A DNA stretch of 42,260 bases from Thermoplasmata archaeon (GCA_034667685.1 JAXDQU010000101.1:1-42260); one strand, 5' to 3'. Counted from the first letter of the stretch, positions 1-42,260 are shown. Notes: a model not told the origin generated them from the sequence alone. A program made the numbers and translations.

Positions 1-120
1 AACCTGGTGTACCACGACGCCGCGCACCCCAGCGTGCTGACGCTGCCCACGTTGCCCGGCGAGCGCCCCGACGTGCCCCTGCCGGGTTGCGGGACGCTGA
101 TCCGTCAGAGCTGCGTGTGA
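1..120 (+). CDS. C-terminal end of a CocE/NonD-family hydrolase (truncated by window edge)
   Basis: Frame 1 reads NLVYHDAAHPSVLTLPTLPG...QSCV*; VYHDAxHPSxLxLP is the typical CocE/PepX C-terminal signature. Confidence 0.65.
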   Translation, partial: NLVYHDAAHPSVLTLPTLPGERPDVPLPGCGTLIRQSCV

Positions 121-518
121 GACGCCACGGGCCTGCTGCGCCGCCCCAACCGCCACGCGATCCCCGCCCCGAGAAGCAGCGGCACGCCCACGACCAGGTG
201 GGGCCCGCCGAACGAGAATCCGAACAGCACGGATTGGCCCACGTAGAGCGCGAGGCCGACGCCGTAGAGCCACACGAGGCCCCGAAGGATCCCCAGCGCC
301 GCGAGGGCGGGCCAGAGGACGAACAAGAGGAGGATCGCGCTGGCGGTGGCGCCGATGAACCCGGTGCGCCCCGCGGCCCCGTCCGGCGTGCGGGTCGCGT
401 AGCCGCTCCAGGTCAGGAAGAGGGAGAACGCGAGAGCGAAAAGGGTCGCGGCGCCCCCGAGCGCAAGGGCCGCCCGTGGCGTCTTGTGCTCAGGGCCCAC
501 GGTGGTCTCCGGGCTCAC
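105..518 (-). CDS. Small integral membrane protein (~4 TM), hypothetical
   Basis: GTG start overlaps the upstream TGA (GTGA at 515-518); four hydrophobic segments. Confidence 0.75.
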   Translation of the reverse strand: MSPETTVGPEHKTPRAALALGGAATLFALAFSLFLTWSGYATRTPDGAAGRTGFIGATASAILLLFVLWPALAALGILRGLVWLYGVGLALYVGQSVLFGFSFGGPHLVVGVPLLLGAGIAWRLGRRSRPVASHTQL

Positions 519-760
519 TCGAGCGGCCCGAGCGGCACGCAGTACTGGCAGGGCCAGTAGATCGGGTACTGGCACTGGTAGTAGCCGTACTGGTCCTGGG
601 AGTCCCCGATGCAGAGCATGTAGTTGCAGTTGTGCGTGATGACCGCGCTGCAGAACGCGGCGAGTTGGGGCGCCTGCGGCTGCGCGCCGGCGGCGGGGAG
701 GGCGAACGTGACGGCGCTGACCGCGAGGAGGAAGCCCGCGGCGACGAGGATGGCCTTCAT
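515..760 (-). CDS. Small secreted Cys-rich protein (81 aa, 6 Cys)
   Basis: MKAILVAAGFLLAVSAVTFALPAAGA signal peptide; mature part has C-x7-C-x4-C-x12-C-x7-C-x2-C. Confidence 0.75.
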   Translation of the reverse strand: MKAILVAAGFLLAVSAVTFALPAAGAQPQAPQLAAFCSAVITHNCNYMLCIGDSQDQYGYYQCQYPIYWPCQYCVPLGPLE

Positions 761-816
761 GCGCGGGCGCCACGCGCGTGGGATCGGATCGACCTTGCGC
801 CTGAGCCCCCGCGCGG

Positions 817-1044
817 CTACACGCTCGCGTTGGGCTGCGTGAGGTTGCAGGCGTGGTCCGAGCCGATCTGGCCGTTGCCCGTGCCCACGGTGTGGTTGCC
901 GGTGCACCCTTCGGAGGACGTGCCGAGGGGTCCGCTGGGCACGGTCGGCGTGGGCGTGGGCGCGGTCGACTCGCTCCCCTCGCGCGGCGTGAAGCAGCCG
1001 GCCGCGAGCAGGGCGAGAAGCGCCGCGAGGAGCGAGGCGCGCAT
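817..1044 (-). CDS. Small lipoprotein, Ser/Thr/Gly-rich
   Basis: MRASLLAALLALLAAGC lipobox; sequons NHT, NLT, NAS. Confidence 0.7.
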   Translation of the reverse strand: MRASLLAALLALLAAGCFTPREGSESTAPTPTPTVPSGPLGTSSEGCTGNHTVGTGNGQIGSDHACNLTQPNASV

Positions 1045-1141
1045 GGCCGCCCGTGGGACCTGCGCGGCATCGCGATTCCGGCCCGTTCCTCTCTGGCGGG
1101 ACACCCAAGCGTTGAAGGGGGCCCGAACGGGTCGAGCGTCG

Positions 1142-1564
1142 ATGATCGGTCGCGCCGCGCTCGTCCTTGCGCTGCTCGTGACCCCGCTCGCCGGCGCGTC
1201 GTGCGGGCCGGGGCTCTGCCAGACCGACGAAAAGGCGGGCCCCGGCAACTGCTACGGCTCCACGACGCGCTACGCCGAGGACCGCGCCACCGAAGCGGAC
1301 GCCGGCGCCGCCGACGCGCGCTTCGATGCCCGCTGCACGTACTGGACGTTGCCCCGCCACCAGGCGATCGTGTACGAGGTCGACCTGAGCGTCCCCGGCG
1401 CGGCGCGCATGGCGCTCGTCTGGAGCGGCAGCGACGGCGTCTGCACGCTCGCGCTCTCGGGCAACGTCGCCTTCGAGCAGGTCGGCCAGAAGGAAGGGTG
1501 CGCCAACGCGCTCGACCCGCCGTGGATCTACCAGCCCTCGCCCAACTACCCGCCGCTCCTGTAA
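1142..1564 (+). CDS. Secreted Cys-containing hypothetical protein (140 aa, 6 Cys)
   Basis: MIGRAALVLALLVTPLAGA signal peptide; host-like codon usage; TTGAA at -30 to -26. Confidence 0.7.
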   Translation: MIGRAALVLALLVTPLAGASCGPGLCQTDEKAGPGNCYGSTTRYAEDRATEADAGAADARFDARCTYWTLPRHQAIVYEVDLSVPGAARMALVWSGSDGVCTLALSGNVAFEQVGQKEGCANALDPPWIYQPSPNYPPLL

Positions 1565-1569
1565 CCCCG

Positions 1570-1843
1570 GCCTCAGCCTGTAGCCTTAGCCTCAGCCCTT
1601 AGCCTTAGCCTCAGCCCTTAGCCTCAGCCTCAGCCTGTAGCCTTAGCCTCAGCCCTTAGCCTCAGCCTCCATCCTTCCAGGCAAGAGGACACCGAGGAGC
1701 ACAGAGGAACAAGAAAAATCGCCTCTGTGACCTCTGTGTCCTCTGTGGCTGGAGGAGTCGAAGCTACAGGCTGAGGCTAAGGCTGAGGCTGAGGCCGAGG
1801 CCGAGGCCGAGGCTAAGGCTGAGGCTGAGGCTGAGGCTAAGGC
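1570..1843. repeat. Nested palindromic element: (GCCTCA/GCCTTA)n left arm and (TGAGGC/TAAGGC)n right arm enclosing a 78-nt hairpin
   Basis: About 16 hexa/heptamer units at 1570-1669, about 13 complementary units at 1765-1843, inner inverted repeat at 1676-1753. Confidence 0.9.
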
Positions 1844-1910
1844 GAGGGGGGAGAAGCTCCGGCCCCCGTACCAGAAGGATTGACGCGCCCGCTTGGCTTC
1901 TAGAGCCGCC

Positions 1911-2288
1911 TTGTCGACGCAGGATGCCCGGACCGGCGCCGCGGACCACGCGCGGCTGACCGGCTTCATGCACCGGATGCGCGCGGACCAGCGCACCGGC
2001 TTCCTCGCGCTGCGGGCGCTGGCGCTCTCGCTGGGCCCCGACGTCGTCGAGCGCGTCGATGGCACGGAGGTCACGTACATGCGGCGCGCGCGCCCCTTCG
2101 TCGGCGTGCGCACCGGCCGTGGCGCCCCCACGCTGGTCTTCCCGCCCGGGCTCCCGCTCGAAGATCCGATGGGGCGGCTGCTGCGGCACGGCGACGAGCG
2201 CTACGTCTCGCTCGACACGGCCGAGGCGCTCGACGCGCACGTGCAGGAGTTCGTGCGCAAGGCGTACGCGCTGCTCCCTAGGGCATAG
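1911..2288 (+). CDS. DUF5655/YdhG(DUF1801)-like small protein
   Basis: LRALALSLGPDVVE...YMRRARPF...LEDP...VQEFVRKAY pattern; start codon (TTG at 1893 or 1911) uncertain. Confidence 0.55.
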   Translation: MSTQDARTGAADHARLTGFMHRMRADQRTGFLALRALALSLGPDVVERVDGTEVTYMRRARPFVGVRTGRGAPTLVFPPGLPLEDPMGRLLRHGDERYVSLDTAEALDAHVQEFVRKAYALLPRA

Positions 2289-2493
2289 TCTGGTCGAGCA
2301 GCGAGCTCGCATTGCCTGGCGTCGCGTTGGAGAGCGGCGTCGTGCGCGTGTCGTTGCCGAAGATCGTCGTGTTGTTCGAGCCGTGCGTGCTCTCGCTGGG
2401 CGTGCCCTGCTGCTGCGCGCACCCCGCGACGGCGAGGGCGATGAGCAGGGCGAGGCCGAGCGTGGCGAAGGGGCGGGGCTCGGAGCGCGGCAT
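2278..2493 (-). CDS. Small lipoprotein rich in N-glycosylation sequons
   Basis: LGLALLIALAVAGC lipobox; NNT, NTT, NDT, NAT, NAS. Confidence 0.7.
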   Translation of the reverse strand: MPRSEPRPFATLGLALLIALAVAGCAQQQGTPSESTHGSNNTTIFGNDTRTTPLSNATPGNASSLLDQTMP

Positions 2494-2554
2494 CAGCGAC
2501 GGTTCCCGCGAGCGCCGCAAAGGATTGGTGGAGCAACGCTCGACGCCGGGCGGC

Positions 2555-2639
2555 CGACAGAACACGAAGGCACGAAGCCACGAAGCGCACAAAGGAAAGT
2601 TTCGTGCTCTTCGTGGCTTCGTGCCTTCGTGTTTTGTCG
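2555..2639. repeat. CACGAAG-repeat hairpin, copy 1
   Basis: 39-nt arms at 2555-2593 and 2601-2639 with 3 mismatches; near-identical to 16539-16615. Confidence 0.9.
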
Positions 2640-2653
2640 AGCGAGGTACGAGC

Positions 2654-3415
2654 CTATGTCATCCGCCGGAACGCCCACGTCCCCGCCACGAGAAACACGA
2701 GGCCCACGGCCACGAGCACGGTCGCGTCGAGCGCGTAGCTGAACGCCGACGGGCCCAGGAGCGCGGCGCGCAGCCCGTCGACCGCGTACGTCGCGGGGTT
2801 GAGGCGCGTGAGCACGGTGAGCCAGCGGGGCAGGTTGTCCACGGGGTAGAGCGCGCCGCTCAGGAAGAAGAGCGGGAAGACGACGAAGCTCACGATGAGC
2901 TGGAAGCCCTCGAAGCTCTCGAAGAAGCTGCCCAGGAAGAGGCCGATGCTCACGAAGAGGATCGAGAGCAGGAACGCGAAGAGGAGCGCGATGAGCGAGC
3001 CCACGAGCGTCGTGTGGAACCAGAAGAGGCCGACGATCAGCAGGAGCGCGGTCTGCGCGACGGCCTGCGTGCTGCCGCCGATCACCTTGCCGAAGAAGAT
3101 CGTGGTGCGCGACACGGGCGCCACGAGCACCTCCTTGAGCACGTCGAGGCGCTTGTCCCAGACGATGTTGAGGCCGTAGAACACGGTGCCGAAGAGGACG
3201 CCCATCGCGAGCACCCCTGGGAACATGAACTGCTCGTAGCTGAACTGCGCGTAGCGCGGATCGGTGAACTGCGTCGTGGCGCCGAAGCCCGTGCCGATCG
3301 CGGCGATGAGCAGGAAGGGCGTCACGACGGCGCTCACGATGCGCGGCTTCTCGCGCAGGAAGACCTTCATCTCGCGCAGCCAGAGCGCGTACATCGCCTG
3401 TGCCTCGTGGCCCAT
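2654..3415 (-). CDS. ABC-2 type (DrrB-like) transporter permease
   Basis: Multi-TM; FMFPGVLAM, LVAPVSR...GK, PLFFLSGALYP, NPATYAVDGLR motifs. Confidence 0.92.
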   Translation of the reverse strand: MGHEAQAMYALWLREMKVFLREKPRIVSAVVTPFLLIAAIGTGFGATTQFTDPRYAQFSYEQFMFPGVLAMGVLFGTVFYGLNIVWDKRLDVLKEVLVAPVSRTTIFFGKVIGGSTQAVAQTALLLIVGLFWFHTTLVGSLIALLFAFLLSILFVSIGLFLGSFFESFEGFQLIVSFVVFPLFFLSGALYPVDNLPRWLTVLTRLNPATYAVDGLRAALLGPSAFSYALDATVLVAVGLVFLVAGTWAFRRMT

Positions 3416-3419
3416 GATA

Positions 3420-4433
3420 TCAGCCCTGCCCTCTCGCGGCCACGTTCTGGTACTGCTCGAACCAGTCCTCGCCGCCCTCTTCGCGCAGCCCGCGCCCCGT
3501 GAAGTGCAGGAACACGTCCTCCAGGCGCGGCGTGCGGACCTCGATGTGGTCGACCTTGCCGGCGGCCTGCACGATCTCGGGGAGGTGGCTGCCGGCGTCC
3601 TCGACGGTGAGCGTCAGCGTGGCGCCCTTGCGCTCCGACTTGCGCACGACGGACAGCCGGGCGAGCCGCGCTTCGGCCTCGGGCGAGACGCCCGCGAGGA
3701 TCACGAGGTCGCCCCCCACGAGCGCCTTCAGCTCGCGCGGCGTGCCCAGCGCGACGATCTTGCCCTTGTCGATGATGGCGATGCGGTCGCAGAGCGAGTC
3801 CGCCTCCTCCATGTAGTGCGTGGTGAGGACGACCGTCGTCCCGCTCTCGTCGCGCAGCTTGCGGATGTATTCCCAGATGTGCTCGCGCGTCGCCGGGTCG
3901 AGGCCCAGCGTGGGCTCGTCGAGGAAGAGGACCTCCGGCCGATGGAAGAGGCCGCGCGCGATCTCCAGCCTGCGCTTCATGCCGCCGCTGAACTTCTTCA
4001 CGAGGTCGTCGGCGCGGTCGGCGAGCCCCACGAGGTCGAGCATCTCCTTCGTGCGGCCCGCCAGCTCCCCCGGGGGAACGCCGTAGAGCCGGCCGTGCAG
4101 CATGAGGTTCTCGCGAGCTGATAGCAAAGTGTCCAGGCTGGGCTCCTGGAAGACGATGCCCACGTGCCGGCGCACCGCGTCCGGGTCGTCGCGCACGTCG
4201 ATCCCGGCGACGCGCGCCCAGCCGCCGGTGGGGCGCTTGATGGTGACGAGCATCGAGAGCGTCGTGGTCTTGCCGGCGCCGTTGGGGCCCAGGAGGCCGA
4301 AGATCTCGCCCTTCGTGATCGCGAGGTCGATGCCGTCGACGGCCTTGACGCCCTTGGGCTTGCCGCGCTTGTCCTGCTGCTCGGGCTTCCCGTACCAGAG
4401 CCTCAGGTCCTTCGCCTCAATTACGTCGCTCAT
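3420..4433 (-). CDS. ABC transporter ATP-binding protein (DrrA-like)
   Basis: Walker A GPNGAGKT, signature FSGGMKRR, Walker B LFLDEPT, H-loop TTHY; ATGA overlap with the MFS stop. Confidence 0.95.
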   Translation of the reverse strand: MSDVIEAKDLRLWYGKPEQQDKRGKPKGVKAVDGIDLAITKGEIFGLLGPNGAGKTTTLSMLVTIKRPTGGWARVAGIDVRDDPDAVRRHVGIVFQEPSLDTLLSARENLMLHGRLYGVPPGELAGRTKEMLDLVGLADRADDLVKKFSGGMKRRLEIARGLFHRPEVLFLDEPTLGLDPATREHIWEYIRKLRDESGTTVVLTTHYMEEADSLCDRIAIIDKGKIVALGTPRELKALVGGDLVILAGVSPEAEARLARLSVVRKSERKGATLTLTVEDAGSHLPEIVQAAGKVDHIEVRTPRLEDVFLHFTGRGLREEGGEDWFEQYQNVAARGQG

Positions 4434-5695
4434 GGGGGCGAGGCCTCCGCGCGCGGGACGCGCTGGCGCCCTTGCAGGTAGTAAGCGAGCACGAGCGCGA
4501 AGAGCAGGGCCGCCATCGCGGCGAAGAAGACGACGATGATGCGCCCGCCCAGCGCGTACGCGGCGTCGAACGTCGCGATGAAGCCCACGACGGGCGGGCC
4601 GAGGATGAAGCCCAGCGAGAGCGTGAGGGCGTAGGCGCTCATGGCGCCCCCCTGCTCGCCGCCGCTGGCGTGGTCGGCGATGCTCGCGAGTCCCGCGGGC
4701 GCGAAGGCCAACGCGCTGAAGAGGAAGACGGCCAGGAGCACGCGGTGCGACAGGACGGCGTCGAAGACGACCTTGCTGTCGGTGCTCTGCGAGCTGAAGA
4801 AGCCCCACACGACGGTGGCCATCAGCAGCGTGAGACCCGCCGCGCCCACGAGCATGATGACGTCGCGCCCCACGCGGTCGGCGAGCCAGCCCCAGAAGAG
4901 CTGCGCGAAGACCAGGAGACCGCCCACGGTGAGGACGACGAGCGCGGTGTAGACGCCGCTCAATTCCAGCGTGCCTTGCGTGACGCGCGGGACGAACGCG
5001 AGGAAGGCGGCCACCAGCATCCACACGATGAGCCAGGGGAGCGTCAGCAGGAGGATCGCGCGGTCGCGCAGCGTGCTCAGCGTCGCGCTGAGCTTGGGCG
5101 TCTCGGGCTCCGCGACGCGCTCCTCCTCGGGGAGCTTGATGACGCGGTTCGCGTAGAGCAGGCCCGTCGTCGCCAGCACGCCTGAGATCACGAACGTGTA
5201 CTCCAGCTGCCCCTTGAACGCCTCGGAGAGCAGGAAGCCCGCGACGTAGCCCACGAGCAGGCCGAAGATGTTGACGAAGTTGAAGATGCCCATCTCGCGG
5301 CCGCGGTGCTCGCGCTGCGCGTAGGTGGCGATGACGGCGAGCGTCGTGACGAGGATGAAGCCCGAGGCGATGCCGTGCAGCATGTAGATCATGCCCAGGA
5401 GCAGCGGCTGCGTCGTGAGCGCGAGGCCGTAGAGCGCGACGGCGCCCAGCGCCAGCCCCGTGAGCAGGATGCCCTTGCGTCCGTAGCGCGCGATGAACCA
5501 CGGCGCGAAGAAGATCGTGACCAATTCGAGCAGCGGCGAGGAGGCGCTCAAGAGGCCCAGCGTGGTCGAGCCCCCCTTCACGTAGAGCGGGAACGTGACG
5601 AGCACGACGCCGAACGCGACGCGGATCAGGAAGAGCGCCGCGTAGACGGCGGTCAGCATGCGCACGTAGGCGCCGCGCTCCATGACCACCGCCAT
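4430..5695 (-). CDS. MFS transporter
   Basis: About 12 TM; motif A-like ARYGRK and GWLADRVGR. Confidence 0.9.
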   Translation of the reverse strand: MAVVMERGAYVRMLTAVYAALFLIRVAFGVVLVTFPLYVKGGSTTLGLLSASSPLLELVTIFFAPWFIARYGRKGILLTGLALGAVALYGLALTTQPLLLGMIYMLHGIASGFILVTTLAVIATYAQREHRGREMGIFNFVNIFGLLVGYVAGFLLSEAFKGQLEYTFVISGVLATTGLLYANRVIKLPEEERVAEPETPKLSATLSTLRDRAILLLTLPWLIVWMLVAAFLAFVPRVTQGTLELSGVYTALVVLTVGGLLVFAQLFWGWLADRVGRDVIMLVGAAGLTLLMATVVWGFFSSQSTDSKVVFDAVLSHRVLLAVFLFSALAFAPAGLASIADHASGGEQGGAMSAYALTLSLGFILGPPVVGFIATFDAAYALGGRIIVVFFAAMAALLFALVLAYYLQGRQRVPRAEASPP

Positions 5696-5747
5696 CGGTG
5701 CCGCCCAACCCTGGGTCGCGCTTCAATGCTCGCTTCCTTCCAGATGA

Positions 5748-5813
5748 TCGGGGCTCTGGACTCCAGACTCAGGGCTCCGGAGCCCCGAGCCCTGAGTCCA
5801 GAGCCCCGAGCCC
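5748..5813. repeat. Heptamer-repeat hairpin (GGGCTCN / AGCCCNG) between divergent genes
   Basis: TCGGGGCTCTGGACTC (5748-5763) is the perfect reverse complement of 5794-5809; 7-nt periodicity. Confidence 0.8.
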
Positions 5814-5834
5814 ACGGCCGCGCGAGGGGCGCAC

Positions 5835-5841
5835 TATTTAT
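5835..5841 (+). promoter_or_regulatory. Archaeal TATA box, probably leaderless mRNA
   Basis: TATTTAT in a very GC-rich background, centred about 28 nt before ATG 5866. Confidence 0.6.
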
Positions 5842-5865
5842 CGACGCCTGCCGATCGGCGCCCCG

Positions 5866-6561
5866 ATGACCATCAAGGATCGCATGGCCGAGAAGATGGC
5901 CGGCGAGATCACGCTCTCGCGCGAGCCGGGGCCGACGATCCGGAAGTGGCGCGAGATCTTCCAGTCCAGCCAGACGGAGCTGGCCGAGTTCCTGGGCGTC
6001 TCCCCCTCGGTCATCAGCGACTACGAGTCGGGCCGGCGCAAGTCGCCCGGAACGCTCACCGTCCAAAGGATCGTCAAGGGGCTGCTGGCGATCGACGAGG
6101 AGCGCGGCAACCGCGTGCTGCGCAACTACCAGTCGATGATGGAGACCAACGAGGCGATCCTCGACATCCGCGAGCTGCTGATCCCCGTCCCGATGGCGAA
6201 GTTCGTGCAGGCCATCGAGGGGGAGGTGCTGGCGAACGAGGAGAACGTGGGCAAGCACGAGCTGAAGGGCTACACGGTCATCGATTCCGTGAAGGCCATC
6301 ACGAGCCTGACCGCCTTCGAGTATACCAAGATCTACGGCTGGACCTCGGAGCGCGCCCTCATCTTCACGGGCATCAGCACGGGCCGGAGCCCGATGGTCG
6401 CGATCCGCGTCCACCCGATGAAGCCCGCGCTGATCGTCTACCACCGCCCCGAGAAGATGGACGACCTCGCCCTGCGCCTGGCCCGGACGGAGACCATTCC
6501 GCTCGTGGTCACGCGGATGCCCCTCGACAAGATGATTGAAGTGCTCCGAGAGATTGGCTAG
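5866..6561 (+). CDS. Archaeal XRE-HTH transcriptional regulator (COG1709-like)
   Basis: AGEITLS.EPG.TIRKWRE.F..SQ.ELA..LGVSPSVISDYESGRRKSPG; YGWTSERALIFTG.STGRSPMVAIRV. Confidence 0.9.
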   Translation: MTIKDRMAEKMAGEITLSREPGPTIRKWREIFQSSQTELAEFLGVSPSVISDYESGRRKSPGTLTVQRIVKGLLAIDEERGNRVLRNYQSMMETNEAILDIRELLIPVPMAKFVQAIEGEVLANEENVGKHELKGYTVIDSVKAITSLTAFEYTKIYGWTSERALIFTGISTGRSPMVAIRVHPMKPALIVYHRPEKMDDLALRLARTETIPLVVTRMPLDKMIEVLREIG

Positions 6562-6565
6562 CTCC

Positions 6566-7306
6566 GTGCGAGCGTGGGCCCTTCTGGTGGGCGTCCTCCT
6601 GCTGGCCCCCGTGGCCGCGGCGGGGACCGAGGCGAATCCGGACATCAGCGACGTCCCGAACGCGAACATCCGGGACGGAGCGCTCGACTTCCTGTCGGCC
6701 TGGTTCGAGCCGCACCCCACCGGCCTGGGCATCACGGTGAAGGTCCGCGAGGGGACGACGCTCGCCAGCGGCGACGGCTGGGCCGTGGGGTTCGACATGG
6801 GCGGCGTCCGCCACGTCATGCTGCTGGGCGTCGACGACCAGGGCCGGCTCCGGAGCTGCGCCTGCGTGATGGGCGGCCTGAGGACCCCGGCCAGCGCGTT
6901 CCCCGACGACCTCCAGGACGTGACGTTCCACGCCGGCAAGCCCGCGACCTTCACGGCGCTCGTCCCCTACAAGGCGGTGCCTGGCCTCCAGCCCGGCGCG
7001 GTGCTGGAGAACGTCGGCGCGGGGAGCGAGCAGTACTCCGCCTCGCGCGGCTGGCTCGACTACGACACCAGCTCGGCCATCGACGGCTACGCGGTGCAGC
7101 GCGCCTTCCTGCCCCCCGCGGTCAGCGCGGCGCTCCCCTTCGTCGTGGGCGGGCTCGCGCTGGTCGCCGTGGGCGCGGGCGCCACGGTCCTCGTGCTCCG
7201 CCGCCGCGCGCAGCCGCCTCCGCCCGCCGCCGCGCCCCCCTCCGCGACGCTCACGCCCACCGAGCCGCCCCTCCCAGGTCGCATGATCCTGCGCCCGCCG
7301 CGATAG
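6566..7306 (+). CDS. Secreted, C-terminally membrane-anchored hypothetical protein
   Basis: Signal peptide ending VAAA; C-terminal TM followed by RRR and a Pro-rich tail; GTG start inferred. Confidence 0.7.
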   Translation: MRAWALLVGVLLLAPVAAAGTEANPDISDVPNANIRDGALDFLSAWFEPHPTGLGITVKVREGTTLASGDGWAVGFDMGGVRHVMLLGVDDQGRLRSCACVMGGLRTPASAFPDDLQDVTFHAGKPATFTALVPYKAVPGLQPGAVLENVGAGSEQYSASRGWLDYDTSSAIDGYAVQRAFLPPAVSAALPFVVGGLALVAVGAGATVLVLRRRAQPPPPAAAPPSATLTPTEPPLPGRMILRPPR

Positions 7307-7357
7307 CCCGTCGATTTTCGACGCCCGCCGATGGACCCGACCGTTTCACCCGGCACC

Positions 7358-7362
7358 TATAA
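7358..7362 (+). promoter_or_regulatory. TATA box of the HMG-CoA synthase operon
   Basis: TATAA at -30 to -26 relative to ATG 7388. Confidence 0.55.
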
Positions 7363-7387
7363 GGCGGGAACTTGCCTAGCGCGGCGC

Positions 7388-8452
7388 ATGCCGGAGCCGG
7401 TTGTGGGGATCGTCAGCTACGGCGCTTCGATCCCCCGCTACCGCATCCGCAGCGAGGAGATCGCGCGGGTGTGGGGCGAGGACCCCGAGTCGATCAAGAA
7501 GGGGCTGGGCGTCTTCGAGAAGAGCGTCCCCGCGCCCGACCAGGACACGACGACGCTCTCCGTCGACGCCGCGCGCCAGGCCCTCGTCCGCGGCCGCGTG
7601 GACGCGACGACCATCGGCGCGATCTACGTCGGCTCCGAGTCGCACGTCTACGCCGTGAAGCCGACCGCCACCATCGTCAGCGAGGCCATCGACTGCGACC
7701 CGCACATGACGGCGGCGGACTTCGAGTTCGCCTGCAAGGCGGGCACCGCGGCGATCCAGGCGAGCATGGGGCTCGTGAAGAGCGGCTACATCCGCAACGC
7801 GCTCGCCATCGGCGCGGACACGAGCCAGGGCGCCCCGGGCGACGCGCTCGAGTACAGCGCCAGCGCGGGCGCGGCGGCCTTCGTCATCGGCTCGAAGGAC
7901 GTCGTCGCGCGCCTCGACCACACGACCTCCTACACCACCGACACGCCCGACTTCTGGCGCCGCGAAGGCCAGCGCTACCCGACGCACGGGGGCCGCTTCA
8001 CCGGCGAGCCGGCGTACTTCCGCCACGTGCGCGAGGCGAGCGAGTCGCTCTTCCGCCAGGCGGGCACGAGCGCGAAGGACTACCGCTACGCCGTGGTCCA
8101 CCAGCCCAACGGCAAGTTCCCGGTGCGCATCTGCGAGAAGATGGGGTTCACCTCCGAGCAGTACAAGACCGGCCTGCTCACGCCGATGATCGGCAACACG
8201 TACAGCGGCTCCTCGGTGATCGGCCTCGCGGCGATCCTGGACGAGGCCGCGCCGGGCGACCGCATCTTCCTGTGCGCGTACGGCAGCGGCGCGGGCGCCG
8301 ACGCCTTTGACATCACCGTCACCGACGCCATCACGCGGCTCGACCGCGCCGGCACGCCCAGCGTGCAGGACCTCGTGGCCGACAAGGAGTACGTCGACTA
8401 CGCGACGTACGCGAAGTACCGTGGGAAAATCCAGAAAGGGGCTTCCGCTTGA
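7388..8452 (+). CDS. Hydroxymethylglutaryl-CoA synthase, archaeal type
   Basis: GSES (Glu), [10 protein letters not shown] (Cys), HQPNGKFP (His), [21 protein letters not shown]. Confidence 0.95.
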
Positions 8453-8850
8453 CCGAGTTCACTCCCGACGTTCCCTTCCCCGCGTCCAAGAAGGGCGCGC
8501 CCAAGATCGAGACCGTGGACGCGCCGCTCTCCAAGGGGGAGTTCTTCGCCGCGGGCCGCGCCCACGTGGACGCCCGCCGCGAGCACCTCGCCCGCATGGG
8601 CATGGACGCGCGCCACGTCGACGCGCTGCGCATGCCCGCCGCCGAGGCGCCCCGCGCGCCGCCCGTGCACGCGGACGCGCTCCCCGAGCCGAACAACGCC
8701 ACCGGCGTCCGCAAGCGCCCCGCGCTGGCCGGCGTGGACTTCGGGATCGGCGGCGAGAGCGACGACGACCCGCAGGTCGGCGGAGCGGCCGGCCGGCGAT
8801 ACCGAGCGGCCGACGCGGTCGGCCAGATCGACGTCGGTGACCGGCAGTGA
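8449..8850 (+). CDS. Hypothetical 133-aa protein inserted between HMG-CoA synthase and thiolase
   Basis: TTGA overlap with the synthase stop and GTGA overlap with the thiolase start; strong GC3 codon bias. Confidence 0.7.
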
Positions 8851-10028
8851 GCGCGAAGAAGCGCGGCGTCACGGTGCTCGGCGCGGGCGTCACGAAGTTC
8901 GGAGAGCTCTGGGAGGACAGCTTCCGCGCGCTCATCGGCCAGGCGGGCCTCGCGGCCGTGAAGGACGCGGGCATCGCGGGCGAGGACATCGACTGCCTCT
9001 ACGTGGGCAGCATGTCCGCGGGCCGCTTCATCGGGCAGGAGCACGTGGGCGCGCTCGTCGTGGACGAGGCGGGCCTCGCGGACCACCGCATCCCGGCGAC
9101 GCGCGTCGAGGCCGCGGACGCCTCGGGCGCCGCCGCGCTGCGCATGGGCTACCTGGCGATCCTCTCGGGCGAGGCCGACGTGGTCGTGGTGGGCGGCGTC
9201 GAGAAGATGACCGACGTCATGGACCAGGAGCAGACCAACACGCTCGCCGCCGCGCTCGACCAGGAATGGGAGGCGTTCTACGGCGCGACTTACCCGGGCC
9301 TGCACGCCATCATGGCGCGCGAGCACATGGCGCGCTACGGCACGACGCGCGAGATGATGGCCGCGGTCGCGGTGAAGAACCACGAGCACGGGGCGCTCAA
9401 CAAGAAGGCCGCGTATCCGTTCGCGATCACGCAGGACCAGGTGCTCCGCAGCCCCATGGTCGCCGAGCCGCTGCGCATGCTCGACTGCGCGGCCAACGTC
9501 GACGGCGCCGCCGCGGTCGTGCTGGCCAGCGAGGAGTTCGCGCAGAGCGCCAGCGCCAAGCCGGTGCGCGTGCTCGCGAGCGCGCAGGCCTCCGACCGCT
9601 TCGCGCTGGCGGACCGGGCTGACATCACGAGCTTCGCCGCGACGCGCGCCGCCGCCGAGCAGGCGTACGCGAAGGCGGGCCTCACCGCGCGCGACGTGGA
9701 CGTCGCGGAGGTGCACGACGCCTTCACCATCGCCGAGATCATGGCGCTGGAGGACCTCGGCTTCTTCGAGAAGGGCGCCGGCGGCAAGGCGGCCGCCAAC
9801 GGCCTCACCGCGCTCCAGGGCGAGATGCCCGTCAACACGAGCGGCGGCCTCAAGGCGCGCGGCCACCCGCCCGGCGCCACCGGCCTCGCGCAGGTCGCCG
9901 AGATCGTCGCGCAGCTCCGCGGCGCGGCCGGCGAGCGCCAGGTGCGCGGCGCCGAGATCGGGCTCGCGCACAACGTGGGCGGCTCCGGCGCGACCGCCGT
10001 GGTCTCGATATTCGGGAGGATGGGTTGA
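8847..10028 (+). CDS. Archaeal acetoacetyl-CoA thiolase-like protein (SCP2-type) with non-canonical active site
   Basis: TKFGE, VGGVEKM, AVKNH, DGAAA, EVHDAFT, SGGLKARGHP, HNVGG; CxS motif reads EAADASG. Confidence 0.92.
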   Translation: MSAKKRGVTVLGAGVTKFGELWEDSFRALIGQAGLAAVKDAGIAGEDIDCLYVGSMSAGRFIGQEHVGALVVDEAGLADHRIPATRVEAADASGAAALRMGYLAILSGEADVVVVGGVEKMTDVMDQEQTNTLAAALDQEWEAFYGATYPGLHAIMAREHMARYGTTREMMAAVAVKNHEHGALNKKAAYPFAITQDQVLRSPMVAEPLRMLDCAANVDGAAAVVLASEEFAQSASAKPVRVLASAQASDRFALADRADITSFAATRAAAEQAYAKAGLTARDVDVAEVHDAFTIAEIMALEDLGFFEKGAGGKAAANGLTALQGEMPVNTSGGLKARGHPPGATGLAQVAEIVAQLRGAAGERQVRGAEIGLAHNVGGSGATAVVSIFGRMG

Positions 10029-10035
10029 GATGCCG

Positions 10036-10242
10036 TCCTTCGGCTCCGCCGGCTCCCGCATGCGACGACGCGACGACCGCGACGCGCGCGATGGGAATCT
10101 TGTGACCCCAGCGAGGACCCGAAAACCCGAAAACCGGGCGGGAATCTGCGTTCGGGTCCCGATCCACGCAATCGAGTCTCTCGTCGTCGCGAACGCCGCG
10201 CTCGTCGCGCCGTCCCATGCGGAGCGCGCCAGCCACGGAGGA
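10036..10242 (+). other. Structured (long hairpin) insert between thiolase and DUF35; also an open 72-codon frame at 10030-10248
   Basis: Stem 10057-10084/10194-10221 (24/28 pairs); inner stem 10115-10123/10151-10159; TCCTTC pairs with the GGAGGA SD. Confidence 0.6.
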
Positions 10243-10251
10243 ATCTGAGCC

Positions 10252-10656
10252 ATGCAGACGCCGAGATTCTGGCGCGAGATCGACGAGCGCTACGCGATGA
10301 AGGGCGTCAAGTGCGGCAACTGCGGGAGCATCCTCTTCCCGAGCCGCACGCTCTGCCCCAAGTGCCGACACGCCAGCTACGGCAAGCTCACGCCGTTCAA
10401 GCTCTCGGGGCGCGGCGTCGTCGAGCAGAGCACCGTCGTGCACACGCCGCCCGCCGGCTTCGAGCTGCAAGCGCCCTACCTGCTCGCGCTCGTGCGGCTG
10501 GAGGAAGGCCCGCGCGTCACGGCGCAGATCGTGGACGCCAAGCCCGATGCGGTCCCGGTCGGGACGCGCGTGCACGCCGTGTTCCGCCGCATCAACGAAG
10601 AGGGGGAGAGCGGCGTGATCCAGTACGGGTACAAGTTCGTGCCCGACCGAACCTAG
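10252..10656 (+). CDS. DUF35 Zn-ribbon/OB-fold protein (thiolase/HMGCS scaffold)
   Basis: CGNC...CPKC Zn ribbon; PY..ALV.LEEGP, FRRI...G.I.YGYKF; GGAGG SD. Confidence 0.93.
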   Translation: MQTPRFWREIDERYAMKGVKCGNCGSILFPSRTLCPKCRHASYGKLTPFKLSGRGVVEQSTVVHTPPAGFELQAPYLLALVRLEEGPRVTAQIVDAKPDAVPVGTRVHAVFRRINEEGESGVIQYGYKFVPDRT

Positions 10657-10666
10657 CCTCGGCGCG

Positions 10667-11899
10667 TCAAGCCTGCGGCCACCGGAACAAGCTGGACGTC
10701 GCGGTCGCGCCCGTCGTCGACGTCGCGACGAACCGGACGCGGTCACGCGCGTGCAGGTCGATGGCCATGGACCACGTGCCGTTCGGGTTCTGCGCGAGCG
10801 AGACGGGCGCGTTGTTGTTGATGCGGACCACGACCTTGACCACCGGCGCGTTCGCATCCACGCGCACCTCGACCCAATGCAACGTCGGGTTGACAGGCTG
10901 GAACGTCGCCGTGAACGCGGGCAGGGACCCGATCGCCGAGGCGACCTGCGCCCAGAACGACGCGCTGGTGCCCGCGCTCCAGAACCACCACGCGAGCGCG
11001 CCCGAGCCGCCCGCGTCCCCGACGGCCTTCAGCTCCTGGCCCACGATGTCCGAGCGGGCCGAGTAGGCTCCAAAGGCCTGGATCCAAGGCTGGACCTTCG
11101 CGCCGCCGTAGGCGGCCACGCCCTTCGCGGTCCAGTCGTGCACGGTCGCATAGGGCTGCGACTCCGCGCCAAGGTACGTGGGGTAGATGATCGGCCGCAG
11201 GACGTCGACGTTGGGCGCGAGCGCCGAGGCCTGCTGCCCGATCGCGACGTAGCCGGCCGCGTCGAGCGCCTGCGGGTAGATCGTGCTGGCCACCCGGACC
11301 CCGGCCGCCGCGGCTCGCGCCGCCGAGGCCGCGTCGCGCACCCACGTCGCGATCGTCGTGATGCGCGCGGTCATGTCCGCGTCGCCCAGATGCCCCCCGC
11401 TGCAGGGCAACGCCGCGCTCGCGGGAGCTTCGGCCGTCTCGGGGTAGCGCTCGTGGTCGAAGTCGATCTCGTCGATTCCTCTCGCCGCAAGCTGGCGCAC
11501 CTGCGCGACCTCGTAGGCGCGCACGTCGGCGCACGCGGGATCGACCCAAGGCCCGCCCGCGATCGCGCTGGCGGGGTAGAGGCCGGCGGCCACCGAATCC
11601 TCGAACACGTCGAAGCGCGCCGAGACGTGGAGCCCCTGGGCGTGCGCGTCGCGGACGACGAGCAGCACGCCTGGCGTCGCGTCCGCCCCGTCCGTCTTCG
11701 CGTCGACCGAGATCCACGCCATGCCCGCGCCGGTGGACGCGCCGATCGCGGCTTGCCGGTCGGGGTCTGAGCTGGCCCACCACGCGGGAAGGTCGGCGCC
11801 CCACGCGAGCGAGGCCCCCGCGGCGCCACCCACCGGCGCGGCCGCGAGGAGGGCGACCGCGACGAGGCTTGCCACGGAGAGAAGGGGGCGGATCGGCAT
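10667..11899 (-). CDS. Secreted putative glycoside hydrolase (DUF4015-like TIM barrel) with C-terminal beta-rich domain
   Basis: Signal peptide; ARFDVFED, WVDP, GIDEIDFDHERYP, PIIYP, VQPWIQAF. Confidence 0.75.
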   Translation of the reverse strand: MPIRPLLSVASLVAVALLAAAPVGGAAGASLAWGADLPAWWASSDPDRQAAIGASTGAGMAWISVDAKTDGADATPGVLLVVRDAHAQGLHVSARFDVFEDSVAAGLYPASAIAGGPWVDPACADVRAYEVAQVRQLAARGIDEIDFDHERYPETAEAPASAALPCSGGHLGDADMTARITTIATWVRDAASAARAAAAGVRVASTIYPQALDAAGYVAIGQQASALAPNVDVLRPIIYPTYLGAESQPYATVHDWTAKGVAAYGGAKVQPWIQAFGAYSARSDIVGQELKAVGDAGGSGALAWWFWSAGTSASFWAQVASAIGSLPAFTATFQPVNPTLHWVEVRVDANAPVVKVVVRINNNAPVSLAQNPNGTWSMAIDLHARDRVRFVATSTTGATATSSLFRWPQA

Positions 11900-11992
11900 C
11901 TCCAGCGTATGGGGCGTCCATGCGGATACCCATGCCGGACGAACATGGACGGCCACCGGGGCCGGCCCAGGGACGACGTCAGGCGCGCCGGT

Positions 11993-12241
11993 CTAATAGG
12001 GCGGCGGGCAGGGCTCGCCGCAGCCGCACTCGGGGCAGAGGAAGTAGATGCACTCGTTGCCATCGAACTTGCCGTTGAGGTTCTCGTCGACGCAGACGAG
12101 GCCGCCGCAGGTGGTGGTGCCGCCGTACATGGCCTTGGGGTCGACGCACGCGGGCGAGGGGCGCGCGGCGGCCATCTGCGAGACGCCCGCGACGAAACCG
12201 AGGGCGAGCGCGAGCGCGACGAGGACGAGGGTCCCGCGCAC
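11993..12241 (-). CDS. Small secreted Cys-rich protein (82 aa, 8 Cys) with EF-hand-type loop
   Basis: Signal peptide; DENLNGKFDGNE flanked by Cys; GTG immediately follows the histone-gene stop. Confidence 0.75.
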   Translation of the reverse strand: MRGTLVLVALALALGFVAGVSQMAAARPSPACVDPKAMYGGTTTCGGLVCVDENLNGKFDGNECIYFLCPECGCGEPCPPPY

Positions 12242-12481
12242 CTACATCATCCCCGGCGCGCCAGGCTCCTGGACGTCCTCGGCCTTCAGCGTGCTGCGCT
12301 TCGCGGCGGCGCAGTTCTTCGCGGCCTCCTGGCCCAGCTTGCGGAGGTACTCCTCCGCCTTGGCCTTGGCCGCCTCGATCGCCTCGGGGGCGACGCGCCA
12401 CTCGGAGCCGCTGGGGGGCGCTCCGGCGCGGGCCGTGCCTTCCTTCAGGAGCGCTTTCACGTGGGAGTCGGCGAGCGTCAT
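12242..12481 (-). CDS. Archaeal histone-fold protein, variant
   Basis: RVAPEA...EE...EAAK...AKRSTLKAEDV aligns without gaps to HMfB RVSDDA...GRKTIKAEDI. Confidence 0.85.
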   Translation of the reverse strand: MTLADSHVKALLKEGTARAGAPPSGSEWRVAPEAIEAAKAKAEEYLRKLGQEAAKNCAAAKRSTLKAEDVQEPGAPGMM

Positions 12482-12520
12482 TCGCCCGAAGCTATCGCGC
12501 CGGCAGGTTTCAGGCTTCTT

Positions 12521-12784
12521 CTACGTGACGGGGGGCGTCAGGGTCGCGTTTCCCGTCCCGGAGGGGGTCGCGTTGCCGGTCGCGTTCGTCGCGTTGCCGG
12601 TGGGGTTTCCCGCCTCGTTCCCTCCGGCAGAGGCGCTCTCCTGCACGGTCCGCTCGGGTGGCGAGGCGGCGTAGAGCGCCAGGAGCACGACGACGATGGC
12701 GAGCAGCGTCAGCCAGAAGCCCTTCCAGAAGGCCATCGGCAGCCGGCTCGTGCCGCGGGGGCTTGGCCGTTGTCGCGGCTTCAT
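12521..12784 (-). CDS. Small single-TM protein with NAT-repeat tail
   Basis: Basic N-terminus, one TM, then GNATNATGNAT...GNAT. Confidence 0.65.
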   Translation of the reverse strand: MKPRQRPSPRGTSRLPMAFWKGFWLTLLAIVVVLLALYAASPPERTVQESASAGGNEAGNPTGNATNATGNATPSGTGNATLTPPVT

Positions 12785-12805
12785 CGCTGGACTTGGCTCC
12801 GTGTA

Positions 12806-12883
12806 TCCAGCCACAGAGGACACGGAGGTCACAGAGGCGACGTTCTCTCGTCCTCTGTGACCTCCGTGTCCTCTGTGGCTGGA
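12806..12883. repeat. 78-nt CACAGAGG-repeat hairpin, second copy of the element at 1676-1753
   Basis: Perfect 32-bp inverted repeat at 12806-12837/12852-12883 with a 14-nt loop. Confidence 0.92.
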
Positions 12884-12895
12884 GAAGAACCGGTT

Positions 12896-13786
12896 TCAGC
12901 CTTGGAGCGAATCCCACGTGTCGGAGACGAGCATGTCGGTCCAGCCGAGGTCCGCATGCTTGCGCTCCGCCATGAGCCGGCGCATCGCCTCCGCGAACGC
13001 GACGTAGTCCGCGGGCGACTCGACCTCGGGGATCGGCGCGCCCAGCTCCTCGCCCACCTCGGGCGTCGCGCGGGGCGTGAGCGCCGGCCAGCGCGCGGGC
13101 GCCAGGACGTGCAGGACCTTGCTGGAGAACTGCACCGCGCCGACCTTACCGCCCAGGCGCTTCGCGCGCGCCTCGGTGCGCTCCAGCCGCGCGACGATCT
13201 CGGAGTCCGCCGCCTCGGCCGCGGGCGCGCCGTCGTGCCCCCACGCGAGGTCGAGCGCGGCGTCCTTCACCTCGTCGCTTCGCAGCAGGTCGGTCGCGAT
13301 CTGCTGGCGCGGCCACGCGGCGTTTCCCCCGTGGATGAGGATGCGCTTCTCGCGCAGCGCGGCCTCCAGCGCCGCCGGGTCGAACTTGCGGAAGACGAAG
13401 TCGCGCATCTCGTCCCAGTCCGCGAGGCCGTTGTACCCCTGGATGCGGCGATCGTCCACCGTCACGTCGAACATCTTCACGAGGCCGCGGTAGATCCCGC
13501 CCCGGCAGGTGGCGACGTCCTCCTCCTCGCTGTGGATCTTCCCGCGCCGGCCCATCGCGTCGTACGCGCCCCAGTACGCCGCCTCCGGCAGCTCGCCCGC
13601 CCGCACCCGCACGAGGTAGTCCGCGAAGCGCGCGTGGCACGCCCGGCGGAACGCATGGATCGTCGCGTCGACGTCGTGCGCCACCGGCCCACGGACGGGC
13701 GTCGCCGCGCCGGCCCGCGCGCTGCCGCAGAGCGGACAGACGGAGCGGAGGCGCTTGTGCTCGCAGAAGAGGGACGTCGAAGGCAT
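12896..13786 (-). CDS. Hypothetical protein with N-terminal CxH...CxxC Zn motif and helical C-terminal domain
   Basis: 296-aa ORF with host codon bias; CEHKRLRSVCPLCG; SKVLHVLAP motif. Confidence 0.75.
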   Translation of the reverse strand: MPSTSLFCEHKRLRSVCPLCGSARAGAATPVRGPVAHDVDATIHAFRRACHARFADYLVRVRAGELPEAAYWGAYDAMGRRGKIHSEEEDVATCRGGIYRGLVKMFDVTVDDRRIQGYNGLADWDEMRDFVFRKFDPAALEAALREKRILIHGGNAAWPRQQIATDLLRSDEVKDAALDLAWGHDGAPAAEAADSEIVARLERTEARAKRLGGKVGAVQFSSKVLHVLAPARWPALTPRATPEVGEELGAPIPEVESPADYVAFAEAMRRLMAERKHADLGWTDMLVSDTWDSLQG

Positions 13787-13835
13787 CGCTCGGGGGCCAA
13801 GAACCGCGCTAGGGCATAGCGATTGCCACCGGCCC

Positions 13836-15503
13836 TCATCGCGTTTCCAACGTCTCCGCGCCCCCGGAGAGGCGCCACAGCTCCTCGACGCGCGCGATGC
13901 CGTCGATCTCGGCGGGGGGCTTGTCGGTGCGCCAGCGCGCGATCCGGGGAAAGCGGAGCGCGAAGCCCGACTTGTGGCGCTTGCTCTTGGTCACGCTGTC
14001 GAACGCGACCTCCAGCACGATCTCGGGGCGCACGAGGTGGACGCTCGCGTAGCGCTCGGTGGTGAGCTGCTTGAGGAGCGCGGTCATGCGGCGGATCTCC
14101 TCGTCGGTGAGGCCCGTGTACGCCTTGCCGACGTTGACGAGCGATCCATCGTCGGCGCGCACCGCGAACGTGACGTCCGAGAGGAGGCCCGCGCGCTTGC
14201 CGTGGCCCAGCTCGGCGGCGGTGACGACGACGTCGAGCGTGGCGAAGGGGCGCTTCATCTTGAGCCACTGGTTGCCGCGCTTGCCGAAGTCGTAGGGCGA
14301 GTCGAGGCGCTTGAGCATCAGGCCCTCGTTGCCGCGGGCGCGCGCGTCCTCGAACATGGCCTCGACCTCGGCCTTGCTCGCGGCGCGGCGCACCGGCGAG
14401 GCGGAGAGCAGGCCCGCGAGGCCCAGCGACTCCAGCGCGGCGCGGCGCTCCGTCCACGGCTTGCGGTAGAGCGGCTCACCGTCCAGGAACATGATATCAT
14501 AGGCCACGAACCGCACCGGGATCGCGGCGCGCATCGCGGCCTCGACCTTCTTGCGTCCGAGCCGGCGCTGGAGCAGCGCGAAGGGCGCGACCCTGCCGTC
14601 GGCGCGCAGCGCGATCACCTCGCCGTCGAGCACGACCTCGTGCGGGAGCTTGCGCGCGGCCTCGACGATCTCGGGGAACTCGCCCGCCTCCTCCAGCGTG
14701 CGCGAGAAGAGCTCCGCGCGGCCTGGCGCCGCATGGAGCTGCGCGCGGATGCCGTCCAGCTTGTCCTCGATCGCGTAGGGCGCCGGGTCGTCGGGCGCCT
14801 CGTCGAGCGGGTTGGCGAGCATGAAGCCCAGCGGGTGGAACAGGCGGAACACGGCCTGGCCGAGCCGGCCCTCGCGCGCCTGGAGCGCGGTCTCGCCGAC
14901 GTCGCCCGAGATCATGTTGGCGAGCCGCACCGCGGCCACGTCGCGTCCGAACGCCTTGGCGATGGCCTCCTCCACGAGCGATTCGGCCAGGCCGATGCGC
15001 ATGCCGCCCGTCATGACCTTCGCGAAGTACTTCACCTCCAGCGCGCTCATGCGGCGCCACGCCTCCTCCAGCAGGCGCGGCTTGGCGGCGGGCGTCGCGG
15101 CGACGATGCGCGCGTACGTCTCGAAGACCTCGATCACGGTCGGCGCGGCCGACGTGCCGCTCTCGAAGAGCGTGCGCTGCGCGCCCTGCCGCTTGGGCGG
15201 ATAGGCGTCGACGAGCAGGCCGAGCGTCTCGCCCGTGTCGCCCACCGCGCGGTGGCATGCGCGCCACGTGAGCTCGTCCACGGGCAGCAGCGAGAGCGCG
15301 GCGCGCTCCAGGGCGCTCCATCCGACCTGCAGCACGCGGTCGTCCGCCCGCGCGAAGGGCGAGCCGGCGAGGAAGCGCGCGGCGTGCGGAAGGCTCTCGG
15401 GCTCGGCGCGCGCCAGGAGGGCGGCGACGAGGTCGCGCTTGGCGTGCGTGCCGCGCGTCGCGCCCACGGCCTCGGCGCATTGGGCCACGTCGAGGAACCT
15501 CAC
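13836..15503 (-). CDS. lig: ATP-dependent DNA ligase
   Basis: EDKLDG (adenylated Lys), LDGE, YDIM, EGLMLK, WLKMK, ALRFPR; GTG start overlaps the upstream TGA. Confidence 0.95.
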   Translation of the reverse strand: MRFLDVAQCAEAVGATRGTHAKRDLVAALLARAEPESLPHAARFLAGSPFARADDRVLQVGWSALERAALSLLPVDELTWRACHRAVGDTGETLGLLVDAYPPKRQGAQRTLFESGTSAAPTVIEVFETYARIVAATPAAKPRLLEEAWRRMSALEVKYFAKVMTGGMRIGLAESLVEEAIAKAFGRDVAAVRLANMISGDVGETALQAREGRLGQAVFRLFHPLGFMLANPLDEAPDDPAPYAIEDKLDGIRAQLHAAPGRAELFSRTLEEAGEFPEIVEAARKLPHEVVLDGEVIALRADGRVAPFALLQRRLGRKKVEAAMRAAIPVRFVAYDIMFLDGEPLYRKPWTERRAALESLGLAGLLSASPVRRAASKAEVEAMFEDARARGNEGLMLKRLDSPYDFGKRGNQWLKMKRPFATLDVVVTAAELGHGKRAGLLSDVTFAVRADDGSLVNVGKAYTGLTDEEIRRMTALLKQLTTERYASVHLVRPEIVLEVAFDSVTKSKRHKSGFALRFPRIARWRTDKPPAEIDGIARVEELWRLSGGAETLETR

Positions 15504-16483
15504 GACGCGCCCTCCGCCTCCTCCTCTTCGGTGTGGCCGACCGTGAGCGCGCTCGCGTCCAGGCCCTGCTTGCGCAGCAGGTGGCTGAGCACGTCGGCGT
15601 AGCCGTGGTTCGCGTAGACCTTCTTCGGCCGCACGCGCGCCACGATGTCCAGAAGCTCGGGGAAGTCCGCGTGGTCGGAGAGCGGCAGCAGGAGGTCGGC
15701 GTCCATCTGCGCGCGGGACTTTGATAGCATCGCCCAGCCCGAGCAGTACGCGAGGCGGTGGTCGAGCTTCGTCACCATCGGGTGCTCGCGGAAGCTGCCC
15801 GGCACGACGAGCGCCGCGCCCTCGACCTGGCCAGGCGCGTAGGGGCGCACGCCGGGGAAATGCACGCCCCAGCGCTCGTAGGCCTGGCACATGGTCCAGA
15901 CCGCGCCGTGCGCGACGGCGGGCACGCCGGCCCCCTGGAGGATCGCCAGGATCTCCTGGCTCTTGCCCAGCGCGTAGCCCAGGAAGACCGGCACCTCGCC
16001 CGCCGCGATCGTCTCACGCGCGAAGCGCGCGGCCGTCTCGCGCAGCGCGTGCGCGGGCGGGAAACGATAGATCGGAAGGCCGAACGTCGACTCCACGATG
16101 AGCGTGTCCGCCTCGGGGAACTCCGCGGGCGGCGTCGTCAGGCCCTCGCGCGCCTTCGTGTCGGCGGTGTAGAGCAGCCGCTCGCCGTCGGCCTCGACGA
16201 GCGTGCACGCGGAGCCGAGGATGTGCCCCGCCGGGACGAGCGTCACCTTCGCGCGCCCCACGCGCACCGGCTCGCGCCAGGGGATCTCGCGCACGCGCAG
16301 CAGCGGCGCGCGCAGGCGCACGAGGTCCGCCGTCTCGGGCGAGGCCCACGCGTCGCGCGCCTCCCAGGGGATGTGGTCGCCGTGCGCGTGGCTCACGAGG
16401 CTCTCGAAGCCGGGCGCGGACGTGTCGAGCGCGAGCTTGAGGTCGGGCAGCAGGACGCCGCGGCCTCGCGTCTCGACCTTCAT
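15500..16483 (-). CDS. Ligase-associated MBL-fold/beta-CASP exonuclease
   Basis: SHAHGDH, AGHILGS, ESTFGLP, YALGKSQ, LSDHADF; coupled to the ligase. Confidence 0.9.
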   Translation of the reverse strand: MKVETRGRGVLLPDLKLALDTSAPGFESLVSHAHGDHIPWEARDAWASPETADLVRLRAPLLRVREIPWREPVRVGRAKVTLVPAGHILGSACTLVEADGERLLYTADTKAREGLTTPPAEFPEADTLIVESTFGLPIYRFPPAHALRETAARFARETIAAGEVPVFLGYALGKSQEILAILQGAGVPAVAHGAVWTMCQAYERWGVHFPGVRPYAPGQVEGAALVVPGSFREHPMVTKLDHRLAYCSGWAMLSKSRAQMDADLLLPLSDHADFPELLDIVARVRPKKVYANHGYADVLSHLLRKQGLDASALTVGHTEEEEAEGAS

Positions 16484-16538
16484 CGTCCCCGCAAATATCG
16501 GCTCGGGCTTGAGTCCTCCCTCTTCTCGGGCCGACGTC

Positions 16539-16615
16539 AACACGAAGGCACGAAGCCACGAAGAGCACGAAGGTCCTGGAGCTTCGTGCTCTTCGTGGCT
16601 TCGTGCCTTCGTGTT
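16539..16615. repeat. CACGAAG-repeat hairpin, copy 2
   Basis: Perfect 34-bp inverted repeat at 16539-16572/16582-16615 with a 9-nt loop. Confidence 0.92.
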
Positions 16616-16636
16616 CCGGCGGCCGGGCTCGAACGA

Positions 16637-17884
16637 TCAACGGCGCCGGTTCGACCAATCCACGACGACCTCGCCGAGCTTCAGCACGCGCCACACGGGG
16701 TTCATGCCGAACTGGTAGGGAAGATAGCGGTGCGAGGGCGCGTCGAGGATCACGAGGTCGGCGAGCTGGCCTTCCTCGATGGTGCCGCGGTCGTCGCGCC
16801 CCACGGCCGCCGCCGCGTTGACGGTGGCCGCGCAGAGCGCCTCGCTGGGCGTCATGCGCATGCCGTGGCACGCGAGCGACATGACGAAGGGCATGCTCAT
16901 CGTGTAGCAGTTCGGGTTGCAGTCGGTGCCCAGCGCCACGAGCGCGTCGGCGTCGATCAGGGCGCGCGCGTTGGCGTAGGGCGCCGCGAGCGAGAGCGCG
17001 GTGGCGGGGAGGAGCACGCACGCGACGTCGGCGTCGGCGAGCGCCTTGCGCTCCTGGGCCCCGGCGTGCAGCAGGTGGTCCGCGCTCACGGCGCCAAGCT
17101 CGGCCGCCAGCAGCGAGCCGCCCGAGCGCGCCAGCTCGTCCGCGTGGACCTTCACGCGCATGCCCTCCTGCGCGCCGGCTTCCAGCACGAGGCGCGAGTC
17201 GTCCGGGTCGAAGACGCCCTGCTCGCAGAAGACGTCCACGAACTCCGCCAGGTCGCCCACCTCGGGCACCATCTTCTCGGCGACGTGGCGCGCGTATTCG
17301 TGCGCGTCGGAGAACTCGGGCGGGACCGCGTGCGCGCCCAGGAAGGTCGGCACGACGTCCATGGGGTGGCGCTCGTCCGCCACGCGGCAGACCTCCAGCA
17401 GGCGCTTCTCCGTCTCCAGGTCGAGGCCGTAGCCGCTCTTCACCTCGACGGTGGTCGTGCCGTACTCCATCATGCTCGACAGGCGTGACAGCAGGGACTT
17501 GAGCAGCTCCGCGCGGCTGGCCTCGCGCGTCAGGCGCACCGTGCGCAGGATGCCGCCGCCGGAGGCGAGGATCTCCTGGTACGTCGCCCCGGCCAGCTTC
17601 AGCGCCAGCTCGTCCACGCGGTCGCCCGCGAACACGGCGTGCGTGTGCGCGTCCACGAAGCCGGGCACGACGGCGCGTCCCCCGCAGTGGACCTTGCCCG
17701 CGCCGGTGGGTGCCTCGCGCAGCAGCTTCTCGCTGGGTCCCACCTCCTCGATCACGCCGTCCTCGATGAGCACCGCGGCGTCCGTCATGATCCCGAGGTC
17801 GCTCATCGCCTCCTTGCCGCGGCGCGGGCCGCCTTCGAGCGTGCACAGCTCGCCGATGTGGTGGAGGAGGAGGGTGTCCGGCAT
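16637..17884 (-). CDS. hutI: Imidazolonepropionase
   Basis: PGFVDAHTH, GGGI..TV, EVKSGYGL, FLGAH, DVFCE, HADEL, SADHL, TDCNP. Confidence 0.95.
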   Translation of the reverse strand: MPDTLLLHHIGELCTLEGGPRRGKEAMSDLGIMTDAAVLIEDGVIEEVGPSEKLLREAPTGAGKVHCGGRAVVPGFVDAHTHAVFAGDRVDELALKLAGATYQEILASGGGILRTVRLTREASRAELLKSLLSRLSSMMEYGTTTVEVKSGYGLDLETEKRLLEVCRVADERHPMDVVPTFLGAHAVPPEFSDAHEYARHVAEKMVPEVGDLAEFVDVFCEQGVFDPDDSRLVLEAGAQEGMRVKVHADELARSGGSLLAAELGAVSADHLLHAGAQERKALADADVACVLLPATALSLAAPYANARALIDADALVALGTDCNPNCYTMSMPFVMSLACHGMRMTPSEALCAATVNAAAAVGRDDRGTIEEGQLADLVILDAPSHRYLPYQFGMNPVWRVLKLGEVVVDWSNRRR

Positions 17885-17969
17885 GGGGGCGCGCCCACGA
17901 CCGGCCCTGGGCGCTATGGGGTTTGCGGGTGCCTCCGGGACGCGGACCGGGAGGCACCCGCGCGCCGGC

Positions 17970-18629
17970 CTACGCGAGGCCGGAGCCGACGTCGAGGGGC
18001 ACGACGCCCGCGGTGGGCTGCGTCGCGAGGTCGCCGGTGGCCTGCCACGTGGGGACGGAGTTCGTGGTGAAGGCCTGCTCGACGTGGACGTTGTTGGCGG
18101 CCGAGGACGCGCCGGGGCCGTAGAAGAGCGACGTGCTCTCGTACGTGAGGCCCTGGGACTCCTGCGTGGCGCGCGTGATCTGCACGTTGCCATTGTCCGA
18201 CGTGAAGGTCGAGTCCGCGTCGCTGTACGTGCGGAAGAGCGTGAGGCCGCTGGCGCTGCTGCACGGCGTCGCGATCGTCGGGTCGCTGACGAAATACTCC
18301 GAGAGCGTCCAGTGCGCGTCGGTGCGGGTGAGCACGAGGGCGGTATTGGACTGGCAGGCGCGACCGTGGGAGGTGGCGAAGAGCGTGCCGAACGCGATAC
18401 TGGAGCCCGAGTTGAGGATGCACGTCGCGTCATCGATGCAGGTTCCGCTGTTCGAGACGCAAATGGAGTCGTCGCACGTGCCGGAGTTCAGCACGCAGAC
18501 CGCGCCGTTCTTGCAGGTGCCGGAGTTGCCGACGCACGTGCTGTGATCGCAAACCGCGGCCGCGGGGGGCGCGATGATCACGAGGAGCGGGAGCACGAGA
18601 AGGCAGGAGAGAACGATGGCTGTTTTCAT
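17970..18629 (-). CDS. Secreted protein with four tandem C-x4/5-C-(V/I)xNSG(T/S) repeats
   Basis: Signal peptide MKTAIVL...PAAA; repeats at residues 27-76. Confidence 0.75.
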   Translation of the reverse strand: MKTAIVLSCLLVLPLLVIIAPPAAAVCDHSTCVGNSGTCKNGAVCVLNSGTCDDSICVSNSGTCIDDATCILNSGSSIAFGTLFATSHGRACQSNTALVLTRTDAHWTLSEYFVSDPTIATPCSSASGLTLFRTYSDADSTFTSDNGNVQITRATQESQGLTYESTSLFYGPGASSAANNVHVEQAFTTNSVPTWQATGDLATQPTAGVVPLDVGSGLA

Positions 18630-18733
18630 GTTGATTCATCCTCCGGGCGACCGCCGCCCGGCGGCGAAGCAACGCGCGAGCCAGGAATAGGTCGTGTAGC
18701 CGGCAGGTTTCTGGAGAATAACTGTGGATATTC

Positions 18734-19654
18734 TCAAAGCTCGGCCAACAGGGCTGTAACGGCCCACGCCGCGGCCCGGCTCGTCATCCCGTCGCGGTCG
18801 AGCGGCGGCGCGACCTCCATGAAGTCGGCGCCCACGAGCCGGCCCGAGGCGGCGATCTGCGCGACGGCCTGGAGCAGCGTCGCGGTGTCGACGCCGCCGG
18901 GCGTGGGGGCGCTCACGCCGGGCGCGTGGGCCTGGTCGAGCACGTCGAGGTCGACGCTCAGGTACACGCCGTCGGTGCCGCGCGCCGCGATGTCGATCGC
19001 GCGCAGGATCGCGCCCTTCGGATCGTCCATCCATGCGTCGGCGGAGATCAGCGTCGCGCCGGCCTTCTGCGCCTTGCGCTCGTAGGCCTCGGCGTTGGCG
19101 AAGCCGCGCAGGCCGACCTCGACGAGGTTCTCGCCGGGCACGAGGCCGAGGTCCAGGAGGCGGCCGAACGACGTGCCGCTGTTGGGCTGGCCGTGGAAGT
19201 CGCGCACGTCGAGGTGCGCGTCGAGGTTGATGACGCCCAGCTTCTGGCGCCGGCCCTCGTGCGCCTTCGCCAGGGGGAACGTCAGCGAGTGGTCGCCGCC
19301 CAGCGCGACGGGAAGATGGTCCTCGGCGAGCAAGGCGAGCGCGGCGCTCTCGGTGGCCTGGTGCGCGGCGCTGATATCGCCGTGCGGCAGGCGGACGTTG
19401 CCCGCGTCGTAGACGGTGCGCATGGGGCGCGGCTTGAGGCGCGCCATCTGCGCGCGGATTGCGTCGGGCCCTTCGCGGGCGCCGGGGCGGCCGAGCACCG
19501 CGCCGTCGAAGGGGACGCCGAAGAGCGCGATGGCGGGGGGCGCGTCGGGGCGGGGAAAGCCCTTCTCGATCACCTGCGCGACGAAGACGTCGTTCGGGTC
19601 GGAGGGCCGCGCGCTCCAGAGGTGCGCGGTGGAGGCGAACAGGTCGGCGCCCAT
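18734..19654 (-). CDS. hutG: Formimidoylglutamase (arginase family)
   Basis: GRPGAREGP, GGDHS, DAHLD, SGTSF, DLDVLD, SAPTPGG, EVAP; lies near hutI. Confidence 0.85.
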   Translation of the reverse strand: MGADLFASTAHLWSARPSDPNDVFVAQVIEKGFPRPDAPPAIALFGVPFDGAVLGRPGAREGPDAIRAQMARLKPRPMRTVYDAGNVRLPHGDISAAHQATESAALALLAEDHLPVALGGDHSLTFPLAKAHEGRRQKLGVINLDAHLDVRDFHGQPNSGTSFGRLLDLGLVPGENLVEVGLRGFANAEAYERKAQKAGATLISADAWMDDPKGAILRAIDIAARGTDGVYLSVDLDVLDQAHAPGVSAPTPGGVDTATLLQAVAQIAASGRLVGADFMEVAPPLDRDGMTSRAAAWAVTALLAEL

Positions 19655-19700
19655 TTGCGCCCCGCGACCGTGGCCGCGGGGCTTGGGCTTGTCGGCTCGC

Positions 19701-21299
19701 TCACTTGGACTTGGGGCCCCTCCCGTTGGGCCAGGGGTCCATCGCGTAGCCGCTGTCGCGGTCGGGGTAGACCGCGTCGAGGTGGTCGCAGAGCGCCTGG
19801 TCCACCTTGTTGACCACCGGGTCGTCGTGCGAGTGCAGCCAGGCGTAGGTGGCGAGGTCCCAGCCCGAGCTCGCCCAGCGGCCGCGGTCCTTCTCGTGCA
19901 TCGCGGCGACGCAGCCCGACGCGGGCGGGGGCGTGGGCGGCGGCGGAGGCGGCGGAGGGGGCGGAGGCGGGGGCGGCGGGACGACCTCGCCCGGCGCGGT
20001 GGTGAAGCTCCACGCATAGGGCGCCGCGAGGTGCGCGCCTTCCGCGCTCGTGGCGCCGGTGCCGACCGTGACCGTGTACGTGGTGCCGTGCTCCAGCGCG
20101 CGGTGGCCGCGCATCGTGATCGTGCTCCCGTCCCACGCGACCTTGAGGTCGCCGGGCAGCGCGGGCGTGACGCGGATCGCGGCCTCGACGCTGGCCTCGT
20201 CCATCGCGCGGTCGAAGACGACGACGAGGGGCTTGCCGGGCGGCACCTTGTCGCCCGTGGGCGCGACCGACACGACGCGCGGCGCGGGCGGAGGCGGTGG
20301 CGGCGCGGCGGGCGCGTGCGTGCGGAACGACCAGGCGAAGTCCGCGCCCATCGCGTTGCCCGCGAGGTCCGCGGCGCGGCCCGGCACGGTCGCCACGTAC
20401 GTCGCGTTCTGCGCGAGCGGCGCCGCGGGCCGGAGCGTCAGCGTCGTCCCGTTCCACGAGAGATTTCCAGCGACGTGCGGCGCGAGCGCGAGGTCCACGC
20501 TCGCCGGGTCCATGCTCTCGTTGAACGTGACGGAGATCGTGGCGTTCCACGCGACGTCCTGCCCCTCGGGGCCGTGGGCGAGGACGATGGGCGGCGTCAC
20601 GTCGGGCGGTGGCGGGAGCGGCGCGAGGACGAACGTGCCCGCGTCGTAGGCGCCGCGCGTCACGGCGTGGACGAGACCGGTCGCCAGGGCGTGATAGCCT
20701 TCCGCCGAGACGGTGGCCTCGTAAAGGAGATCGTAGTCGACGCCCGTGGGCGCGTTCGGGACCAGGAAGCGTCCGTCCGCGTCGGTCGTCGCGGCGGGGA
20801 GCGCCCATCCGAAGCGGTCGGAGAGCTGCGCGGCGGCGCCTTCAAGGGGCGAGCCATCCGGCGCCACGACGCGGCCCGTGACGTGGGAGCCGGCTTCGCG
20901 CACGTCGACCGTGATCGACGACCGCTGGCCGCTCGCGACGTGGACCTGCGCGAAGGTCGTCGGCTCCTGCGCCGAGGGCGAGCCGCTGCGGTCGAAGTCC
21001 GCGTACGCCTCCACGCGGTAGTCGCCCGCGGGCAGGTGGTCGAACGAGGGGGCGCCGGCGCCGTAGCCGTAACCATAGCCGTACCCGTACCCGTAGCCAT
21101 ACCCGTAGCCGTAGCCGTATCCGCCTTGCGTGGGGACAAGGCGCGCGGCGAGGAAGGGCGCGACGGCGGCCGGGTCGCGCGGCCCGTCGTAGCGGAGCGT
21201 GGCGTGGATCGACCCTTCGGCCGCGGCCGGGCCCAGCGTGAGCACGACGGCGGCGAGGAGGCTGGCGACGACGGCGGACGCTGCCCACGAAGTTCTCAT
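19701..21299 (-). CDS. Secreted surface protein: (YG)10 tract, carboxypeptidase-regulatory-like domain, two Big_5/SbsA-type Ig-like domains, Pro linkers
   Basis: Signal peptide; VTGRVV.PDGSPL...TDADGRF; DVTPP...VTFNESMD...DLAGN...WSF.T, and a second similar domain. Confidence 0.8.
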   Translation of the reverse strand: MRTSWAASAVVASLLAAVVLTLGPAAAEGSIHATLRYDGPRDPAAVAPFLAARLVPTQGGYGYGYGYGYGYGYGYGYGYGAGAPSFDHLPAGDYRVEAYADFDRSGSPSAQEPTTFAQVHVASGQRSSITVDVREAGSHVTGRVVAPDGSPLEGAAAQLSDRFGWALPAATTDADGRFLVPNAPTGVDYDLLYEATVSAEGYHALATGLVHAVTRGAYDAGTFVLAPLPPPPDVTPPIVLAHGPEGQDVAWNATISVTFNESMDPASVDLALAPHVAGNLSWNGTTLTLRPAAPLAQNATYVATVPGRAADLAGNAMGADFAWSFRTHAPAAPPPPPPAPRVVSVAPTGDKVPPGKPLVVVFDRAMDEASVEAAIRVTPALPGDLKVAWDGSTITMRGHRALEHGTTYTVTVGTGATSAEGAHLAAPYAWSFTTAPGEVVPPPPPPPPPPPPPPPTPPPASGCVAAMHEKDRGRWASSGWDLATYAWLHSHDDPVVNKVDQALCDHLDAVYPDRDSGYAMDPWPNGRGPKSK

Positions 21300-21361
21300 C
21301 GACGGCGGGCTTGGCAACGAGGGGTTATGAACTTCGGCCGAGCGACGTTGATGTAAGAATT

Positions 21362-21442
21362 ATGACGGCTGCATGACAAGCAACGCCTTGATTCCCGTCA
21401 TTTGGTCGGACTTGGTTCGGTTTCATCGGATTGAGTCGGACC
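21362..21442 (+). promoter_or_regulatory. Candidate structured 5' leader of the glycosylation operon
   Basis: ATGACGG/CCGTCAT stem, then an 18-bp hairpin at 21404-21442 with 5 G-U pairs. Confidence 0.4.
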
Positions 21443-21462
21443 GTGTGGGACCCGGTGTGACC

Positions 21463-22242
21463 ATGTTGGCCCCCTCGACGCGCCCCCTCGACAGGATCCG
21501 TCACCACGCGCCCGCGGCCCTCGACGCGCGCTGCGCCTTCAGCATCATCGTGCCCGCCTACAACGAGCAGGTGCTGCTTGAGGACGCCGTCGAGCGGACC
21601 GTCTCGCTGATGGGCGGGACGGAAGGCTACGAGATCGTCATCGTCGAGGACGGGTGCACCGACTACACGCCCGTCATCGCCGCGCAGCTCCGGCGCCGCT
21701 ACCCGCACGTGCAGCACATCCACAGCCGCGTGAGGCTCGGCAAGGGACGCGCGGTCGCGGAGGGCATGCGCGTGGCGCGCGGCGACGTCGTCGTGCTCAT
21801 GGACGCCGACATGGCGACCGATCCGCGCCACCTGCTCGACCACGTGCGGCGCGTCGAGATGGGCGAGGCCGACGTCATCGTGGGCTCGCGCTATCACCCC
21901 AAGAGCCAGACGCGGCGCGCGCCCCTCCGCCTGCTCTACAGCCGCGTCTACAACGCGGTCGCGCGCTGGCTGCTGCGCTCCACGATCCGCGACCACCAGT
22001 GCGGCTTCAAGGTCTTCGACAAGCGCGCGATGCGCAGCATCCTCCCCTTCGTCAAGGCGGACCGCTTCTTCTGGGACACCGAGGTCCTCGCCATCGCGCA
22101 GTGGTTCGGCTACCGCGTCAAGGAGGTGCCCATCGTCTGGCGCGAAGGCAAGGCCAGCAAGGTGCGCCTCTTCCGCACGCCCCTCGAGATGTTCGGCGCC
22201 TTGATCCTGCTCGCGGTCTCGCGGAGGTGGCGCGTCCCGTGA
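21463..22242 (+). CDS. GT2 glycosyltransferase (dolichol-phosphate sugar synthase-like)
   Basis: IIVPAYNE, EDGCTD, GKG.AV..G, MDAD, GSRY, DHQCGFK, WDTE. Confidence 0.92.
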   Translation: MLAPSTRPLDRIRHHAPAALDARCAFSIIVPAYNEQVLLEDAVERTVSLMGGTEGYEIVIVEDGCTDYTPVIAAQLRRRYPHVQHIHSRVRLGKGRAVAEGMRVARGDVVVLMDADMATDPRHLLDHVRRVEMGEADVIVGSRYHPKSQTRRAPLRLLYSRVYNAVARWLLRSTIRDHQCGFKVFDKRAMRSILPFVKADRFFWDTEVLAIAQWFGYRVKEVPIVWREGKASKVRLFRTPLEMFGALILLAVSRRWRVP

Positions 22243-23438
22243 AGGTGGGCATCGTCTCTCCCTACCCGCGCACCGACGACCCGCACGGCGAGGAGGGGCT
22301 GGGCGGCGTGGCGAGCTACGCCAAGAGCCTCGTCGCGCCGTTGCGCCGCCGCGCCGACCTCGTCGTCCTCTCGCCCCACGACGGAGCGCGCAGCCGCCGG
22401 CACGACGGCGACATGATGGTGCAGGACGTCCCGCGCTCGGGCCGCGCGCTCGCCGACGCGCTTGGCGAGCTGGGCGCCTCGGGCGTCGAGGCCGTCCACG
22501 TGCAGTTCGAGCAGCACCTCTATGGCGGCCCCGCCCAGAACCTCCGCCTCGCGCGCGCCCTGCGCAAGCTGCGCCGCCGCGCGGGCGTCGTCACGACGAT
22601 CCACCAGGTGCCCGACCTCGACGCGGTCGACCGCGCGTTCCTCAAGCAGAACGGGTTCCCGCCGCTCCCGGCGCTCGCGCGCGCGTGGATGCGCGTGCAG
22701 TACCGCGCGCTCGTCGCGGGCTCCGACCTCGTCATCGTGCACGAGGAGCGCCTCGCGAGCCGCCTCGCGTCGCAGTACGGCGCGCCCCCCGCGCGCGTTC
22801 GGGTCGTGCCGCACGGCGTGCCCGAGGTGGCGGACGCGCCGGGCGCCGACGAAGCGAAGGCGCGCATCGGCGCGAACGGCAAGACCGTGCTGCTCTATTT
22901 CGGCTTCATCACCGGCTACAAGGGCGTGGACCTGCTCGTGGGCGCGCTGGAGCGCCTGCCGCCCGAGACGCGCCAGGACGTCGTCGTCGTGATCGCCGGC
23001 AAGGCGCCCGAGCGCAAGATGGAGAAGGCCGCTTTCCGCGCCGAGGTCGAGTCGCTCGAAGCGCGCATCGCGGCGCTGGGCCCGTGGGTGCAGCGCAAGG
23101 GGTTCCTGACGCCCGAGGAGATCCGCCTCTACCTCGCCGCGTGCGACGTCGCGCTCTTCCCGTACCGCCAGGTCTTCGGCGCGAGCGGCCCGCTCGCCCT
23201 CGCCCTCGCGCAGGGGCGCCCGTTCCTGCTCTCGGACGCCTTCGCGGGCATGGGGTTCGACAAGCGCGCGCTCTTCCCGCGCTCGCCCGAGGGCATGGCC
23301 GCGAAGCTGCGCGAGTTCCTCCGCGACGACCGGCTGCGTGACGCCCTGCGAGCCCACGCCGCGCAGCTGCGCGAGGAGCGGCTCTGGCCGCGCGTGGCCG
23401 CGGCGACCTTCGATTGCTATCGCGAGGTGGGCGCGTGA
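22239..23438 (+). CDS. GT4 glycosyltransferase
   Basis: GGVASY, VVPHG, FGFITGYKG, FPY...ASGPL; GTGA overlap. Confidence 0.9.
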   Translation: MKVGIVSPYPRTDDPHGEEGLGGVASYAKSLVAPLRRRADLVVLSPHDGARSRRHDGDMMVQDVPRSGRALADALGELGASGVEAVHVQFEQHLYGGPAQNLRLARALRKLRRRAGVVTTIHQVPDLDAVDRAFLKQNGFPPLPALARAWMRVQYRALVAGSDLVIVHEERLASRLASQYGAPPARVRVVPHGVPEVADAPGADEAKARIGANGKTVLLYFGFITGYKGVDLLVGALERLPPETRQDVVVVIAGKAPERKMEKAAFRAEVESLEARIAALGPWVQRKGFLTPEEIRLYLAACDVALFPYRQVFGASGPLALALAQGRPFLLSDAFAGMGFDKRALFPRSPEGMAAKLREFLRDDRLRDALRAHAAQLREERLWPRVAAATFDCYREVGA

Positions 23439-24481
23439 GCCGCGTGCTGCTCCTGGGCGCCTACGGGCAGGACAACCTCGGCGACGAGGCGCTCCTCGAA
23501 GCCCACCTCCAGCAGCTCGCGGGCCACGAGATCACGGTCGCCTCGTCCGACCCCGCTGGCACCGCCGCGCGTTACCGCGTGCCCAGCGTGCCCACGTACG
23601 GCGCGGCGATGATGCGCGCGATGCAGCGCAGCGACCACGTCGTCTTCGGCGGCGGCAGCGTGCTCAAGGAGCTTCCCCCGCCGCACGCGCGCCACCGGCT
23701 GCTCGCGGGCATCGCGATGGCCGCGGCGCTGCGCGGGCCGCGCGTCGCGTTGAGCGCCGTGGGCGTGGAGCGCATCGCCACCGGCGCGGGGCGCGGGCTC
23801 GTCCGCTTCGCCGCGAAGAGGGCCGGCCTGCTCCACGTGCGCGACGCAGGATCGGCGCGCCTGCTCGCGGCGATGGGCGCCAAGCGCGAGGCGCGCGTCG
23901 TCGCCGACGCGGCGTTCCTCCTGGAGCCCACCTCGCCGGTGCGCACCGAGGGCCGTCCGCTCATCGTCCTCAACCCGATGCGCTCGGGCGAGGTCGACTG
24001 CCCGCGCGAGCGCGTCGTCGCGTCGTTCGCGGCCCTCGCGCGGCACGCGGCGCGAGCCCACGACGCGCGCGTGGTCGCGATGCCGTTCAAGACGTCGGGC
24101 CGGGACGAGGACGTCTCGCTCGCGGCGGCGCTGGGCGTCGAGGTCCTGCCCGCGCAGCGCCCCTCCGAGGCGCTCGCCACGCTGGCGCAGGCGGACCTCT
24201 TCGTGGGCATGCGCCACCACGGCGTCCTCCTGGCGCTCCACGCCGGCACGCCCGCGCTCGCGATCCCCTACGCGCCCAAGACGCGCCACCTCGTCGACGA
24301 GATGGGCCTCGCGGAGCACGCGCTCGACGCGCGCGACCTCACGCCGGAGCGCCTCGTCGCGGCGTTCGACCACGCGATGACGGAGCGCGCCGCGATCCTC
24401 CGCGCGGCCCAGGCGCCCCTGCGCGAGCAGCGCGCCCGCGCCCGCGAGAACTTCGACCTCCTGCGGGAGCGCCTCGCGTGA
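23435..24481 (+). CDS. Polysaccharide pyruvyl transferase (CsaB/WcaK family)
   Basis: GAYGQDNLGDEA, GGGS, VRD..S, AD.AF, GMRHHG, Y.PK. Confidence 0.9.
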   Translation: MSRVLLLGAYGQDNLGDEALLEAHLQQLAGHEITVASSDPAGTAARYRVPSVPTYGAAMMRAMQRSDHVVFGGGSVLKELPPPHARHRLLAGIAMAAALRGPRVALSAVGVERIATGAGRGLVRFAAKRAGLLHVRDAGSARLLAAMGAKREARVVADAAFLLEPTSPVRTEGRPLIVLNPMRSGEVDCPRERVVASFAALARHAARAHDARVVAMPFKTSGRDEDVSLAAALGVEVLPAQRPSEALATLAQADLFVGMRHHGVLLALHAGTPALAIPYAPKTRHLVDEMGLAEHALDARDLTPERLVAAFDHAMTERAAILRAAQAPLREQRARARENFDLLRERLA

Positions 24482-27400
24482 GCCTCGCCCGCCGCTCCCT
24501 CCCCTACGCCCTGCTCATGGGCGCCGCCCTCGCCGCCGCGTGGCCGATCCTGCGCCTCAAGGGGATGCCGTACGACGTCGACATCAGCGGCTTCTTCCCG
24601 CTCTCGCCCGAGGCGTACCAGGGGCGCTTCTGGCCGCTCTGGAACGAGCGCGGCGGCATGAGCGCGGCGCAGTTCCTCCCCGCGCTCGCCTTCGAGGCGC
24701 CGCTGCTGCTCCTGGGCAGCGTCTTCGGCTGGAGCATGGAGATCCACCTCAAGGTCCGCATCGTGCTGGGCTTCGCCATCGCGGGATGCGCGATGTACGC
24801 GCTCGCCAAGCATTACCTCGCGCGGCGGGCGCCCCAGGCGCCCGCCGTCGCCGTGACGATCGCTTGCTTCGCCGCGGCGCTCCTCTACATGCTCAACCCG
24901 TGGTCGGTCCATCGGATCTTCCACTACTTCCTCTGGATCGGCTACGCGATGGCGCCCCTCGTGGTGCTCGCGTTCGAGCGCCTCGCGGACGCGCCCTCGT
25001 GGCGCCGCGCGCTGGCGCTGGCAGGCGTGACCGCGCTCGCGACGACCGACCCGCACAACCCGTTCCTGCTCGCCATCCTCGTCGCGCCGCTCGCGCTGGT
25101 CCGCTTCGCCCCGCTGCTCTGGCGCGACCGCCCGGCCGCGCTCCGCCTCCTGCGCGGGCTCGGCCTCGCCGCGGGCGCCTACCTCGCCTTCGCCGCGTAC
25201 TGGATCCTGCCGTACGCGTACAATGCGCTCCACAATCCCGGCTTCGGGCCGACGTACGTCATGAGCCAGGAGATGCTCGACACGCTCAGCCGCCACGGGA
25301 GCTTCCTGGAGGCGCTCCGGTTCCTCAACAACTACCTCCCGCGCGGCGACCTGTGGCCGCAGGGCGGCGCCGCGTTCGAGGCATGGGCCGTGGCGAGCTT
25401 CCTCGTCCCGATCCTCGCGGGCCTCGCGCTCCTGGTCGACCGCTCGCGCGTCGCGTGGACGTACGCCCTCCTCGCGGCCGCGATGGTCTTCCTGGGCATG
25501 GGCACGCACGGCCCATTCCCCGGCGCGTACCGCTGGCTCATCTTCGGCGCGCCCTGGGGCGAAGGACTCTCGTGGCTCTTCCGCGACCCGTACCGCTGGG
25601 GCGGCATCCAGGCGCTCGCCTACTCCGTCCTGCTATCGTTGTCCCTCGGGGCGCTCGGCGCGGCGCTGACGCGGCTCAAGGTCCCCGCCGCCGCGCCCGC
25701 GATCGGCCTCGCCGCGGTGCTCGTCTTCTCGGGGCCGGCGCTCGCCTCCTACACGACGGGGCCGTTCGCGCCCATCCAGGTCCCGCACGAGTACGCGCAG
25801 GCCAACGCCGCCCTCGCGGCCGCGCCCGCCGACGCGAGCGTCGTCTGGATGCCGCGCATGCTCGGCACGACGACGTGGAGCGGCGATCGGACGATGGAGT
25901 ACTTCGACGCGACGTCGAGCGCGCGCCCCGCGCTGGGCCCGTTCCGCCCCGACACGAGCGCGTACTTCGACTTCCTGGGCGACGCGATCAAGGACGGCGC
26001 GCAGGTGGCGCCGCTCCTGGCGCGCGCGGGCGCCGACCGCATCGTCTACCACAACGACGTGGACACCGTCGGGGGCGCCCGCGCGATCGCGCAGATCGAC
26101 GCGGAGGGGCTCAACCAGACCGCGCGCTTCGGCGACTCGCCCACGCTCGTCCTCGACGCCTCCGGCAGCGCGCCCGCGTTCACGCCCGCCGCGCGCTTCG
26201 CCCTCTACGGCGAGCGCAACCTCACGCAGGCGTTCACGCCGCGCGCCACGCGCTTCGCGCAGCTCTCGCTCCGCCTCGCGGTCGTGGGCGCGCCCGGCCC
26301 GCTGCGCGTGAGCATCGCCGACGCGAACGGCACGAGCGTCTTCGTGGCGAACGCCTCGGTCGCCCCGAAGGCGCGCAGCCTCGACGTGCCGCTGCGCGGG
26401 CTCGCGCTCGACCCGGGCGCCGTCTACGCGCTGCGGCTCGACGCGGGCGGCGACGCCACCGACCGGTACGACGTCTCGTACTACACCGTGGACACGTACG
26501 CGGACGGCGCGCTATCAGGCACGCAGGGCGACCTCGCCTTCGACCTCTTCGCCGACACACGTGGCTTCGCCGTCGAGCTCGTCACCCCGACCGCCGCGCC
26601 CCGCGCGCGCCTCGCCGCCACGCCACTCGCCTCGCCCAGCGACCTCCAGCTCCTGCGCGCGGTCGAGACGCTCCCCGCGGAAGGCGCGCTGCGCGACGCG
26701 CCCATCGCGTTCGTCGACGCGGACCGCGCGGCCCGAGACGCCTTCGCGCGGCAGGACGCCCCGTGGGGCTGGATCGGCGCCTTCGACGAGGGGAACGTCT
26801 CGCCCCTCGTGCCGTTCCTCCCGCCATCCGCGTTCGTCACGGCCTTTGATAGCACGAGCAACGCCGACACGAAGGACGGCTGGGCGCGCGGCACGCAGGA
26901 CTTCTCGTACTACGGCCTGGGCTGGCAGAACGTCGTGGGCGCCGCGGGCGACGAGAGCTGGGGATCCGACGGCGGCGACGGGCTCGTCTACGCCACGACC
27001 CCGGCCAACCTCACCATCCACGTCAAGCCGCTCGACGCCCCCGGCGTGCTCCTCGCGCGCGTCTACGTGAGCCCCGACGGCGGGCCGCTCACGTTCCACG
27101 CCGGAGAAAACTCCCTCGCGCTGGACACCGCCGCGCCCCGCGCGCGCCTCGTCTGGGTCGAGGTCGGCCGCGTGGCCGCCGGCGCGACGAGCCTCCAGCT
27201 CCAGGACTTGCATGGCCTCCAGGGCGTGGACGCCCTCGCGCTCGTGGATGATGCGACCTTCGCGGCCGCGGGCCGAGCCTCCGCGGAGCGCATGGCGAAC
27301 GCGCCCACGACGCTCGTCGCGCAGGCCGAGACGATCCCCGCGCTGGCCAACCAGACCGTCGCGCTCGTGGGCGTGGGGCGCGTGTCCACGCTGGCCGGCG

Positions 27401-28002
27401 AGGCCGACGTCCCGATCGACGTCCCCGCGCCGGGCGACTACACGCTCTGGCTGCGCATGCCCGCGCAGGGCGCGATGCCGCTCGTCCAGATGGACGGCGC
27501 TCCGCTCGGCGCGCCCGCGTGCTCGTCCGCGTGCGGCCAGCCCGCGGCGTGGTTCGCGCTCGACGTGGGCCGCCTGGAGCCCGGCGCGCACGCGCTCCGC
27601 CTGGCGGGCCCCGCGCAGCTCGACGTCCTCGCGCTCTCCAGCGACCCGGCCTTCGCCGCGCGCGCCGATGCGCCCGTGGGCTGGACACGCGTCTCCGCGA
27701 CCGAGTACCAGGTCCACGCGACCGAGGGCGGACTCCTCGCGCTCGCGCTGCCCTATGACGCGGGCTGGGTCGCGCACGTCGACGGCGCGTCGATCCGGGC
27801 GATTCCGGTGGACGGCGTGGCGAACGGCTTCGTGATCCCGCCAGGCGCGCATGATATCACCATCGTCTACGAGCCGCAGACGTGGGCCCAGGCGGGCCTG
27901 CTCGTCTCGCTCGCCGCGGCCTTCGCGTGCCTCGCGCTCGCGGGGGCCGCCTTCGTCCTGCGCCGCCGCGCCGACGCAGCCCTCCAGGAGGTCTCGCCAT
28001 AG
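24478..28002 (+). CDS. Large multi-TM GT-C-like protein (YfhO/AftD-like) with big extracellular region and C-terminal TM
   Basis: About 12 N-terminal TMs with LYMLNPW and FRDPYRW; C-terminal YDAGW.A...VDGVANGF...I.YEPQ. Confidence 0.75.
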   Translation: MSLARRSLPYALLMGAALAAAWPILRLKGMPYDVDISGFFPLSPEAYQGRFWPLWNERGGMSAAQFLPALAFEAPLLLLGSVFGWSMEIHLKVRIVLGFAIAGCAMYALAKHYLARRAPQAPAVAVTIACFAAALLYMLNPWSVHRIFHYFLWIGYAMAPLVVLAFERLADAPSWRRALALAGVTALATTDPHNPFLLAILVAPLALVRFAPLLWRDRPAALRLLRGLGLAAGAYLAFAAYWILPYAYNALHNPGFGPTYVMSQEMLDTLSRHGSFLEALRFLNNYLPRGDLWPQGGAAFEAWAVASFLVPILAGLALLVDRSRVAWTYALLAAAMVFLGMGTHGPFPGAYRWLIFGAPWGEGLSWLFRDPYRWGGIQALAYSVLLSLSLGALGAALTRLKVPAAAPAIGLAAVLVFSGPALASYTTGPFAPIQVPHEYAQANAALAAAPADASVVWMPRMLGTTTWSGDRTMEYFDATSSARPALGPFRPDTSAYFDFLGDAIKDGAQVAPLLARAGADRIVYHNDVDTVGGARAIAQIDAEGLNQTARFGDSPTLVLDASGSAPAFTPAARFALYGERNLTQAFTPRATRFAQLSLRLAVVGAPGPLRVSIADANGTSVFVANASVAPKARSLDVPLRGLALDPGAVYALRLDAGGDATDRYDVSYYTVDTYADGALSGTQGDLAFDLFADTRGFAVELVTPTAAPRARLAATPLASPSDLQLLRAVETLPAEGALRDAPIAFVDADRAARDAFARQDAPWGWIGAFDEGNVSPLVPFLPPSAFVTAFDSTSNADTKDGWARGTQDFSYYGLGWQNVVGAAGDESWGSDGGDGLVYATTPANLTIHVKPLDAPGVLLARVYVSPDGGPLTFHAGENSLALDTAAPRARLVWVEVGRVAAGATSLQLQDLHGLQGVDALALVDDATFAAAGRASAERMANAPTTLVAQAETIPALANQTVALVGVGRVSTLAGEADVPIDVPAPGDYTLWLRMPAQGAMPLVQMDGAPLGAPACSSACGQPAAWFALDVGRLEPGAHALRLAGPAQLDVLALSSDPAFAARADAPVGWTRVSATEYQVHATEGGLLALALPYDAGWVAHVDGASIRAIPVDGVANGFVIPPGAHDITIVYEPQTWAQAGLLVSLAAAFACLALAGAAFVLRRRADAALQEVSP

Positions 28003-29489
28003 CATCCCTCGCCCGCGCCACCACCATCAGCGCCGCCGCCTTCGTCGTCGCCGCGATCTTCGACTACGGCTTCGTGGCCGCGATGTCGTGGATGCTCTCG
28101 CCCGCCGACTACGGCACGCTTGGCGTGGCCACGACGTACTTCCTGCTCCTCTCGTTCTTCGTCGCGAGCGGCTTCCCGATGAGCATCGCGAAGTTCCTCG
28201 CCGAGGGGCAGGCGCCGCCCAAGGGGCTCGTGCGCTTCGCGATGCTGGGCAACCTGCTCGTGGCGGCGGTCGTCGTCTCGCTCTTCCTGGGCCTCACGTT
28301 CTACGGCCCGCTCTCGCCCGGCCCGGGCTACGGGCGCGTCGTGGTCGCGGTCGGGCTCGCCGTCATGCTCCTCGCCGCGGGCAGCACGCTCCAGTTCGCG
28401 CTGCAGGGGCGCATGCGCTTCCAATCGTTCGCATGGCTCCACGCCTCGAAGTCGATCAACAAGCTGCTCGTGGGCGCGGCGCTCGTGCTCCTGGGCTTCG
28501 GCGTCTGGGGCGCGGTGGGCGGCCTCGTCTTCGGCGGCGCGTTCCTGATCGCGGGCTCCCTCTGGGCGCTGCGGCGCGCCGGCCACGACCCGCGCGAGGA
28601 AGGCGAGCTCGACGTCGCGACCCGCCGACGCTTCCTCCGCTACACCGCCGCGGTCTTCGCGGGCAGCTTCGCCCTGACGCTGCTCATGAGCCTCGACCTG
28701 CTCGCGGTCAAGTACCTCACGCCGCGCGACACTTCCGACCTCGCCGCGGCGAGCTATCAGGCCGCGACGATCCTGACCAAGGCGCCGCTCTGGGCCGTCC
28801 TCGCCGCGATGAGCGTGCTCTTCCCGCTCCTCTCGCGCGCCGCGCAACGCGACCCCCGCGAGGCCACGGGCCTCGTCCGCCGCAGCCTGCGCTGGACGCT
28901 CCTGGCGTTGGCGCCCGTCTCGCTCCTGCTCTTCCTCTTCCCCGACCGCGCGCTGGCGCTCGTCTTCCCCGCGCACTACCAGAGCGCCGCGGCGACGCTC
29001 GCGGCCAGCGCGCCGGGCATGGCGGCGCTGGCGCTCTGCCTCGTGCTCACCCGCGCGCTGCAAGCCACCAACCGCGCCCGCGCGCCGGGCGCCTACCTCG
29101 CGGTCTGCGTCGGCATCCAGGTCGCGCTCCTGGCCGCGCTCGTCCCGCGGTTCGGCCCCGTGGGCGCTGCGTGGGCGACGACGATCGCGTGCGCGTTCGG
29201 CGCGGCGCTCGCGCTGCAGGCGTGCGCGCGCCCCTTCCGCCTGCGGCTGCGCGCCCGCGATGCGACCGCGCTCGCCGCGAGCCTCGCGCTCCTCGCCGCC
29301 GCCGTCTGGGCGATGGAGCCGCTCGCGCGGAGCCGCCTGGGCCTCTTGGCCGCGTTCGGCGTCGGGCTCGCGGCCTACGTCGCGGCCATCGTCTCCCTGC
29401 GGCTCGTCACGCGCGCCGAGCTGCACGCGGTGCTGCGGCGCCTGCCGCTCGCGCGCAGGCTGGCCGCTCCGGCGGAGGCCGAGGCATGA
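27999..29489 (+). CDS. Oligosaccharide flippase (Wzx/MOP family); probable ATA start
   Basis: LSPADYG, about 14 TM, LFPLLS, LVPRFGPVGAAWAT; GGAGGT 6 nt before an in-frame ATA that overlaps the upstream TAG. Confidence 0.85.
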   Translation: MASLARATTISAAAFVVAAIFDYGFVAAMSWMLSPADYGTLGVATTYFLLLSFFVASGFPMSIAKFLAEGQAPPKGLVRFAMLGNLLVAAVVVSLFLGLTFYGPLSPGPGYGRVVVAVGLAVMLLAAGSTLQFALQGRMRFQSFAWLHASKSINKLLVGAALVLLGFGVWGAVGGLVFGGAFLIAGSLWALRRAGHDPREEGELDVATRRRFLRYTAAVFAGSFALTLLMSLDLLAVKYLTPRDTSDLAAASYQAATILTKAPLWAVLAAMSVLFPLLSRAAQRDPREATGLVRRSLRWTLLALAPVSLLLFLFPDRALALVFPAHYQSAAATLAASAPGMAALALCLVLTRALQATNRARAPGAYLAVCVGIQVALLAALVPRFGPVGAAWATTIACAFGAALALQACARPFRLRLRARDATALAASLALLAAAVWAMEPLARSRLGLLAAFGVGLAAYVAAIVSLRLVTRAELHAVLRRLPLARRLAAPAEAEA

Positions 29490-31540
29490 AGGGGATCGCT
29501 CCTGCCGTCTACCTGGCGGCAACACTCGTCATCGCGGGCCCGCTCCTGGCGCCGGGCTTCGTCTTCGCGCTCGACCACGGGATGGGCCCGCGCGTCGCGG
29601 ACTTCTACGCGCGCTACGTCACCGGCAACGACGACCCGATCCAGAACAAGGGCGCCTACGCCATCCTCCTCGCGGGGCTCACCGCGCTGGCGCCCGCGTG
29701 GGCCGTCCAGAAGTTGATCCTCTTCGCGCCCTTCTTCCTCGCCGGGTACGGCGCGCACCAGCTCGCCGCGCGGCGCGTCGGCCTCCCCGCCGCGCTCTTC
29801 GCCGGCCTCGTCTACATGCTATCGCCGTTCGCGTACGTCCGCGGGGTCGCGGGCCAGACGGGCGTGCTCTGGGCGTACGCGCTCGCGCCCTGGTTCCTGC
29901 TCGCGTGGCTGCGCGCCCTCGACGGGAGCCGGCGCGCGTTCGCCGCGGCCGCGCTGCTCGCGTTCGCCACGGGCGTCTTCCAGGCGCACGGCCTCGTCCT
30001 GCTGGCGATCCTCGTCGCGATCCTCGCGCTCGCGCGCCTCGTCCGCGATCGGGCGGGCTGGCGCGCGCACCTGGGCCGGCCGGCGCTGCTCGCGGGCGCG
30101 CTCCTGCTGCTCAACGCCGCGTGGATCGTGCCGGTGCTGCTCGCGCCCCACACGACGCTCGACGACATCGGGCCCGCCGACCGCGCCTACTTCCAGACGA
30201 GCGCGTCGGGCATGCCCAGCGTCGGCGTCGCGGCGCTCACGCTCCAGGGATTCTGGCGTCCCGGCTACGAGAGCCCGTTCCCCTCGCTCGCGCTGCTCGT
30301 GGTCCCCGCGGCGCTGCTCCTGCTGAGCGTCCACGGCCTGCGCGCGCGCCGCGACGACGCGTCCGTCTCGCTCGCCATCGCCGGCGTCCTCGGCTTCGCG
30401 CTCGCGGTCGGATCGTCCTCGCCCCTCGGGACCGCGGCGTGGGACCACGTGCCGCTGCTGAAGGGGTTCCGCGACTCGCAGAAATTCCTCGCGCTCCTCG
30501 CGCTCGCCTACGCCGACCTGGGCGCGGCGGGCGCGGACGCGATGCTATCACGCCTGCGCGCGCCCCGCATGCCCCGCGCCGCCCCCGCGCTCGCCGTCGC
30601 GCTGCTGCTCGCCATGCCGCTCGCGACGGCCGCGCCCCTCGCCGGAGGCTATCACGGCCAGCTCGGCGCCGCGCAGTACCCGCCCGAGTGGCAGGCGGCG
30701 GAGGACGCGACGCGCGGGTGCACGGGCTCGATGCTCGCGCTTCCCTGGCACCTCTACCTCGACGTGTCGTGGCTCCCGAACCGCGACAAGCGCGTCACGG
30801 ACCCGGCGAAGCTCTTCTTCTCGTGCCCGCTCGTGGCGAGCGACGACGTTGAGGCGGGCGGGAGCGCGGGCAAGGCGGGCACGCCCCTCGACGCCTTCGC
30901 GGCGTACTGGCTCGACGACATGGGGCTCGCGTCCGGCAACCCGCGTGGCATCCGCACGTTCGGCAACGTCCTCTCCGCCGCGAACGTCGAGTACGTCCTC
31001 GTGCTCAAGGAGGCCGACTGGCGCGCGCAGTCGAAAGCGCTCGCCGACCAGCGCGACCTCTCCCTGGTCTTGGATAACGCGCGGGTGCAGGTCTGGCGCA
31101 ACCTGGCCGCCGGGCCCGCCCTGCGCGCGGTGGACGCGGCCGTACCCGTGCGGGATTGGAGCGACCTCCTTCCGCTCTCGGAGCAGCGTCCGCTGGCCAA
31201 CGTCGCGTTCGTGCCGCCCGGCACGCCGACGGACGCGCGCGGCCTCGTCCTCTTCACGCCGCCCGCGACCCGCAGGGCGACGGGGTGGACGATGGACGGC
31301 GCGGGCCCGCGCGTGGTCTCGCTCGGCATTTCGCCCGTCTTCGCGGCTTCCGCCGACGCGGCGCCTTCGCGCGCGGGGCCGGTGCGCGAGGCCACGGCGC
31401 TCTGGATCGTCGCGCTGGTTTCGCTCGTGGGAATCGCGCTGCTGGCCGCGCTTCCGCGGGTCGAGGAAAGTTCATGGTTGGATCGCCACGAGCCACGGTG
31501 GAGGTTCGACCGATGGCTCGCCAAGCTCGGCCCAAAGTGA
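29486..31540 (+). CDS. Second multi-TM GT-C-like membrane protein
   Basis: YMLSPF and FRDSQKF motifs paralogous to 24478-28002; ATGA overlap. Confidence 0.75.
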   Translation: MKGIAPAVYLAATLVIAGPLLAPGFVFALDHGMGPRVADFYARYVTGNDDPIQNKGAYAILLAGLTALAPAWAVQKLILFAPFFLAGYGAHQLAARRVGLPAALFAGLVYMLSPFAYVRGVAGQTGVLWAYALAPWFLLAWLRALDGSRRAFAAAALLAFATGVFQAHGLVLLAILVAILALARLVRDRAGWRAHLGRPALLAGALLLLNAAWIVPVLLAPHTTLDDIGPADRAYFQTSASGMPSVGVAALTLQGFWRPGYESPFPSLALLVVPAALLLLSVHGLRARRDDASVSLAIAGVLGFALAVGSSSPLGTAAWDHVPLLKGFRDSQKFLALLALAYADLGAAGADAMLSRLRAPRMPRAAPALAVALLLAMPLATAAPLAGGYHGQLGAAQYPPEWQAAEDATRGCTGSMLALPWHLYLDVSWLPNRDKRVTDPAKLFFSCPLVASDDVEAGGSAGKAGTPLDAFAAYWLDDMGLASGNPRGIRTFGNVLSAANVEYVLVLKEADWRAQSKALADQRDLSLVLDNARVQVWRNLAAGPALRAVDAAVPVRDWSDLLPLSEQRPLANVAFVPPGTPTDARGLVLFTPPATRRATGWTMDGAGPRVVSLGISPVFAASADAAPSRAGPVREATALWIVALVSLVGIALLAALPRVEESSWLDRHEPRWRFDRWLAKLGPK

Positions 31541-31707
31541 AGATCGGCATCTCGCTCGACGCCGACCTCTACGCGTGGCTCCAGCAGCACACGGGCGTGG
31601 GCAACGAGTTCGCGTCGATCTCGCACGCCATCGAGCGCAGCGTCGCGCGATATCAGGCCGAGGCGAAGCGGCGCGGCGCGGAGAGCCCCGAGCCCGGCAT
31701 GCGCTGA
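31513..31707 (+). CDS. Ribbon-helix-helix (CopG/Arc-like) DNA-binding protein
   Basis: KVKIGISLD.DLY.WL...FASISHAIE; GGAGGT SD. Confidence 0.75.
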   Translation: MARQARPKVKIGISLDADLYAWLQQHTGVGNEFASISHAIERSVARYQAEAKRRGAESPEPGMR

Positions 31708-31755
31708 CGGTCTCGGCAAGGAAGCTATGCCATGCGCCGGCCGTCGCGGCGGCCG

Positions 31756-32136
31756 ATGCGCGCGACGCTCTTCGCCCTCGCCCTCCTGACCGCCTTCTCC
31801 GTCGTCCCCGCGCCGGCCTCCGCCCTCAGCTCATGCTCGGGGACGTGGACCGGCGGCGCGCAGTGCTCCTTCGTCTGCAACGACCTCAACGTCTACGTGC
31901 AGGGGAGCGCCAGCAACCTCGGCGCGCTCTCGAACCTCACGGTGACCGCGGACTGCGGCGTGGCCACGGGCGGCGTCTACACCGTCCTGTTCAGCGTCAC
32001 GTGCAGCGCGACCGGCCCGGGCACCGCGACGTGCTCCAACAGCGGGCCCAACGTCTCCTACCCGTTGCCCCTCGCCGGCCGCTGCACCGTCAGCGGGAGC
32101 GCCACTGGCAGCTACTCTTGTTGGTCCGCGCCCTGA
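31756..32136 (+). CDS. Secreted Cys-rich protein (8 Cys, Ser/Thr/Gly-rich)
   Basis: MRATLFALALLTAFSVVPAPASA signal peptide. Confidence 0.75.
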   Translation: MRATLFALALLTAFSVVPAPASALSSCSGTWTGGAQCSFVCNDLNVYVQGSASNLGALSNLTVTADCGVATGGVYTVLFSVTCSATGPGTATCSNSGPNVSYPLPLAGRCTVSGSATGSYSCWSAP

Positions 32137-32963
32137 GGCGAGAGCCGGACGACGCCATACCAGTACGCGGTCGCGAGCTTGCGCGGGTCGTCGTGCAGCC
32201 AGCGGGCGAAGAGCCGCACGTAGAGCGGCGCGCGCCGCGTGCGCACGGCCTCGCGCATCGCGTCCCGGACCTCCGCGACGCGCCACCCCTCGCGCTCGAA
32301 CCACGCCACGCCATCGTCGGGCGCGAACCGCAGCGGCGCGTTCTCCAGCGCGGCCGAGCGCGACGTGTAGCGCGCGATCTGGGGCGAGAGCAGGTCGAAG
32401 GCCCACGATCCGACGCCGGTCCGCGCGCGCAACGCGGCCGAGAGCCCGCGCACGTCCTCCTCGCGCAGGTACACCAGCAGCCCCTCGGTGACGACGAGCG
32501 CGTCGCGGGCGCCCGCGAGCGCGCGGTCGAGGAACGCATCGCGCGCTGCCGGGTCGGCCAGGTCCACGCGCTCGCGGGCGAGGTCGCAGCGGGGGCGCTC
32601 TCCCGCGAGCGCGGCCTCCTTCTCGTCGAGAAGCTCGGGCAGGTCCGCCTCGATCCAGCGCAGCGTGGGCGGCAGCGGCAGCCGGTAGGGGCGCGCGTCG
32701 AACCCCGCCGCGAGGTTGAGCACGCGGTCCGCCCCGCGCGCCACCGCGGCGAGGACCATCTCGTCGAGCAGCACCGTGCGCACGGTGATGGAGGCGCGCG
32801 CGGGCCCCGACATGCGCTTCGCGATGGCCCGGCCGCGCTCGTCGGCGAAGCGCGCGGCGAACGGATCGTGGAAGAGCGCGTCGGGGCGCGCCGACTCCTG
32901 CGCGCGATAGGCCGCGATCCAGCGCGCGGTGTCGCTGACGTGGCGCACGAGGGGCTCGGTCAT
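32112..32963 (-). CDS. SAM-dependent methyltransferase (LCM / Rv0726c-like)
   Basis: VSDTA...A.YRA.ES.RPDALF.DPFA, RT..LD, LAAGFDARPYRL, EADLP, TEGLLVYL. Confidence 0.9.
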   Translation of the reverse strand: MTEPLVRHVSDTARWIAAYRAQESARPDALFHDPFAARFADERGRAIAKRMSGPARASITVRTVLLDEMVLAAVARGADRVLNLAAGFDARPYRLPLPPTLRWIEADLPELLDEKEAALAGERPRCDLARERVDLADPAARDAFLDRALAGARDALVVTEGLLVYLREEDVRGLSAALRARTGVGSWAFDLLSPQIARYTSRSAALENAPLRFAPDDGVAWFEREGWRVAEVRDAMREAVRTRRAPLYVRLFARWLHDDPRKLATAYWYGVVRLSPQGADQQE

Positions 32964-32969
32964 GATCTC

Positions 32970-33944
32970 CTAATCCGCTTCCGTGTCTGCGTCGTCAGCA
33001 ACGGTAGCCATGATTGCTTGCGTTATGCGGTCGACAGAAGGACGGCCCACTCTCGATAGGTCTTCTTCTGCGAGCCTCATTATTTCAGGGCGAAGCACTT
33101 CCCAGTCGAGTGTTTCAAGCCTTCTTGTCGCACGAACCAGGAGTGACGTGAACCAACCTACTATGAGGGGGTGCTCTCCCTGGACCGGGGCCGTCTTATG
33201 ATAGGCGCGGTAGAACCGGATCGTGTTCGAAATCTTCTCCCGCGCTTCCCAACTCAGGTGCTCGTCGAAGCCCATTAGGTCCATCAGGCCCTCCGCATTG
33301 AACTCACGCGGAAATGCTTCGGGCCATCCCAAGACCAAGCGCTTGACTAGTCGCCCATCCTTCAATGGAACATCGGCCTCGACTATTATGCCGCTTCTTG
33401 ATAGGAAGTGTCTCGTAGCTATTCCGAGTTGGCCGTCGTCCAGACGCCCTTCGTCAACAATGACCCCCGCCCATTGCTGTACAACTTCGAGATCGTGCGC
33501 TCGCACAATCGCCTCACCAATGTAGAGCGATCGATCTGAAGAAACGTGCAGTTCTCCGCGAGTGATTGCGCCGCGGAGCGGAATCCCAACAGCCATGCAA
33601 ATCGACATCAGGTCGAAGGTAGAAACCAGAACACCCAAGAAAGCACGCCGCGTATCCTCTAGGTTGTATAGCAGAATCGTGTCGGAGAATCGAAGGTGCT
33701 TGCACGCCATCCAGTCGGGCGCAACATGGCCCGGCCCGGGCTCGCGCTGCCGAGCCAACGCGGATCTGTACTCACCGGTCCTCAGAGCCCGTAACACTTC
33801 CTCATGCGACAGGCGATCGGACCGCGTGGAGTTGTCGATGATGAAGTCCAACTGAGAGCCGATCTCGTCAATCGCGACGTCCAATGAGACATTCTTGATG
33901 TAGTTACGGAATCCGAGCATGTCGAGCATGGCGACTATTGGCAT
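32970..33944 (-). CDS. Class III nucleotidyl-cyclase-fold-like protein, low GC
   Basis: VAMLDMLGF, FSDTI, LRGAITRG, G.AIVRAH.LE; atypical codon usage. Confidence 0.6.
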   Translation of the reverse strand: MPIVAMLDMLGFRNYIKNVSLDVAIDEIGSQLDFIIDNSTRSDRLSHEEVLRALRTGEYRSALARQREPGPGHVAPDWMACKHLRFSDTILLYNLEDTRRAFLGVLVSTFDLMSICMAVGIPLRGAITRGELHVSSDRSLYIGEAIVRAHDLEVVQQWAGVIVDEGRLDDGQLGIATRHFLSRSGIIVEADVPLKDGRLVKRLVLGWPEAFPREFNAEGLMDLMGFDEHLSWEAREKISNTIRFYRAYHKTAPVQGEHPLIVGWFTSLLVRATRRLETLDWEVLRPEIMRLAEEDLSRVGRPSVDRITQAIMATVADDADTEAD

Positions 33945-33947
33945 GTG

Positions 33948-35630
33948 CTACCCCAATCCCGGCATGTCGAGCCCCCGCTCGCGGGCGACGCGCTTCGCGC
34001 TCTCGTAGCCGGCGTCCGCGTGGCGCACGACACCCATGCCCGGGTCGGTGAGGAACGCGGCGCGCGCCTTCTCCTCGGCGAGCTTGGTGCCGTCGAGCAC
34101 GACGTGCATGTTCGCGTGGAGCGAGAGGCCCATGCCGACGCCGCCGCCGTGGTGGAAGGAAACGATATCCGCGCCCGCGGCGACGTTGACGAGCGCGTTG
34201 AGGATCGGCCAGTCGGCGACCGCGTCGCTGCCGTCCTGCATCGCCTCCGTCTCGCGGTAGGGCGAGGCCACGCTCCCAGCGTCGAGGTGGTCGCGCGTGA
34301 TGACGATGGGCGCGGAGAGCTCGCCGGAGCGGACCATCTCATTGAATCGGAGCGCCGCGCGGTCGCGCTCGCCGTAGCCCAGCCAGCAGACGCGCGCAGG
34401 GAGACCCTGGAACGCGACGTCGCGCTGCGCGAGCTTGATCCAGCGCGCCAGGCTCGCGTCCTTCGGGAACAGGTCGAGCAGCGCGGCGTCCGTCCGATAG
34501 ACGTCGTCCTTGTCGCCGGAGAGCGCGACCCAACGGAACGGCCCGCGCCCCTCGCAGAACTGCGGGCGGATGTAGAGCGGGACGAAGCCGCCCACCGCGA
34601 AGGCCTCGGAGACGCCCGCCTTCACGGCCTGCCCGCGCAGGTTGTTCCCGTAGTCGAACGCGACCGCGCCGCGGCGCTTCATCTCCAGGATCGCGCTCAT
34701 GTGCTTGCCCATGCTGCGGATCGCCTCGACGGCGTATTGCCTGGGGTCGGAGGCGCGCAGCGCGAGCGCGGCCTTGAAGCTCATGCCGCCGGGCACGTAG
34801 CCGTTGTACTCGTCGTGCGCGCTGGTCTGGTCGGTGACGACGTCGGGCGTCCAGCCGCGCCGCTCGAGGTCGGGCAGCACGTCGCTCGCGTTGCCTTCGA
34901 GCGCGACGGAGAGCGGGCGCCCTTCCTTCTTCGCGGCGGCGACGCGGGCCAGCGCGTCCTCCAGGTCGCGCGCCTTCTCCATGAGGTAGCGCGTCTCGAG
35001 GCGCTTCTGGATGCGGCTCGGATCGACCTCGACCGCGAGGCAGACGCCCTCGTTCATCGTGACCGCGAGCGGCTGCGCGCCGCCCATCCCTCCGAGCCCG
35101 CCCGTCAGCACCAGGCGGGACCGCAAGCTCCCGCCGAAGTGCTGGCGGGCGAGCTCGGCGAACGTCTCGTACGTGCCCTGCACGATGCCCTGCGAGCCGA
35201 TGTACGCCCACGAGCCCGCGGTCATCTGCCCGTACATCATGAGCCCGTCCGCTTCGAGGCGGCGGAACTCCTCCCACGTGGCCCACTTGGGCACGAGGTT
35301 GCTGTTGGCGATGAGCACGCGCGGGGCCCGCTCGTGCGTCCTGAACACGGCGACGGCGCGGCCGCTCTGCACCAGCATCGTCTCGTCGTCGCGGAGCCGC
35401 CTCAGCGTCTCCATGATGATATCATAGTCCTTCCACGTCCGCGCCGCGCGGCCGATGCCGCCGTAGACGACGAGATCCTCGGGCCTCTCGGCCACGGCGG
35501 GATCGAGGTTGTTGTTGAGCAGGCGCAGCGCGGCCTCCTGGCGCCACCCCAGGCAACGGAGCTTGCGCCCCGTGGGCGCGGCCCGGCCGAGCTCGTCCGT
35601 CCAGACCTCACTTGGCTTTCCCACGTCCAC
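33948..35630 (-). CDS. hutU: Urocanate hydratase
   Basis: [73 protein letters not shown]. Confidence 0.97.
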
Positions 35631-35931
35631 GGGGGAACACCTCGAGGTCGAGGATGTCGGAGCGCATGATGATCGTCACGTCGTCGTACTGCACCTTGCC
35701 CTTCTCGCCGTCGGTGCTGCGCTCCTTGGCGAGCGTGACGTACTTCTCCGTCTCGGTCAGGAGGAAGCCCGTCTCCTCGACGACGAAGGGCTTCGCCACC
35801 TCGATCTTCTTGAGCTCCTTCGCCTCGAGCCAGCAGTGGTCGTGGTACTTCACGTAGACGATGGGGAACTCAGGCTGGGGCTCCGACTTCGCGCGCGACG
35901 ACTTGCGAGCGGGGCGCTTGGGGGCGGGCAC
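35608..35931 (-). CDS. Small beta-barrel (Sm/SH3-like) hypothetical protein
   Basis: IVYVKYHD...ETGFLL.E.E.YVTLA...IIMRSDI pattern; strong codon bias; overlaps the hutU start. Confidence 0.65.
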
Positions 35932-35965
35932 GCGCCCGCCAACGAGGGGGCGGGGGAAGAGGGTT

Positions 35966-36062
35966 CTGACGAAGGGAAGACAGGAAGCAAGGGAAGACGG
36001 GAAGACGGACCCCTTCTTCCCCTCTTCCCGTCTTCCCTCGCTTCCCGTCTTCCCTTCGTCAG
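35966..36062. repeat. GGGAAGAC-repeat hairpin
   Basis: 40-nt arms at 35966-36005/36023-36062 with 2 mismatches. Confidence 0.9.
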
Positions 36063-36136
36063 TTCGTCATCCGTCCGGCCCCTCCGTGCGAGTTTGTAGC
36101 AAGGTTCTTGCATCAACAGCCCCGAGGCGTTCGCTC

Positions 36137-36349
36137 ATGGAGAAGGAGTCTCTCCGGCTGGACGCGGCCCGCGCGTACGTGCAGGGCGATTCGAGCGAGC
36201 CGGTGCTCCTGTCGGCCTTCCGGGGCGTGACGCTGGAGGACCGGACGCGCCTGATCAGCTCGCACCGCCGCGAGCTGGAGGCGATTGACGCGCCGCGCCT
36301 GACCATCCTGGAGTCGATGCTGCTGCCGTTCGAGCAGCGGGCGCGCTGA
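36137..36349 (+). CDS. Small hypothetical protein
   Basis: 70-aa ORF with plausible codon use; overlaps the tail of the convergent gene by about 95 nt. Confidence 0.45.
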   Translation: MEKESLRLDAARAYVQGDSSEPVLLSAFRGVTLEDRTRLISSHRRELEAIDAPRLTILESMLLPFEQRAR

Positions 36350-36953
36350 CGCGCTCCACCATGCGCGCCGCGTCGACGCGCGTCACCACGTAGCGGCACG
36401 GTCCGCTTTTTCCCGCGCATTGCGCGTGCTCCACGCGCACGTCCATCGCCCACGCCGATTCCATGAGCCCGGCGAGGAAGCCGGCGACCTCGTCGCACGG
36501 GTGGGAGCGCGGCCGCTCGACCATCACCCGCAGGCCGCCAGGCAGCGGCTGCGCTTCGAGCACTTGGCCCAGCCGCGCGTCGTGGAGCGCGAGCAGCGCG
36601 GCGTCCTGCGTCTGCGGCGCCAGGGCGCGCCCCCGCATGCGGCCGCCTTCGCGCGTCTTGCGCGGCGGGCGGGCAGGCTTGCGCCGCCGGGCGCGGCGCG
36701 CGGCGGCCAGGCCGAGCGCGAGCATGCCCAGCGAGAGCGAAGCGAGCCCCAGGAGCGCGACCCAGTCGCCCGGCCCGGCGCCCGGAGGCGGCTTGGGCGA
36801 GGCGGCGACCTGCTGCGCGGGCGCGGCGGGCGCGGGATCGAGCGGCAGCTTGGAAGGAAGAAGGGGGATCTGCCGCGCCTGCTTGGCTTCGGCGCCCGCG
36901 GCGAGGGCGAGAAGGAGGACCGCGGCGAAGAGGATGCAAACGCTTCGCCGCAT
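36255..36953 (-). CDS. Membrane-anchored protein with cytoplasmic V4R-like domain
   Basis: Signal peptide, Pro linker, TM, RRARRRK, then PC...AGFLAG...V.VEH.QC.GK.GPC.YVV. Confidence 0.65.
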   Translation of the reverse strand: MRRSVCILFAAVLLLALAAGAEAKQARQIPLLPSKLPLDPAPAAPAQQVAASPKPPPGAGPGDWVALLGLASLSLGMLALGLAAARRARRRKPARPPRKTREGGRMRGRALAPQTQDAALLALHDARLGQVLEAQPLPGGLRVMVERPRSHPCDEVAGFLAGLMESAWAMDVRVEHAQCAGKSGPCRYVVTRVDAARMVERVSAPAARTAAASTPGWSGAARQSPPARGGAS

Positions 36954-37040
36954 GGAGCCATTCTCCTCTCTCCCGTCCCGAAGGGCGTTTGTGGAGCATC
37001 GCTCGAAGAGCCTATCCGCGCCGGGGCCGCTGGCCTTCGC

Positions 37041-37922
37041 GTGAACGTCGTCCTGCGCGTCGAGCCGGCGCGCGTCGAGGAGCTGCGGGCCTTCCTCCAC
37101 CGCGGCGGGTTCGCGCTGGAGAGCCGTCCGCACGCGCTCCTCTTCGCGCAGCGCCCCGGCGTGTCCCTGACGGCCTACGCATCGGGCAAGCTGCTGCTCA
37201 CGGGCGAGCAGGCGGAGGAGTACGCGGGCGTGCTGGCGGGCCAGGCGCTCGCCTCGCGCGAGGAGGACCCGCGCCCGACCTTGTCGGGCTTCGCGCCGCA
37301 CGCGGGGGCGGACGAGTCGGGAAAGGGCGACTACTTCGGGCCGCTCTGCGTCGCCGCCGTCTTCGTGCCCGACGCCGCCACGGCCGCCGCGCTCGTCGCC
37401 AAGGGCGTGCGCGACTCGAAGCTCGTGCCCGACGCGGAGGCCGCGCTGCTCGCGAGCCTCGTGCGCGCGCGCTGCCCGCACGCGATCGAGACGCTCCCGC
37501 CGCCCGCGTACAACGAGGTCTACGCGCGCTACGGGAACCTCAACACGCTGCTCGCCGCGATGCACGCCGCCGCGCTGGAGCAATTGCTATCGCAGGTCGG
37601 CGAGGCGGACGTGCTGGTGGACCAGTTCGCGCATCCCGGCGTGCTGGAGCGGCAGCTGCGCGAGCGCGGGCGGGCGGCGCGCGTGCGCCAGGCCGTGCGC
37701 GCGGAGGCCGACGTCGCCGTCGCGGCCGCCTCGCTCGTGGCGCGCGCCGAGTTCCTCGCGGGCCTGGCGCGCCTGGAGGTCGAGCACGGCGTCAAGCTCG
37801 CGAAGGGCGCCGGCCCGCCCGTGATCCGCGCGGCCAGGACGATCGCGGCGCGCGGAGGAAGGCCCGCGCTCGCGCAAGTGGCGAAGATGCACTTCGCGAC
37901 GACGCGGAGCGCGTTGCCATAG
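37041..37922 (+). CDS. rnhC: Ribonuclease HIII
   Basis: N-terminal TBP-like domain (LTAYASGKLL); GADESGKGDYFGPL, DSK, DQF, VAAAS..AR..F, K.HF. Confidence 0.9.
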   Translation: MNVVLRVEPARVEELRAFLHRGGFALESRPHALLFAQRPGVSLTAYASGKLLLTGEQAEEYAGVLAGQALASREEDPRPTLSGFAPHAGADESGKGDYFGPLCVAAVFVPDAATAAALVAKGVRDSKLVPDAEAALLASLVRARCPHAIETLPPPAYNEVYARYGNLNTLLAAMHAAALEQLLSQVGEADVLVDQFAHPGVLERQLRERGRAARVRQAVRAEADVAVAAASLVARAEFLAGLARLEVEHGVKLAKGAGPPVIRAARTIAARGGRPALAQVAKMHFATTRSALP

Positions 37923-38127
37923 TCGTCATTCGGCGCGCTGCGGCGCGTCGACCAGCGGGGGTTTCAGGGGCGCCGAAGCGGCTCCGCCGCAAGGCGCGGA
38001 CGAGCCCGCAGGCTCGTCCAGCGTAGCCCCCTGACGTCTTGTTTTTCATGAGAGAAGAACGGGACGTTGGGGGCTGCGCCCCCAAACCCCCCCGCTTGCC
38101 GACGCGCTGCGGCGCGTCGGAACGACT
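37921..38127. repeat. Multi-hairpin REP/MITE-like palindromic element between convergent genes
   Basis: Direct-repeated hairpin CG(G/A)CGCGC-TGCG-GCGCGTCG at both ends; AGCGGGGGTTT/AAACCCCCCCGCT stem; several internal hairpins. Confidence 0.7.
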
Positions 38128-38133
38128 TCCTTT

Positions 38134-38445
38134 CTAGACCTGCGGCGGGCTGGGCGGCGGCGTCGCGCGGCGGTTCTTGCGCCCTTCGAGGAGGTCGCCG
38201 ATCCAGACGCCCACGAGGAAGAGCACCAGGCTCACGATGAACGAGAGGAAGAGGCTCAGGAAGCCTGCGCCGCTGCCGCCCGTGAGCGGGTTGTTGCCGG
38301 TGACGTAGCCGATGATCGCGATGACGATGGCGAGGCCCAGCGCCCAGAGGGCGCCGATCTTGAACATGTGGCTCTTGTCCTGCTTGCCAGGCGAGAAGTA
38401 GCCGACCGCGATGCCGATGAGGATGGGTAGGAGGATGCCCCACAT
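38134..38445 (-). CDS. Small membrane protein (3 TM)
   Basis: Three hydrophobic segments; strong codon bias. Confidence 0.75.
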   Translation of the reverse strand: MWGILLPILIGIAVGYFSPGKQDKSHMFKIGALWALGLAIVIAIIGYVTGNNPLTGGSGAGFLSLFLSFIVSLVLFLVGVWIGDLLEGRKNRRATPPPSPPQV

Positions 38446-38510
38446 GGTGTTCGTCTCCGGGCGAGCCATCCAGCGCGCGAGATATCAGTCCGCTGGCGCA
38501 AACCCCGGAA

Positions 38511-41500
38511 TCACTCCAGGTACCTGACCGCTTCGGCCGGGGGCACCTTGCTCCCGCGGCGGGCCGGCGCGACGGTCGCGAGGAACACCGCGACGTAGAC
38601 GAGCAGGAGGATCTCGGCGAGGTCGAGCCACGGGATGCGGAACGTGACGCCCAGCGCGTCGAGGCCCGGCGTGCTCGCGACGACGCCGTAGCTCGTGAAG
38701 ATCCCGATGGCGCCGCCGACCAGGACGCCCAGCGTCGTGGTGAGGTAGATCTCGATGTAGAGCATCCGCAAGATGTCACGCGGGCCGTAGCCCACGGCGC
38801 GGAGCATCCCGATTTCCTGCCGGCGCTCCAGCACGCTGCGCGCGGTGACGATGCCGAGGCTCGCGACGCCCACCACGAGGCCGAAGCCGAGGAAGAGCTG
38901 GAAGAGGGTCAGGAACTGCTTGGTCTGCTGCGCCTGCTTCTGCGCGAGCGCCTGGATGCTCTGCGCGTCCATGCCGGCCTTCTCGAACGCGGCCTCCAGC
39001 TCGCGCGCCGCGACCGCGGGGTCCTCGCCGGGCTTGAGCTGGAAGAGGTAGTCGCCGCGCACGTTCGGAAAGTTAGCTGCGAGCACGTCGGGGTTGACGA
39101 AGACGCCGCCCAGGTAGAGCTGCTTCTGGAAGCCGATGATGCGGAACGCGACGGGGCCGCTGGGCGTCTCCATCGTGAGCGTGTCGCCGACCTTGTGCAG
39201 GCCCGGATTCCCCTGGTCGTCGACGTTGTACTGCACCGAGACGATGGCGAGCGTCGGGTCCTTGAGGACCGCCTCGTACGCCTCGCGGTCGGAATGATAG
39301 CGCGGGTCGAGCGACTCGAAGCCGTAGCGGTTGTTCTGCGCGAACGACGCGTCGTAGGTGTAGACGTAGTCCACCGGCGCGCCCTGGTAGCTGGGCGTCT
39401 GGCCGTTGATCTTCAGGAGCGAGCCGCCGTAGACCACGGCGTAGCGCAGCGCGTCGTAGCGCGCCACGCGCAGGAAGGGATCGGGCAGGCCCGGGCCCTT
39501 GTTGGCGAGCGCGTACGCATGCAGGTCCGTGGCGAGCGGGACGGTCGTGTCGCCCTCGACGTCGTAGCCGCCGCTCTGCGCCTTCAGGTCGATGGTGAAC
39601 GTGGCGCCGAAGATGCTGAATGCGACGACGACGAGCATGACGAGCGCGAACATCGTCACGGTGAGGCCGGTGCGCGTCTTCTTCTCCAGCGGGTACGCGA
39701 CGCCGGGCGCGACGGCGGGGACCCAGCGGCGCACGCGCATGAGCAGGCCACGCGCGAACGTGACGAGCTGCGGGATGTAGATCAGGATCAGGACGACGGC
39801 GAGGACGATGAAGAGGCCGCGGATCGGGCCCATCGCGGCGTTGAGAAGCCCCTTCGGGTTGCCGAAGGTGAAGATGCTCCACATGCAGTACGCCGCGACG
39901 GCCGCTCCCGCGAGAGGATAGGCGAGGCGCGGGCGCACGACGCGCGCGAGCAGGAAGCCGCTGCCCAGCAGCGCCATGCAGGGGCCGAGGATCTTGCCGG
40001 GGAAGTCGCCCACGATCCAGCCGTACGCGCCCCACGCTCCGCCGAGGACGAGCAGCGCCAGCGCCACGAGCAGCATCGCGCGGCCCGGCTTCTTCGCCGG
40101 CTCCTCGACGTGGCGGATCGCGCGCACGACGTTGAGCCGCGAGACGCGCCACGACGCGACGGCGACCGTGACGAAGGTGATGGCGAACCCGGCCGCACCT
40201 GATAGCAGGAGGCTCGATCCTTCGGCGTGGAACGGGATCGTGAACGAGGGCCCTTGCGTGGGGTCCGCGAGGATGCCGTTGAAGCCCCAGATGAGGCCGT
40301 ACGCGAGGCCGAGCCCGAGCAGCACGCCGATGGCCGTCGCGGCGAGCGCGTAGAGCACGCCCTCGAAGCCGAAGAGGTAGATCAGCTGCCGGCGCGAGAG
40401 TCCCACGGCGCGCGCCATGCCCAGTTCGCTCTTGCGCTCCTCGGCGAGCATGACGAAGATGTTGACGATGAGCATGACGCCCGCGATGACGGTGAACGAG
40501 CCGATGCTCGTCAGGAACTCCTTGAACAGCGTGCCCGCGCGGTCGGCCGCGTCGAGGAACTTCTGCTTGATGGGCACCGCGTTGACGTGGGCGAGCGCGC
40601 GCTCGTCGGGGTGCTGCGCCGCGCTCGCGTTGACGGCCTTGGGGAGCGCGCCCATCAGCGCCGCGGTCTTGTCGGGGCCCTTCACCGGATCGAGGTCGGC
40701 GCTTGCGAGCGCGAGGTTCGTCTTGCCCTCGACGCCGTAGAGCTTGCCCACCGCGTCGATGCGGGCGAAGGCGTTCTGCCCCAGGAGGAAGCCGCCGAAG
40801 CCCTCCTTCGTGACGACGGCCTTCACGGTGAAGTTGGCGGTCTCGCCCTGCGTCTCGAAGCCGCCGGTGAACGCGCCCGTGTCGAACCCGGCCGCCTCCG
40901 CCTGCTTGGCGAACTGCTGGATCGCGCTGAGGTTGTATTCCTCGTAGAACACGAGCGCCACGGCGCGGAAGGGCTGGTTCGCCGCGACCTTCGCGCCCAC
41001 CTGCAGCGTCCAGTTTCCGGGCGCGAGCTTGCCCGTCACGTTGAGCACGCTGGGGTCGTCGGGCGCCGCGGGCGTGCCGTTCGTGTTCGCGTACGTCGTC
41101 CCGTCGGGCGCCTTCACGAGCTGGTCGAGGTCCGCGCTCCCCTGCCACGCGACGAGCGTCGTCAGGCCCACCGCGCCGGGCTCGACGGGCACGGCGAACG
41201 TCGTCTGGTCCGTGGGCGGCGCCACGAACGCGCAAGCGGGAGTGCCGGGCAGGGGACACGCGCCGGCGCCCGCGGTCACGTTGCCCCCGAAGAGGTAGAG
41301 GCGCGGGATGCGCGGCACCGGCGCCGGCGCGTAGTGGAGCGAGACGGTGTCGCCCGCCTTCACGTCGAGCTTCTGCGCCACGTCGTCCCGGAGGATGATA
41401 TCAGTAGGACCGAGGCTCGCGGGGTCGAGCGTGCCGCCGCCCACGGGGTGCAAGGCGCCGAACGGCTTCTGCGTCGCCGGGTCGATCCCGATGAGCGCCA

Positions 41501-41912
41501 CGCGCGGCTCGCTCTGGTGCGTCCGCGGCGCGGAGAGCGCGGCCTCCTCGTAGAGAAGCGGCGTCAGCGCCTTCACGTCGCGCATCGCCGTCGCGTTCGC
41601 CCTGATATCATCGAGGAGCGCGGTGGAGTAGTGGAGGTTGCCGTCCGTCTGGAGGAAGACGTCGGCGGGCCCGAGCGCGTCGTAGGCGCCCTGCCGGATG
41701 CCGAAGGAGAGCGAGTCGCCCGCGGCCAGCGAGCCCGCGATGATCGCCGTGCCCACCATGAGGCCGCCCACGACCACGACCGACTGCCAGCGCCGGCGCA
41801 GCGCGTTGCGCGAGGCCATGCGCAGCAGCACGGGATGCCGGAGCGCCACGAGCCCCGCGACGAGGAGGATCGCCGCGACCACCACGAGCGGCCAGAGGAC
41901 GAGCGGGTCCAT
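38511..41912 (-). CDS. ABC transporter permease, duplicated FtsX/MacB-type
   Basis: MASRNALRR; two FtsX motifs, EERKSELGMARAVG and ERRQEIGMLRAVG. Confidence 0.92.
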   Translation of the reverse strand: MDPLVLWPLVVVAAILLVAGLVALRHPVLLRMASRNALRRRWQSVVVVGGLMVGTAIIAGSLAAGDSLSFGIRQGAYDALGPADVFLQTDGNLHYSTALLDDIRANATAMRDVKALTPLLYEEAALSAPRTHQSEPRVALIGIDPATQKPFGALHPVGGGTLDPASLGPTDIILRDDVAQKLDVKAGDTVSLHYAPAPVPRIPRLYLFGGNVTAGAGACPLPGTPACAFVAPPTDQTTFAVPVEPGAVGLTTLVAWQGSADLDQLVKAPDGTTYANTNGTPAAPDDPSVLNVTGKLAPGNWTLQVGAKVAANQPFRAVALVFYEEYNLSAIQQFAKQAEAAGFDTGAFTGGFETQGETANFTVKAVVTKEGFGGFLLGQNAFARIDAVGKLYGVEGKTNLALASADLDPVKGPDKTAALMGALPKAVNASAAQHPDERALAHVNAVPIKQKFLDAADRAGTLFKEFLTSIGSFTVIAGVMLIVNIFVMLAEERKSELGMARAVGLSRRQLIYLFGFEGVLYALAATAIGVLLGLGLAYGLIWGFNGILADPTQGPSFTIPFHAEGSSLLLSGAAGFAITFVTVAVASWRVSRLNVVRAIRHVEEPAKKPGRAMLLVALALLVLGGAWGAYGWIVGDFPGKILGPCMALLGSGFLLARVVRPRLAYPLAGAAVAAYCMWSIFTFGNPKGLLNAAMGPIRGLFIVLAVVLILIYIPQLVTFARGLLMRVRRWVPAVAPGVAYPLEKKTRTGLTVTMFALVMLVVVAFSIFGATFTIDLKAQSGGYDVEGDTTVPLATDLHAYALANKGPGLPDPFLRVARYDALRYAVVYGGSLLKINGQTPSYQGAPVDYVYTYDASFAQNNRYGFESLDPRYHSDREAYEAVLKDPTLAIVSVQYNVDDQGNPGLHKVGDTLTMETPSGPVAFRIIGFQKQLYLGGVFVNPDVLAANFPNVRGDYLFQLKPGEDPAVAARELEAAFEKAGMDAQSIQALAQKQAQQTKQFLTLFQLFLGFGLVVGVASLGIVTARSVLERRQEIGMLRAVGYGPRDILRMLYIEIYLTTTLGVLVGGAIGIFTSYGVVASTPGLDALGVTFRIPWLDLAEILLLVYVAVFLATVAPARRGSKVPPAEAVRYLE

Positions 41913-41915
41913 CGT

Positions 41916-42260
41916 CTACGCCTTCGACTCGCGCTCGATCTGCCCATTCTCCATGTGCACGATGCGATGGCAGGTCGCGGCGAGGTTGGGATCGTGCGTG
42001 ACGATGACGTACGTCTGGCCGCGCTCCTGGTTGAGGCGGTGCATGATCGCGAGGACCTCCTGGCCCGTCTTGGTGTCGAGGTTGCCCGTGGGCTCGTCGG
42101 CCCACACGATCGCCGGGTCGTTGACGAGCGAGCGCGCGATCGTGACGCGCTGCTGCTGGCCCCCCGAGAGCTCGGTGGGCTTGTGGTCCGCGCGCTCCTG
42201 GAGGCCGACGCTGGCGAGCGCATCGAGCGCGCGGCGCCGCGACTCCTTCGGATCGACGCC
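41916..42260 (-). CDS. ABC transporter ATP-binding protein (LolD/MacB-type), 5' part outside window
   Basis: [23 protein letters not shown]. Confidence 0.93.

Follow-up and report, generated by a model that had tools for sequence, protein, structure and literature searches.

Which reaction, if any, is left to a thiolase that lacks its nucleophile Cys and is encoded together with intact partners in an operon for HMG-CoA synthesis, and where would the acetoacetyl-CoA for HMG-CoA synthase (HMGCS) then come from? The question is raised by a locus in the window, i.e. the whole stretch of 42,260 nucleotides of DNA from a Thermoplasmata archaeon that was analysed here. We suggest, with a probability of about 0.7, that the thiolase is a conserved pseudo-thiolase scaffold that is kept as a structural partner of HMGCS and that acetoacetyl-CoA is provided by other thiolases. 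The features that bear on this suggestion are the following:

7331..8452, plus strand: HMG-CoA synthase (HMGCS), archaeal type; NF003274 552 bits (cut-off 244), 6ESQ_I 477.7 bits
8449..8850, plus strand: small ORF, 133 aa, between HMGCS and thiolase, with a 4-nt overlap with each neighbour
8847..10028, plus strand: archaeal-type (SCP2-like) thiolase subunit without the nucleophile Cys, likely a pseudo-thiolase; 393 aa, GTG start, Pfam Thiolase_N and Thiolase_C_1
9117..9119, plus strand: codon 91, GAC (Asp), at the nucleophile-Cys position, from direct reading and alignment to 6ESQ_A
9714..9725, plus strand: HDAF motif, residues 290-293 (His290 kept, Ala at x)
9861..9869, plus strand: GHP motif, His340 kept (codon 9864-9866), preceded by Arg338
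10252..10656, plus strand: DUF35 protein (zinc ribbon and OB fold), scaffold subunit of the complex; PF01796 73.5 bits, PF12172 26.1 bits, 6ESQ_E 135 bits

The operon and the partners of the thiolase

A preliminary description of this DNA held that the thiolase gene is intact apart from its altered motifs and that the partner genes keep their catalytic and zinc-binding residues, and both statements were borne out. The thiolase frame is open and of full length, and its product scores 518.8 bits against NF004720, above the cut-off of 420, and 511 bits, below the cut-off of 600, against NF053570 (acetyl-CoA acetyltransferase, M. thermolithotrophicus type). In HMGCS the motifs GSESH, FACKAG, HQPNG and GNTYSG match 6ESQ_I letter for letter, with Glu, Cys, His and Asn all intact; the numbering of E82 and C114 was compared with that of the mutant described in PMC12960953. 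Because homology to 6ESQ_I begins only at residue 25 of the ORF listed from 7331, the Met at residue 20, at about 7388, is a possible true start of HMGCS. The DUF35 protein has all four Cys. This arrangement is conserved: 28 of the 30 related loci show the gene order HMGCS-thiolase-DUF35 and the remaining two are broken by contig ends, and among 30 complete operons the FACKAG motif of HMGCS and the four Cys of DUF35 are each present in 30/30 and the other three HMGCS motifs in 28/30 each.

Asp91 at the nucleophile position

The replacement of the nucleophile Cys by Asp is confirmed in every detail. Alignment by phmmer to 6ESQ_A (349 bits, E 2.3e-103) spans residues 6-388 of the window thiolase and pairs the query 'trveaadasg' with 'trveaacasg', so that Asp91 falls on the nucleophile Cys. 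Codon 91 is GAC at 9117-9119, two base changes away from TGC/TGT, and aligns with the Cys of 6ESQ/6ET9. Direct reading and alignments agree equally with what had been described for HDAF, for His290 and for His340 in GHP, and the view that HDAF by itself is no loss holds since the solved chain 7YVY combines HDAF with CASG. The additional proposal, a second catalytic Cys lost from HDCF, is weak: in archaea the motif is given as HDxF, and its His, which is essential, is kept here; the H284A substitution in the archaeal thiolase abolishes HMG-CoA formation (PMC12960953).

The thiolase of Methanothermococcus thermolithotrophicus (6ESQ/6ET9) is a full-length homologue with an equal three-gene neighbourhood, and the His residues of HDxF and GHx are kept between the two proteins. 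In contrast to this thiolase, the window protein has Asp for the nucleophile Cys and Ala for the Cys at x of HDxF, and it differs from Cys-type relatives in having Ala in place of the conserved Ser215. The features by which an archaeal acetoacetyl-CoA thiolase is recognized, i.e. homology, adjacency to HMGCS and DUF35, and the His residues of HDxF and GHx, are present and the nucleophile Cys of CxS is absent. The window subunit putatively assembles with HMGCS and DUF35. In classical thiolase II the motif residues are Cys89, Asn316, His348 and Cys378; the window protein departs from these Cys-His-Cys enzymes with Asp in the first of these positions and Asn (HNVGG) in the last, where classical thiolase II has Cys.

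Distribution of the non-Cys thiolase

At the level of reads, the contigs of two public runs (X1 and X2) span 9117-9119 with 0 differences and keep codon 91 unchanged; because this DNA may have been derived from these runs, they are not independent support, which comes instead from the finding of Asp in 51 of the best 120 database homologues. For an independent sample (run X3), the listed contig pieces leave out 9056-9145, and the contigs of an RNA run (X12) are short and only 88-95% alike. In the same nucleophile column of the best 120 homologues, Cys is found in 62 and Gly in seven, and the best 48 homologues all have Asp.

For the phylum, 41 Thermoplasmatota genomes, i.e. 40 relatives and the window's own genome, were searched. 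The best HMGCS-linked locus was read in 30 of them (Asp 25, Cys 4, Gly 1) and five further operons have Cys (2), Gly (2) and Glu (1), which gives a total of 35 typed HMGCS-linked thiolases, namely Asp 25, Gly 3, Glu 1 and Cys 6, with related genomes being non-independent observations. Asp is present in every member typed from the sampled genus, family, order and class of the window, and the comparison of syntenic thiolases that had been proposed as a check shows that Asp is conserved in the lineage. Another 80 loci from named public genomes have Gly (39), Cys (25), Ser (8), Asp (7) and Ala (1); because these loci were fetched with patterns containing KARG, which biases them to the non-Cys type, the proportions are not frequencies. 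According to the record titles of this 80-locus set, Gly occurs in Methanomassiliicoccales and Methanomethylophilaceae; Ser comes from MAGs of marine group II/III, and Cys from Methanoperedens, Micrarchaeota and Altiarchaeota.

These data bear on the simplest alternative, namely that Asp91 reflects an error of sequencing or assembly or a decaying gene. Given that Asp is fixed in the 48 closest homologues and in 25 of the 35 typed HMGCS-linked thiolases of the phylum, the substitution is neither an error nor a private decay. A codon two base changes away from Cys, the recurrence of Asp in 51 database homologues and 25 genomes and the full-length open frame all argue against this alternative, as does the median thiolase/HMGCS distance ratio of 1.33 in non-Cys pairs (271 pairs) versus 1.13 in Cys pairs (15 pairs), which shows that selection on the non-Cys thiolase is relaxed no more than mildly. 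We regard an error or a decaying gene as hardly credible, and a change unique to this genome under relaxed selection, which the preliminary description had considered, is refuted by the conservation across assemblies.

Evolution of the nucleophile position and of the other catalytic residues

The related loci amount to 115, with a few duplicates; a length of at least 370 aa is reached by 112 of them, and these yielded 107 different sequences for a tree. In a quick IQ-TREE analysis of 89 sequences, thinned to <85% identity and with the nucleophile column removed, the window thiolase is placed in an Asp clade of 17 rows with an SH-aLRT of 97, and the backbone is without resolution; an earlier FastTree analysis agrees in outline, with a backbone that is likewise without resolution. 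Mapped on the IQ-TREE tree, Cys versus non-Cys takes a minimum of three changes; for the residue states 11 are required, among them one from Gly to Asp within a clade of Gly forms. The codons at the nucleophile site are TGC/TGT for Cys, GGN for Gly, GAC/GAT for Asp (GAC 22 and GAT 10 in the related loci) and GAG for Glu, and on the basis of these codons Gly may have been a one-step intermediate between Cys and Asp.

The remaining catalytic residues have eroded to different extents. His290 is kept in 32/32 Asp-type loci; across the 115 loci, His340 is kept in 28/32 Asp forms, 10/42 Gly forms and 30/31 Cys forms, and Ser215 in 1/32 Asp forms, 4/42 Gly forms and 29/31 Cys forms. In the window's order His290, His340, His375 and Asn376 are all kept, and some Asp-type families outside it are without His340 (GFP in f16) or without Asn376 (f6). 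Sites that have shifted consistently between Cys and Asp forms include K338R, Q189A, R192F, S215A, P216A and G126D, with Arg at position 338 in 74/74 Asp-type sequences and Lys in 63/66 Cys-type sequences. The Asp itself is invariant in the clade (74/74 Asp-type sequences, as follows from the definition of the group), which reaches down to ~55% identity.

With His290, His340, His375 and Asn376 all retained, the greater part of the former active site is intact in the window's order. Together with the strict conservation of Asp in the clade and near-normal purifying selection, this is what would be expected if the Asp-thiolase still condenses, with Asp91 acting as acetyl acceptor (mixed anhydride) or as base and the complex channelling acetoacetyl-CoA to HMGCS. 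In CoA-transferases, Glu or Asp takes the acyl group as a mixed anhydride. But sister lineages manage with Gly, Ala, Ser and Glu, most Gly forms lack His340, the losses of His340 and Asn376 extend into Asp-type families, and literature searches gave no thiolase-fold enzyme with an Asp nucleophile. Across the phylum, the residue at the nucleophile position is interchangeable, and we consider a condensing Asp-thiolase unlikely.

Other thiolases as a possible source of acetoacetyl-CoA

The genome of the window is 99% complete on 124 contigs and encodes one HMGCS and three thiolase/DUF35 pairs. Several such pairs per archaeal genome have been described before (preprint 10.1101/2024.07.05.601840). 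Both pairs outside the window retain CAS and HDCF and are of the Cys type. As the window protein used as query misses classical thiolases, searches with Pfam PF00108 and PF02803 were used instead; these identified two classical thiolases, on contigs C118 and C124, in which the Cys, Asn, His and Cys motifs are canonical, so that, in contrast to the window protein, both have all four residues of thiolase II. The search for a second Cys-type thiolase in the genome, which the preliminary description had advised, has in this way returned four, two of them classical and two from archaeal thiolase/DUF35 pairs. With the window protein as query, the Asp-thiolase had appeared to be the sole thiolase of some genomes (e.g. 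G027); this idea was rejected when PF00108/PF02803 found classical thiolases.

A classical thiolase (at least 175 bits, with the nucleophile Cys) is encoded in 29/29 genomes with a non-Cys operon thiolase, counting one copy that ends at a contig end (G026) and one whose alignment stops ahead of the last Cys (G011). The presence of such a thiolase is not specific to the loss of Cys because 4/6 Cys-type genomes also carry one. In a survey of 301 genomes of the phylum that are at least 90% complete, a classical thiolase was found at E <= 1e-40 in 258, a tally that includes one unpublished genome (G311), and 43 were without. Among these 43 genomes, 39 have a Cys-type operon thiolase, two (G293 and G300) have a Gly-type operon thiolase, and two (G041 and G129) gave no match at E <= 1e-90.

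The two Gly-type exceptions, G293 and G300, belong to one genus and are 96% complete, and the Gly-type operon thiolase is their sole Thiolase_N match; likewise, HMGCS is their sole KAS III-like match. G293 retains the FtsY-peptidase neighbourhood next to which the closed relative G219 has its classical thiolase, but there is no thiolase in the 1.5 kb of the locus past this neighbourhood, and the other gene that flanks the G219 classical thiolase was not found in G293 or G300. The exceptions may be assembly gaps or real; if the lack is real, the complex or another route must supply acetoacetyl-CoA in these organisms.

For a condensing Asp-thiolase these results cut both ways. All Asp-type genomes that were typed encode a classical Cys thiolase, which argues against it, but G293 and G300, where no other thiolase was found, indicate that a Cys-less complex may suffice somewhere. 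Because of these two genomes and of the strict conservation of Asp, it is also conceivable that the Cys-less complex is self-sufficient, i.e. that HMG-CoA is made from acetyl-CoA alone via an Asp91 anhydride or via another split of the reaction across the CoA chamber. We think this improbable; if it were the case, much of Thermoplasmatota would start its isoprenoid lipids with cysteine-free thiolase chemistry.

A probable structural role for the thiolase subunit

Combining the distribution of the non-Cys thiolase with the occurrence of other thiolases, we favor a scaffold model in which (i) the ancestral thiolase subunit of the thiolase/HMGCS/DUF35 complex would have lost its acyl-accepting Cys and hence its thiolase chemistry, (ii) purifying selection would keep the thiolase since HMGCS would still need thiolase and DUF35 structurally, (iii) acetoacetyl-CoA for HMGCS would come from free classical (bacterial-type) Cys-His-Cys thiolases or from the two Cys-type thiolase/DUF35 paralogues, and (iv) Asp would be a structural filler at the start of the helix that formerly bore the Cys and no catalyst, as would Gly, Ser or Glu in sister lineages. 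We infer that the three proteins still form a complex, that its thiolase subunit is inactive and which thiolases supply acetoacetyl-CoA. Asp, Gly and Ser, with rare Glu and Ala, are for the most part favored at the first turn of a helix (N-cap), which is where the thiolase nucleophile sits, and the set of residues at the dead position would fit a structural role. The scaffold model is favored because four other Cys thiolases are present in the genome and 29/29 non-Cys genomes have a classical thiolase, and because sister lineages have Gly, Ser, Glu or Ala, with His340 also missing from most Gly forms, and still have the gene in the operon. In the solved archaeal complex, thiolase and HMGCS are bridged by DUF35 and enclose a CoA-binding chamber where they meet (PMC12960953); because of this shared chamber, HMGCS could still need the subunit after its chemistry was lost. 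Between the two readings that the preliminary description had offered, a scaffold with acetoacetyl-CoA from elsewhere is favored, and a different chemistry of mevalonate entry is not supported, although it is still conceivable.

Several observations count against the scaffold model: the strict conservation of Asp in the clade exceeds what a neutral filler needs, and the former active site is for the most part intact in the window's order. Moreover, the shifts to new conserved states (K338R etc.) fit a new constraint as well as a plug. Strict Asp, the kept residues, the shifted sites and the genomes G293 and G300 are the reasons why we leave some probability to a catalytic Asp or to another function within the complex.

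The retention of a disarmed subunit has parallels. The bacterial HMGS/ACAT/DUF35 complexes PhlACB, MucABC and P. fluorescens ACAT/HMGS-DUF35 have an equal tripartite build with one thiolase-fold subunit that is disarmed but retained (PMC12960953). These complexes are the mirror image of the one suggested here in that HMGS is without the Glu-Cys-His-Asn tetrad and ACAT has its Cys (PMC12960953), whereas the situation is reversed in the window. The steroid side-chain aldolases Ltp2/Sal also combine a DUF35 partner with a thiolase fold from which the nucleophile Cys is absent (Sal has Gly), but they differ in their catalytic Tyr in YDxF/YDCY, in having DUF35 borne on a hydratase and in having no link to HMGCS (PMC12329534).

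Alternatively, and as in Ltp2/Sal and PhlC/MucB, the subunit may have acquired another reaction in the complex, such as that of an aldolase, a decarboxylase or an acyl transfer. Thiolase/DUF35 folds have been repurposed repeatedly (PMC12960953, PMC12329534), and the several sites that moved to new conserved states would be in agreement with such a change. But PhlC and MucB keep Cys beside a dead HMGS (PMC12960953) and the HMGS of the window is intact and the sole copy of its genome, and the operon context is constant across the phylum. The analogy with Ltp2 that the preliminary description had drawn is not supported: given that the Tyr of YDxF that is used by the Sal and Ltp2 aldolases corresponds to His in the HDAF of the window protein, an aldolase of this type is unlikely (PMC12329534). 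Overall, a newly acquired reaction seems to us a poor prospect compared with the scaffold model.

Relation to previous work and implications

Section 3 of the supplement to Hoshino & Gaucher 2018 describes AACT homologues that are syntenic with HMGS and without the Cys-His motif in some Thermoplasmata, Crenarchaeota and Chloroflexi; as possible compensation it names non-syntenic AACT paralogues or thiolase II, and it calls for biochemical characterisation (PMC6107057). The thiolase of the window agrees with these AACT homologues in its synteny with HMGS, in its lack of Cys, and in the presence of paralogues and of thiolase II in the genome. The supplement passages on this subject are without residue identities, extent across the phylum or a scaffold rationale (PMC6107057), and our literature searches for an Asp nucleophile or a pseudo-thiolase beside HMGCS gave nothing beyond these passages. 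Going by that supplement, the phenomenon is already in print but was never characterised, and the window is a further documented case. New here are the spectrum of residues at the nucleophile position and how far it reaches in the phylum, the connection to classical thiolases, the two exceptions included, and the pattern of erosion of the other catalytic residues.

If the scaffold model is correct, many of the typed Thermoplasmatota lineages, which by record labels include Methanomassiliicoccales and relatives of marine group II/III, would no longer begin membrane-lipid synthesis with the channelled archaeal thiolase; a free thiolase of the bacterial type would be used instead, and the ancestral enzyme would be only a structural subunit. 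This would be a clean natural case of a pseudoenzyme that is preserved by its partner and a mirror of PhlACB/MucABC. It would also call for caution when such genes are to be annotated as acetyl-CoA acetyltransferase; in some sources the homologues carry the name acetyl-CoA C-acetyltransferase.

A small ORF in the operon

The small ORF between HMGCS and the thiolase has no match in Pfam or NCBIfam and is missing from the operons of other families among the related loci examined. Besides the window's own protein, five homologues of 91-104 aa were found in the database, and they are restricted to the genus. Compared with a genome of the same genus (G003), mismatches by codon position are 24/107, 20/109 and 40/108, i.e. 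they are heaviest at the third position.

Gly-type genomes in which no other thiolase was found

Among the genomes in which the screen for a classical thiolase gave no hit are G293 and G300, two genomes of the same genus that are each 96% complete and in which the operon thiolase has Gly at the nucleophile position (loci L217, L218, L220, L221 and L226). HMGCS aside, no further thiolase or KAS III-like gene was found in either genome, and therefore no source of acetoacetyl-CoA is visible in them.

Other residues were also observed at this position: Glu, together with HDNF and GQP, in one lineage (locus L065, genome G023), and Ser, together with HDNF, GHA and ENHGG, in Ser-type loci among L094-L114, which are labelled marine group II/III.

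Intergenic intervals of the operon in the window

8449-8850, + strand: 133-aa ORF occupying the 394-bp HMGCS-thiolase interval, with a 4-nt overlap with each neighbour
10029-10251: 223-bp gap from thiolase to DUF35

The 133-aa ORF has no match to any family in Pfam and NCBIfam profile searches and, besides its own protein, just five homologues of 91-104 aa in the database. In a comparison with a genome of the same genus, mismatches are slightly enriched at the third codon position, and the HMGCS-thiolase-DUF35 operons of other families lack a similar insert. The ORF may encode a genus-specific small operon protein or, alternatively, may be a spacer. In most related loci the thiolase and DUF35 genes almost abut, in contrast to the 223-bp gap in the window, in which GGAATCT is present three times.

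The DUF35 protein of a Cys-type paralogue pair

L002 2675-3553 (contig C124 of the window's own genome): 292-aa DUF35 protein adjoining a Cys-type thiolase paralogue

In this protein the zinc ribbon and OB fold are confined to residues 169-272 and are preceded by an N-terminal extension of ~165 aa without a Pfam match. The protein is reminiscent of the fused HMGS-DUF35 proteins described in PMC12960953; its extension, however, is far shorter.

Archaeal thiolase in records under bacterial names

The archaeal thiolase was also found in four loci (L075, L122, L127 and L138) from genome-contig records with the titles Proteobacteria bacterium, Bacteroides ovatus, Dialister hominis and Chromatiaceae bacterium. 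These bins are probably mislabelled or contaminated. HMGCS and DUF35 adjoin the thiolase in three of the four loci, the Chromatiaceae locus being too short to show neighbours, and the L075 thiolase is 89% identical to that of the window.
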